Virus record (IMG/VR): IMGVR_UViG_2724679539_000004
Reading direction: 5' to 3' (one strand)
Source: a virus
Taxonomy: Duplodnaviria; Heunggongvirae; Uroviricota; Caudoviricetes
Length of the DNA: 37,547 nucleotides
Part shown: piece by piece, positions 1-37,547 of the stretch
Layout: every line of letters starts with the position of its first letter
Numbering within the stretch: position 1 is the first letter of the stretch
Made by a program: the position numbers and the translations under genes
The notes under the pieces: model-generated
Database searches by the model: none
Seen by the model: the letters and a program-made list of their open reading frames with translations, nothing else
Told to the model about the DNA's origin: nothing

Positions 1-1020
1 TTAATCCCCCGTGGACACTGCGTGGACACTCACGCCACCTTTCAGCGGATTAAGGGCCACCGCATCCTGCAGGTAATCCGGTGCAAAATGTGCATATGCC
101 ATTGTTTGCTGAATGGTTGCGTGGCCAAGAATCTTCTGAAGCGCAATAATGTTTCCTCCGTTCATCACAAAATGGCTGGCGAACGTATGCCGCAGCACAT
201 GTGCAGCCTGGCCTTTTGGCAAATCGGGCTTAACTCTTTTCAGCGCCAAGCAGAATTCCCGGTACTTCACCTCAAACAAGCCGCCTGTTTCTCTGGTTTT
301 GATCGCCTCACAAACTGCCTGCGAAATTGGCACTGTTCTCTTTCGGCCATTTTTGGTTTCAAGAAACGTTACACGGTTATGAACTATCTGTTCACCACGA
401 AGCTTACTGGCTTCACTCCAGCGCGCCCCCGTGCTTAAACACAAAAGCGCAACACGCCAGTAATCGCCCTCCAGTGTATCGAGCAATAACGCCACTTCCT
501 TCTGGGACAGGAAAGCCATTTCTCGTGGAGATACATAAAGAATAGAAATTCCCCTTACCGGATGTTCTGCATCCCAGAGGCCTATTTTCTTCAGTACGGT
601 AAACATTCCGGATAACCGATTCATGTATCTGTTAGCAGATGACGGTTTCAATCCATCAGCTATCTTTTGAGAACGCCACGCGATAATTTTTAGCTTATCA
701 AGATCCACAGCCTGCATATCAGCGCCAAGCTCATTGATTATGTTGCGCAGTTGTTTTCGGTCTTCTTCCGCCTTACGCCTGTGCTGGCCGTGATACATCC
801 ACCACAACTCAAGCAAATCATTTAGCGTTCGACGATCACGGTAGCCCTGTATATATTCCCGCTTTTCAGCGTTCGCCATGATGTAGCGTTCAGTGGCCAC
901 CGCTACCGATTTTTTGTCAAATACCTTACGCACGCGCTTTCCCTTGCGTCCGTTCGGCCTGATGTCCAGCAAATAACGACCATCTTCGAGCTTCTTAATC
1001 GACATTGCGAAGCCCTCCAA
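1..1020 (-). CDS. int: Tyrosine integrase (P2 Int-like)
   Basis: 339 aa; C-terminal catalytic region HVLRHTFASHFVMNGGNIIALQKILGHATIQQTMAYAHF typical of phage tyrosine recombinases; adjacent to C repressor as in P2. Confidence 0.9.
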   Translation of the reverse strand: MEGFAMSIKKLEDGRYLLDIRPNGRKGKRVRKVFDKKSVAVATERYIMANAEKREYIQGYRDRRTLNDLLELWWMYHGQHRRKAEEDRKQLRNIINELGADMQAVDLDKLKIIAWRSQKIADGLKPSSANRYMNRLSGMFTVLKKIGLWDAEHPVRGISILYVSPREMAFLSQKEVALLLDTLEGDYWRVALLCLSTGARWSEASKLRGEQIVHNRVTFLETKNGRKRTVPISQAVCEAIKTRETGGLFEVKYREFCLALKRVKPDLPKGQAAHVLRHTFASHFVMNGGNIIALQKILGHATIQQTMAYAHFAPDYLQDAVALNPLKGGVSVHAVSTGD

Positions 1021-1101
1021 TGAACCGCTCTACAATTTCTCCAGCCTCTTTCCAGCAATAATCAGACCAGACAAAAAGCAGGTCTAACCAGTTTTCTGGC
1101 C

Positions 1102-1422
1102 TCAGCGGGATAATTTTTGGATTGTTTCGGTTGAAACACGATCTCCCTCCGAATTGCAGGAACCATCAAGAGAGAGAGCCGGAGAAATTTGCCCAACCTC
1201 CGGCATCGTTTCATCTGTTGATAACCAATAAGCATATTTCTTAAATTTAGGGTGTTTCGTAACCTTAAGTAAGGCACCCTCTGTTACTTGCTTCCCCCTC
1301 ACCTCATAGTTAGTTACCGTCCCATAAGGCAGCCCAACACAATCCGCAAACTCCTGGCGGGTCATACCTTCTGCTTCACGAATCAGGCGAAATTTTTCAC
1401 CCATGCTTGACAAAGATGCCAT
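1102..1422 (-). CDS. Immunity repressor (P2 C / CI-like, HTH)
   Basis: HTH segment MTRQEFADCVGLPYGTVTNYE; divergent from cox; start uncertain (in-frame ATGs at 1455, 1440, 1431, 1422; GGAGGA lies 10 nt upstream of 1422). Confidence 0.7.
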   Translation of the reverse strand: MASLSSMGEKFRLIREAEGMTRQEFADCVGLPYGTVTNYEVRGKQVTEGALLKVTKHPKFKKYAYWLSTDETMPEVGQISPALSLDGSCNSEGDRVSTETIQKLSR

Positions 1423-1476
1423 ATCGGGCATATCCTCCATCGCAACATGCCACATCGGGCACAAACATAAAAACAC

Positions 1477-1535
1477 TCAAATAAGCCGATATAAGCCATT
1501 TTGAGCCATTCGAACGAATTAGGGAGATTACCACA
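1477..1535. promoter_or_regulatory. Divergent early/repressor promoter region with 10-bp-phased direct repeats (candidate operators)
   Basis: ATAAGCCgat ATAAGCCatt ttgAGCCATTcg at 1481-1510, between C and cox; P2-type repressors bind direct repeats. Confidence 0.4.
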
Positions 1536-1823
1536 ATGAGCGAATCAGAGCTTGGGGGCTTCATTCAGGTAGCACCATATCCACTTGAAGCAGTGCCATA
1601 TCAACTATTCGCCAAGATGATCGGCCGCAAGGAATCCACAGTCAGAACCATGATTGACGCAGCAAAGCTACCAACAATTGACTTTGTGAAACCAGGTTCA
1701 GTAAAGACGCGTGCATCAGAAAACTGGGTATATCTGCCAGCATTTAACGAAGGCATGCGCAAAGCGTTTTTTGAGCAACCGAAAGAACGCCGCGATGCAT
1801 GGTTGTTGTGGCTGGGGCTTTAG
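1536..1823 (+). CDS. cox: Cox-like excisionase/transcriptional regulator
   Basis: 95 aa, first gene of rightward early operon divergent from C; SD agggag upstream; position and size match P2 Cox. Confidence 0.7.
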   Translation: MSESELGGFIQVAPYPLEAVPYQLFAKMIGRKESTVRTMIDAAKLPTIDFVKPGSVKTRASENWVYLPAFNEGMRKAFFEQPKERRDAWLLWLGL

Positions 1824-1829
1824 TCATAA

Positions 1830-2036
1830 ATGACCAGCCATATCATCAGCGCCATTCTGACCCTTGTTTTTATTGAGATAGGCGTAATAGCGATCTATTT
1901 GTTTCGTAAGTTAACGGGACATGAAGAACGCTTTATTGAACTCAGCATTGAATATATCGCCGCTTATACCAAAGGGCTTTTCCCGGCAGCTATTGGGGCG
2001 ATGTTTATAGCGTTTGTTATCTGGTTTATCGGGTGA
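1830..2036 (+). CDS. Small membrane protein (two predicted TM helices), hypothetical
   Basis: 68 aa, hydrophobic segments ISAILTLVFIEIGVIAIYLF and AAIGAMFIAFVIWFIG. Confidence 0.45.
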   Translation: MTSHIISAILTLVFIEIGVIAIYLFRKLTGHEERFIELSIEYIAAYTKGLFPAAIGAMFIAFVIWFIG

Positions 2037-2075
2037 GAAACCTGATAAACCACAACTACTGCAATGAGGGTAATT

Positions 2076-2183
2076 ATGTGTGGCATGGACAAATTGGACC
2101 TTATGTTAATTGTAATACTATCAATTAACTTCGGTTACCTCTTAAGCGGCGTAATTCTCATGTGCGGAGGCAAACGAAAATGA
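2076..2183 (+). CDS. Small hydrophobic peptide (35 aa), hypothetical
   Basis: ATG at 2076, MCGMDKLDLMLIVILSINFGYLLSGVILMCGGKRK; stop overlaps next ATG (ATGA); not in ORF track (<60 aa). Confidence 0.3.
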   Translation: MCGMDKLDLMLIVILSINFGYLLSGVILMCGGKRK

Positions 2184-2287
2184 ACCAGCAGTCCGCACAA
2201 CGTGAAAACAATGCGATGCGATTTAATCGCAAATATTTTGAGTTCGGCCGCTATGCCGGAATAATTAAATCTGTACAGAGTCTTTAA
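2180..2287 (+). CDS. Small basic peptide (35 aa), hypothetical
   Basis: ATGA-coupled to upstream and followed 1 nt later by the 2289 ORF start; MNQQSAQRENNAMRFNRKYFEFGRYAGIIKSVQSL. Confidence 0.3.
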   Translation: MNQQSAQRENNAMRFNRKYFEFGRYAGIIKSVQSL

Positions 2288-2288
2288 C

Positions 2289-2630
2289 ATGAAACAGCAA
2301 CGTAATTCACGCTTTCGTAATGGTGCTGAACGTCACGCTAACCGTTTCGCTACCAGTGCATCACGCAGCAACATCCGCTACAGCCTGAGTGATACACACG
2401 CAACGCCGGATGGCTACCCAGTAAAACAAATCGGCGAGCATGCCTGGCTGATTGAGAAAGCTGGAATCGTGGTCCACAAATGCCCACGCAATCCGTTTAC
2501 TGGAAACCGCATTTTTGCTCTAAGCAGCGGCGAAAATCAGTTCGGGCAGGATTTCACATTATACGAAGCACTACGCACGGTTGATCGTCTGCTTCGCGGA
2601 CAAAGTTTTATTAAACAGGCTGATTTATAA
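2289..2630 (+). CDS. Hypothetical early protein (113 aa)
   Basis: ORF in early operon; no recognisable motif. Confidence 0.5.
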   Translation: MKQQRNSRFRNGAERHANRFATSASRSNIRYSLSDTHATPDGYPVKQIGEHAWLIEKAGIVVHKCPRNPFTGNRIFALSSGENQFGQDFTLYEALRTVDRLLRGQSFIKQADL

Positions 2631-2640
2631 CAGGTGCTTT

Positions 2641-2928
2641 ATGACCAAAGACCATGCACAAGGTGTATTTATCCGTTTTATTGATTTTCGCGGTGAACTG
2701 TTATTACGCGCATCCGCTATTGATGGAGTGGCTCCGGCGGGTAAAAACGGAGCCGACGAAGCCACTTACGTTTATCTGAACGGCACGCGACTGCTTGTGG
2801 AACTTCCGTACCAGACCGTACGAGAAATCATTAGCAAAGCTGAAAAAGCGCGCCAGGCTAATGGCAATGAACCCTATATCGAAATTATTTGCATGGATTC
2901 AGAAGCTGAAATTCAGAAAGCAGATTAA
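2641..2928 (+). CDS. Hypothetical early protein (95 aa from ATG 2641)
   Basis: ATG at 2641 with aggtg SD; longer ORF from 2581 overlaps previous gene. Confidence 0.5.
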   Translation: MTKDHAQGVFIRFIDFRGELLLRASAIDGVAPAGKNGADEATYVYLNGTRLLVELPYQTVREIISKAEKARQANGNEPYIEIICMDSEAEIQKAD

Positions 2929-2939
2929 AGGGTGTTGCA

Positions 2940-3182
2940 ATGGGCAAAGAATATAAAACACTCATCAACAAAGCACTTGAGCGTTTTTATTTTCGCTTAA
3001 GTGCATCAGGCTCTCATGCTGAACGTGCAGCCCGTGACTCATTGACCAGGGCAATCCGGAGTCTGTATGACGTGGCTTTTTACGCTGATGATCTGGATGC
3101 ACTTAACGAACTTTCCGAGCTAATCTGTGCCGCAGAATGCGGGGAACATATTGAACCGTATAAGCTGGGGAATATCGCATGA
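2940..3182 (+). CDS. Hypothetical early protein (80 aa)
   Basis: ORF in early operon. Confidence 0.5.
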   Translation: MGKEYKTLINKALERFYFRLSASGSHAERAARDSLTRAIRSLYDVAFYADDLDALNELSELICAAECGEHIEPYKLGNIA

Positions 3183-3292
3183 GTATATTTATCTCATGGC
3201 TTGTTCTGATTATTTCTGTGGCCTGCGCCATTGGGATTATGCGAATTATTCATTCAGTAAAAAAGATTGAACGCTTTTTCACTGGCGAATAA
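3179..3292 (+). CDS. Small membrane peptide (37 aa), hypothetical
   Basis: ATGA overlap with upstream stop; MSIFISWLVLIISVACAIGIMRIIHSVKKIERFFTGE, single TM helix. Confidence 0.3.
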   Translation: MSIFISWLVLIISVACAIGIMRIIHSVKKIERFFTGE

Positions 3293-3378
3293 CAGAGCAA
3301 ATAAAACCACAGGTTAAATAAGAAAATGTAAAAACAATCCGCATTCGCGGAGGTATTCGCATACGCCAAGGAGGCGTA

Positions 3379-3582
3379 ATGGCAATTAAGCATTTTCCTG
3401 TCGTTCGTTTTACCTCCAGAGGACGTGAATACGAAGTCGACGAACGCCTGATTACCACAATCGACAAACACCGTTCAGAAAAGGATGCACATCACATCTA
3501 TCTCACTGACGGCACTTACTTCTGCGCCACGAATGTGGTGCAGGTGAACCTTATCCGACAGGTACAGGAGTCACGCAGATGA
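3379..3582 (+). CDS. Hypothetical early protein (67 aa)
   Basis: ORF with aaggagg SD; overlaps next gene start by 4 nt. Confidence 0.5.
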   Translation: MAIKHFPVVRFTSRGREYEVDERLITTIDKHRSEKDAHHIYLTDGTYFCATNVVQVNLIRQVQESRR

Positions 3583-3824
3583 CCATTCTGGATTATATCG
3601 CTGCCAATCCGGGGTGTAGCGGTGGAGAAATCGCCGCAGCACTGAATACCCCAACCACAGCCATTAATGCGGAGTTACGCCGACTCTGGCGCAGCGGTTC
3701 AGTCATAAGAAAAGAGCGCAAAACAGGCGGTCGCTTTTCTTACCAGATAAACCCGATGCCGTTCGGGTGCGGCAATCCACTTACCAACATGTTTAACCAG
3801 CTACTGAAGGAAGCCAGAGCATGA
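3579..3824 (+). CDS. Small putative winged-helix DNA-binding protein
   Basis: 81 aa; GCSGGEIAAALNTPTTAINAELRRLWRSGSV resembles wHTH recognition region; ATGA coupled. Confidence 0.45.
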   Translation: MTILDYIAANPGCSGGEIAAALNTPTTAINAELRRLWRSGSVIRKERKTGGRFSYQINPMPFGCGNPLTNMFNQLLKEARA

Positions 3825-4120
3825 GCACCATCAACCACCAGAAGCTACGCGAACTGGCATTTGCCCTGCAACGAATGGCAACGCCTCAAAAATTACTGGC
3901 ATTTCGCGCAATGCTCTCGCCGTCTGCTGTGCTGGCACTGCTGGATCAGCTGGAGCACGCCAGAACCACGGCTCCTGCCATTCGCCTCACGCTCCATCAT
4001 GAAATCGCTGATTTCTGCGCAACGCTGGGGGCACCTGGCGAACCGGAAACGCCGGAAGCAATGCAGCAAGAGCTGCTGCAACGCATCGATAACGTTTTTG
4101 ATTTTTTTCTGAACCAGTAA
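3821..4120 (+). CDS. Hypothetical protein with Ea22/Ead-like N-terminal motif
   Basis: 99 aa; N-terminus MSTINHQKLRELA and LALLDQLE motif shared with the two paralogs at 9388 and 9930. Confidence 0.5.
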   Translation: MSTINHQKLRELAFALQRMATPQKLLAFRAMLSPSAVLALLDQLEHARTTAPAIRLTLHHEIADFCATLGAPGEPETPEAMQQELLQRIDNVFDFFLNQ

Positions 4121-4242
4121 GAAACCAGAACATGCACACACAAAAAAACCGCTTGCCATGCCTCAATCGGTCAGGTTACATTTCCGCTGCACCTCATAAA
4201 ACGGGTGCCGGGATTCTCAACCCGATACAGAGCAAAGCGCAT

Positions 4243-4263
4243 AACCGCGCAAGCGGTTTTTTT
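4243..4263 (+). terminator. Rho-independent terminator-like hairpin (ACCGC-GCAA-GCGGT + T7)
   Basis: GNRA-loop hairpin followed by TTTTTTT; perfect 15-bp inverted partner AAAAAAACCGCTTGC at 4142-4156. Confidence 0.5.
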
Positions 4264-4442
4264 GTGCGTACTGTATTGCCACGTCTTTTTCGCGTCAGAA
4301 TTATGGCGGGGCGTACGGGGCCGACTTCGGTCGGGCCGGATTCTTTGCTCTCCGGTGTTGAGAACCCTGTACGTCTCGCCACCCCGAGATTCTCAACTCT
4401 GGATGGTGAGTTATTTCTATCACCGAGCAAAGAGGCCACACC

Positions 4443-4673
4443 ATGGCAGACCGCAAACAGCACCGCGCTATCGCGGAGCGTCGTCACATCCAGACTGAAA
4501 TCAACCGCAGACTTTCCCGCGCATCACGCGTCGCGCAAATCATGCACATCAATATGCTGCATGAGCGCAGCCACGCACTATCAAACATTTATTCCGCCTC
4601 TGTTTTCAGCTATCTGGCGGATGATCTGCACGAGCTTCAACAGCTCATCCAGCAGCAAAACAAACTCCATTAA
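4443..4673 (+). CDS. Hypothetical protein (76 aa)
   Basis: ORF with aagagg SD 9 nt upstream; preferred over overlapping low-complexity 205-aa ORF. Confidence 0.45.
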   Translation: MADRKQHRAIAERRHIQTEINRRLSRASRVAQIMHINMLHERSHALSNIYSASVFSYLADDLHELQQLIQQQNKLH

Positions 4674-4745
4674 TTCCTGTTCCGGGCCTTTCCTGCACCT
4701 TGCGGCGGGAGGCCTTCGCACATCTGTAGTAAAGAGAATTGCAGC

Positions 4746-5135
4746 ATGATTGACGCTCATGACTTCACAAGATGGGTGCGCACACAGGACACCCGTCTGG
4801 CTCCCGTTCTTCAGGGGTTATTTGATCTCTACATCCGTGGTCGTGACAACAGAGCACGCACCACAAAACCGGAGAATGCAGACACCCTTTATTTCACAGT
4901 AGACGACTGCTACCGCGTGGACTTCACACCACACGGACTGGCGTTGCACTGCCTGACACCGCACGGCGAATCACTGCTGGCGTATTACGACTCCCCGGCC
5001 TCCGTATTTGCAGCAATGCTGGCGCATCGCACTGCTGGCGGGTGTGCCTCGCTGAGTGAATACACCGCTGAATTTAACCGCCTTTCCGCCCTCTTCTCGC
5101 AGGAGTGGCAGCGCGTGACGGGATACCAGCCATGA
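4746..5135 (+). CDS. Hypothetical protein (129 aa) translationally coupled to A
   Basis: Stop TGA overlaps ATG of A (ccATGAgt). Confidence 0.55.
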   Translation: MIDAHDFTRWVRTQDTRLAPVLQGLFDLYIRGRDNRARTTKPENADTLYFTVDDCYRVDFTPHGLALHCLTPHGESLLAYYDSPASVFAAMLAHRTAGGCASLSEYTAEFNRLSALFSQEWQRVTGYQP

Positions 5136-7972
5136 GTGCGTTTGCATGGAGCTGGAATGAACCACGACCAGCTATTGATCCGGCCAGATTTACGGAGCGC
5201 AGGCAGGAAACTGAAACCGACCTGCAACGCGCCATCCGTTACTACCTTGAGGCGGACAAAAGGGCACAGAAAGAACAGGAAGCGAAGGAAGAAGCCTTTT
5301 TCGCACAATCCGCCATGGGTAAAAAACTCATGGCATCCCTTGAGGAAGCCGGACAGCGTGAAAAGCTGGCACAGAGCATCATCAGTAAGCGCCGGGCAAC
5401 AGAACAAGACCCGGTAGCCCGTGCCTTTGCCACACTGAAGGCGCTTCCCGTTTATCTGCGAGAACCTCTGAGCCGCCACCTCTCTTTCCTGCGCAAGAAG
5501 CAGGAAGCCGATCGTCAGAAAGGCAAAAAGAGCTGGCAGGCGGAACGCTATGCACGCGGAACCCTGCGCAAAATATTCGAACGTCTGGACCGCACCGACA
5601 GCCGCTGGCTGACACCGGGTTATCGCTCCCTTGCCGGACGCGAACGCCTGGACGATTTGCTTTACCTGCCGCAGCTCAACAAACACCAGATACAGACGCT
5701 GGCCACCATGACAGCGGCGATGTTCAGCAGCACCTTCGAAAAACTCTGCGATGGCTTTGACGCGACTGATGGCGAACTGACCATGGATGTAACGCTGAAG
5801 GCGTATCAGATGCTGGCCCGCATGGCGTTACACCTGCACGCCATGCCTCCACATTATGACGCACTGACAACAGACAAAGACCGGAGGAACGAACCGGACA
5901 CGGAGCTGCTGCCGGGCGCAATCCTTCGCCTGACCTGTGCGGAATGGTGGAAACGCAAACTGTGGCTGTTACGTTGCGAGTGGAGAGAAGAACAACTCCG
6001 CGCCGCCTGTCTGGTTTCCAGAAAAACATCACCCTATCTGAGCCAGGACGCGTTAAGCGAGTTTCGCGCACAGCGCGAGAAAACACGCGATTTCCTGAAA
6101 AGTTTCATACTGGAAAACGAAGACGGGTTCACGATTGATCTCGAGACAGTGTATTACGCGGGAGTAAGTAACCCGGTTCACCGTAAGGCAGAAATGATGG
6201 CCACCATGAAGGGGCTGGAACTTCTGGCCGAAGCCCGTGGCGACAAAGCGGTGTTTCTGACTGTCACCTGCCCGTCAAAATACCACGCCACAACAGAGAA
6301 CGGTCATCCGAATCCCAAATGGAACGGGGCCACCATGCGCGACTCCAGCGATTACCTGGTTAACACGTTTTTTGCGGCGGTCCGCAAAAAACTGAACCGC
6401 GACGGCCTGCGCTGGTATGGCATCCGCACGGTGGAGCCTCACCATGACGGCACCGTGCACTGGCACATGATGGTCTTTGCTCATCCGGAAGAAATCGACA
6501 GCATCGTGGCCATCACCCGCGATATTGCCATTCAGGAAGACCGCCACGAGCTGGGCAATGATATTACTCCGCGCTTTAAGGTGGAGTATGTCGACGGCTC
6601 AAAAGGCACACCAACCAGCTACATCGCCACCTACATCGGAAAGAACCTGGACAGCCGCGCCGTGGATGGCATCGACCCAAAAACGGGCAAGCCACGCGTT
6701 GACCACGAAACCGGAAAATCAATGGCCGAGAGCGTGGAACGCGCCATCGGCTGGGCGCGCCTTCACCGGGTCCGCCAGTTCCAGTTCTTTGGCATTCCCT
6801 CCCGTCAGGTGTGGCGTGAACTCCGCCGCCTTGCCAGCCAGATGGCACGCAACCCGGAAGGCCCGCAACGGCTGAAGGATGACGCAATGGATGCGGTTCT
6901 TGCTGCCGCTGATGCCGGGTGTTTTGCCACCTACATTGAAAAACAGGGTGGCGTACTTGTTCCGCGCAAGGACTACCTGATTCGCACAGCCTACGACCTC
7001 GCAGATGAGCTGAACGATTACGGCGAACAGAGTGTACAGATTTACGGGATCTGGTCGCCACTCATCGGGGAATCCTCCCGTGTGTGCACGCACCCGGATA
7101 ACTGGAAGCTGGTAAGACGTAAACCGGAAGCGGAAGACAGCACCCACGAAAATGGTTTTGACCTTCAGGGCGGCCCTGCCGCCCCTTGGACTCGTGGCAA
7201 TAACTGTCCCCGTGCACAGGAAACGAACAACAACGGGACAGAACAGCCGGAAGAACGGCCAGCACCGTGGCCGCAGCTCCCTGACGGCGTTGAAGTGAAC
7301 GAATGGATGCGCTCACTGAAACGGCACGAACGCCGGGCGCTGATGCGTTCGCTTCGTGACAAACAGGCAAAAAACAGCAGTGATGAAATGCAGAGCTGGA
7401 CACAGAGCCGCAAACAGCAGCGGCCTTTGCCTGATAACCACGAGTTACTCGCTAAAGAATGGCGGGAGTCTGCTGAATCTCTCGGCCTGCATATCGGTGA
7501 ACAGCAGATGCAGCACCTGTTACGGGGCGGCAGCCTGTACGTTGACGACAGCATCATTGCACCGCAGGGGTTTGAAATTGTACGCAAACCGGATACACGC
7601 CCGGACAGCCGAATCACGCAGCTCTGGCAGCGCCTGAGCCGCAATCACGGCGTAAGCAGCACGGAGATCCGCCATAACCCGGTCGCCAGCTATCTGGAAC
7701 AGCTGGGGGCATCAGACCCCGAAGCCGCCGCACGCCTGGCATCCACACTTCAGCAGGACCAGAACACCATGAAAACCCCTGTTACCGTACTTTCTGACAT
7801 GCTGCGCGCCATCCGTGACGCAGAGCACGCACAGAGAATCAGTGAAACCACTGAACGCGCCAGCCGCAAAGCAGACCTGCTGCGGGGTGGCCTGACCAGC
7901 GGAAACAAAAAACAGACAGAAACGGGACTCACGAATCCCGTAAATGAGCAAAAAACGCGCAGCGATATATGA
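5132..7972 (+). CDS. A: Rolling-circle replication initiator endonuclease (P2 gpA-like, HUH)
   Basis: 946 aa; HUH motif HDGTVHWHMMVF; position after early genes as in P2; longer than P2 A (about 761 aa from memory). Confidence 0.9.
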   Translation: MSAFAWSWNEPRPAIDPARFTERRQETETDLQRAIRYYLEADKRAQKEQEAKEEAFFAQSAMGKKLMASLEEAGQREKLAQSIISKRRATEQDPVARAFATLKALPVYLREPLSRHLSFLRKKQEADRQKGKKSWQAERYARGTLRKIFERLDRTDSRWLTPGYRSLAGRERLDDLLYLPQLNKHQIQTLATMTAAMFSSTFEKLCDGFDATDGELTMDVTLKAYQMLARMALHLHAMPPHYDALTTDKDRRNEPDTELLPGAILRLTCAEWWKRKLWLLRCEWREEQLRAACLVSRKTSPYLSQDALSEFRAQREKTRDFLKSFILENEDGFTIDLETVYYAGVSNPVHRKAEMMATMKGLELLAEARGDKAVFLTVTCPSKYHATTENGHPNPKWNGATMRDSSDYLVNTFFAAVRKKLNRDGLRWYGIRTVEPHHDGTVHWHMMVFAHPEEIDSIVAITRDIAIQEDRHELGNDITPRFKVEYVDGSKGTPTSYIATYIGKNLDSRAVDGIDPKTGKPRVDHETGKSMAESVERAIGWARLHRVRQFQFFGIPSRQVWRELRRLASQMARNPEGPQRLKDDAMDAVLAAADAGCFATYIEKQGGVLVPRKDYLIRTAYDLADELNDYGEQSVQIYGIWSPLIGESSRVCTHPDNWKLVRRKPEAEDSTHENGFDLQGGPAAPWTRGNNCPRAQETNNNGTEQPEERPAPWPQLPDGVEVNEWMRSLKRHERRALMRSLRDKQAKNSSDEMQSWTQSRKQQRPLPDNHELLAKEWRESAESLGLHIGEQQMQHLLRGGSLYVDDSIIAPQGFEIVRKPDTRPDSRITQLWQRLSRNHGVSSTEIRHNPVASYLEQLGASDPEAAARLASTLQQDQNTMKTPVTVLSDMLRAIRDAEHAQRISETTERASRKADLLRGGLTSGNKKQTETGLTNPVNEQKTRSDI

Positions 7973-8014
7973 AGCGCGCACAAAACAGGCAAAAACGGGA
8001 TTTCAGAATCCCGT
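7922..8014. repeat. Two palindromic 20-bp iteron-like repeats flanking the A stop codon, upstream of parM
   Basis: ACGGGActcacgaaTCCCGT (7922-7941) and ACGGGATTtcagAATCCCGT (7995-8014) with shared flanks aaACGGGA...GAATCCCGTAAA. Confidence 0.5.
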
Positions 8015-8048
8015 AAACGATTAATTAATCAACATAAGGAAAAGCGAC

Positions 8049-9008
8049 ATGAAAATTTGTATCGACGACGGCTCCACCAACATCAAGCTGGCATGGACTG
8101 AGAACGGCGAACGCCGCAACGCCATCAGCCCGAACAGCTTCAAGTCGGAATGGTCTGCGCCGTTCGGTGGCACGCAGCCCGCGAACTACATGCTTGATGG
8201 CGTGCGCTATGGTTTTGATCCGGTCAGCGATCGCTTTGTCCAGACGACCGACACGCAATACCAATACAGCGATGTGAATGTCATTGCCATTCATCACGCG
8301 CTGGTCAAATCAGGCATCACGCCACAGGAGGTGGATGTGGTTGTCACCCTGCCACTGAGCGAGTATTTCGACACAAACGCACAGCCGGACATGGCCAACA
8401 TCAACCGCAAAAAAGCGAACGTTATGCGCCCGGTGGAGTACCAGAACGGCGAAGCATTCACTATCCGTAACGTGCGGGTTATGCCTGAATCCATTCCGGC
8501 TGGCTTTAAGGCACTGGCTGACATGAGTCCGTTTGAATCCCTGCTGATTGTGGATTTGGGCGGAACCACGCTGGATGTGGCAAAGGTTCAGGGGCAACTG
8601 GCAGGTATCAGCCAGGTGTTTTGCGATCCACACGTAGGCGTTTCTCTGATGGCCGATGCCGTACTGTCGGTGATGGCCACTAACGGTATGCGCACCAGTC
8701 ACCACATCGCCAATACCATTATCGAACATCGCCATGATGAAGCCTGGCTGCGCCAGCACATCCACAATGACGCGCATTACGCCAGCCTGATGGCGGTTAT
8801 TCGTGAAAAGGAAGAAACACTGAAACAACGCGTGATCCGCGCGCTGGCGGTTTTTTCGGGTTACGGGCGGGTGATGGTTGTCGGTGGCGGGGCGGAGATT
8901 GTGGCACCCGCTATCCGCGAAGCCTGCGGAGTTAATGCGACTTTCATCGCGGACGGGGTGCCACAGTTTGCTCTGGTTAATGGGCTGTACGCAATGGACA
9001 AGGAGTAA
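8049..9008 (+). CDS. parM: ParM/StbA-like actin-type segregation ATPase
   Basis: 319 aa; N-terminus MKICIDDGSTNIKLAW...ISPNSFKSEW and YQYSDVNVIAIHHAL closely parallel plasmid R1 ParM as recalled; LIVDLGGTTLDV and VMVVGGGAEIVAP actin-fold motifs. Confidence 0.8.
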   Translation: MKICIDDGSTNIKLAWTENGERRNAISPNSFKSEWSAPFGGTQPANYMLDGVRYGFDPVSDRFVQTTDTQYQYSDVNVIAIHHALVKSGITPQEVDVVVTLPLSEYFDTNAQPDMANINRKKANVMRPVEYQNGEAFTIRNVRVMPESIPAGFKALADMSPFESLLIVDLGGTTLDVAKVQGQLAGISQVFCDPHVGVSLMADAVLSVMATNGMRTSHHIANTIIEHRHDEAWLRQHIHNDAHYASLMAVIREKEETLKQRVIRALAVFSGYGRVMVVGGGAEIVAPAIREACGVNATFIADGVPQFALVNGLYAMDKE

Positions 9009-9012
9009 ACCA

Positions 9013-9324
9013 ATGACGACACCAACCAGACGGATAAGTTTCTATCTGAAGCCTGTGGCCGTCAAGAACGAAAGCGAAGCATGCGCCTGGCTGGACAGCC
9101 TTACACCAGAAGCCCGCAAAAGCGGCCAACGCGTGGCTTTTCTGGCCGGGCTGGCACTTCTGAAAATGAATCCAGCAGAGGCTTACCGACTGGCTGCATG
9201 GGCTGACGATGAGGCGTTATCAGTGACACAAACCAGGACAGAATGCCCCGCGTCACAGCCAGTATCAACCGCACAGATAACCAGTCAGATGGCCGGAAAT
9301 ATCCGGGCGTTATTTCCCGAATAA
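9013..9324 (+). CDS. parR: ParR/StbB-like centromere-binding adaptor
   Basis: 103 aa; RRISFYLKPVAV...AFLAGLALLKMNP...IRALFPE parallels R1 ParR as recalled; directly downstream of parM. Confidence 0.6.
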   Translation: MTTPTRRISFYLKPVAVKNESEACAWLDSLTPEARKSGQRVAFLAGLALLKMNPAEAYRLAAWADDEALSVTQTRTECPASQPVSTAQITSQMAGNIRALFPE

Positions 9325-9387
9325 CACAACATCAGGGCGCATCCGCCCTGATCTCCACCTCAGAACATAAACAAGGAGACCGACTTA

Positions 9388-9933
9388 ATGAGCGAAATCA
9401 ACTATCAGGCACTGCGTGAGTTAGCAAAACAGGCAACACAGGGCGAATGGGTCGCATTTATTTCGCCGGGCAAATACGGCACGTACGCCGTGCACACACC
9501 AGGAGATAATCATCACGGAGATATTGTCGACTGGCCTGGATTCGACGGACAGAAAAACGCAGAGAACAACGCTCGTTATATCGCAGCTTTCAACCCTGAA
9601 GTAGTGCAGGCGCTGTTGGATGAACGAGAAGCCCAAAGCAAACGCATTGCAGAGCTGGAGGCTAATTTCACGGTGCTGGCAGTGGAGAATGCCTCAATGA
9701 AGCTGTTTATCAGGGGCTGTTGCTATGTATTTGATGGAGAGCAGGATGAAATATCTGACGCGTATATCTGCGCAACAGACGGAGGAATGCCACAAACCCC
9801 AGCCACCGACGCTTTCCTGGCTGAAGTGCGGGCGCAGGGCGTGGAGATGTTTGCGGAGTGTGCATACACACTTGAACATCATGATCACGCAGTAGCTTTT
9901 GCCGCCGAGCTACGTAAAGGAGGCAGTCAGTGA
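9388..9933 (+). CDS. Ea22/Ead-like protein
   Basis: 181 aa; MSEINYQALRELAKQATQGEW N-terminus typical of Ead/Ea22 family; coiled-coil ALLDEREAQSKRIAELE. Confidence 0.6.
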   Translation: MSEINYQALRELAKQATQGEWVAFISPGKYGTYAVHTPGDNHHGDIVDWPGFDGQKNAENNARYIAAFNPEVVQALLDEREAQSKRIAELEANFTVLAVENASMKLFIRGCCYVFDGEQDEISDAYICATDGGMPQTPATDAFLAEVRAQGVEMFAECAYTLEHHDHAVAFAAELRKGGSQ

Positions 9934-10469
9934 GCAAAATTGACTATCAGGCACTACAAATGGCAGCAGAACGTGCAATTCCGGCAATGGAACGCCTGTT
10001 AATATTGCCAGTTGATGATGATTTGTTAAGCGAACAGGAACTTAAAGATTACGGTGTGGATATTGACGCGATCAACACCTTCAGACTTCTGGCTGGACCG
10101 GAAGACATGCTGGCACTGCTGGATGAACTGGAAATAGCAAAAAAGCGCATCGCTGAACTGGAAAAAATCGCCACTGACTATGCACTTAAATTCCAGAAAG
10201 CACAGGACGCATTAAAGTATGCCGCTTTGCCGCATAGCCGGACGGCGCAACAAACAAATAATCTTGCAGTATCGCTTCCGGACATAAGCGAATATTTCAT
10301 TAATGACGTATTTCAGCCCTTGCGATACGAGCGGGATGTTGAAAGAGCCATCATAAAGGCTGGCGGAAAAGCATTGTGGCAGGAGAAACACGAGGACAGA
10401 ACGCATCAGTCATGCGATGTAAATTGTGGATGGTTTAGCCCACTGACGACAGATAAAAATAACACCTGA
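9930..10469 (+). CDS. Ea22/Ead-like paralog
   Basis: 179 aa; MSKIDYQALQMAAERA and ALLDELEIAKKRIAELE; ATGA-type overlap with upstream paralog. Confidence 0.55.
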   Translation: MSKIDYQALQMAAERAIPAMERLLILPVDDDLLSEQELKDYGVDIDAINTFRLLAGPEDMLALLDELEIAKKRIAELEKIATDYALKFQKAQDALKYAALPHSRTAQQTNNLAVSLPDISEYFINDVFQPLRYERDVERAIIKAGGKALWQEKHEDRTHQSCDVNCGWFSPLTTDKNNT

Positions 10470-10959
10470 TCCCCCTCAAACCAGGGCGATAATCGCACAT
10501 CGCCCTGCTGCACAATAGTGCACAAATTTGCACAATTTTTTTGAACGAATTTTTGCCCTTCCAGCCCGCGTGGCGGCTGGATCCGTCAAGGATCCGTGCG
10601 TGCACAAAAAAACGCGCTTTTTCTGCGCGCAGGTGACGGGGGAACAGCCCGCGTTTCAGGGGGTAAATAGCATTCCCTGAGCGATGTCGCAGCGACACAA
10701 CAGAATGGCTGTATTTCTCACGCTGAGCGTGAAAAAGACGTAAGGGTTTTTGATTTGATGGGTTGAAAGGTAAGGCCGTCAAAATCGCACTGAGGCGGCG
10801 AGAACATACAGTCAACGCGGTGGGATTGCGTAAGAGTCTGACCGTCGATGGTGGCGATAAACTGGAAGGCGTCGTGAAATTATCTGATTGATACAGGAGC
10901 TGGAGAGTCGGGGCATAAATTTTTTATGCCCCGGCGAAGCAGCAGACAAGCGAAGCGCG
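10470..10959. other. cos-containing region between cargo and Q (exact cohesive-end site not identified)
   Basis: Position equivalent to P2 cos; GC-rich elements (gcgtggcggctgg, ggtgacgggggaacagc) resemble but do not match P2/186 cos as recalled. Confidence 0.3.
10910..10932. terminator. Bidirectional hairpin terminator downstream of Q
   Basis: GGGGCATAAA-ttt-TTTATGCCCC perfect palindrome just 3' of Q. Confidence 0.5.
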
Positions 10960-12006
10960 TCAGGCTGTGGGCTGGGTGTCTAACAGTGCGTAAGGGTTAA
11001 AGCGGATCACCTCTTCGCCCAGCCAGTCATTGATGTGCTTCATGGCCTCCATGACGGGCATCAGCTCGTTAATTGCGTAAACCCGCGCGGCCTTCTCCAC
11101 ATCACCAAACGCACTTTTTTCACCCGGCATCGCCCCCATCAGTTGCGGCGGAACGCGGTGCGCAGCCAGCACATCATCACGGGATGCCGCCTTAACATTC
11201 ATGAACTCATCCTTTGCAGTGATCTGCTGGAACGGCAAAATTTGCACCCCCTCTTTGCCCCCGTTGGGCGCATGAATGAGCACGTTTTTAAACGCACCAC
11301 CACCACGTGCCCCCTGTAGCGTTTCTTTCAGGGAGTCCATGCTTTCGCGGTTTACCTGCGCTGCACCGATGTAGATGATGCACCCGGCGTGGGATCCGTT
11401 GTCGTAATACAGTTTTCTGAACATGTCCGCCGAATGAGACAGGCTGGCCGAGAGTAATGCGCCGAGATATTCCGGCATGCCGTAGATTTCCTGGTTAATG
11501 TCAGGATTCATCAGGTGGCACACTTTGCCAGGGCGAAACTGAAACGCATCCTTGCCATCCTGCACATACCACCATGATTCAAGATCGCTTCCGCGTCGCA
11601 TGTATTTCGCCAGTGCGTGCCGTAATTTAAGCGGTTCGCCGAGCATATTGCTTCGAAGCTCAAGGAATGCGTTACCGAACACAAACCAGTCCAGCGCCAG
11701 CGCCGAGAAATCCTGCCGGGAAAGCAGCGGGTGCGGGATGTAGCAGCCGAGTAATACATTGCGCTTAAAGTAAAGCGCAGACTGATGCCAGGACGTTTGC
11801 CGGGCAGCTCTTGCCAGACCGTACCAGTCTACCGGGGTTTCATACCACCGCCCGTTATCAGCACAGTACATATTGTCCAGCAGATCATGCCCGGTCAGGC
11901 GATAAGGACCATCAAATGTGAATGCACTGAGCGATGATTCTTTCCTGAGCGCATCAGCGAGATCAATGCGTGAACTCATGCGCACTTTTTTATTTTTTCT
12001 GCTCAT
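10960..12006 (-). CDS. Q: Portal protein (P2 gpQ-like)
   Basis: 348 aa; size/position match P2 Q; ATGA overlap with P stop. Confidence 0.85.
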   Translation of the reverse strand: MSRKNKKVRMSSRIDLADALRKESSLSAFTFDGPYRLTGHDLLDNMYCADNGRWYETPVDWYGLARAARQTSWHQSALYFKRNVLLGCYIPHPLLSRQDFSALALDWFVFGNAFLELRSNMLGEPLKLRHALAKYMRRGSDLESWWYVQDGKDAFQFRPGKVCHLMNPDINQEIYGMPEYLGALLSASLSHSADMFRKLYYDNGSHAGCIIYIGAAQVNRESMDSLKETLQGARGGGAFKNVLIHAPNGGKEGVQILPFQQITAKDEFMNVKAASRDDVLAAHRVPPQLMGAMPGEKSAFGDVEKAARVYAINELMPVMEAMKHINDWLGEEVIRFNPYALLDTQPTA

Positions 12007-13757
12007 CAGAACTCCATAACCGTGAAACGCTCGTTTTCTCCTTCGCCGCCAATCGGTTCGTTAATGACAGCAAGCATGGTTGCCCACGCAAGGTCGCCGT
12101 GGCTGATCCCCCTCGCGCGGTCCGTTTCGTAAGTGATAAAGCCGCCCGGTGTTTTCACCTTACGCACGGCGTTAAAGGCCGCGACCAGCTCGCGTTCGGC
12201 GCGATCGTATTCCCACCGCCCGGCACGCATTATTTGCAGCATTTTCAGTACCAGCGACCGTTTTGATGACAGCGTGAAGGTGTACGGAATAGCAGCAGGG
12301 AAAAACCGTTTCACTATCTGATAAACAGCCTCCCCGTTCCCGCCCGTCACATCAATGCCGATGTGTTCCACGTTGTAGCGATACGTGAACTCTTCAATGA
12401 CTCTGGCCTGTTCTTCAAACTCCAGCCCCTGAACGCGTCGCGTCTCCACCGTTCGAAAACGGCCACCAGGAACAGCCGGAGGAACCACCACGGACACAGC
12501 GCCGCTGTCGCCGTTACCACTGCTGCCGTTTGCGTCATACCCAATCCATACCGGACGATTCCCCATCGGGCGGGGAGCAAAAGGTTTCCAGTCTTTCCAG
12601 TCGTCGTATCCGTCAACACCGCAGCCAATCAGGATATTCAGGTTAAATGCCGATTCCCCTTCGCGGACAAACTCACACATATAGAGATTGAGGAACTCGT
12701 CTTCGGTATTTTCATCACGAATTTCGTCGATATCGGTGTGTTTCCAGCCGTGATTAACCACATCTTCCAGCGTGACAATTTGCCGCCACGTCCGGTCAGG
12801 GCAGATAAGCCCGTTATGCAGCGTTTTCCAGTCCACAGAAAAACGCTGGCGTTTATGCGAGGCCTTTTTCTCGTTCCAGCGGTCGCCGTTCCAGTAGGCG
12901 TATGCCTCGTGCGTTTCGGTGGATGGCGTGGAGAAGTAGGTGCGCCGCAGTCCGCTGAGGGTTGCCATAGCGCCAGCCACCTTGCGCAGTTCAGCAAAGC
13001 GACTGACCCAGAAAAATTCATCAAAATAAAAATTGCCCGTATAGGACTGTGCCGACGCAGCAGAAGTGCCGAGAAAATGCAGCTCTGCGCCGTTGGAGAG
13101 GATGATTTTATCGCCCCCTTTCAGCTCCACATCAACTTCAGCCGCGGCCTTCTGGATAATGCTTTTAAACTGGAACGCCTGACGACGCGACGCAGACAAA
13201 AAAATCTGGTTACGCTGGTAAGGTTGCGCCACATCGTCACGCAGCGCCATCAGCAGAGCTTCCTGTGCAAAATACCAGGTCGCCCCAATCTGTCGGGATT
13301 TCAGGATCATCCTGTTACGTATCCCGGCTTCCCTGCAAAGGGTCAGGGAGTCAAACCAGCCCCGCTGATGCCACTCCAGCCTGCTGATGATTTTTTCCCG
13401 CAGTGCGGCAATCTGTTCCGGCGTGAAATGATTTTTGAGTTTTTTCGCCCGGCCTTTCTTTCCTGTGGCCGCCGCATCCGGCTGGCCATCATGCAGTTTT
13501 TTAAGCTGCCGGGTCAGCAGGTCTATTTCCTTGAAGTCACCACCTGTTTTATTCTGTTTTTCAGTGAGCTGGATGAGGCGCGCATCGATGGACTGCGTGA
13601 CACGCTGCACGGGTGGCGTTTCATCCCACTGGTCGCGTTTTTTCCACGCATAAATCGTGTTCGGGTTTATTCCCATCAGACGTGATATTTCTGCGGGCGG
13701 ATAACCCTGCCAGTAAAGTTGACGCGCACGCTGGCGCACAAAAGCGTCCTGAATCAT
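12006..13757 (-). CDS. P: Terminase large (ATPase) subunit (P2 gpP-like)
   Basis: 583 aa; divergent from O as in P2; terminase-like architecture. Confidence 0.85.
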   Translation of the reverse strand: MIQDAFVRQRARQLYWQGYPPAEISRLMGINPNTIYAWKKRDQWDETPPVQRVTQSIDARLIQLTEKQNKTGGDFKEIDLLTRQLKKLHDGQPDAAATGKKGRAKKLKNHFTPEQIAALREKIISRLEWHQRGWFDSLTLCREAGIRNRMILKSRQIGATWYFAQEALLMALRDDVAQPYQRNQIFLSASRRQAFQFKSIIQKAAAEVDVELKGGDKIILSNGAELHFLGTSAASAQSYTGNFYFDEFFWVSRFAELRKVAGAMATLSGLRRTYFSTPSTETHEAYAYWNGDRWNEKKASHKRQRFSVDWKTLHNGLICPDRTWRQIVTLEDVVNHGWKHTDIDEIRDENTEDEFLNLYMCEFVREGESAFNLNILIGCGVDGYDDWKDWKPFAPRPMGNRPVWIGYDANGSSGNGDSGAVSVVVPPAVPGGRFRTVETRRVQGLEFEEQARVIEEFTYRYNVEHIGIDVTGGNGEAVYQIVKRFFPAAIPYTFTLSSKRSLVLKMLQIMRAGRWEYDRAERELVAAFNAVRKVKTPGGFITYETDRARGISHGDLAWATMLAVINEPIGGEGENERFTVMEF

Positions 13758-13911
13758 TGCTCCCCCTGAGTAATTACAGGAAGATTACCCGCGCGCGAAA
13801 CTGTTCTCCTTAACCCCCTGTTCTGGCCGTTTTCTTACAACAAAAGCCCTTTGTATCAGCCTGTTACGCTTTGCCATCATGACTGAAGAACCAGTCAGAG
13901 GGGCAAAAACT

Positions 13912-14748
13912 ATGGCTAATGAAAAAAAGACATCCCGCAAAAAGTTTCGCGTGGCTGTCTCCGGTGTAACGGCAGACGGGCGCGAAATCAACGGCGACAT
14001 GCTGAAAGCTGCCGCCACCAGTTATAACCCGTCCGTTTATGGTGCACGTGTGAATATTGAGCACATCCTGTCACCACTCCCCGGTAGCGAGTTTTCCGCT
14101 ATGGGCGATGTTGTGGGGTTGAGCACCGAAGACATAACCGATGGCCCGCTGGCAGGTCGCACGGCACTGTATGCCGAAATTGAGCCGACCGCTCGCATGA
14201 TGTCCCTGCTTAACGATGGTAAAAAAATTTACTCCAGTATTGAGCTGGAACCACAGTCAACCATCACGGGAGGCCCTTACCTGCGCGGGCTGGCAATGAC
14301 CGACACCCCTGCCAGCCTGGGCACGGAACGTCTGGCCTTTGCGGCACAACAACGTATGCAACTGATGACATTCAACTGTCAGCAGGGAGACGTGGCGATG
14401 TTTACCGCCGCTATGGAGTCAGAACTTATCGAACTCACCGAACAACGTCAGGAAGAAGGCACCCAGTGGTTTAACCGCGTTATGGGGATTATTGGCCGTG
14501 GCCGCAAAGCGGATGACGCCAGTTTCTCCCGTATTCAGGAAGCGGTGGAAGGTGTCGCAACGTCACAGGCCGACATTATCGACCGTTTTAATGTGCTGGA
14601 AACCCGCCATCAGCAGGACAGCCAGAAAATCACTTTACTGACCACAGAGCTGACAGCACTGAAGGAAAAACTGCGCACGCAGGACGGCGATCCGCAGAAC
14701 CGGTTCACCGCAACGGGCGCAGCCTCCGATCAACTGGCTGACTTCTGA
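13912..14748 (+). CDS. O: Capsid scaffolding protein (P2 gpO-like)
   Basis: 278 aa from ATG 13912 (SD gagggg); acidic, coiled-coil rich; precedes major capsid gene. Confidence 0.8.
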   Translation: MANEKKTSRKKFRVAVSGVTADGREINGDMLKAAATSYNPSVYGARVNIEHILSPLPGSEFSAMGDVVGLSTEDITDGPLAGRTALYAEIEPTARMMSLLNDGKKIYSSIELEPQSTITGGPYLRGLAMTDTPASLGTERLAFAAQQRMQLMTFNCQQGDVAMFTAAMESELIELTEQRQEEGTQWFNRVMGIIGRGRKADDASFSRIQEAVEGVATSQADIIDRFNVLETRHQQDSQKITLLTTELTALKEKLRTQDGDPQNRFTATGAASDQLADF

Positions 14749-14771
14749 TAAGACAAAGGAGCAAATTTTTT

Positions 14772-15824
14772 ATGAATCTGGTGATGTCAGATATTACCCG
14801 CAACAAGCTGGGTTGCTATATGGCGCAGCAGGCGTCGCTTAACAACATCCCGGTATCTGCACTGGTATCGCGATTTACCGTGGAACCCTCGGTGCAGCAG
14901 CGTTTTGAAAACGCAGTAAAGGAGAGCACTGAATTTACAAAAAAAATTAACGTGTTCGGTGTGACCGACCAGAAAGGCGAAAAAATCCTCCTGGACACCA
15001 CAGGACCGATTGCGCGCACGAATACCAGTTATGACGGCACAAAACGCCGTAACCCGAATAACGTGGTTGATCTGAAAAACCGCAAATATCAGTGCGAACA
15101 GGTGAACTACGACACGTTTATTTCGTATCCGCAGCTTGATGCCTGGGCGGCACACCCTGATTTTCAGTCACGCGTCAGCACACAGATTGCCCGGCAGGTG
15201 GCGCTTGACCGCATCATGATCGGTTTCAACGGCACGTCTCACGCGGATGAGTCCAACTTCAGCACCAACAAGCTGCTTCAGGACGTTAACGTGGGATGGC
15301 TGGAGCACATCAGAACCGACGCCAGCGAGCGCGTAATGAATGACGTGACGCTGACCTCCCGCAACATGGACAACACCGTGGCGCACGCGGGTAAGTATGC
15401 GAACGCTGATGCACTGGTACAGGACGCGCGCTCATCCCTGCTGGATGAATGGCACAAGGAAGCTGACGACCTCGTGGTGATTATGGGGCGCAACCTGTTT
15501 AACTCGCTGCGTCTGCCCGTGCTGAACAGCATCAGCGGCCAGAATCCCAATGCGGAATTACTTGCCGGACAGCTCATCCTGTCATCGCGCGCCATTGGCG
15601 GACTGGATGTATTCCTTGCGCCGTTCTTCCCGGATTCAACGATGCTGATCACCTCGTTCAACAACCTGTCGATTTACTGGCAGAAAGGAACAATGCGTCG
15701 CCTGATGAAAGACGAGCCGGAATACAACCGCATCGCCACCTACCAGTCCATCAATGACGCTTATGTCGTTGAAGACTATGGCAAGTGCGCGATGGTCACT
15801 GGCCTGAAGTTCGCCGACAGCTAA
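14772..15824 (+). CDS. N: Major capsid protein (P2 gpN-like)
   Basis: 350 aa; position/size match P2 N. Confidence 0.85.
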   Translation: MNLVMSDITRNKLGCYMAQQASLNNIPVSALVSRFTVEPSVQQRFENAVKESTEFTKKINVFGVTDQKGEKILLDTTGPIARTNTSYDGTKRRNPNNVVDLKNRKYQCEQVNYDTFISYPQLDAWAAHPDFQSRVSTQIARQVALDRIMIGFNGTSHADESNFSTNKLLQDVNVGWLEHIRTDASERVMNDVTLTSRNMDNTVAHAGKYANADALVQDARSSLLDEWHKEADDLVVIMGRNLFNSLRLPVLNSISGQNPNAELLAGQLILSSRAIGGLDVFLAPFFPDSTMLITSFNNLSIYWQKGTMRRLMKDEPEYNRIATYQSINDAYVVEDYGKCAMVTGLKFADS

Positions 15825-15869
15825 TCAACTCACGGCGGGCATCATGCCCGCCTGTAACGGAGAGAAAAA

Positions 15870-16670
15870 ATGATTACTCCTGCACAGCAACACTGGCAGA
15901 ACGTGATGGCACAGCGCGCAGGCCGGGCGAATGAAGGCGTGGACCACGCCGCGCGTACCGCGCATGAAGAGGTGCTGTATCGTCTGCGTCTGGCACAGGC
16001 CCGACTTAAGGGCGTACAGGCCAGAAGCGCGAAAGCCGCCATCAAAAAAGAGTTGTTGCCGGACTTTTCCGGCTGGATTGAGGGAACGCTGGAGGCTGAC
16101 GGCGGGCAGCAGGATGAAGTGATTGCCACGCTGATGGTGTGGGCAATTGACTGCGGCGATCTTCCGCTGGCGTTGCGTATTGGTGCGTATGTGGTCCGTC
16201 ATAACCTCATTATGCCGGATAACTTTGGCCGTACGGCTGCCACAGTGCTGACCGAAGAAATCTGCAACCCGGTACTGACGCAGGCCGGGACGGATGCCGA
16301 CGCGGATTTGTCCGCCTTTATCGAACCACTGGATACCCTCCGGGAGATTGTCACCGACCAGGACATGCCGGACGAAGTGCGCGCCAAATTATGCAAGGCG
16401 TGCGCCTTTGCCCGTCGTGGTCTGACCGATGCAGACAACATGGCCTTATCACTGAAGCTGCTGCGCGAAGCGATGCACCTGAACCCGAACGCAGGTGTGA
16501 AACGCGAGATTGCAACCCTTTCCCGCGCCCTGAAAAAAGCCGATTCCGCAGCCGAACCAGAAGACGCCAGCGCACAGCAGGCGCAGGACGAAAGCAGCAA
16601 AAGTAAAAAGACAACGCGGAAGCCTGCAACACGAAAAACCACCGCGACGCAGAAGGCGAAGCGCGGTTAA
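15870..16670 (+). CDS. M: Terminase small/endonuclease subunit (P2 gpM-like)
   Basis: 266 aa; basic C-terminal tail; position match. Confidence 0.8.
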   Translation: MITPAQQHWQNVMAQRAGRANEGVDHAARTAHEEVLYRLRLAQARLKGVQARSAKAAIKKELLPDFSGWIEGTLEADGGQQDEVIATLMVWAIDCGDLPLALRIGAYVVRHNLIMPDNFGRTAATVLTEEICNPVLTQAGTDADADLSAFIEPLDTLREIVTDQDMPDEVRAKLCKACAFARRGLTDADNMALSLKLLREAMHLNPNAGVKREIATLSRALKKADSAAEPEDASAQQAQDESSKSKKTTRKPATRKTTATQKAKRG

Positions 16671-16772
16671 CGACTGACCCCGTCAGCGGGCGGCGTGCGC
16701 GGTGTTCCGGTTTGACTCCGTGACCGTTTACACCGCGCACCCACCGCCCGATTTTTTTCAGGAGTGAACCCC

Positions 16773-17267
16773 ATGAGTATGGTTGCCAGAACCAACCCCG
16801 GACCCGCAGAGGACGACATCACCGATACCGATGATGGTGATACCCGTATTTCAGCGGGCGCATTCTGGCCGGATATTGTGCTGCGTGAGCTGCGTCTGGC
16901 GATACGACTGCCGGGCCGTGTGACCACCTCCCGCCTGCTGCATACCGCCACCGGGGCCGTGGCACACGTTACCCGCGAGCTGGAAGCGTGGCAGCAGGAA
17001 CAACAGGCGGCTGGCCATCAGACGCTGGCCGATGTTCCGGCACCCGTAATTAACGGAGAAAGCGTCAATCTCTGGCACTGGCGCAATGCCGTTTATACCG
17101 CCACACGCGCCCTGATTCTGGAGCGTTACCGCGATGCGGACACAACGGATAAGGGCGACCGCCGCGCGGACGCACTGGATATACAGACATCGGATTTGTG
17201 GCGCGATGTGAGCTGGGCCATCTCTGACATTCTGCGCCGCCCGCGAATCTTTGCGGAGCTGTGCTGA
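16773..17267 (+). CDS. L: Head completion/stabilisation protein (P2 gpL-like)
   Basis: 164 aa from ATG 16773; position match. Confidence 0.75.
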   Translation: MSMVARTNPGPAEDDITDTDDGDTRISAGAFWPDIVLRELRLAIRLPGRVTTSRLLHTATGAVAHVTRELEAWQQEQQAAGHQTLADVPAPVINGESVNLWHWRNAVYTATRALILERYRDADTTDKGDRRADALDIQTSDLWRDVSWAISDILRRPRIFAELC

Positions 17268-17467
17268 TGAAAGTGAAGGCACTGGAAGGCGACACCGTGG
17301 ATTCGCTCTGTTTCCGGTACTACGGCACGACGCAGGGCGTCACCGAAAAGGTGCTGGATGCCAACCCCGGACTCTGTCAGCAGGTATTTCTGGACGCCGG
17401 GCAGGAAGTGGAGATTCCGGAGCCGGAGAAGAAGAAACGAGAAATGATTCAGTTGTGGGGGGAGTAG
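17267..17467 (+). CDS. X: Tail protein X-like
   Basis: 66 aa; ATG overlaps L stop (TGATG); position match to P2 X. Confidence 0.65.
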   Translation: MKVKALEGDTVDSLCFRYYGTTQGVTEKVLDANPGLCQQVFLDAGQEVEIPEPEKKKREMIQLWGE

Positions 17468-17469
17468 CA

Positions 17470-17793
17470 GTGAGCACCATTCAAACAGGGATCACAGAGC
17501 AGGTTATTGCGTGGCTCTTTGACCACCTGCCAACGGTGTATGCAGTAGGCGCGGCAGTCAGCATTTCCGCGCTGATGAGTCTTTATGACGGACGAACACT
17601 GGTTCAGACCGTAACGGGATCGCTGGCGTGCGGCGTTCTTGCCATGGCCGTGGCCGGGTCGTTGCGCTTCTTCGGGTTTCCTGAAGATGCCGTGACGTTT
17701 ATCGGCGCATCAATCGGTTTTATGGGCGCAGAGAAAGCACGCGACAAGGTTATTGCGGCCTTTAATCGCAGGGTGAAGGAGAAGGACGAATGA
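17470..17793 (+). CDS. Holin (three predicted TM segments)
   Basis: GTG start after SD ggagtag; hydrophobic segments; immediately upstream of endolysin. Confidence 0.6.
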   Translation: MSTIQTGITEQVIAWLFDHLPTVYAVGAAVSISALMSLYDGRTLVQTVTGSLACGVLAMAVAGSLRFFGFPEDAVTFIGASIGFMGAEKARDKVIAAFNRRVKEKDE

Positions 17794-18182
17794 GCAACAC
17801 ATTTAAATTCAGCAGCCGGAGCGAAAAGAATTTGCAGGGCGTAAATCCTGATCTGGTGAAAGTGACCCGACGGGCACTGGAAATTTCGGAAGTGGATTTT
17901 GGTATCACCGAAGGGTTGCGCAGCCGTTACCGCCAGAAGCAACTTGTGGCCACAGGTAAGAGCCAGACCATGAACAGCCGCCACCTTACGGGACATGCCG
18001 TGGATGTTGTGGCTTATATCGGCAGCCAGGTGTCATGGGAATGGCCGCTGTACGAAAAAATCGCAGCAGCATTCAGACAGGCCAGCCGGCAACTGAATAT
18101 TCCGGTGGAATGGGGCGGCGACTGGAAGACCCTGAAAGACGGACCGCATTTTCAGTTACCACACGGAGCCTATCCGGCATGA
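17790..18182 (+). CDS. Endolysin, peptidase M15-type (not P2 K lysozyme type)
   Basis: 130 aa; SRHLTGHAVDVV and EWGGDW motifs resemble M15 peptidoglycan endopeptidases. Confidence 0.65.
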   Translation: MSNTFKFSSRSEKNLQGVNPDLVKVTRRALEISEVDFGITEGLRSRYRQKQLVATGKSQTMNSRHLTGHAVDVVAYIGSQVSWEWPLYEKIAAAFRQASRQLNIPVEWGGDWKTLKDGPHFQLPHGAYPA

Positions 18183-18586
18183 AGCTCTGGCCCACGCTGG
18201 GTGTCGCTTCCCTTCTGATTGCCGCATGGGGAACATCCATGCGTCTGTCATGGTCGCTTGGCCGGGAGAACGCCAGAAACGAAGCACAGGCCAGCACCCT
18301 GAAAAGTACCGTCGACACACTGAATATCATCAGTGCCGGGGTACAGGATATGCAGCAGGTGCTGGCGCAACTCCGCGTGGAAAATCAACAGCGAAATCAG
18401 GACGGAGAGGCCAGACGTGAACAGCTACGCAACGATATTGCAAAAGATGAATGCGCCCACGCTTTGCCTGACGCTCGTTTTACTGACAGGTTGCGCAGGC
18501 ACGCAGAACGCGCCACGGCCAGCGCCGTCAGTCCGGCTTATACCGCAGACGCTGACCATACCGGTAACGCCTCCCCCCTTCCCTGA
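18179..18586 (+). CDS. i-spanin (Rz/LysB-like)
   Basis: ATGA overlap with endolysin; N-terminal TM (WPTLGVASLLIAAWG) then coiled coil. Confidence 0.6.
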   Translation: MKLWPTLGVASLLIAAWGTSMRLSWSLGRENARNEAQASTLKSTVDTLNIISAGVQDMQQVLAQLRVENQQRNQDGEARREQLRNDIAKDECAHALPDARFTDRLRRHAERATASAVSPAYTADADHTGNASPLP

Positions 18587-18737
18587 CACTCCCACATGGG
18601 GAAATCTCGGTATATGGGGCGACCGCCTTCTGGATGCACTGGAAACCTGTAACGCTGATAAACGGGCCATTGAATTACTGGAACAGCGCAGGCTGCAACG
18701 ACTGAACAACGAGGATAACAACCATGCTGAAAACTGA
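18447..18737 (+). CDS. o-spanin lipoprotein (Rz1/LysC-like), overlapping i-spanin in +1 frame
   Basis: Lipobox LLTGC after signal peptide; proline-rich; overlaps end of i-spanin as P2 lysC does lysB. Confidence 0.55.
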   Translation: MNAPTLCLTLVLLTGCAGTQNAPRPAPSVRLIPQTLTIPVTPPPFPDTPTWGNLGIWGDRLLDALETCNADKRAIELLEQRRLQRLNNEDNNHAEN

Positions 18738-19191
18738 TTCCCTGCGTGAAGCCATGACCCGTTCATGCCGATGGTGTCAGGCTAACCCGGAAAAATTCAC
18801 CATTTTCGTGGAGAGCGGCAACATTGAAACGACCGGAGAAACGCCCTCGTTTGTTTACCGCTATCAGATGGTGATGTTTGTCATGGATTACGCCGGGGAG
18901 CTGGACGACCTCACGCTGCCGCTGCTGGCGTGGTTATCCGAAAATCAGCCACAGTTGTTGCTCAATCCGGAGCGTAATCAGGACATCAAATTCTCCGCCG
19001 TTATCAATGACGATGACAGCGCCGATCTCCTGTTTACGCTCCCCCTGCGGGAACGCGTTCGCATTACGCGCAACAGTCAGGGCACACCGCAGGCAGAACA
19101 CCTGCCGGAGCCAAAACCCCGTCTGCCCTCTTCCGAAGGCGACTGGTCGCATGTATTCCAGGATGTGACGTGGGGTGAAAGCGATGGATAA
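18724..19191 (+). CDS. R: Tail completion protein R-like
   Basis: 155 aa equals P2 R size; position match. Confidence 0.7.
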   Translation: MLKTDSLREAMTRSCRWCQANPEKFTIFVESGNIETTGETPSFVYRYQMVMFVMDYAGELDDLTLPLLAWLSENQPQLLLNPERNQDIKFSAVINDDDSADLLFTLPLRERVRITRNSQGTPQAEHLPEPKPRLPSSEGDWSHVFQDVTWGESDG

Positions 19192-19819
19192 GGCATTCAC
19201 CCGCGTGGATGAAACCTTTGAGGCCATCCGCGACAGCCTGAATCAGCAGGCCATCAATAACATCGCCAGAAAGCTGGCACAGGATTTACGCCGCGCCCAG
19301 CAGGCGCGCATCCGGTCACAGAAAGCGCCGGACGGGACCGCATGGACACCACGCAGACGCCGCGTAACCCGGATACAGGAACGCATTCGCTTTATCTGGA
19401 ATAACGAAGCACGCACGCTGAAAAACTGGCATCACGACACGGGGAAATACGGGCGAACCATTACCGGGTGGGATGAGGATAAAAACAATATCCGCACGTT
19501 TTACCGGGATGACATCGACCGTTTTCTGGAAATACGCACCCGGCGCATCAACCAGGACAGCACAAAGCGCGTCCCCATGTTCGCAAAACTGCGCACCGCC
19601 CGCTACCTGAAAGCCCGTGCAGATGCTTCCGGTGTGACGGTGGGTTACAGCGGCGTGGCCGCACGTATTGCACGCGTTCATCAGTTCGGTGAGCGCGATC
19701 AGGTTGCGCCGGGCATTTTCACCGATTACCCGGTACGTGAGCTGCTGGGTATCAGCCAGGCAGATGAGCGCCTGATTTATAACACGGTGCTGGGCCGGAT
19801 TGCGGAGGCTGTACGGTGA
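19175..19819 (+). CDS. S: Tail completion/virion morphogenesis protein S-like
   Basis: 214 aa; position match. Confidence 0.65.
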   Translation: MKAMDKAFTRVDETFEAIRDSLNQQAINNIARKLAQDLRRAQQARIRSQKAPDGTAWTPRRRRVTRIQERIRFIWNNEARTLKNWHHDTGKYGRTITGWDEDKNNIRTFYRDDIDRFLEIRTRRINQDSTKRVPMFAKLRTARYLKARADASGVTVGYSGVAARIARVHQFGERDQVAPGIFTDYPVRELLGISQADERLIYNTVLGRIAEAVR

Positions 19820-20397
19820 GCGCAGAACTCATGCGGCTACTGAGCAATATCATCCGCACCGGGATCATCTCTGAAGTTGATGAGAAGTCCTGGCGCGTGC
19901 GCGTTCGCAGCGGCGAACTGGAAACAGGCTGGTTGCGCTGGAACACCACGCGCGCGGGAGCCTTCAATGTGTGGCTGCCGCCATCACCAGGCGAACAGGT
20001 GGCAATTGCCTGCATTGGCGGCAACCCGGAAACCGCCATGATAATTGGCAGCCTGTGGAGTGATGCCATTCCGGCCCCCGGAAAAAGCCTGAAAGAAATC
20101 GTGGTCAGCGCGCCGGATGGCGCGGTGTTCCGCTACGACGCGGACGCAGGCGCACTGAGCGCCAGCGGCATGAAAACAGCCACCCTGCAGGCATCCGTCA
20201 GCGTGACACTGGATACGCCCGTCGTGGAATGCACAGACCTTCTGAGAACGGCGACGCTTGACGTCACAAAAGGGGGAAAGATGAGCGGCAATATCACGCA
20301 CAGCGGCGGCAATTTCACCTCAAACGGCATTACCGTGCATACGCATAAACACGGTGGCGTTAAAGGTGGCAGCGATTCGACAGGAGGCCCGCAGTGA
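19816..20397 (+). CDS. V: Baseplate spike protein V-like
   Basis: 193 aa; position match. Confidence 0.75.
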   Translation: MSAELMRLLSNIIRTGIISEVDEKSWRVRVRSGELETGWLRWNTTRAGAFNVWLPPSPGEQVAIACIGGNPETAMIIGSLWSDAIPAPGKSLKEIVVSAPDGAVFRYDADAGALSASGMKTATLQASVSVTLDTPVVECTDLLRTATLDVTKGGKMSGNITHSGGNFTSNGITVHTHKHGGVKGGSDSTGGPQ

Positions 20398-20744
20398 CAA
20401 CCCGCTACACAGGAATGAACCCGGACGGAACGGGAAACCTGAACGATATGGAGCACCTGAAACAGTCAGTCAGGGACATCCTGACCACCCCGCTGGCAAG
20501 CCGGGTTATGCGACGGGAATATGGCAGCCTTGTGCCTGATTTGATTGACGAACCCATGAATAACACCACGCGTCTGCAATGCATGAGTGCTGCCGTGATT
20601 GCACTGACGCGATGGGAACCCCGCATTGCCCTGGACGCTATCGACGTTGTCTGGAAGGCAGGAGGCCGCGCCGGGGTGACGCTGTCGGGCACTGTCATGC
20701 AGACCATGCAGAATGTTGAATTAACCATCACGCTGAGAGAGTAA
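20394..20744 (+). CDS. W: Baseplate wedge protein W (gp25-like)
   Basis: 116 aa (P2 W 115 aa). Confidence 0.8.
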   Translation: MTTRYTGMNPDGTGNLNDMEHLKQSVRDILTTPLASRVMRREYGSLVPDLIDEPMNNTTRLQCMSAAVIALTRWEPRIALDAIDVVWKAGGRAGVTLSGTVMQTMQNVELTITLRE

Positions 20745-20747
20745 ATC

Positions 20748-21644
20748 ATGCCTGCTGTTGACCTTTCCCAGTTACCGGAACCCGCCATCATCGCGGAGCC
20801 TGATTTTGAGGCAATTCTGGCTGACACAAAGGCCATGATGATTGCGTCCTATCCCGCCGAACAGCGTGAAGCCGTTTCCGCCGCGCTGGAGCTGGAATCG
20901 GAACCCCTTAACGTTATCGCTCAAACCATGTCGTTTCGTGAAATGCTGTTACGCCAGCGGGTCAATGAGGGCGCACGCGCCTGTATGTTAAGCCACGGTT
21001 CAGGGACAAACCTGGACAACCTCGCGGGCAATATGAACACAAAGCGCCTGGTTATCACTCCGGCAACGGATACCACCGACGCGGTGATGGAGAGCGACAC
21101 CTCGCTGAGACTACGGGCGCAACGGGCGTATGACGGCCTGAGTGTTGCAGGCCCGTCAGGCGCATACGAGTATTTTGCACGCAGCGCCAGCGGTCTGGTG
21201 CGTGATGCGCGGGCCATCAGCCCGTCTCCGGCCTGTGTGACGCTTTCCATCCTGTCCACTGAGGGCGACGGCACGGCAACGGAGGCGTTGCTTAATACCG
21301 TTCGCGCCGTTCTGAATGCAGAGGATACCCGCCCGGTGGCCGACCGCCTGACCGTACAGAGCGCCAGAATCGTGACATGGCGGCTGAATGCAAAACTGTA
21401 CTTTTACCCCGGTCCGGAATCCGAACCTATTCTGGCCGCGGCGGAATCGTCATTCAGGAAGTGGCTGGCTGAACAGGGGCTTATCGGTCAGGACGTGGCG
21501 TTGTCCGCCATTGCTGCCGCACTGCATGTGCACGGCGTGCAACGCGTGGAGATAATCGAACCCACACAGAATATGGCCATCAGCGACATACAGGCGGCGC
21601 GCTGTGAGTCATTCACCATCAGCGAAGGTGGGCGCAATGAGTAA
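20748..21644 (+). CDS. J: Baseplate protein J
   Basis: 298 aa (P2 J about 302 aa). Confidence 0.8.
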   Translation: MPAVDLSQLPEPAIIAEPDFEAILADTKAMMIASYPAEQREAVSAALELESEPLNVIAQTMSFREMLLRQRVNEGARACMLSHGSGTNLDNLAGNMNTKRLVITPATDTTDAVMESDTSLRLRAQRAYDGLSVAGPSGAYEYFARSASGLVRDARAISPSPACVTLSILSTEGDGTATEALLNTVRAVLNAEDTRPVADRLTVQSARIVTWRLNAKLYFYPGPESEPILAAAESSFRKWLAEQGLIGQDVALSAIAAALHVHGVQRVEIIEPTQNMAISDIQAARCESFTISEGGRNE

Positions 21645-22245
21645 TTCACTGTTACCGCCATCAGCCAGCAGTTTCATGCGTTGTGCCGAAGCCGTCGGAA
21701 CACGCATTACAGACATTCCGGTAGACCTCAATACGCTGTGGTCGCCGGATACCTGCCCGGTGCATCTGCTGCCTTATCTCGCCTGGGCGTTTTCCGTTGA
21801 CCGCTGGGATCGCAACTGGCCGGAAGAGACAAAGCGACAGGTAATTCGTGATGCATGGCTGATACACCGACACAAAGGGACCATCAGCGCACTGCGAAGA
21901 GCCGTGGAGCCTCTCGGCTACCTGATTGAAGTAAAGGAGTGGTGGCAACTCAACGAGGAGCCAGGAACATTTCGCATTGTTGTCGGAGTACTTGATCAGG
22001 GCATCACCGATGAAATGTATCAGGAACTTGAGCGCCTTATTGCGGATGCAAAACCAGTAAGTCGCCATCTGACGGGGCTGGCGATCAGCCTGAGTGTGAA
22101 CGGAAAGATTTTCGTTGGTACGGGATGCTATCACGGCGATGCCCTGACGGTTTATCCCTACACCCCGGAGTCCATTATTGTCGAAGGGGATTATTTCCCT
22201 GCCCCGGCCATTCATTTAATTGATAATCTGAGAGTAAACGCATGA
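21637..22245 (+). CDS. I: Baseplate protein I
   Basis: 202 aa from ATG 21637 overlapping J stop. Confidence 0.75.
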   Translation: MSNSLLPPSASSFMRCAEAVGTRITDIPVDLNTLWSPDTCPVHLLPYLAWAFSVDRWDRNWPEETKRQVIRDAWLIHRHKGTISALRRAVEPLGYLIEVKEWWQLNEEPGTFRIVVGVLDQGITDEMYQELERLIADAKPVSRHLTGLAISLSVNGKIFVGTGCYHGDALTVYPYTPESIIVEGDYFPAPAIHLIDNLRVNA

Positions 22246-23912
22246 CAGTGAAATACTACGCCATTCTGACTAATCAGGGCGCGGCACGACTGGCTAACGC
22301 GACGATGCTCGGCAGTAAGCTGAATCTGACGCAAATGGCCGTTGGTGATGCAAATGGTGTGTTACCAACACCAGACCCTGCACAAACAAAACTGATTAAC
22401 CAGAAACGCATTGCACCGCTGAATCTTCTGAGTGTTGACCCTAACAATCAGAGCCAGATTATTGCGGAACAAATCATCCCTGAAAACGAGGGAGGATTCT
22501 GGATCCGTGAGATTGGTCTTTATGATGATGAAGGCGTACTTATTGCGGTGGCAAACTGCCCGGAAACGTACAAACCGCAGTTGCAGGAAGGCAGTGGACG
22601 CACCCAGACTATCCGCATGATTCTGGTTGTCACGAACACCGAAGCCATCACGCTGAAAATCGACCCGTCTGTGGTTCTGGCAACCCGCAAATATGTGGAT
22701 GATAAAATCTCAGAGCACGAACAGTCACGACGTCACCCGGACGCCTCGCTGACCGTAAAAGGTTTTACTCAGTTAAGCAGTGCAATTAACAGTGAATCAG
22801 AAACACTGGCCGCAACACCGAAAGCGGTTAAGGCTGCATATGACCTGGCTAACGGGAAATATACCGCCCAGAACGCCACCACTACACAAAAAGGGATTGT
22901 TCAGCTCAGTAGCGCCACGAACAGCACGTCTGAAACGCTGGCAGCGACACCAAAAGCTGTTAAGGCGGTAATGAATGAAACGAAAAAGAAAGCACCATTA
23001 AACAGCCCGGCACTGACCGGAACGCCAACAACACCAACGGCGGCACAGGGGACTAATAGTACCCAGATCGCAAGCACGGCTTTCGTTATGGCCGCGATTG
23101 CCGCACTTGTAGATTCGTCACCTGATGCACTGAACACGCTGAACGAACTGGCTGCGGCGCTGGGCAATGACCCGAATTTTGCGACCACCATGACTAACGC
23201 GCTTGCGGGTAAGCAACCGAAGGATGCCACCCTGACGGCGCTGGCGGAGCTTGCCACATCAGCAGATAAACTCCCATATTTTACAGGGGCAGATCGTGCC
23301 GCGTTAACCGCGTTGACAAGTGTTGGACGTGCCATTCTTGGCAAAACCAGCACTCAGGGAGTTCTTGATTACCTTGGTTTGGGGGAAGGCTCTGCGTTGC
23401 CCGTTGGTGTACCCGTTCCGTGGCCCTCAGCTACACCGCCAACGGGCTGGCTGAAATGTAACGGCGCAGCATTTTCTTCTGAAGATTACCCCAAACTGGC
23501 ACAGGCTTACCCCGCGAATAAATTACCGGATCTACGGGGTGAATTTATCCGTGGCTGGGATGATGGACGTGGCTTGGATGCTGGGCGTGCCTTGCTAAGT
23601 CTTCAGGATGACTCCTTTGAAGCGCACAGGCATGAGTCCTTTTTTTATGCGGGTATTTCACGTAATGAAACACCATTAAAAAATCTTCCAAGTTCAGACG
23701 AGATGCTGACTTTAAGTTCCACAACTAATGCCTTGTCCCCGGACAGTATTGATGCCACCAACTCGTTAATTGGTAATGACGATTACAACTGTCTTATCGA
23801 AGGGAATAAAAATAACAAACGAACAGCGACAGGACTGAGTACCAGTATTGTCGGCACAGCAGAAACACGCCCCCGCAACGTTGCATTCAATTACATCGTA
23901 AGAGCCGCATGA
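22242..23912 (+). CDS. H: Tail fibre protein H (constant N-terminal part fused to cassette 1)
   Basis: 556 aa; N-terminus MTVKYYAILTNQGAARLANA typical of P2 H/Mu S fibres; C-terminal 179 aa is the first of six cassettes. Confidence 0.85.
   Translation: MTVKYYAILTNQGAARLANATMLGSKLNLTQMAVGDANGVLPTPDPAQTKLINQKRIAPLNLLSVDPNNQSQIIAEQIIPENEGGFWIREIGLYDDEGVLIAVANCPETYKPQLQEGSGRTQTIRMILVVTNTEAITLKIDPSVVLATRKYVDDKISEHEQSRRHPDASLTVKGFTQLSSAINSESETLAATPKAVKAAYDLANGKYTAQNATTTQKGIVQLSSATNSTSETLAATPKAVKAVMNETKKKAPLNSPALTGTPTTPTAAQGTNSTQIASTAFVMAAIAALVDSSPDALNTLNELAAALGNDPNFATTMTNALAGKQPKDATLTALAELATSADKLPYFTGADRAALTALTSVGRAILGKTSTQGVLDYLGLGEGSALPVGVPVPWPSATPPTGWLKCNGAAFSSEDYPKLAQAYPANKLPDLRGEFIRGWDDGRGLDAGRALLSLQDDSFEAHRHESFFYAGISRNETPLKNLPSSDEMLTLSSTTNALSPDSIDATNSLIGNDDYNCLIEGNKNNKRTATGLSTSIVGTAETRPRNVAFNYIVRAA
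23362..23387 (+). repeat. hix/gix-like 26-bp crossover site A (inside H)
   Basis: TTCTTGATTACC-TT-GGTTTGGGGGAA; left half nearly identical to hixL as recalled. Confidence 0.6.
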
Positions 23913-23931
23913 AAACGTTGGTTTGGGGGAA
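23906..23931 (+). repeat. hix/gix-like crossover site B
   Basis: CGCATGAAAACG-TT-GGTTTGGGGGAA. Confidence 0.6.
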
Positions 23932-24429
23932 GGCTCTGCGCTGCCCGTTGGTGTGCCCGTTCCATGGCCCTCAGCCACGCCGCCAACGGGGTGGCTGAAA
24001 TGTAACGGTGCAGCATTTTCTTCTGAAATGTACCCCAATCTGGCAAAAGCCTACCCCACCAATAAATTACCGGATTTACGCGGTGAATTTATCCGTGGCT
24101 GGGATGATGGGCGTGGTGTGGATGCGGGGAGAGCAATATTATCCGCTCAGGGCGATGCCATACGTAATATCTATGGTGAGTTCAGGACTGTAAACACCGA
24201 AAATTATTCAATATGGGAATCAGTAGGCTCGTTTAAGGGGGCCGTGGTGCCTTTGAACCCCTCAACGAACAATAGTTATTTCTCCTTAGTCAGAAGTATG
24301 GTGACAGAAAGGTCCGAGGGAGGTGTTTACCCAAAAGTGATAGGCCTTGATGCTTCAAGAATTGTTCCAACTGCAAACGAAAACCGTCCTCGTAACATTG
24401 CGTTTAATTACATCGTAAGGGCAGTATGA
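23920..24429 (+). CDS. Promoterless tail-fibre C-terminal cassette 2 (tail-collar-like domain)
   Basis: No ATG; conserved N-end GEGSALPVGVPVPWPSATPPTGWLKCNGAAFSS, RGEFIRGWDDGRG collar motif, conserved C-end RPRNIAFNYIVRA, divergent middle. Confidence 0.7.
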   Translation, partial: GLGEGSALPVGVPVPWPSATPPTGWLKCNGAAFSSEMYPNLAKAYPTNKLPDLRGEFIRGWDDGRGVDAGRAILSAQGDAIRNIYGEFRTVNTENYSIWESVGSFKGAVVPLNPSTNNSYFSLVRSMVTERSEGGVYPKVIGLDASRIVPTANENRPRNIAFNYIVRAV

Positions 24430-24448
24430 AAACGTTGGTTTGGGGGAA
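24423..24448 (+). repeat. hix/gix-like crossover site C
   Basis: AGTATGAAAACG-TT-GGTTTGGGGGAA. Confidence 0.6.
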
Positions 24449-24898
24449 GGCTCTGCACTGCCCGTTGGCGTGCCCGTTCCGTGGCCTTCAGCAACACCGC
24501 CAACGGGGTGGCTGAAATGTAACGGCGCAGCATTTTCTTCTGAAATGTACCCCAATCTGGCAAAGGCTTACCCAACGTTAAAATTACCTGATTTACGCGG
24601 TGAGTTTATCCGTGGTTGGGATGATGGGCGCGGGGTGGATGCGGGAAGGGGCATCTTAAGCATACAGGGGTGGTTAACAGGAAGTCATTATCATAATATT
24701 CGGTCATGGGACGCGTGGGATAACACGGTACTGGTGCCAAATGACAAAGGAGGGGATAGTCTGTTGTCGACAGATAACGCCGTCCGGCAAGGTGCAATTA
24801 ACGGTAGATTTACCAGTCAATACAGAACGGAATCCTCAGTGGGGAATGAAACCCGCCCACGCAATATTGCCTTCAATTATATTGTGAGAACCGCATAA
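24437..24898 (+). CDS. Promoterless tail-fibre C-terminal cassette 3
   Basis: Same conserved ends, distinct central segment. Confidence 0.7.
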   Translation, partial: GLGEGSALPVGVPVPWPSATPPTGWLKCNGAAFSSEMYPNLAKAYPTLKLPDLRGEFIRGWDDGRGVDAGRGILSIQGWLTGSHYHNIRSWDAWDNTVLVPNDKGGDSLLSTDNAVRQGAINGRFTSQYRTESSVGNETRPRNIAFNYIVRTA

Positions 24899-25509
24899 TG
24901 AATAACGCGATATTAAATGATGACCTTATTGCCGTACAGGCAGGAAACATCGTCGTTTATAACTATGATGGTGAGACACGGGAATATATTTCCGAATCAA
25001 CTGAATATCTTGCTGCGGGTGTCGGTATTCCGGCAAATTCCTGTTTAGATGCCCCGGGCGCACATAAAGCGGGCTATGCTATCCGCCGTTCGGAGAATTT
25101 AAATTCATGGGAGTATACGCCAGATCATCGTGGTGAAACCGTCTATAGCACTGACACGGGAAACACCGAAGAAATCACGACGCTGGGTGACTACCCGAAA
25201 AATACAACCACTATCGCCCCGTTAACACCATACGATAAATGGGATGGTGAAAAATGGGTGACAGATACTGAGGCACAACATGGTGCCGCAGTAGAAGCGG
25301 CAGAAACCAAGCGCCAGTCACTGGCTGATGCGGCAATGGCTTCCATAAGTCTGATTCAGTTGAAGTTGCAGGCCGGGCGGAAGTTGACGCAGGCAGAAAC
25401 CACCCGGCTTAACGCCGTGCTGGATTATATAGACGCACTGAACGCAATGGATATAAACATGGCACCAGATATCAACTGGCCGGAAATACCACTGGCAGCA
25501 GCCAGTTGA
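24898..25509 (+). CDS. Tail fibre assembly chaperone (P2 gpG / Mu U family)
   Basis: 203 aa; C-terminal DINWPEIP resembles Tfa-family C-termini; lies between forward and inverted cassettes. Confidence 0.75.
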   Translation: MNNAILNDDLIAVQAGNIVVYNYDGETREYISESTEYLAAGVGIPANSCLDAPGAHKAGYAIRRSENLNSWEYTPDHRGETVYSTDTGNTEEITTLGDYPKNTTTIAPLTPYDKWDGEKWVTDTEAQHGAAVEAAETKRQSLADAAMASISLIQLKLQAGRKLTQAETTRLNAVLDYIDALNAMDINMAPDINWPEIPLAAAS

Positions 25510-25515
25510 ATATAA

Positions 25516-25995
25516 CTAAGCCGCCCTCACGATATAGTTAAATGCAATATTGCGGGGGCGGGTTTCACTACCACCTGTGTTACCAATACTTCCTCGTGAA
25601 TGAAGCGTTGGTGATGGAATCAAACTCCCTCCTGTATTTGTGGCATCAAGCCCCCTGCCTTGTGTATATGTTTTTTTGAAAATCGTGGCCAACTCCCATT
25701 CATCCTTTGTGTCATATCCATCGTTAGCTACAACAATATGGCGGTGTTTTTCCAACATCCCGGTTTGAATGCTCAATAAAGCGCGTGCTGCATCAATTCC
25801 TCGCCCATCATCCCAGCCGCGAATAAATTCGCCCCGTAAATCCGGTAATTTATTGGCGGGGTAGGCTTTTGCCAGTTTGGGGTACATTTCAGAAGAAAAT
25901 GCTGCACCGTTACATTTCAGCCAGCCCGTTGGTGGTGTTGCTAAGGGCCACGGAACGGGCACACCAACGGGCAGTGCAGAGACTTCTCCTAAACC
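25516..25995 (-). CDS. Promoterless tail-fibre C-terminal cassette 4 (inverted)
   Basis: Same conserved ends on minus strand. Confidence 0.7.
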   Translation of the reverse strand, partial: GLGEVSALPVGVPVPWPLATPPTGWLKCNGAAFSSEMYPKLAKAYPANKLPDLRGEFIRGWDDGRGIDAARALLSIQTGMLEKHRHIVVANDGYDTKDEWELATIFKKTYTQGRGLDATNTGGSLIPSPTLHSRGSIGNTGGSETRPRNIAFNYIVRAA

Positions 25996-26009
25996 AACGT
26001 TTTCATGCG
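25984..26009 (-). repeat. hix/gix-like crossover site D (inverted)
   Basis: minus strand reads CGCATGAAAACG-TT-GGTTTAGGAGAA. Confidence 0.6.
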
Positions 26010-26509
26010 GCTCTTACGATGTAATTGAATGCAACGTTGCGAGGGCGAGTTTCTGTACCTACATTTCCACTAATTTCACCAAACCGTTTTACATTACGAG
26101 AGCTAATGGCTCGTAGTGAGGAAGGCACCTTTAAACCGGGTTCGTCTGTTTTAACTATTCCCCCGTCCCCGTATGTAGCCAGTATTCCAGGGTTTACTCC
26201 TTCCCGTGCACTTCCCGCGGCAAGTCCGCCCCCGGTCCATAATTCCATATAGTGTGCATGATCCAAAATTGTGTGTGGCTGCCAATTAAGCAAAGCGCGA
26301 CCAGCATCCACCCCGCGCCCATCATCCCAGCCGCGAATAAATTCTCCCCGTAAATCCGGTAATTTATTGGCGGGGTAGGCTTTTGCCAGTTTGGGGTACA
26401 TTTCAGAAGAAAATGCTGCGCCGTTACATTTCAACCACCCCGCTGGCAGCGTGGCTGAGGGCCATGGAACGGCCACACCAACAGGCAGCGCAGAGCCTTC
26501 CCCCAAACC
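26003..26509 (-). CDS. Promoterless tail-fibre C-terminal cassette 5 (inverted)
   Basis: Same conserved ends on minus strand. Confidence 0.7.
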   Translation of the reverse strand, partial: GLGEGSALPVGVAVPWPSATLPAGWLKCNGAAFSSEMYPKLAKAYPANKLPDLRGEFIRGWDDGRGVDAGRALLNWQPHTILDHAHYMELWTGGGLAAGSAREGVNPGILATYGDGGIVKTDEPGLKVPSSLRAISSRNVKRFGEISGNVGTETRPRNVAFNYIVRAA

Positions 26510-26523
26510 AACGTTTTCATGCT
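26498..26523 (-). repeat. hix/gix-like crossover site E (inverted)
   Basis: minus strand reads AGCATGAAAACG-TT-GGTTTGGGGGAA. Confidence 0.6.
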
Positions 26524-26948
26524 GCCCTTACGATGTAATTAAACGCAATATTACGAGGACGAATGGTTACATAATTAACCCCATCACCTCGTGAAGGCCC
26601 TGCAAATGAAAAACGGGAAAAGCCTGGTTGGTTAGAAACAATTTGGTCATAGTTATTGATTGAATGACCAGACCCAATGTCGAAATTACCTCCGTAATGA
26701 GAAAAACTTGTACCATCCTGCCCTGAAAGCAGGGTACGTCCCGCATCAATCCCGCGCCCATCATCCCAGCCACGGATAAATTCACCGCGTAAATCCGGTA
26801 ATTTATTGGTGGGATAAGCCCTTGCCAGTCTGGGATACATTTCAGAAGAAAATGCTGCACCGTTACATTTCAGCCAGCCCGTTGGTGGTGTTGCTGAGGA
26901 CCACGGAACGGGCACACCAACGGGCAGTGCAGAGCCTTCCCCCAAACC
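26517..26948 (-). CDS. Promoterless tail-fibre C-terminal cassette 6 (inverted)
   Basis: Same conserved ends on minus strand. Confidence 0.7.
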   Translation of the reverse strand, partial: GLGEGSALPVGVPVPWSSATPPTGWLKCNGAAFSSEMYPRLARAYPTNKLPDLRGEFIRGWDDGRGIDAGRTLLSGQDGTSFSHYGGNFDIGSGHSINNYDQIVSNQPGFSRFSFAGPSRGDGVNYVTIRPRNIAFNYIVRAA

Positions 26949-26962
26949 AACGTTTTCGTTTT
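26937..26962 (-). repeat. hix/gix-like crossover site F (inverted, next to invertase promoter)
   Basis: minus strand reads AAAACGAAAACG-TT-GGTTTGGGGGAA. Confidence 0.55.
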
Positions 26963-27015
26963 ATCCCTACCTATACCAACTATGTATTTTTCACGAAACA
27001 AAGAGGATGTTTTTT

Positions 27016-27615
27016 ATGCAAATTGGCTATATTCGTGTGTCAACAAATGACCAGAACACGGATTTACAACGCAATGCACTGAACTGCGCAGGATGTGAAC
27101 TGATTTTTGAAGATAAAATCAGCGGAACGAAATCAGCCAGACCGGGATTGAAAAAACTGCTCAGAACGCTATCAGAAGGAGATACGCTGGTTGTCTGGAA
27201 GCTGGACAGACTGGGCAGAAGTATGAAACACCTGATCACGCTTATTGAGGAATTGCGGGAAAAAGGTGTTAATTTCCGTAGTCTGACGGACAGCATTGAC
27301 ACATCAACACCCATGGGGCGTTTCTTTTTTCACGTCATGGGGGCTTTAGCCGAAATGGAACGTGAATTAATTGTAGAGCGTACACTGGCCGGGCTGGCAG
27401 CAGCACGCGCACAAGGACGCATTGGCGGACGTCGCCCGAAGTTGACAAAAGAACAACATGAGCAAATAGCGAGACTGATTAAAAACGGTCATGACAGGAA
27501 ACAACTGGCGATCATTTACGACATCGGCATATCGACGATTTATCGTTATCACCCTGTAGGCGATATACAGGCTGAAGAAACAACCAGGCAGACTCAGGAA
27601 AATGAAAACCGCTAA
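27016..27615 (+). CDS. Serine DNA invertase (Gin/Hin/Cin/Pin family)
   Basis: 199 aa from ATG 27016; MQIGYIRVSTNDQNTDLQRNAL with catalytic Ser, GDTLVVWKLDRLGRS, C-terminal HTH; near-identical in pattern to Gin as recalled. Confidence 0.9.
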   Translation: MQIGYIRVSTNDQNTDLQRNALNCAGCELIFEDKISGTKSARPGLKKLLRTLSEGDTLVVWKLDRLGRSMKHLITLIEELREKGVNFRSLTDSIDTSTPMGRFFFHVMGALAEMERELIVERTLAGLAAARAQGRIGGRRPKLTKEQHEQIARLIKNGHDRKQLAIIYDIGISTIYRYHPVGDIQAEETTRQTQENENR

Positions 27616-27634
27616 TCTGACCATTAGCGGTTTT
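27605..27634. terminator. Bidirectional hairpin between convergent invertase and U genes
   Basis: AAAACCGCTAAT-ctgacc-ATTAGCGGTTTT perfect 12-bp stem. Confidence 0.5.
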
Positions 27635-27641
27635 GCGTTAA

Positions 27642-28136
27642 TCAAAACAGCCCTTTAACGGAGCTGGCCGCGCTGTTAAGGGATGATGTGACCTTATCTT
27701 TGAAGCCGGACAGCATATCACTGAACGATGAGGATTGCAGGCGCTCCCGCAAATCCTCATCACAGCGTTCAAGAGTCAGTGAAAATTCTATCTTTTTCGC
27801 CTTACCGTAGCGATCAAACTCGGAACGGGTCGTATTCGTTTCAGTCAGTACATACATGCCGTAAATCTGCCCGACACCATCAATCAGAGGCCAGGGGCGT
27901 CCTGTATATGCCTGCGTGGTCAGCAACGAAAGCGACACTTCGCCACCTGTAATTTCAGGATAAAGCACGCCGGAAAGCACGATGCGCTCATCACCTGCAC
28001 CGATATACTGCCAGCTTGCTGAACGGTTAACACGTTCATTTTTCACATGCCGCCAGCTTTTGTTTTGCTGTAACTGCTGATGCGGCAGTGTGCGCAGCTC
28101 AAAAACAAACATGCCGTAGATCATCATCATGGCCAT
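27642..28136 (-). CDS. U: Tail protein U-like
   Basis: 164 aa (P2 U about 159 aa); follows tape measure. Confidence 0.75.
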   Translation of the reverse strand: MAMMMIYGMFVFELRTLPHQQLQQNKSWRHVKNERVNRSASWQYIGAGDERIVLSGVLYPEITGGEVSLSLLTTQAYTGRPWPLIDGVGQIYGMYVLTETNTTRSEFDRYGKAKKIEFSLTLERCDEDLRERLQSSSFSDMLSGFKDKVTSSLNSAASSVKGLF

Positions 28137-28142
28137 GACTCC

Positions 28143-30986
28143 TCAATCTTTATCGTAAAAACTGCCACGTCCGGCACGGTCGCGTCGTTCCAATTCTGCC
28201 CTGACCATTTCACCGACCAGTTTCGCCAGTTCGCGGGGATTCTGCGTAACAACGTTATGCAGATGAACATGAATTTCACCGCCAAATCCGGAGGCAACAG
28301 GCTCCCGGTTACGGAAAGTTACAGGAACTGATGCCACTGGAGATCGTATGGCCTCCGCCACCGGGCGGGAGCTGGCCGCAACAACAGGGACCAGCGCCGG
28401 AGGCAGCGGAGCCGGGACCACGGGTGTGATATTAATTGCGGGGGCAGGCTTACTGACCTGCGCAATCTTCCGCTCCTGCCACTCCCCACGAACAGCAAGT
28501 GCGCGGGGCAGGTTCTTAAAGACAATATCGCCGGGGCCAATGCGTTTTTTCGTCTCATCAACCAGCTTACCTGTGTTATCAGCAATTTTGCTGAGTCTGC
28601 GTAGCGTCCCGGTATTGCTGTCTGTGAGCGGTTTGTTGTCTTTGGGTTTATCACCTCCGGTGCCATTGCCATTTTCCACAGGCTTCGGCGGATTGATTTT
28701 CGCCAGGTCACCCTGAAGCAAGGCAACCTTGTCCTGAAGAATGGCCGCACGCTGTGCGTCTTCGATTTTCTTGCGCGCCCTTTCCGCTTCATCCGGAAGG
28801 ACGCCAAGTTTTTCAAGTATCCACGCCAGCGTATCCAGTAGCATTTTTGCAGGTGTCAGAACAAGCTGTAACGCACCGCCAAGAACGTTACCGAATATCT
28901 CGCCAGCACTGGTACATTTATCCAGCGTTTCCTTGCTGGACTCCATCGGTGACAGCAGCGATTTAAACCAGTTAAACACCTGGCTGATCCCGCTTCCGAT
29001 TGCGTCAAAAACAGGACCAAACCGTTCAAAGGTTTCGCGCAACGGGGTCAGCCTTTCCATAATCCCGCTGAACACCCCGGCAAAAAATGCCCTGATGGGA
29101 TCCCAGTATTTCCAGATAAGAACGGCAGCTCCGGCAAGCGCAGCCACGATAAGACCAACCGGACTGAACAGCGCCCCGATAGCGCCTCCCAGTAAAGAAA
29201 CGGAACCCGTCACCATTCCCCATAGCGCAGGCAACACCCTGACGACATTCATTGACCGGGTAAGAATGTCAAAACCAAGACGCAGGGTGGCCAGCTTCCC
29301 GTAAAGCACCCCAATAACCAGCGACAACGAGCCAATCGTTGCAGTCATTGCCAGCAACGCACCGCCTGCTATCAGTAGCTGGCGCGTCAGTACCGGATGG
29401 GCCTGCGCCAGCGAGGTGATTTTTTCAAGCACCCGCGTGAGCCACTGCGTGACAGAACGCAGCGGACCGTCAACCAGATCACTGATGCGAATACGAAGAC
29501 CTTCCCATGCGCTGTCGAGATTTTTCAGGTCCCCATCAAGATTATCGGCCATTACTTTTGCAACGCGATCGGCCTCTCCCCTTGCCCCCTGCAATTCTCT
29601 GGTCAGTTTTTGCAGCTCTCCTGAACCAGCCGCCGCAACAAGCGTCTGCAAACCAACGAACGCCTCTTCTCCGGCGATGTCCTTGAAGAAGGAGACCTGG
29701 TCCACCTGTCCGTATTTTTGTGTCGCCTTATAGAGATCAAGCAGCACATCCTCCATCGGGCGCATTTTGCCTCTGGCGTCAGCAACTGACACCCCCAGCT
29801 CTTTCAGTGCATCAGCCGCAGCTTTTGGCGGTGATGCAAGGCGGGACAGACTTGCGCGCATGGCCGTACCAGCATCGCTTCCGCGAAGACCATTATTGGC
29901 AAGCATCCCTGCCATGGCCGCCGCTTCTTCAAGACTGATACCAAGTTTTGCGGCAACCGGACCGGTATACTTCATGGTTTCGCCCAGCGCGCGTAAATCA
30001 GTATTGGTCCGGGTGAATGCTGCTGTCAGCGTATCGCCAACCCGGTCCATTTGATCGGCTGTCAGGTTGAACTGTGTGAGGATATTGGAGCCTATATCAG
30101 CCGTCTCGCCGAGTTCGACGCCACCTGCCAGCGCCATATTAAGAACACCGGGCAATGCGGCCTGAATGGCCTGCGGAGTAAAACCAGCCATTGCCAGAAA
30201 GCTCTGCCCACTGGCGGCATCACTCGCAGTAAACTGTGTTTCAGAGCCAAGTTTTAACGCCTGCTCACGCAGCGCCTTAAACTGCGGGCTGTTTTTGTCG
30301 ATTCGCGTCAGTGCCTGAACGCGGGACATCTCTTTGCCGAACCCGATCGCAGGCTGCAAAAAACGCCCGGCAGCATAGCCGCCCGCCGCTGCCGCACCAA
30401 TTGCCAGCGCACCACCTGTTTTCAGTTTTCCCGCTGTTTCCTGCGCGCGCGAATACCGCTCACGCGCCCGCGTTACACGCGCAAGCGCCTGCCGTTCGCG
30501 TTCAAGCTGGTTGTTGTACTGTTCGGTGCGTCTGATGGCCTGCTGGATGGTGTTATCGCTACCTGTCAGGGAAATGCCGTGGCGTTTTAGCTCTCCGCCA
30601 AGTTCCCGCATTTTCTGAATTTCCCGTGTGCGCGATTCATTCAGGCGTTCAAGCCGGGTGCTTAACTGCTGCATCAGCTTTTGTTGTTTTTCGCTGAGCA
30701 CTGTACCCGTGCGTTGTAACTGATTAAGGGCGTTAAGCTGGCGTCGTGCTTTCACGATGCCCGCATCCGCTTTACTGACAGCGTCACGGGCGCGCTCAAA
30801 TGAACGCGCCTGACGCTCGAGATTTTTGATCGCCCCCTGCGTTCGCTGGATGGAGTCACCAAACTGCCCCATCAGGCGGCGGGCGTTTTCGGCAGGCCGG
30901 GTCAGCCTGTCAACGGCGCTGAAAGCGACCCGGATATCAAGAGTCTTCATTGTCTGCATTCCCGCTGCGAAGTGCCGCCCGCTCAC
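28143..30986 (-). CDS. T: Tail tape measure protein T
   Basis: 947 aa; coiled-coil and Gly/Ala-rich TM-like segments typical of tape measure. Confidence 0.85.
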   Translation of the reverse strand: MSGRHFAAGMQTMKTLDIRVAFSAVDRLTRPAENARRLMGQFGDSIQRTQGAIKNLERQARSFERARDAVSKADAGIVKARRQLNALNQLQRTGTVLSEKQQKLMQQLSTRLERLNESRTREIQKMRELGGELKRHGISLTGSDNTIQQAIRRTEQYNNQLERERQALARVTRARERYSRAQETAGKLKTGGALAIGAAAAGGYAAGRFLQPAIGFGKEMSRVQALTRIDKNSPQFKALREQALKLGSETQFTASDAASGQSFLAMAGFTPQAIQAALPGVLNMALAGGVELGETADIGSNILTQFNLTADQMDRVGDTLTAAFTRTNTDLRALGETMKYTGPVAAKLGISLEEAAAMAGMLANNGLRGSDAGTAMRASLSRLASPPKAAADALKELGVSVADARGKMRPMEDVLLDLYKATQKYGQVDQVSFFKDIAGEEAFVGLQTLVAAAGSGELQKLTRELQGARGEADRVAKVMADNLDGDLKNLDSAWEGLRIRISDLVDGPLRSVTQWLTRVLEKITSLAQAHPVLTRQLLIAGGALLAMTATIGSLSLVIGVLYGKLATLRLGFDILTRSMNVVRVLPALWGMVTGSVSLLGGAIGALFSPVGLIVAALAGAAVLIWKYWDPIRAFFAGVFSGIMERLTPLRETFERFGPVFDAIGSGISQVFNWFKSLLSPMESSKETLDKCTSAGEIFGNVLGGALQLVLTPAKMLLDTLAWILEKLGVLPDEAERARKKIEDAQRAAILQDKVALLQGDLAKINPPKPVENGNGTGGDKPKDNKPLTDSNTGTLRRLSKIADNTGKLVDETKKRIGPGDIVFKNLPRALAVRGEWQERKIAQVSKPAPAINITPVVPAPLPPALVPVVAASSRPVAEAIRSPVASVPVTFRNREPVASGFGGEIHVHLHNVVTQNPRELAKLVGEMVRAELERRDRAGRGSFYDKD

Positions 30987-31475
30987 GCCAGCTAACCACT
31001 TCGCCGGGCGTCATCATGAAGATTTCGGCGGGCGACCAGTTAAAAATGGCGGCGATATCTGCCACCAGATCTTCGATGTGCTCAAAGCACACCAGGGTGA
31101 TTACGCTGCCGTCTCCTGCACGCTCTTCGCGCCAGAGTCTGGCTCGCTCATAAAATTTACAGCCACAGCGCACAACTGAATAAAATCGCGTGAAGACATT
31201 TTTTTAATCATCACTTCATCCAGTCGTGGCGAGGTCACGCGAGGCAACAGCGTGAACATGGTATCCGCTTTCAGATTCAGCACATCAGACAGCGACAGAC
31301 CACGCAGGGATCCAGCCTGTTCAATAGCCCCGGTGATCTCCACATACGTGATTTTTTCGCCACCACGCTCAATTGGTCGGGTCAGTTTTACGCCACGTTC
31401 GACAGCCATATCCTCACCTGCCGTCACATCATCCGCCGCGGTGTTATTCCGGGTTTCAGTATCGATGTCTTTCAT
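30937..31475 (-). CDS. E+E' programmed -1 frameshift product (GT-like)
   Basis: Slippery heptamer A_AAT_TTT (plus-strand 31152-31158) in E frame; -1 frame stays open to 30937, overlapping T start. Confidence 0.55.
31101..31475 (-). CDS. E: Tail assembly chaperone E (G-like)
   Basis: 124 aa; aaggag SD; precedes T; slippery site near 3' end. Confidence 0.7.
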   Translation of the reverse strand: MKDIDTETRNNTAADDVTAGEDMAVERGVKLTRPIERGGEKITYVEITGAIEQAGSLRGLSLSDVLNLKADTMFTLLPRVTSPRLDEVMIKKMSSRDFIQLCAVAVNFMSEPDSGAKSVQETAA

Positions 31476-31530
31476 CAGTTTTCTCCTTTTCAGTCAGAGG
31501 CGACGCACTGCGCCGCCTGCATATTACTTA

Positions 31531-32043
31531 TCAGCCAAGCCCGAGCGCGGAACGGATACGGTCAGGCACAATGTCCTTGCCGTCCTTCCGGTAAATGAAG
31601 TTCAGCAGGTCAATCTCCCACAACGGGCGATCGTTAACACTCAGCTTGTAGTAGGTGTTTTTAATGGCGTAAGTGTGTGATGTGGCTTCGCCCTGTTTGG
31701 CTTCCCCCATATCAATTTCCGTCACACGTCCGCGCATTTCGACTTCATACAGGTCGCTTTCTGCATCGGTGTAGTATTCACCCGCAAAACGCAGCAGCGT
31801 GCCGTCAATCGTGCCGCCATACTTAAGGAACAGCTCACGAACTGCGCCCCCCATGACAAAGCTCGCATCAAGCGCGGAGTCGTCCAGACCGAGATCAATA
31901 CTTACCGCACCCATCATGCCACCACCCCGGTAGCTGTCGGTTTTGCGCGTCAGCTTAGGTAGAGTGACGGACGTCACCTTACCCACTTCGTTTTCACCAT
32001 CCACAAACAGCGTAAAAAAGCGAAGATGTTTTGGTACAGCCAT
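31531..32043 (-). CDS. FII: Tail tube protein FII
   Basis: 170 aa; TLPKLTRK and EVEMRGR motifs resemble P2 FII as recalled. Confidence 0.85.
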   Translation of the reverse strand: MAVPKHLRFFTLFVDGENEVGKVTSVTLPKLTRKTDSYRGGGMMGAVSIDLGLDDSALDASFVMGGAVRELFLKYGGTIDGTLLRFAGEYYTDAESDLYEVEMRGRVTEIDMGEAKQGEATSHTYAIKNTYYKLSVNDRPLWEIDLLNFIYRKDGKDIVPDRIRSALGLG

Positions 32044-33227
32044 CAGGCACCTCCCAGCACCGCAAATGCGGGACCAAAGAATTCATCAGTAAACGACTGG
32101 TAAAGCTCCATGTCTTCCAGCGGGGGAACGGGCGTATATTTGTAGCGAATACGCACACGCCCCTGACGTAAATCCGTGGTGCTGTTATCCACCACGTCAT
32201 ACCAGCACTCCGCGCCAATCAGTTTCCCGGCAGTAACCAGTGAATCCAGTTTTGCCCTGATGGCACTGATAACATCCTTCACGTTCGCAGGCGTCAGTGG
32301 ACTGTCGATGGTTTCAAACTGCGCTTCCGCAATTGAATCAGCCAGCACCTGTGCGGTTCGGGTATACACCTCAAAGATGTAGGCGTTCGTTTCCGGTGTG
32401 CGGTTGCCCCAGAAGCGGAACCCGTTGCGACGAATAATGGTCGTGATTTCTTTGTTGTTGAGACTGTTGGCATCGCTGTCTTCGGCCTGCAACGACCAGA
32501 ACACATGCCTCGACATCCCCAGCACATTTTTAACCGGAACGTTGGACAGTGATTTGTGCCATCCCTGCTCATGGTCAATGTACGCACGAAGGCCGCACGC
32601 ATAGGCAGGCGCGGGGAACGTTTCGTTTTTGCCACTTTTCGGGTTGTAGGCGATGAAGTCCGGCCATAAGAGCATCACCTCACGTTCGTTGAATTTCTGG
32701 CGGTAGGTAATCGCCTCAGCCATCGTGTTACAGCCGTGACATGAGGCATACACAAACGCGCGCAGTTTACCCGCAATCACGCACAGGGATTTTGTTACAG
32801 CCTCCGTGTCCAGCTCCGGCGCGGCCAGAATACGCGGACGGTATCCGATGCTTTCATCCTGCTCTGCAACAAGCAGCGCATACATCCCCGTATAGCTGCC
32901 GTCAGATTCAGAACCACCGATAACCAGTTGATCCTGCGTTTTTCCGTCTTCTTCTTTGTGTTCAGCCACGCGAACGACGATCACCTTTGTGCTCACCTGG
33001 TCTGCGATGGCCTTAAGCGCACGATAAAGCGTCCCCGTTGTTCCGCATTTTCCCAGCACGTCATTGACGCGGGTCAGCAGTGTGGGCTTGTTCAGCGGGA
33101 ACAGCTCCGCATCCGCATCATCCGCCGTTGCCACGATACCGATAACACTGGAATCAACATCATTAATCGCTGTTACCAGGTCGGTACTTTCCGTAACACG
33201 GGCACCATGAAAACGAGTTTCACTCAT
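32043..33227 (-). CDS. FI: Contractile tail sheath protein FI
   Basis: 394 aa; FPLNKP, QEQGWHK, IRRNGFRFWGNRT, YTPVPPLE match P2 FI as recalled. Confidence 0.9.
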   Translation of the reverse strand: MSETRFHGARVTESTDLVTAINDVDSSVIGIVATADDADAELFPLNKPTLLTRVNDVLGKCGTTGTLYRALKAIADQVSTKVIVVRVAEHKEEDGKTQDQLVIGGSESDGSYTGMYALLVAEQDESIGYRPRILAAPELDTEAVTKSLCVIAGKLRAFVYASCHGCNTMAEAITYRQKFNEREVMLLWPDFIAYNPKSGKNETFPAPAYACGLRAYIDHEQGWHKSLSNVPVKNVLGMSRHVFWSLQAEDSDANSLNNKEITTIIRRNGFRFWGNRTPETNAYIFEVYTRTAQVLADSIAEAQFETIDSPLTPANVKDVISAIRAKLDSLVTAGKLIGAECWYDVVDNSTTDLRQGRVRIRYKYTPVPPLEDMELYQSFTDEFFGPAFAVLGGA

Positions 33228-33384
33228 AGCTTCAGCCCCTTGTATCCGTTAAATGATTCGGCAACAATCATCACCCACCACGCGCGTAATCTCACCCCTG
33301 CGCCATTCTCCCGCCACGGCGACAACAAAAAGCAGTAACCCCCTCCGCACGCACATGCGACCATGCCGCACAGGGAGGGAACAG

Positions 33385-34494
33385 ATGACCGACACCACCA
33401 TGCAATTGCTCAGTCAGGGCACAGACCCCGTGAAAATGCCGGATTTTGATATTCTCGCGGAGGGTAAAACGCTGTCAGGCGTGGCAGAGCGCCTGATGAG
33501 TCTGTCACTGACCGACAACCGGGGATTTGAAGCGGACCAGCTCACCATCACGCTGGATGATGCGGATGGTCAGTTGCAGCTACCGCCACGGGGCGCGCGC
33601 CTGACGGTTCTCATTGGCTGGAAAGGAGAACCGCTGACAGAAAAAGGCACTTACATTGTTGATGAAATCGCTCACGAAGGACCGCCGGACAGGCTGACTG
33701 TTTCAGCCAGAAGCGCAGATTTTCGGGATGAATTTAACGTTAAACGTGAGGTGTCCTGGCATGATGTGACCGTTGAGCGTGTGGTATCCGCCATCGCTCA
33801 TCGGTACGGTCTGAAACCGCAAATCAGCGAAATGCTGATGGATATCGAAATCGACCACGCCGACCAGACCGAAGAAAGCGACATGTCCTTTCTTACGCGC
33901 ATGGCGGAAATGCTGGGCGCAATCACCACGGTAAAAAGCGGTAATCTGTTATTCATCATGCCCGGCGGTGGCGTGAACGCACAGGGCCAGCCGTTGCCAT
34001 CGTTCGCCATCACACGCAGCAGCGGCGATCGCCATCAGTTCCGCATTGCGGACCGCGAAGCGTATACGGGGGTACGCGCCTACTGGCTTGATCTTAATTA
34101 CGGGAAAAAGAAAAAAGTCAGCGTGAAACGCCGCAAACCGCCAAAACCCAAAAAGGAGAAAAGCAGCAGCCGTGAAGGTGATTATATGGAAGGCGCGGAA
34201 GGCAATGTGTTTGTGTTACGCAAGACCTATCAGAACGAACAGGCAGCAAGACGCGCAGCGGCGGCAAAGTGGCAGCAACTACAACGCGGAGCCGCATCAT
34301 TCTCCATCACGCTGGCGCGTGGACGTGCAGAACTCTACCCCGAAATGCATGGTACGGTAACAGGATTTAAAAGCGAGATTGATAATCAGGACTGGATCAT
34401 TGCAAAAGCCGAGCACACCATTGATAACAGTGGCTTTACCACGCAGCTTGAGCTTGAGGCAAAAATCCCGGAATGGATAGCGGAAACAGAGTGA
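33385..34494 (+). CDS. D: Tail protein D (late control gene D family)
   Basis: 369 aa from ATG 33385 (SD gggaggga); position upstream of ogr. Confidence 0.8.
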   Translation: MTDTTMQLLSQGTDPVKMPDFDILAEGKTLSGVAERLMSLSLTDNRGFEADQLTITLDDADGQLQLPPRGARLTVLIGWKGEPLTEKGTYIVDEIAHEGPPDRLTVSARSADFRDEFNVKREVSWHDVTVERVVSAIAHRYGLKPQISEMLMDIEIDHADQTEESDMSFLTRMAEMLGAITTVKSGNLLFIMPGGGVNAQGQPLPSFAITRSSGDRHQFRIADREAYTGVRAYWLDLNYGKKKKVSVKRRKPPKPKKEKSSSREGDYMEGAEGNVFVLRKTYQNEQAARRAAAAKWQQLQRGAASFSITLARGRAELYPEMHGTVTGFKSEIDNQDWIIAKAEHTIDNSGFTTQLELEAKIPEWIAETE

Positions 34495-34536
34495 GGAACT
34501 TAGAATAGCGACAGCACCACGTTAAGGGAGGTCGCT

Positions 34537-34797
34537 ATGTTCCGTTGTCCGCTTTGTGGCGCATCTGCCCGTATCCGCACCAGTCGTCCGGAAAATGATT
34601 CAAACACCGTGCGGCAAAAGTATTACCAGTGTAACAACCTGGAATGCGGCGTATGCTTCTCAACACTGGAAGCTTTCCATAAATTCACATCGAAACACGC
34701 CTCCGGCGTTCACTCATCAGAAGGTATCCCGTGGCATGAGCTGCCAGCTTCACACAGGGGAAACAATCAGATGAGTTTGCCTTTATCTCAGAATTAA
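34537..34797 (+). CDS. ogr: Ogr/Delta-type zinc-finger late transcription activator
   Basis: MFRCPLCGASARIRTSR...YYQCNNLECGVCF is a C4 zinc finger like P2 Ogr; 86 aa (P2 Ogr 72 aa). Confidence 0.8.
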   Translation: MFRCPLCGASARIRTSRPENDSNTVRQKYYQCNNLECGVCFSTLEAFHKFTSKHASGVHSSEGIPWHELPASHRGNNQMSLPLSQN

Positions 34798-34987
34798 CAG
34801 GCAGAATTGCCGGAGTAACAAAAAAGCGATAGATTACGCGCGGGTGCCTTTCGGCTGATGGTCGGAGGGAATACCCGAAGGCCAGATGTGGAAAGGCCCC
34901 GGAAAACATCTCTGTTTAACCGAGGCCCTAACCGCATTACCTTAGCAAGTGATAGGTTAGCGCCTCCCTGAAAAAGGAGCAAGCGCT

Positions 34988-35128
34988 ATGTCGCAAAAAT
35001 CGCTTACGGCCATCACGTTCTGCGTGACGGCAATCCTCATCATCTGGATGCTGCACGGTTCGCTGTGCGAAATACGGATGAGCTTCTGGGGAGCGGAGTT
35101 TGCGGCGTTCTTACAGTGTAAGCAGTAA
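34988..35128 (+). CDS. hok: Hok/Gef-family type I toxin
   Basis: 46 aa; N-terminal TM helix then SLCEIR...EFAAF signature of Hok family; SD aaggag; not in ORF track (<60 aa). Confidence 0.65.
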   Translation: MSQKSLTAITFCVTAILIIWMLHGSLCEIRMSFWGAEFAAFLQCKQ

Positions 35129-35204
35129 GGAAACCGCGACGGGGGAGCAATCCCCCGTCAATCGGTTGCCAGGGTAAGGTCGATAAGGCACCCTATCTCA
35201 CAGA

Positions 35205-35239
35205 CATGAACAACAAACCCGCAGCGTAAAAACTGCGGG
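35205..35239 (+). terminator. Rho-independent terminator after hok locus
   Basis: CCCGCAG-loop-CTGCGGG followed by TTTTCTTTTT. Confidence 0.6.
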
Positions 35240-35296
35240 TTTTCTTTTTGGTGCCCTCACAAATGAGGGCACCATACATAAGCAATAGGCATAACA

Positions 35297-35334
35297 GATC
35301 GATGCAATAAATCCGATCGATAAAAACGATCGAT
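35297..35334. promoter_or_regulatory. Cluster of three CGATCGAT (GATC) motifs upstream of com
   Basis: GATC at 35297, 35316, 35329 within 38 bp; overlaps putative -35/-10 (TATCAT at 35339). Confidence 0.5.
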
Positions 35335-35378
35335 TTGTTATCATATCGGCAGCAGTAACCACACAAGAGGTGCCGCAA

Positions 35379-35576
35379 ATGACGCAAAATGTACGATGCA
35401 AAAATTGCAACAAACTACTTGCCCGCGCCTCATTTCACTACATTGAAATAAAATGTCCGCGCTGCAAAACACTTAACCAGATAACGAGAGCCATCGAGCA
35501 CCCCACACACATGAGGAGTTATGACCGTGGGGATCGCAATCCAGCACCAACCAGCACATACACCGGAACACACTAA
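35379..35576 (+). CDS. com: Com-like zinc-finger translational activator
   Basis: 65 aa; VRCKNCNKLL...HYIEIKCPRCKTLN matches phage Mu Com zinc finger as recalled; overlaps start of downstream methyltransferase. Confidence 0.7.
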   Translation: MTQNVRCKNCNKLLARASFHYIEIKCPRCKTLNQITRAIEHPTHMRSYDRGDRNPAPTSTYTGTH

Positions 35577-36312
35577 GGTTTATCAGACTGACAATGCCAC
35601 GCTCTGTCGTGGGAATGCGCTGGAAATATTGCCGCTGATTGAGCCAGAAAGCATTGATGCCTTAATCACTGACCCACCTTACAGTTCGGGTGCGACACAC
35701 AAGGCCGGACGCACCAACCAGGGCAGCCATGCAAAATATCTGAACGGCGAGAACCTTCACCGCTTTGATGGGTTCGCGGGTGAAAACATGGACGCCCGTT
35801 CGTGGGCTTACTGGACACAATTATGGATGGCACAGGCACACCGCGCAGTCAGGCCGGGCGGTTATGCCCTGGTATTTACTGACTGGCGACAACTACCAGC
35901 TTTAACCGATGCGTTTCAGGCCAGTGGCTTTACATGGCGCGGCATCATTGCGTGGAACAAAGGGAGGGGGTCACGAACACCACATACCGGGTATTTCCGG
36001 CATCAGTGCGAATACATCGTCTGGGGCAGCAAAGGCCATTTAGATAAATCGCCTTCGGGACCGTTCGACGGCTGCATGACGTTCCCGGTTATCCCGTCAA
36101 AGAAAATGCACCCAACCGGAAAACCAGAAGAACTAATGGCGGAACTGGTCAGGACTGTGAATAGTGGCGGAACAGTCCTTGATCCTTTTATGGGGTCAGG
36201 GACAACGGGTGTGGCTGCACTGAAAGCAGGACGCAAATTTATTGGTATAGAAACCAGTGATCATTATTTTGATGTAGCAACACAACGGCTCAAAACGGCG
36301 ATCGAACCATAA
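35521..36312 (+). CDS. DNA methyltransferase, beta-class (DPPY before FxGSGTT)
   Basis: 263 aa; motif IV DPPYSS upstream of motif I FMGSGTTGVAA; CcrM/HinfI-like order, N6-adenine or N4-cytosine. Confidence 0.8.
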   Translation: MTVGIAIQHQPAHTPEHTKVYQTDNATLCRGNALEILPLIEPESIDALITDPPYSSGATHKAGRTNQGSHAKYLNGENLHRFDGFAGENMDARSWAYWTQLWMAQAHRAVRPGGYALVFTDWRQLPALTDAFQASGFTWRGIIAWNKGRGSRTPHTGYFRHQCEYIVWGSKGHLDKSPSGPFDGCMTFPVIPSKKMHPTGKPEELMAELVRTVNSGGTVLDPFMGSGTTGVAALKAGRKFIGIETSDHYFDVATQRLKTAIEP

Positions 36313-36332
36313 GACAAAGCCCGCAATGTTGC
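36311..36332 (+). terminator. Hairpin terminator after methyltransferase
   Basis: AAGCCCGCAA-tg-TTGCGGGCTT. Confidence 0.45.
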
Positions 36333-36350
36333 GGGCTTACTCTACCTCTC

Positions 36351-36373
36351 GAAAATGTGGTCACTGCGTGGAC
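36351..36373. other. Candidate attR core (direct repeat of sequence at 11-33 inside int 3' end)
   Basis: gtggTcactgcgtggacaTA vs gtggAcactgcgtggacaCT; 13-bp identical core, 18/20 match. Confidence 0.3.
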
Positions 36374-36539
36374 ATACGCTGATACAAATCCTTTTATATC
36401 AATAAATTAAATCTTTGTTTTTTTCATCAACAAGGATTTTCACGTTTGTGTTACCTGTTTGAGAACGAGAGTTAACCGGGCAAGTGTGCCATAATCTCGC
36501 CGTCAGGCATACTTACGAAGATTTATGATTTAAGGATAA

Positions 36540-37547
36540 GTGATGATGCAACCTATTTCCGGTACTCCACCACGCCCACCGGATATCAACCAAAATCAAC
36601 CAGCCGGGCCAGGCGAACAACCTTTATCAACACAGCAACGCACTGTACTGGAACGTCTGATAACCCGCCTGACTGCATTAACGAAGCAGCAAAGTGCTGA
36701 AGTATGGGCTGCTGTTAAGCATGATCTTGGTATGAAAAGTGATACTCCGTTGCTCTCACGTCATTTTCCCGCTGCGGAAGTTAATCTTAACCAGCGCCTG
36801 CTGCGTGCTCAGCAAACTCACGTGACCCGCCAATTGTTGTCACAACTGAGTGGGCTGCTCAGTCAGGGGAATAATCGCCAGGCTGTCAGCGATTTCATTC
36901 GCCAGCAATACGGTCAAACCGCGCTGAATCAGCTAACTCCTGAACAGTTAAAAAATGTCCTTACGTTGCTCCAACAAGGCAAACTGGCAATCCCGCAACC
37001 ACAGCAACGCACACCAACTGCTCGCCCGTTGTTACCTGCTGAGCATAATACGTTAAAGCAACTGGTGACTAAACTTGCTGCCGCGACCGGGGAGCCAAGT
37101 AAACAGATCTGGCAATCGATGCTGGAGCTTTCGGGGGTGAAGAACGGTGAACTTATCCCGGCGAAACAATTTACCCATCTTGTGACATGGCTACAGGCTC
37201 GTCAGACTTTGAGTTTGCAAAGTGCACCAACGTTGGAAACGTTGCAAATGGCACTGAAGCAGCCGCTGGAACGGGCTGAACTCACTGAACTGCAACATTA
37301 TGCACAGCAAACCTGGAATGTCCTGCCGCAAATGGCGCTCACGTCATCCCAGGTTCTTGATCTGCTTAATCACGTGTTTTTAAAACGTGCGGAGCGAGAA
37401 AGTGGATTTATCGATCCGCGTAATATTCAGCCATTATTTACCCCTTTCCCTCCACTGATGGATACGTTTAAATCCTTCACCGGGAGTACCGGGTTGGTTT
37501 TAATGGCCTTCTTAATTGTGCTCCTGCTTATCTGGTTGGTGATTTAA
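36540..37547 (+). CDS. flk: Host flagellar regulator Flk-like, C-terminal membrane anchor
   Basis: 335 aa; Gln/Pro-rich; PLLSRHFPAAE and C-terminal LVLMAFLIVLLLIWLVI anchor resemble enterobacterial Flk as recalled. Confidence 0.7.
   Translation: MMMQPISGTPPRPPDINQNQPAGPGEQPLSTQQRTVLERLITRLTALTKQQSAEVWAAVKHDLGMKSDTPLLSRHFPAAEVNLNQRLLRAQQTHVTRQLLSQLSGLLSQGNNRQAVSDFIRQQYGQTALNQLTPEQLKNVLTLLQQGKLAIPQPQQRTPTARPLLPAEHNTLKQLVTKLAAATGEPSKQIWQSMLELSGVKNGELIPAKQFTHLVTWLQARQTLSLQSAPTLETLQMALKQPLERAELTELQHYAQQTWNVLPQMALTSSQVLDLLNHVFLKRAERESGFIDPRNIQPLFTPFPPLMDTFKSFTGSTGLVLMAFLIVLLLIWLVI

Follow-up and report, generated by a model that had tools for sequence, protein, structure and literature searches.

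A predicted Mu-type com cassette with a β-class DNA methyltransferase as its effector at the right end of a P2-like Escherichia coli prophage

The right end of a P2-like prophage of Escherichia coli probably carries, as cargo, a mobile Mu-type com cassette in which the effector is a β-class amino-methyltransferase and in which the control elements would work together in the following way. A bicistronic com–methyltransferase mRNA would be made from an extended −10 σ70 promoter with a start near 35351. An OxyR site containing three Dam sites would lie over the −35 element and the spacer of this promoter, so that unmethylated GATC sequences would allow binding and repression by OxyR, and Dam methylation would exclude OxyR as it does at Mu mom and at agn43. 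The com gene would be translated from its own Shine-Dalgarno sequence, while the Shine-Dalgarno sequence and start codons of the methyltransferase would be locked in a stem-loop until Com, bound to a CC-N3-GAG hairpin abutting the stem, opened it and so licensed translation. The enzyme would then modify DNA, most plausibly protecting phage DNA from restriction. Of these elements, OxyR binding, sensitivity to Dam, the transcription start, dependence on Com, and the activity and target of the enzyme are what we infer from the sequence.

The window, by which is meant the whole stretch of 37,547 nucleotides that was analyzed, covers the right-hand portion of an E. coli prophage that is P2-like (Xuanwuvirus/P88-like) and lies integrated beside the host gene flk. 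In gene order, gpD (33253–34494) is followed by ogr (34537–34797) and by a gene for a hok-family toxin (34988–35128) that directly precedes the com cassette, with flk beginning at 36540 to the right. The sequence common to the window and the related phages P88, PhiR44_2, and P884B11 ends at approximately 35203–35250, and phage 500465-2 has genes for a zinc-ribbon protein and a VasI-like protein in the equivalent slot, which together point to the com cassette as exchangeable cargo. The cassette is bounded on its right by a GC-rich hairpin (36317–36338, no strand assigned) just past the methyltransferase stop codon, which is also kept in two diverged loci of the family described below (L105 and L118). 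It is a possible terminator, but a T-run was detected for the minus strand only, leaving a role as plus-strand terminator uncertain. Identical copies of the 1.2-kb region are found in E. coli chromosomes, and 171 of 5426 complete genomes carry at least 80% of it. A 96% identical version occurs in phage Chuche, where the two genes are labeled “gpCom control of modification” and “DNA methyltransferase.”

The first gene of the cassette, com (35379–35576, plus strand), is preceded by the Shine-Dalgarno sequence AGAGGTG (35366–35372) and encodes a 65-residue protein that Pfam, PHROG, and alignment with Mu Com all place among the Com-family C4 zinc-finger proteins. The protein matches the Pfam family Zn_ribbon_Com (PF10122) with an E value of 9.5e-12 and a score of 44.6 bits, above the family threshold of 22.9, and PHROG 13819, “gpCom control of modification,” at 2e-17. 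An alignment of 42 residues with Mu Com shows 60% identity and takes in both CxxC pairs (Cys-7, Cys-10, Cys-27, and Cys-30 align to the cysteines of Mu Com). The initial annotation, made from the sequence alone, had described a Com-like zinc finger overlapping the 5′ end of a DPPY-type methyltransferase gene, and the PF10122 match, an overlap of 56 nucleotides between the two reading frames, and a DPPY motif at residues 51–54 of the methyltransferase confirm that description.

Within this overlap lie two predicted RNA elements on the plus strand that would provide translational control. The first is a putative Com-binding hairpin (35487–35502) with the loop motif CCAUCGAG (CC-N3-GAG, 35491–35498), which abuts and overlaps the 5′ arm of the second element, an inhibitory stem-loop. 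Published work gives the Mu Com target as GAAUGCCUGCGAGCAUCCCACGGAG and describes Com as recognizing CC(N)2–3GAG in a hairpin loop beside a translation-inhibition structure (PMC6483171). In alignment, CCAUCGAG corresponds to Mu CCUGCGAG, and the Mu Com-binding RNA GCCUGCGAGCAUCCCAC has the counterpart GCCAUCGAGCACCCCAC in the window. The hairpin contains one mismatch, as it does in its clade, in this case A·A, and RNAfold favors a shifted hairpin of 3 bp, so that its local geometry is less certain than that of Mu. The second element is a translation-inhibition stem-loop (35501–35532) in which CCCCAC (35501–35506) pairs with GUGGGG (35527–35532), with an inner helix formed by 35510–35514 and 35519–35523. 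The methyltransferase Shine-Dalgarno sequence GAGGAG (35513–35518) has its GGAG (35515–35518) in the loop of the inner helix, and the stem encloses both this sequence and the AUG at 35521, with the GUG at 35527 falling within the 3′ arm. The predicted minimum free energy of the inhibitory fold is −17.5 kcal/mol (z −2.7). As modeled, then, the locus has both of the features of Mu mom-type control, a CC(N)2–3GAG hairpin and a start-sequestering stem that includes GUG. Ribosomes translating com would traverse this stem, and translational coupling could replace or add to the action of Com. A search of Rfam returned no curated family over the Com hairpin or the inhibitory stem, giving sub-threshold matches only, among them one to sok nearby.

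Comparison across com cassettes adds weight to both elements. Of the 93 unique com-to-effector junctions in a family sample of 160 Com-homologue loci, which are designated here by L-numbers (L003 is Mu), 89 contain the hairpin motif, versus 1.7% of background windows. Its stem covaries (AUGC/GCAU, ACGC/GCGU, GCAC/GUGC, and GAGC/GCUC, among others), and the paired fractions are 0.74/0.65/0.71 compared with 0.58/0.41/0.50 for shuffled sequences. When ten junctions of enterobacterial and Mu type are folded together, the consensus retains the hairpin and six pairs of the inhibitory stem; the outer pair covaries from C-G to U-A, a single compensatory change. These observations bear on two alternatives to control by Com binding, in which translation of the methyltransferase is coupled to that of com, with ribosomes melting the stem, or in which Com is a DNA-binding transcription factor. 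The com reading frame does cross the entire stem-loop before its stop at 35576, as coupling would require, and PGAP labels the two genes of identical copies “Com family DNA-binding transcriptional regulator” and “DNA-methyltransferase,” the first of these names favoring a transcription factor. The covarying hairpin, however, is also present at loci where com ends before the effector start or barely overlaps it, and Com has been published as an RNA-binding activator of translation (PMC6483171), so that alternatives of this kind appear very unlikely. If Com does act by binding the hairpin, the annotation would gain by naming it an RNA-binding translational activator rather than a DNA-binding transcription factor.

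The same family sample illustrates the modularity of com cassettes. Downstream of the Com homologues are found α-class Dam-like methylases (PF02086, 48 loci), β-class N6/N4 methylases including that of the window (PF01555, 43 loci), Mom (PF25680, 38 loci), C5-cytosine methylases (PF00145, 12 loci), and Hia5-like enzymes with weak matches to PF02086 (8 loci). The CCCCAC/GUGGGG stem is found likewise in Mom and C5-methylase cassettes. In enterobacteria the Mom, C5-methylase, and β-methylase cassettes have CCCCAC...GUGGGGA in common and diverge immediately 3′ of it, which indicates that the effector was exchanged at the start codon. The control unit of Mu com thus appears to be a portable part, with a com gene and an RNA hairpin preceding five kinds of DNA-modifying enzyme. 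As a practical matter, the module flags prophage methyltransferases that are probably tightly gated, among which broad anti-restriction enzymes or useful reagents might be sought.

Upstream of com, transcriptional control may be exerted through three GATCGAT repeats on the plus strand, each of which contains a Dam site. Repeat 1 lies at 35297–35303 (GATC 35297–35300); repeat 2, at 35315–35321 (GATC 35315–35318), is 18 bp past the first; and repeat 3, at 35328–35334 (GATC 35328–35331), is 13 bp past the second. The initial annotation had three CGATCGAT motifs at a promoter here, which holds for the three repeats as GATCGAT, but only two read CGATCGAT; the first, which is preceded by A and is kept in L105 and L118, reads AGATCGAT. 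Its two further points, that the triad overlaps a putative promoter and that it resembles the GATC trio of Mu mom, agree with what was found. The only σ70-like site between 34800 and 36600 is TCGATA-16-TGtTATCAT at 35317–35344 on the plus strand, with its −35 hexamer TCGATA at 35317–35322, a 16-bp spacer, and an extended −10 element TGtTATCAT at 35336–35344, placing the likely transcription start near 35351. Repeat 2 overlaps the −35 hexamer, repeat 3 lies within the spacer, and the 18/13-bp spacing of the three GATCs is identical in Mu.

Neither the clustering of GATC nor the promoter match can be taken as evidence individually. Under random placement, a 31-bp stretch holding three bare GATCs would arise somewhere in the window with p of approximately 0.19, and the promoter scan gave one match versus 2.2 expected from shuffled sequences. 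The window has only four copies of GATCGAT, against 3.6 expected on both strands, and three of the four fall in the triad. The weight is therefore carried by the fact that the repeats are 7-mers, by a spacing exactly that of Mu, by the score against the OxyR consensus, and by conservation in diverged homologues. That consensus, ATAGnTnnnAnCTAT-N7-ATAGnTnnnAnCTAT, was scored over 20 positions and is the Toledano consensus as quoted in PMC2909390. A predicted OxyR tetramer site containing the triad (35294–35330, no strand assigned) scores 15/20, as does a second register at 35285–35321, and this is the highest score on either strand of the window; the proven sites of Mu and agn43 score 13 and 14. 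The site would span approximately −57 to −21 relative to the predicted transcription start. Among the 160 loci, GATC pairs or triads with OxyR scores of 13–15 are confined to enterobacterial cassettes, whereas the non-enteric loci (Acinetobacter, Neisseria, Methylophaga, and others) have no such pairs or triads and score mostly 8–12. With several GATCs inside its match to the OxyR consensus, the triad is predicted to be a Dam/OxyR-controlled promoter element.

The GATC repeats might instead act without OxyR, either because Dam methylation alters RNA polymerase binding directly or because SeqA binds the hemimethylated cluster, and expression would then be tied to replication. Methylation-linked expression of this replication-tied sort is familiar from the IS10 transposase promoter and from SeqA. 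The positions of the sites lend themselves to such action, as the second GATC touches the −35 element and the third lies in the spacer of the predicted core promoter, and the 13- and 31-bp spacings would place the sites on roughly one face of the helix. Yet the conserved unit, GATCGAT/CGATCG, extends beyond GATC, and its additional bases give ATCG and CGAT their likeness to the OxyR quarter-sites ATAG and CTAT. The OxyR model accounts in this way for a repeat that exceeds a Dam site, and it is further favored by the 15/20 score and by the matching spacing and flanks at two proven OxyR sites, Mu mom and agn43. An OxyR-free mechanism is accordingly regarded as improbable.

A further possibility is that GATCGAT is the target of the methyltransferase itself (ATCGAT or TCGA, for example) or the operator of a controller, which would give autoregulation like that of the C-proteins of restriction-modification systems. 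The repeats do exceed GATC and do contain the palindromes ATCGAT and TCGA. The repeat pair, however, also precedes com cassettes with Mom or a C5-methylase, so that the repeats go with com rather than with the enzyme, and non-enteric cassettes with a β-class methyltransferase (L008, L011, L043, and L050) are without them. The suggestion that the repeats are the enzyme's own target was rejected on the first of these grounds, and self-recognition by enzyme or controller has scarcely any likelihood.

Conservation of the triad also bears on whether it is used at all. It could be an inherited Mu-like relic, non-regulatory in a P2-like context, with expression depending on the −10 element and Com only or with the cassette silent. 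L005 and L115–117 have undergone a 31-bp deletion that merges the three repeats into one but retain TGTTATCAT, com, and the methyltransferase, and these forms persist in several genomes; at L089, GATC site 2 has been lost. The triad is thus dispensable for persistence, and the C-binding part of Pmom is already lost, as described below. Set against this are approximately 33 of 35 near-identical copies that keep the whole triad and the two diverged loci, L105 and L118, in which all three GATCs and their spacing are unchanged despite changes in the bases between and around them. The TGnTATCAT element is kept in both of these loci as well. L118 has a Com that is 71% identical, and at L105 the upstream context differs, with homology beginning approximately 15 bp 5′ of the first GATC. 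That the repeats are merely ancestral is in our judgment quite unlikely, and a regulatory triad bound by OxyR continues to be the favored reading.

The homology to Mu ends short of the activator that drives mom. The C-activator segment of Mu (ccccaataaccacactcaaccc...tttttt, approximately 27 bp) has no counterpart at the com promoter of the window in the comparison with Mu, and the third GATC is 51 nucleotides from the com ATG here versus 78 nucleotides in Mu. In tblastn searches of the window with Mu C and Mor, no homologue was found, with nothing below an E value of 0.7. The Ogr-type late promoter element of P2, TGT-N12-ACA, for which the consensus is cited from PMC3931495, has no match in 35200–35345. 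The proposal that the control logic of Mu has been coupled to a conventional methyltransferase is well supported by the homology of the triad, Com, and the RNA elements, with two qualifications: the C-activator site is absent, and the coupling itself had already been published. On the evidence of alignment, the relation of the cis elements to those of Mu is one of homology, beyond analogy, and it is from this that we infer all of the regulatory functions at the locus.

For a prophage that is fully methylated by Dam and has no C-type activator, the model predicts expression in lysogens. Should the enzyme share the toxicity of Mom or M.EcoGII, such expression would be surprising. Bistable expression of the methyltransferase could also follow from the placement of the predicted OxyR/Dam site on a promoter that stands alone. 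In lysogens, this promoter, being independent of C and carrying a Dam/OxyR site like that of agn43, would then constitute a heritable ON/OFF epigenetic switch and the methyltransferase would be phase-variable, a possibility to which we give some credence but consider unlikely. If it is true, clonal populations would be divided between two methylome states by a prophage orphan methyltransferase found in approximately 3% of complete E. coli genomes, and if the enzyme also methylates GATCGAT, it would lock its own ON state.

The effector itself, a 263-residue β-class N6/N4 DNA methyltransferase (35521–36312, plus strand), matches N6_N4_Mtase (PF01555) at 3.4e-33 with 115.9 bits. Its DPPY motif precedes FMGSG (residues 223–227), an instance of FxGxG, placing motif IV before motif I in the order that defines the β class. 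A DPPY motif IV is associated with N6-adenine methylation, and the enzyme probably makes m6A. The annotated start, AUG 35521, lies six bases 5′ of GUG 35527 and in frame with it; as L118 is without the AUG, its single start being the GUG of the stem, the ancestral start is likely to be GUG 35527, with AUG 35521 a second candidate. Annotation would gain by giving this GUG as the likely start codon. Full-length relatives of solved structure in the PDB are an H. pylori M1.HpyAVI-like “DpnA” and an N4C enzyme, both of low identity, and 5917 homologues of the methyltransferase carry generic names only. Comparisons with the PDB, with these homologues, and with systems from the literature identified no characterized close relative. 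The 352-residue methyltransferase of phage 1720a-02, which we take to be the M.EcoGII-like enzyme named for that phage, is 22–32% identical in its catalytic and AdoMet blocks only, with the target-recognition region unaligned. This similarity at the level of motifs does not allow specificity to be transferred. Assignment of the enzyme as non-specific or GATC-specific has no basis in these low identities, generic names, and shared motifs. Identity with the Hia5/Hin1523 type was also rejected, since the enzyme is of the β class and the Haemophilus and Moraxella effectors form a separate cluster with weak matches to PF02086.

Among the closest known systems is Mu com-mom. Com is 60% identical, com overlaps the effector gene in both, a CC-N3-GAG hairpin adjoins a stem that contains the GUG start, and the Mu GATCs (at 860, 878, and 891 of L003) have the same spacing, with flanks similar to those of the window. 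The OxyR/Dam region of Mu Pmom, with its 18/13-bp GATC spacing, has been defined experimentally, and the Pmom sequence is also given in PMC4461284. There are also differences. The effector is Mom in Mu and a β-class AdoMet-dependent methyltransferase here; the C-activator segment and a C/Mor gene are absent here; the triad lies over the core promoter at approximately −54 to −20 here but upstream of it in Mu; and the host element is P2-like rather than a transposable phage.

Other systems share the pairing of com with a methyltransferase gene. In the P2-like Burkholderia phage KS5, gp21, a Com translational regulator, overlaps gp20, an N4/N6 methylase of PF01555 (PMC3091744), and the P2-like Stenotrophomonas phage Smp131 has the same Com/methyltransferase pair, with an enzyme 46% identical to that of the window. 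In KS5 and Smp131, however, the cassette occupies another slot in the genome, and the GATC/OxyR element was found in none of the sampled non-enteric β-methyltransferase cassettes listed above. An adenine methyltransferase placed after com, where Mu has mom, has also been described for FluMu, Pnm1, Hia5, and Pseudomonas phage B3, with Com-binding elements reported at the 5′ end of hin1523 (PMC3299994). These resemble the window in having a Com homologue upstream of a conventional m6A methyltransferase but differ in that their enzymes are α-class and Dam-related (PF02086), non-specific in the case of Hia5/Hin1523, and their host elements are Mu-like; at the Haemophilus loci, no GATC triad was seen. 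M.EcoGII and M.EcoGI are prophage-borne β-class DPPY enzymes that are non-specific and silent in lysogens, and phage 1720a-02 is named as carrying an enzyme very similar to M.EcoGII (PMC5778455).

The promoter also has parallels outside com operons. At agn43 (flu), the GATCs are spaced 19/13 bp, and the sequence atcGATCgtttatatcGATCgataag is near-identical to several com promoters; the 13-bp GATC pair is common to the window, Mu mom, agn43, and the enterobacterial com operons with Mom or a C5 methylase. In P22 gtr, 13-bp GATC pairs overlap the promoter, each lying within one OxyR half-site, and Dam methylation blocks OxyR binding; the same work covers how OxyR and Dam behave at agn43, gtr, and mom (PMC2909390). 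The targets of agn43 and gtr control are surface proteins or O-antigen modification, without Com or a translational layer, unlike the cassette considered here. With its predicted OxyR site lying over an extended −10 promoter that stands alone, the locus has a layout more like that of the repressing OxyR(BC) site of gtr than like that of Mu. A literature search, itself incomplete, found no paper on the exact E. coli cassette or on OxyR/Dam control of a P2-like com promoter. Since earlier publications already contain the core idea, the present analysis is a refinement rather than a discovery: the coupling of Com with a conventional methyltransferase has been published for B3, FluMu/Pnm1, and KS5 and is captured by automatic annotation, and the variation on these systems is the placement of a Dam/OxyR element on a C-independent promoter.

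The slot between the hok-family toxin gene and host flk is a hot spot of cargo exchange. In phage 500465-2 (comparison locus L165), positions 1390-2620 correspond to the slot at window 35250-36340 and likewise lie between hok and flk, with a different cargo made up of a first gene for a zinc-ribbon protein of 110 aa and a second for a VasI/TagO-like protein of 297 aa (PF11319, 2.6e-25). Directly 3' of the hok terminator and ahead of the com cassette, window 35251-35274 holds an inverted repeat with perfectly matching 10-bp arms (GGTGCCCTCA-caaa-TGAGGGCACC) and no T-run. Most relatives keep this repeat, intact or partly altered, while three comparison loci (L001, L084 and L092) carry other sequence in its place.

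A hok/sok-type toxin-antitoxin locus (34842-35128) separates ogr from the cassette; it comprises a 46-aa hok-type toxin ORF (34988-35128; Pfam HOK_GEF, 4.1e-07) and an Rfam sok match at 34842-35001 that, at 44.8 bits, falls under the gathering score of 59; many Stx-converting phages carry a segment about 82% identical to this block. Host flk (36540-37547) gives a weak Pfam match to phage Mu GemA (E 5.5e-4; 21.3 bits against a cut-off of 27), which probably reflects low-complexity or coiled-coil similarity.

Natural variation also affects the region upstream of com, where four loci (L005 and L115-117) have 31-bp deletions at the position equivalent to window 35297-35334. These reduce the three GATCGAT direct repeats to one copy, which in L115-117 reads AATCAAT, and remove the predicted -35 element together with the predicted OxyR site, leaving the -10, com and the methyltransferase gene intact. 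One of the four, L005 (NZ_JBQPOM010000071.1), is labelled as the Gram-positive Vagococcus sp. WN89Y, yet its cassette is of the E. coli type and its Com is 92% identical; this is likely a case of contamination or a mis-binned contig.

In Acinetobacter sp. ANC 4558 (L035, positions 2604-3527), a Com homologue and a CC-N2-GAG hairpin precede a 307-aa protein for which no Pfam match was found, and which may be an uncharacterised Com-controlled effector. For window 35379-35576 (RefSeq WP_001353016.1), PGAP gives the product name "Com family DNA-binding transcriptional regulator," which is at odds with published work in which Com binds RNA and activates translation (PMC6483171).

Follow-up and report, generated by a model that had tools for sequence, protein, structure and literature searches.

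The hairpin found inside the com gene of this P2-like prophage is, as judged by sequence comparison, a real RNA element and the counterpart of the translation inhibition structure (TIS) of the phage Mu com-mom operon, with which, on the same grounds, it shares ancestry. It precedes a gene for a DNA methyltransferase instead of Mom, and the locus as read from its sequence is a Com/TIS switch and not a com-mom operon. By analogy with Mu, the hairpin very probably acts as a translation block in the com-methyltransferase operon that would be relieved by the Com protein.

Genomic context of the com-methyltransferase module

The last 3 kb of the window, by which the entire 37,547-nt stretch of DNA analyzed is meant, represent the right end of a P2-like prophage, and the features identified in this region are collected in Table 1. 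By similarity, the hok-like ORF and the adjoining sok match probably constitute a hok/sok addiction module placed between ogr and com. Positions 35250-35273, in the gap from the hok terminator to the GATC cluster, hold an inverted repeat of 10 perfectly matched bp (GGTGCCCTCA/TGAGGGCACC; loop of 4 nt), which is conserved in the related locus L034 and partly in L037. In E. coli KOr024 (L163, 2114-2410) an extra gene encoding a TM2 domain is inserted between hok and com, the prophage ends being otherwise identical; the hok-com gap is a small variable moron slot in some E. coli strains. At the opposite side, the GC-rich hairpin behind the methyltransferase gene likely marks the end of both the operon and the prophage. 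The adjacent host flk sequence (36540-37547) is 98% identical to that of E. coli E24377A and ~76% identical to that of nearly all other complete E. coli genomes, and this divergence would fit either an unusual flk allele or a flank that is itself divergent or mobile.

Table 1. Coordinates of the features at the prophage's right end
Feature	Position	Strand	Basis or remark
gpD	33253-34494		
ogr	34537-34797		Pfam Ogr_Delta, 5e-14
sok match, sub-threshold	34842-35001		Rfam, 44.8 bits vs gathering score 59
hok-like toxin ORF	34988-35128		Pfam HOK_GEF, 4e-7
Terminator (hok)	about 35215-35242		
Three GATC sites (35297, 35315, 35328; spaced 18 + 13 nt)	35297..35331	.	Mu-like spacing
Promoter-like TCGATA-16 nt-TATCAT, TG extension	35317..35344	+	Consensus scan; overlaps GATC sites 2 and 3
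com, 65-aa Com zinc-ribbon protein (Cys 7, 10, 26, 29)	35379..35576	+	Pfam PF10122 and Mu Com alignment
Candidate bipartite Com-binding motif GAGAGCC-AUC-GAGCACC	35486..35502	+	SELEX-motif match
Translation inhibition structure (TIS), outer 6-bp stem, 20-nt interior	35501..35532	+	Folding and conservation
Lineage-specific inner helix CAUGA/UUAUG, pairs AUG	35510..35523	+	MFE and centroid structures
Shine-Dalgarno GAGGAG	35513..35518	+	AGGA core 35514-35517 invariant among relatives
DNA methyltransferase, beta-class N6/N4 amino-methyltransferase, DPPY motif	35527..36312	+	Read from conserved GUG
GC-rich hairpin directly after methyltransferase stop	36317..36338	.	
Host gene flk	from 36540		

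The 18/13-nt spacing of the three GATC sites upstream of com is identical in Mu and in two related loci (L037, L089). The cluster is bracketed by a 13-nt inverted repeat (ATAACAGATCGAT/ATCGATTTGTTAT, 35291-35303 / 35329-35341), and in L034 the entire cluster is deleted between the repeat arms. In Mu, the GATC sites upstream of the com-mom promoter mediate Dam-dependent relief of OxyR repression. The cluster in the window is the counterpart of this Dam-sensitive region, and it may act in regulation here too, which is only a lead. The promoter-like sequence was the only match in 35100-36500, a count not above the shuffle expectation and thus weak evidence; it is located ~27 nt nearer to com than the promoter of Mu.

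Sequence and predicted folding of the hairpin

The outer stem of the element is a perfect 6-bp helix inside com, formed by CCCCAC (35501-35506) and GUGGGG (35527-35532), and a repeat finder reported it as a 6-nt inverted repeat of 100% complementarity with arms 20 nt apart. The initial annotation had described a hairpin with these arms around GAGGAG (35513-35518) and an ATG (35521-35523), and all of these positions were exact and inside the com ORF (35379-35576). The described hairpin also formed upon folding of the 71-nt segment 35480-35550 (z = -2.03, with 8 of 200 shuffles as good) and appeared more stable relative to shuffles when a 44-nt segment was folded alone (-15.8 kcal/mol, z = -2.84, 2/200 shuffles equally good). 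In a 141-nt context the fold of the whole region was no more stable than shuffles (overall z = -0.29); nonetheless, the hairpin was kept in both the MFE and the centroid structures. The predicted energy of the isolated TIS hairpin is -13.2 kcal/mol, and that of the outer stem alone is -8.5 kcal/mol, compared with -8.7 kcal/mol for the Mu TIS. As evidence that the hairpin is more than a chance occurrence, the comparative data described below are rated stronger than these z-scores.

The MFE structure contains in addition an inner 5-bp helix between CAUGA (35510-14) and UUAUG (35519-23), which pairs the AUG. The predicted probabilities of being unpaired are 0.005 for this AUG, 0.002 for the GUG at 35527 and ~0.8 for AGGAG. 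The earlier description of a loop holding both the Shine-Dalgarno sequence and the ATG is thus accurate for the former, which is mostly unpaired, but not for the latter, as the AUG is predicted to be paired by the inner helix and the loop is not fully open. The inner helix is confined to the E. coli/Salmonella lineage, and the natural variants L024, L027 and L034 break its upper two pairs. The idea that it is a conserved component of the switch was rejected on both grounds, its absence from every other lineage and the broken upper pairs.

The methyltransferase and its start codon

The methyltransferase was recognized by a match to Pfam N6_N4_Mtase (3.4e-33), and DpnA-like adenine methyltransferases are its closest matches among solved structures (8.5e-21); the enzyme is probably adenine-specific. 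Its start is placed by RefSeq/PGAP and by the list of open reading frames at ATG 35521, two codons before the GUG of the 3' arm. The frame opens 12 nt before GUG 35527 and offers two candidate starts, AUG 35521, which is located 2 nt after AGGAG, and GUG 35527, which is located 8 nt after it. An in-frame codon is indeed present at 35521, where the initial annotation had assumed the start, but the conserved start is the GUG at 35527. The AUG in the loop was found in the E. coli/Salmonella lineage only and is absent from the other lineages with the stem. Moreover, L037, which encodes the same methyltransferase family, and L049 and L072, which encode C5 methyltransferases, offer no in-frame start past the upstream stop other than the GUG of the 3' arm. 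GUG 35527 is preferred here because it is the sole start in these three lineages and corresponds to the annotated and accepted start in Mu, with its 7-nt spacing; it is probably the true start, and the RefSeq start would then be wrong by two codons. As both candidate starts are sequestered, the choice between them leaves the main conclusion unaffected. Apart from the start, RefSeq/PGAP, as seen for the module of L163 at 2600-3548, gives com the product name Com family DNA-binding transcriptional regulator, even though Com is known to bind RNA, and both the start codon of the methyltransferase and the name of Com are flagged here as annotation problems.

Com protein and its candidate RNA site

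The product of com matches Pfam PF10122 (Zn_ribbon_Com; 9.5e-12, 44.6 bits vs the curated cutoff of 22.9), and its four cysteines (CxxC...CxxC) align with those of Mu Com. In Mu, Com acts by binding mRNA at a site whose motif was defined by SELEX and footprinting: Nowacka et al. reported GAAUGCCUGCGAGCAUCCC as the native 19-mer, NGAGNNCC(N)2-3GAGNNCCNN as the SELEX consensus and CC(N)2-3GAG in a 6-nt loop as the recognized element (PMC6483171). Positions 35485-35504 of the window (C-GAGAGCC-AUC-GAGCACC-CC) fit this consensus exactly and contain the sole match to GAGNNCCNNNGAGNNCC on either strand of the 37.5-kb window, for a chance expectation of 0.07. C35501 and C35502, with which the 5' arm of the TIS begins, are at the same time the last two bases of the second GAGNNCC copy. 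Forcing 35486-35502 to be unpaired changed the predicted ensemble energy from -19.2 to -12.2 kcal/mol (~7), and extending the block to 35504 changed it to -9.2 kcal/mol (~10).

The small hairpin predicted at this site pairs 35488-35491 with 35498-35501 around a 6-nt loop, C-AUC-GA. In the lineage of the window it is imperfect (GAGC/GCAC, with 3/4 pairs formed and an A.A mismatch at the second pair, which distinguishes it from Mu), and such a weak Com hairpin fits the stronger TIS of this lineage (-13.2 vs -8.7 kcal/mol in Mu). In other genera the NN/NN stem positions covary perfectly, for instance GCAC/GUGC in Acinetobacter, ACGC/GCGU, AGGC/GCCU in Methylophaga, and GAAC/GUUC, and the stem in Vreelandella is GAGC/GCUC. 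A 3-bp CGA/UCG hairpin (35485-87 / 35494-96) predicted by ViennaRNA upstream of the stem was rejected as the Com hairpin because it is not conserved in L038-type loci and L072; the literature register (35488-91 / 35498-501) covaries across genera. Hairpins of the general form GAR-NN-YC, N2-3, GAR-NN-YC with clean covariation were observed from Enterobacteriaceae to Acinetobacter, Neisseria, Methylophaga, Magnetococcales and others (L083-L162), and many loci of Acinetobacter and Moraxella carry two tandem copies.

The position of the site relative to com differs between lineages. It is located 3' of the com stop codon in Haemophilus (L134, L156, L158), L127 and L130, and, by coordinate arithmetic, the sites inside com occupy differing codon registers in L088, L125 and L148 as compared with the window. 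Both observations place the constraint at the level of RNA and not of protein.

Conservation and covariation of the stem

A scan with the Com protein identified 453 related loci in IMG/VR and 164 in GTDB genomes, and 80 were kept from each source. When 25 distinct relatives sharing the stem were aligned over 305 nt, only 32% of columns were invariant, and the arms, CCCCACA (35501-07) and GTGGGGA (35527-33), formed the two longest invariant runs; the next-longest runs include the Shine-Dalgarno AGGA and parts of the Com site. The 20 nt that separate the arms vary freely among the relatives, as exemplified by ACACAUGAGGAGUUAUGACC, AUACACAAGGAAAUCCUGUC and AUACACAAGGAGUCACGCCU.

Pairing was analyzed in 23 distinct sequences, including Mu and four Mu-type relatives, and all six stem pairs are standard in each of them. 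For the closing pair, 18 sequences have C-G and the five of the Mu lineage U-A, a compensatory change that alters neither the His encoded by com nor the Gly encoded by the downstream gene. The true register pairs 90.7% of cells, compared with at most 57% for registers slid by 1-3 columns, and RNAalifold recovers the same six pairs with no structure supplied. The covariation of the TIS amounts to a single change of one pair, between two lineages; the five remaining pairs are invariant and hence uninformative, and the stem is doubly coding (for the Com tail and for the N-terminus of the downstream protein), which complicates arguments from conservation. Position 35501 covaries with both of its partners, being G35488/C35501/G35532 in the window and A/U/A in Mu; this is the pattern expected of a nucleotide common to two mutually exclusive helices, and it again reflects one single evolutionary event. 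Among the covariance models of Rfam 15, no match at E <= 1 overlaps 35480-35540, and there appears to be no Rfam family for either the Com site or the TIS.

Comparison with the com-mom operon of phage Mu

The corresponding Mu sequence (...GAAUGCCUGCGAGCAUCCCACGGAGAAACAUUGUGGGAAAAG...) reads UCCCAC-N11-GUGGGA, and the Com codons it covers are the same (E-H-P-T ... x-G). Both systems possess a Com zinc-ribbon protein, a com gene overlapping the downstream gene, a bipartite GAG..CC Com site located 5' of the stem and overlapping it, and the stem bases (U/C)CCCAC with GUGGG(A/G) at identical Com codons. The curated Mu record AF083977 assigns the ribosome-binding site to a GGAG in the loop (35896-35899) and the start of Mom to the GTG of the 3' arm (35907). 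The initial annotation had compared the hairpin to the Mu stem-loop that occludes the mom start, and this likeness is borne out for the methyltransferase start by the Com protein, the Com motif and the matching stem; it gains further backing from the Shine-Dalgarno sequence in the loop, from the placement of a GUG within the 3' arm, which the curated record shares, and from the 18/13-nt spacing of the GATC sites.

There are also several differences. The interior of the stem measures 11 nt in Mu (GGAGAAACAUU) and 20 nt in the window, where it additionally contains the inner helix and the in-frame AUG, and the predicted stability is above that of Mu. The start geometry is GGAG-7 nt-GUG in Mu, whereas in the window AGGAG is followed after 8 nt by GUG 35527, with AUG 35521 in addition. 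The element belongs to a P2-like prophage, in which it is preceded by gpD, ogr and hok/sok, and the C activator of Mu is absent. The cargo is an N6/N4 DNA methyltransferase in the window and Mom in Mu; Mom (PF25680) was not found as the cargo in the window but is present in Mu and in the relatives L038 and L067.

Taxonomic distribution and exchange of cargo genes

The pairing of com with a methylase gene is already annotated in Mu-like and P2-like phages. Among the Mu-like phages, a com homologue lies directly upstream of a methyltransferase gene, in the place of mom, in Pseudomonas B3 (ORF47/48), Haemophilus FluMu (HI1522.1/hin1523), Neisseria Pnm1 and Hia (Hia5), and a Com-type control was proposed for these modules (PMC3299994). 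Their methyltransferases are Dam-like or of the Hin1523 type, whereas that of the window is an N6_N4 enzyme (DPPY, beta class); in addition, modules of this type have start-occluding hairpins unrelated in sequence, and their com ends before the Com site. For instance, in the H. influenzae locus L134 the Com site is followed by a hairpin, GCCAUAG...CUAUGGC, which pairs the AUG. Among P2-like phages, the accessible text on Burkholderia phage KS5 describes gp21/gp20 as a Com translational regulator overlapping an N-4/N-6 methylase (PMC3091744). The KS5 module is located among tail genes, whereas that of the window lies at the prophage's right end. The P2-like Escherichia phage Chuche is 95.4% identical to the region of the window over 1.1 kb and is annotated with overlapping genes for gpCom control of modification and a DNA methyltransferase. 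The records of KS5 and Chuche annotate genes only, and RNA elements are not described for these phages in the searchable text; nor are RNA elements of the lineage to which the window belongs described in the literature text that was searched. Among 5426 complete E. coli genomes, 173 (~3%) carry the module.

The same com, Com site and TIS precede different kinds of genes. With identical arms, they are followed by an N6_N4 methyltransferase in the window, L034 and L037, and by a C5 cytosine methyltransferase in L049, L068, L072 and L085; they precede Mom in L038, L067, L070, Mu and L076/77. All three types of cargo begin with Val-Gly at the GUG of the stem (GUG-GG), while the similarity between modules stops within ~10 nt past the 3' arm, from where the Com tail diverges as well. 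The L038/L067 (Mom) and L049/L068/L072/L085 (C5) groups share with the window the 20-nt interior and the CCCCAC/GUGGGG arms, and they have an AAGGA(G) Shine-Dalgarno sequence 8-9 nt before the GUG and Com proteins 59-65% identical; they differ in their cargo and in the lack of an AUG in the loop. No ogr was found within 2.5 kb upstream in these groups, and in L068 and L072 a Gin-like invertase is encoded upstream, which suggests a Mu-like rather than a P2-like setting for these two. A "P2-type" label for all sequences with a 20-nt interior was accordingly dropped, as the E. coli/Salmonella group was the only one in which tblastn detected ogr and gpD, and the invertase is present at L068/L072.

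Com loci more remote than these have as cargo a Dam-like D12, N6_N4 or C5 methyltransferase, Mom or a Hin1523-type protein. Hairpins unrelated in sequence pair the start at the same place in these loci, such as GCCAUAG...CUAUGGC in Haemophilus and GCAUCCA...UGGAUGC in Neisseria. In Vreelandella (L129, L142, L152; AGCCACGAG...CUCGUGGCU) and in Neisseria shayeganii (L130; CAUGAGUGC...GCACUCAUG) the Com site itself is the anti-start strand, so that Com binding and occlusion of the start are predicted to be directly mutually exclusive; this wiring is simpler than the adjacent hairpins of Mu. Across 27 Com loci, the start of the cargo gene was paired with P>0.8 in 17, as compared with 12% of 34 control starts (Mann-Whitney p = 3e-5), a test that is rough and supportive only, since starts were assigned automatically and a few are wrong (L086 is off by one codon).

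It is an evenly balanced possibility that com, the Com site and the TIS constitute a portable translational-switch cassette in which the RNA itself is selected, and not the Com tail or the N-terminus of the cargo protein. Such a cassette would have been joined to at least five kinds of DNA-modification genes, namely N6/N4, Dam-like and C5 methyltransferases, Mom and the Hin1523 type. In enterobacteria, the recombination joint would lie within ~10 nt after the 3' arm, hence the unrelated enzymes that all start with Val-Gly, and the single nucleotide 35501 would toggle between the Com hairpin and the TIS.

Proposed regulation and alternative explanations

By analogy with Mu, we infer a Com-dependent activation of translation at this locus, in which Com binding, opening of the stem, use of the start codon and timing would be connected as follows. 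In the free mRNA, the GC-rich 6-bp stem and the inner helix would pair both candidate starts of the methyltransferase and would thereby prevent ribosomes from initiating, despite the AGGAG in the loop. The com gene would be translated first from the same transcript, and its zinc-ribbon product would bind the GAGNNCC-N3-GAGNNCC site at 35486-35502. As C35501 has two alternative partners, G35488 of the Com hairpin and G35532 of the TIS, Com binding would take away the base of the stem and open the TIS, and initiation would then probably take place at GUG 35527, 8 nt after AGGAG. The outcome would be a delay that links a potentially harmful DNA-modifying enzyme to the build-up of Com late in prophage induction. 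In Mu itself, melting of the TIS upon Com binding was not directly observed in the study in which a truncated Com was used (PMC6483171).

The entire hairpin is inside the com ORF, which ends at 35576, 44 nt past the stem, and this overlap is kept in most enterobacterial relatives, so ribosomes translating com traverse the stem. Such ribosomes could themselves open the start-blocking hairpin, in which case binding of Com to RNA would be unnecessary and the methyltransferase output would simply track com translation. Such coupling in cis could operate together with Com binding, but as the main mechanism it appears unlikely. Mu Com is described as an mRNA-binding protein (PMC6483171), and in the window the stem is directly adjoined by a conserved Com-binding motif. 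Both the Com site and the start-occluding hairpin follow the com stop in loci of Haemophilus, Wohlfahrtiimonas and Neisseria shayeganii; these elements are beyond the reach of the ribosomes that translate com, and therefore coupling cannot be the general mechanism. Com of Mu reportedly works in trans as well, according to papers by Hattman and Kahmann from 1987-1991, which is a further point against coupling.

Two other readings would deny the hairpin a role as a translation block. The arms are coding in one or two frames (His-Pro-Thr and Arg-Gly of Com, Val-Gly of the cargo), and EHPT of Com is invariant in the protein alignment, so that their complementarity might be incidental to conservation of the residues and the pairing might have no regulatory role. 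This is very improbable, given that the fourfold-degenerate positions of the arms (Pro CCC 35504, Gly GGG 35531) never vary while loop and zinc-finger codons do, and that the sole change in the stem is both compensatory and synonymous in the two frames. The Com tail is moreover disordered and dispensable for RNA binding (PMC6483171) and, beyond the stem, changes completely with each change of cargo, and it is unlikely that three unrelated enzymes would all need an N-terminal Val-Gly. A stable GC-rich stem-loop between most of com and the methyltransferase gene could, alternatively, be a transcription terminator or attenuator, or an element of RNA processing or stability, which is extremely improbable. 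No U-tract follows the stem, the downstream sequence being AUCGCAAUCC, and the hairpin at 35501-35532 is not among the terminators reported by a terminator scan, on which two grounds an intrinsic terminator was ruled out. Furthermore, the hairpin encloses the Shine-Dalgarno sequence and the starts at the spacing expected of a start-site occluder, and the counterpart in Mu has been termed a translation inhibition structure. A translation block relieved by Com thus remains the preferred reading.

Implications

The present analysis places the riboregulatory switch of the Mu com-mom operon in a module of P2-like prophages with a different cargo, and it provides comparative support, in the form of invariant arms, a compensatory pair and a nucleotide common to both helices, for a long-standing and structurally unresolved model of Mu regulation. 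The loci gathered here would suffice to seed an Rfam family. The switch appears to be modular across many DNA-modification enzymes, and in the prophage studied here it would explain how a potentially harmful methyltransferase is kept silent in lysogens.
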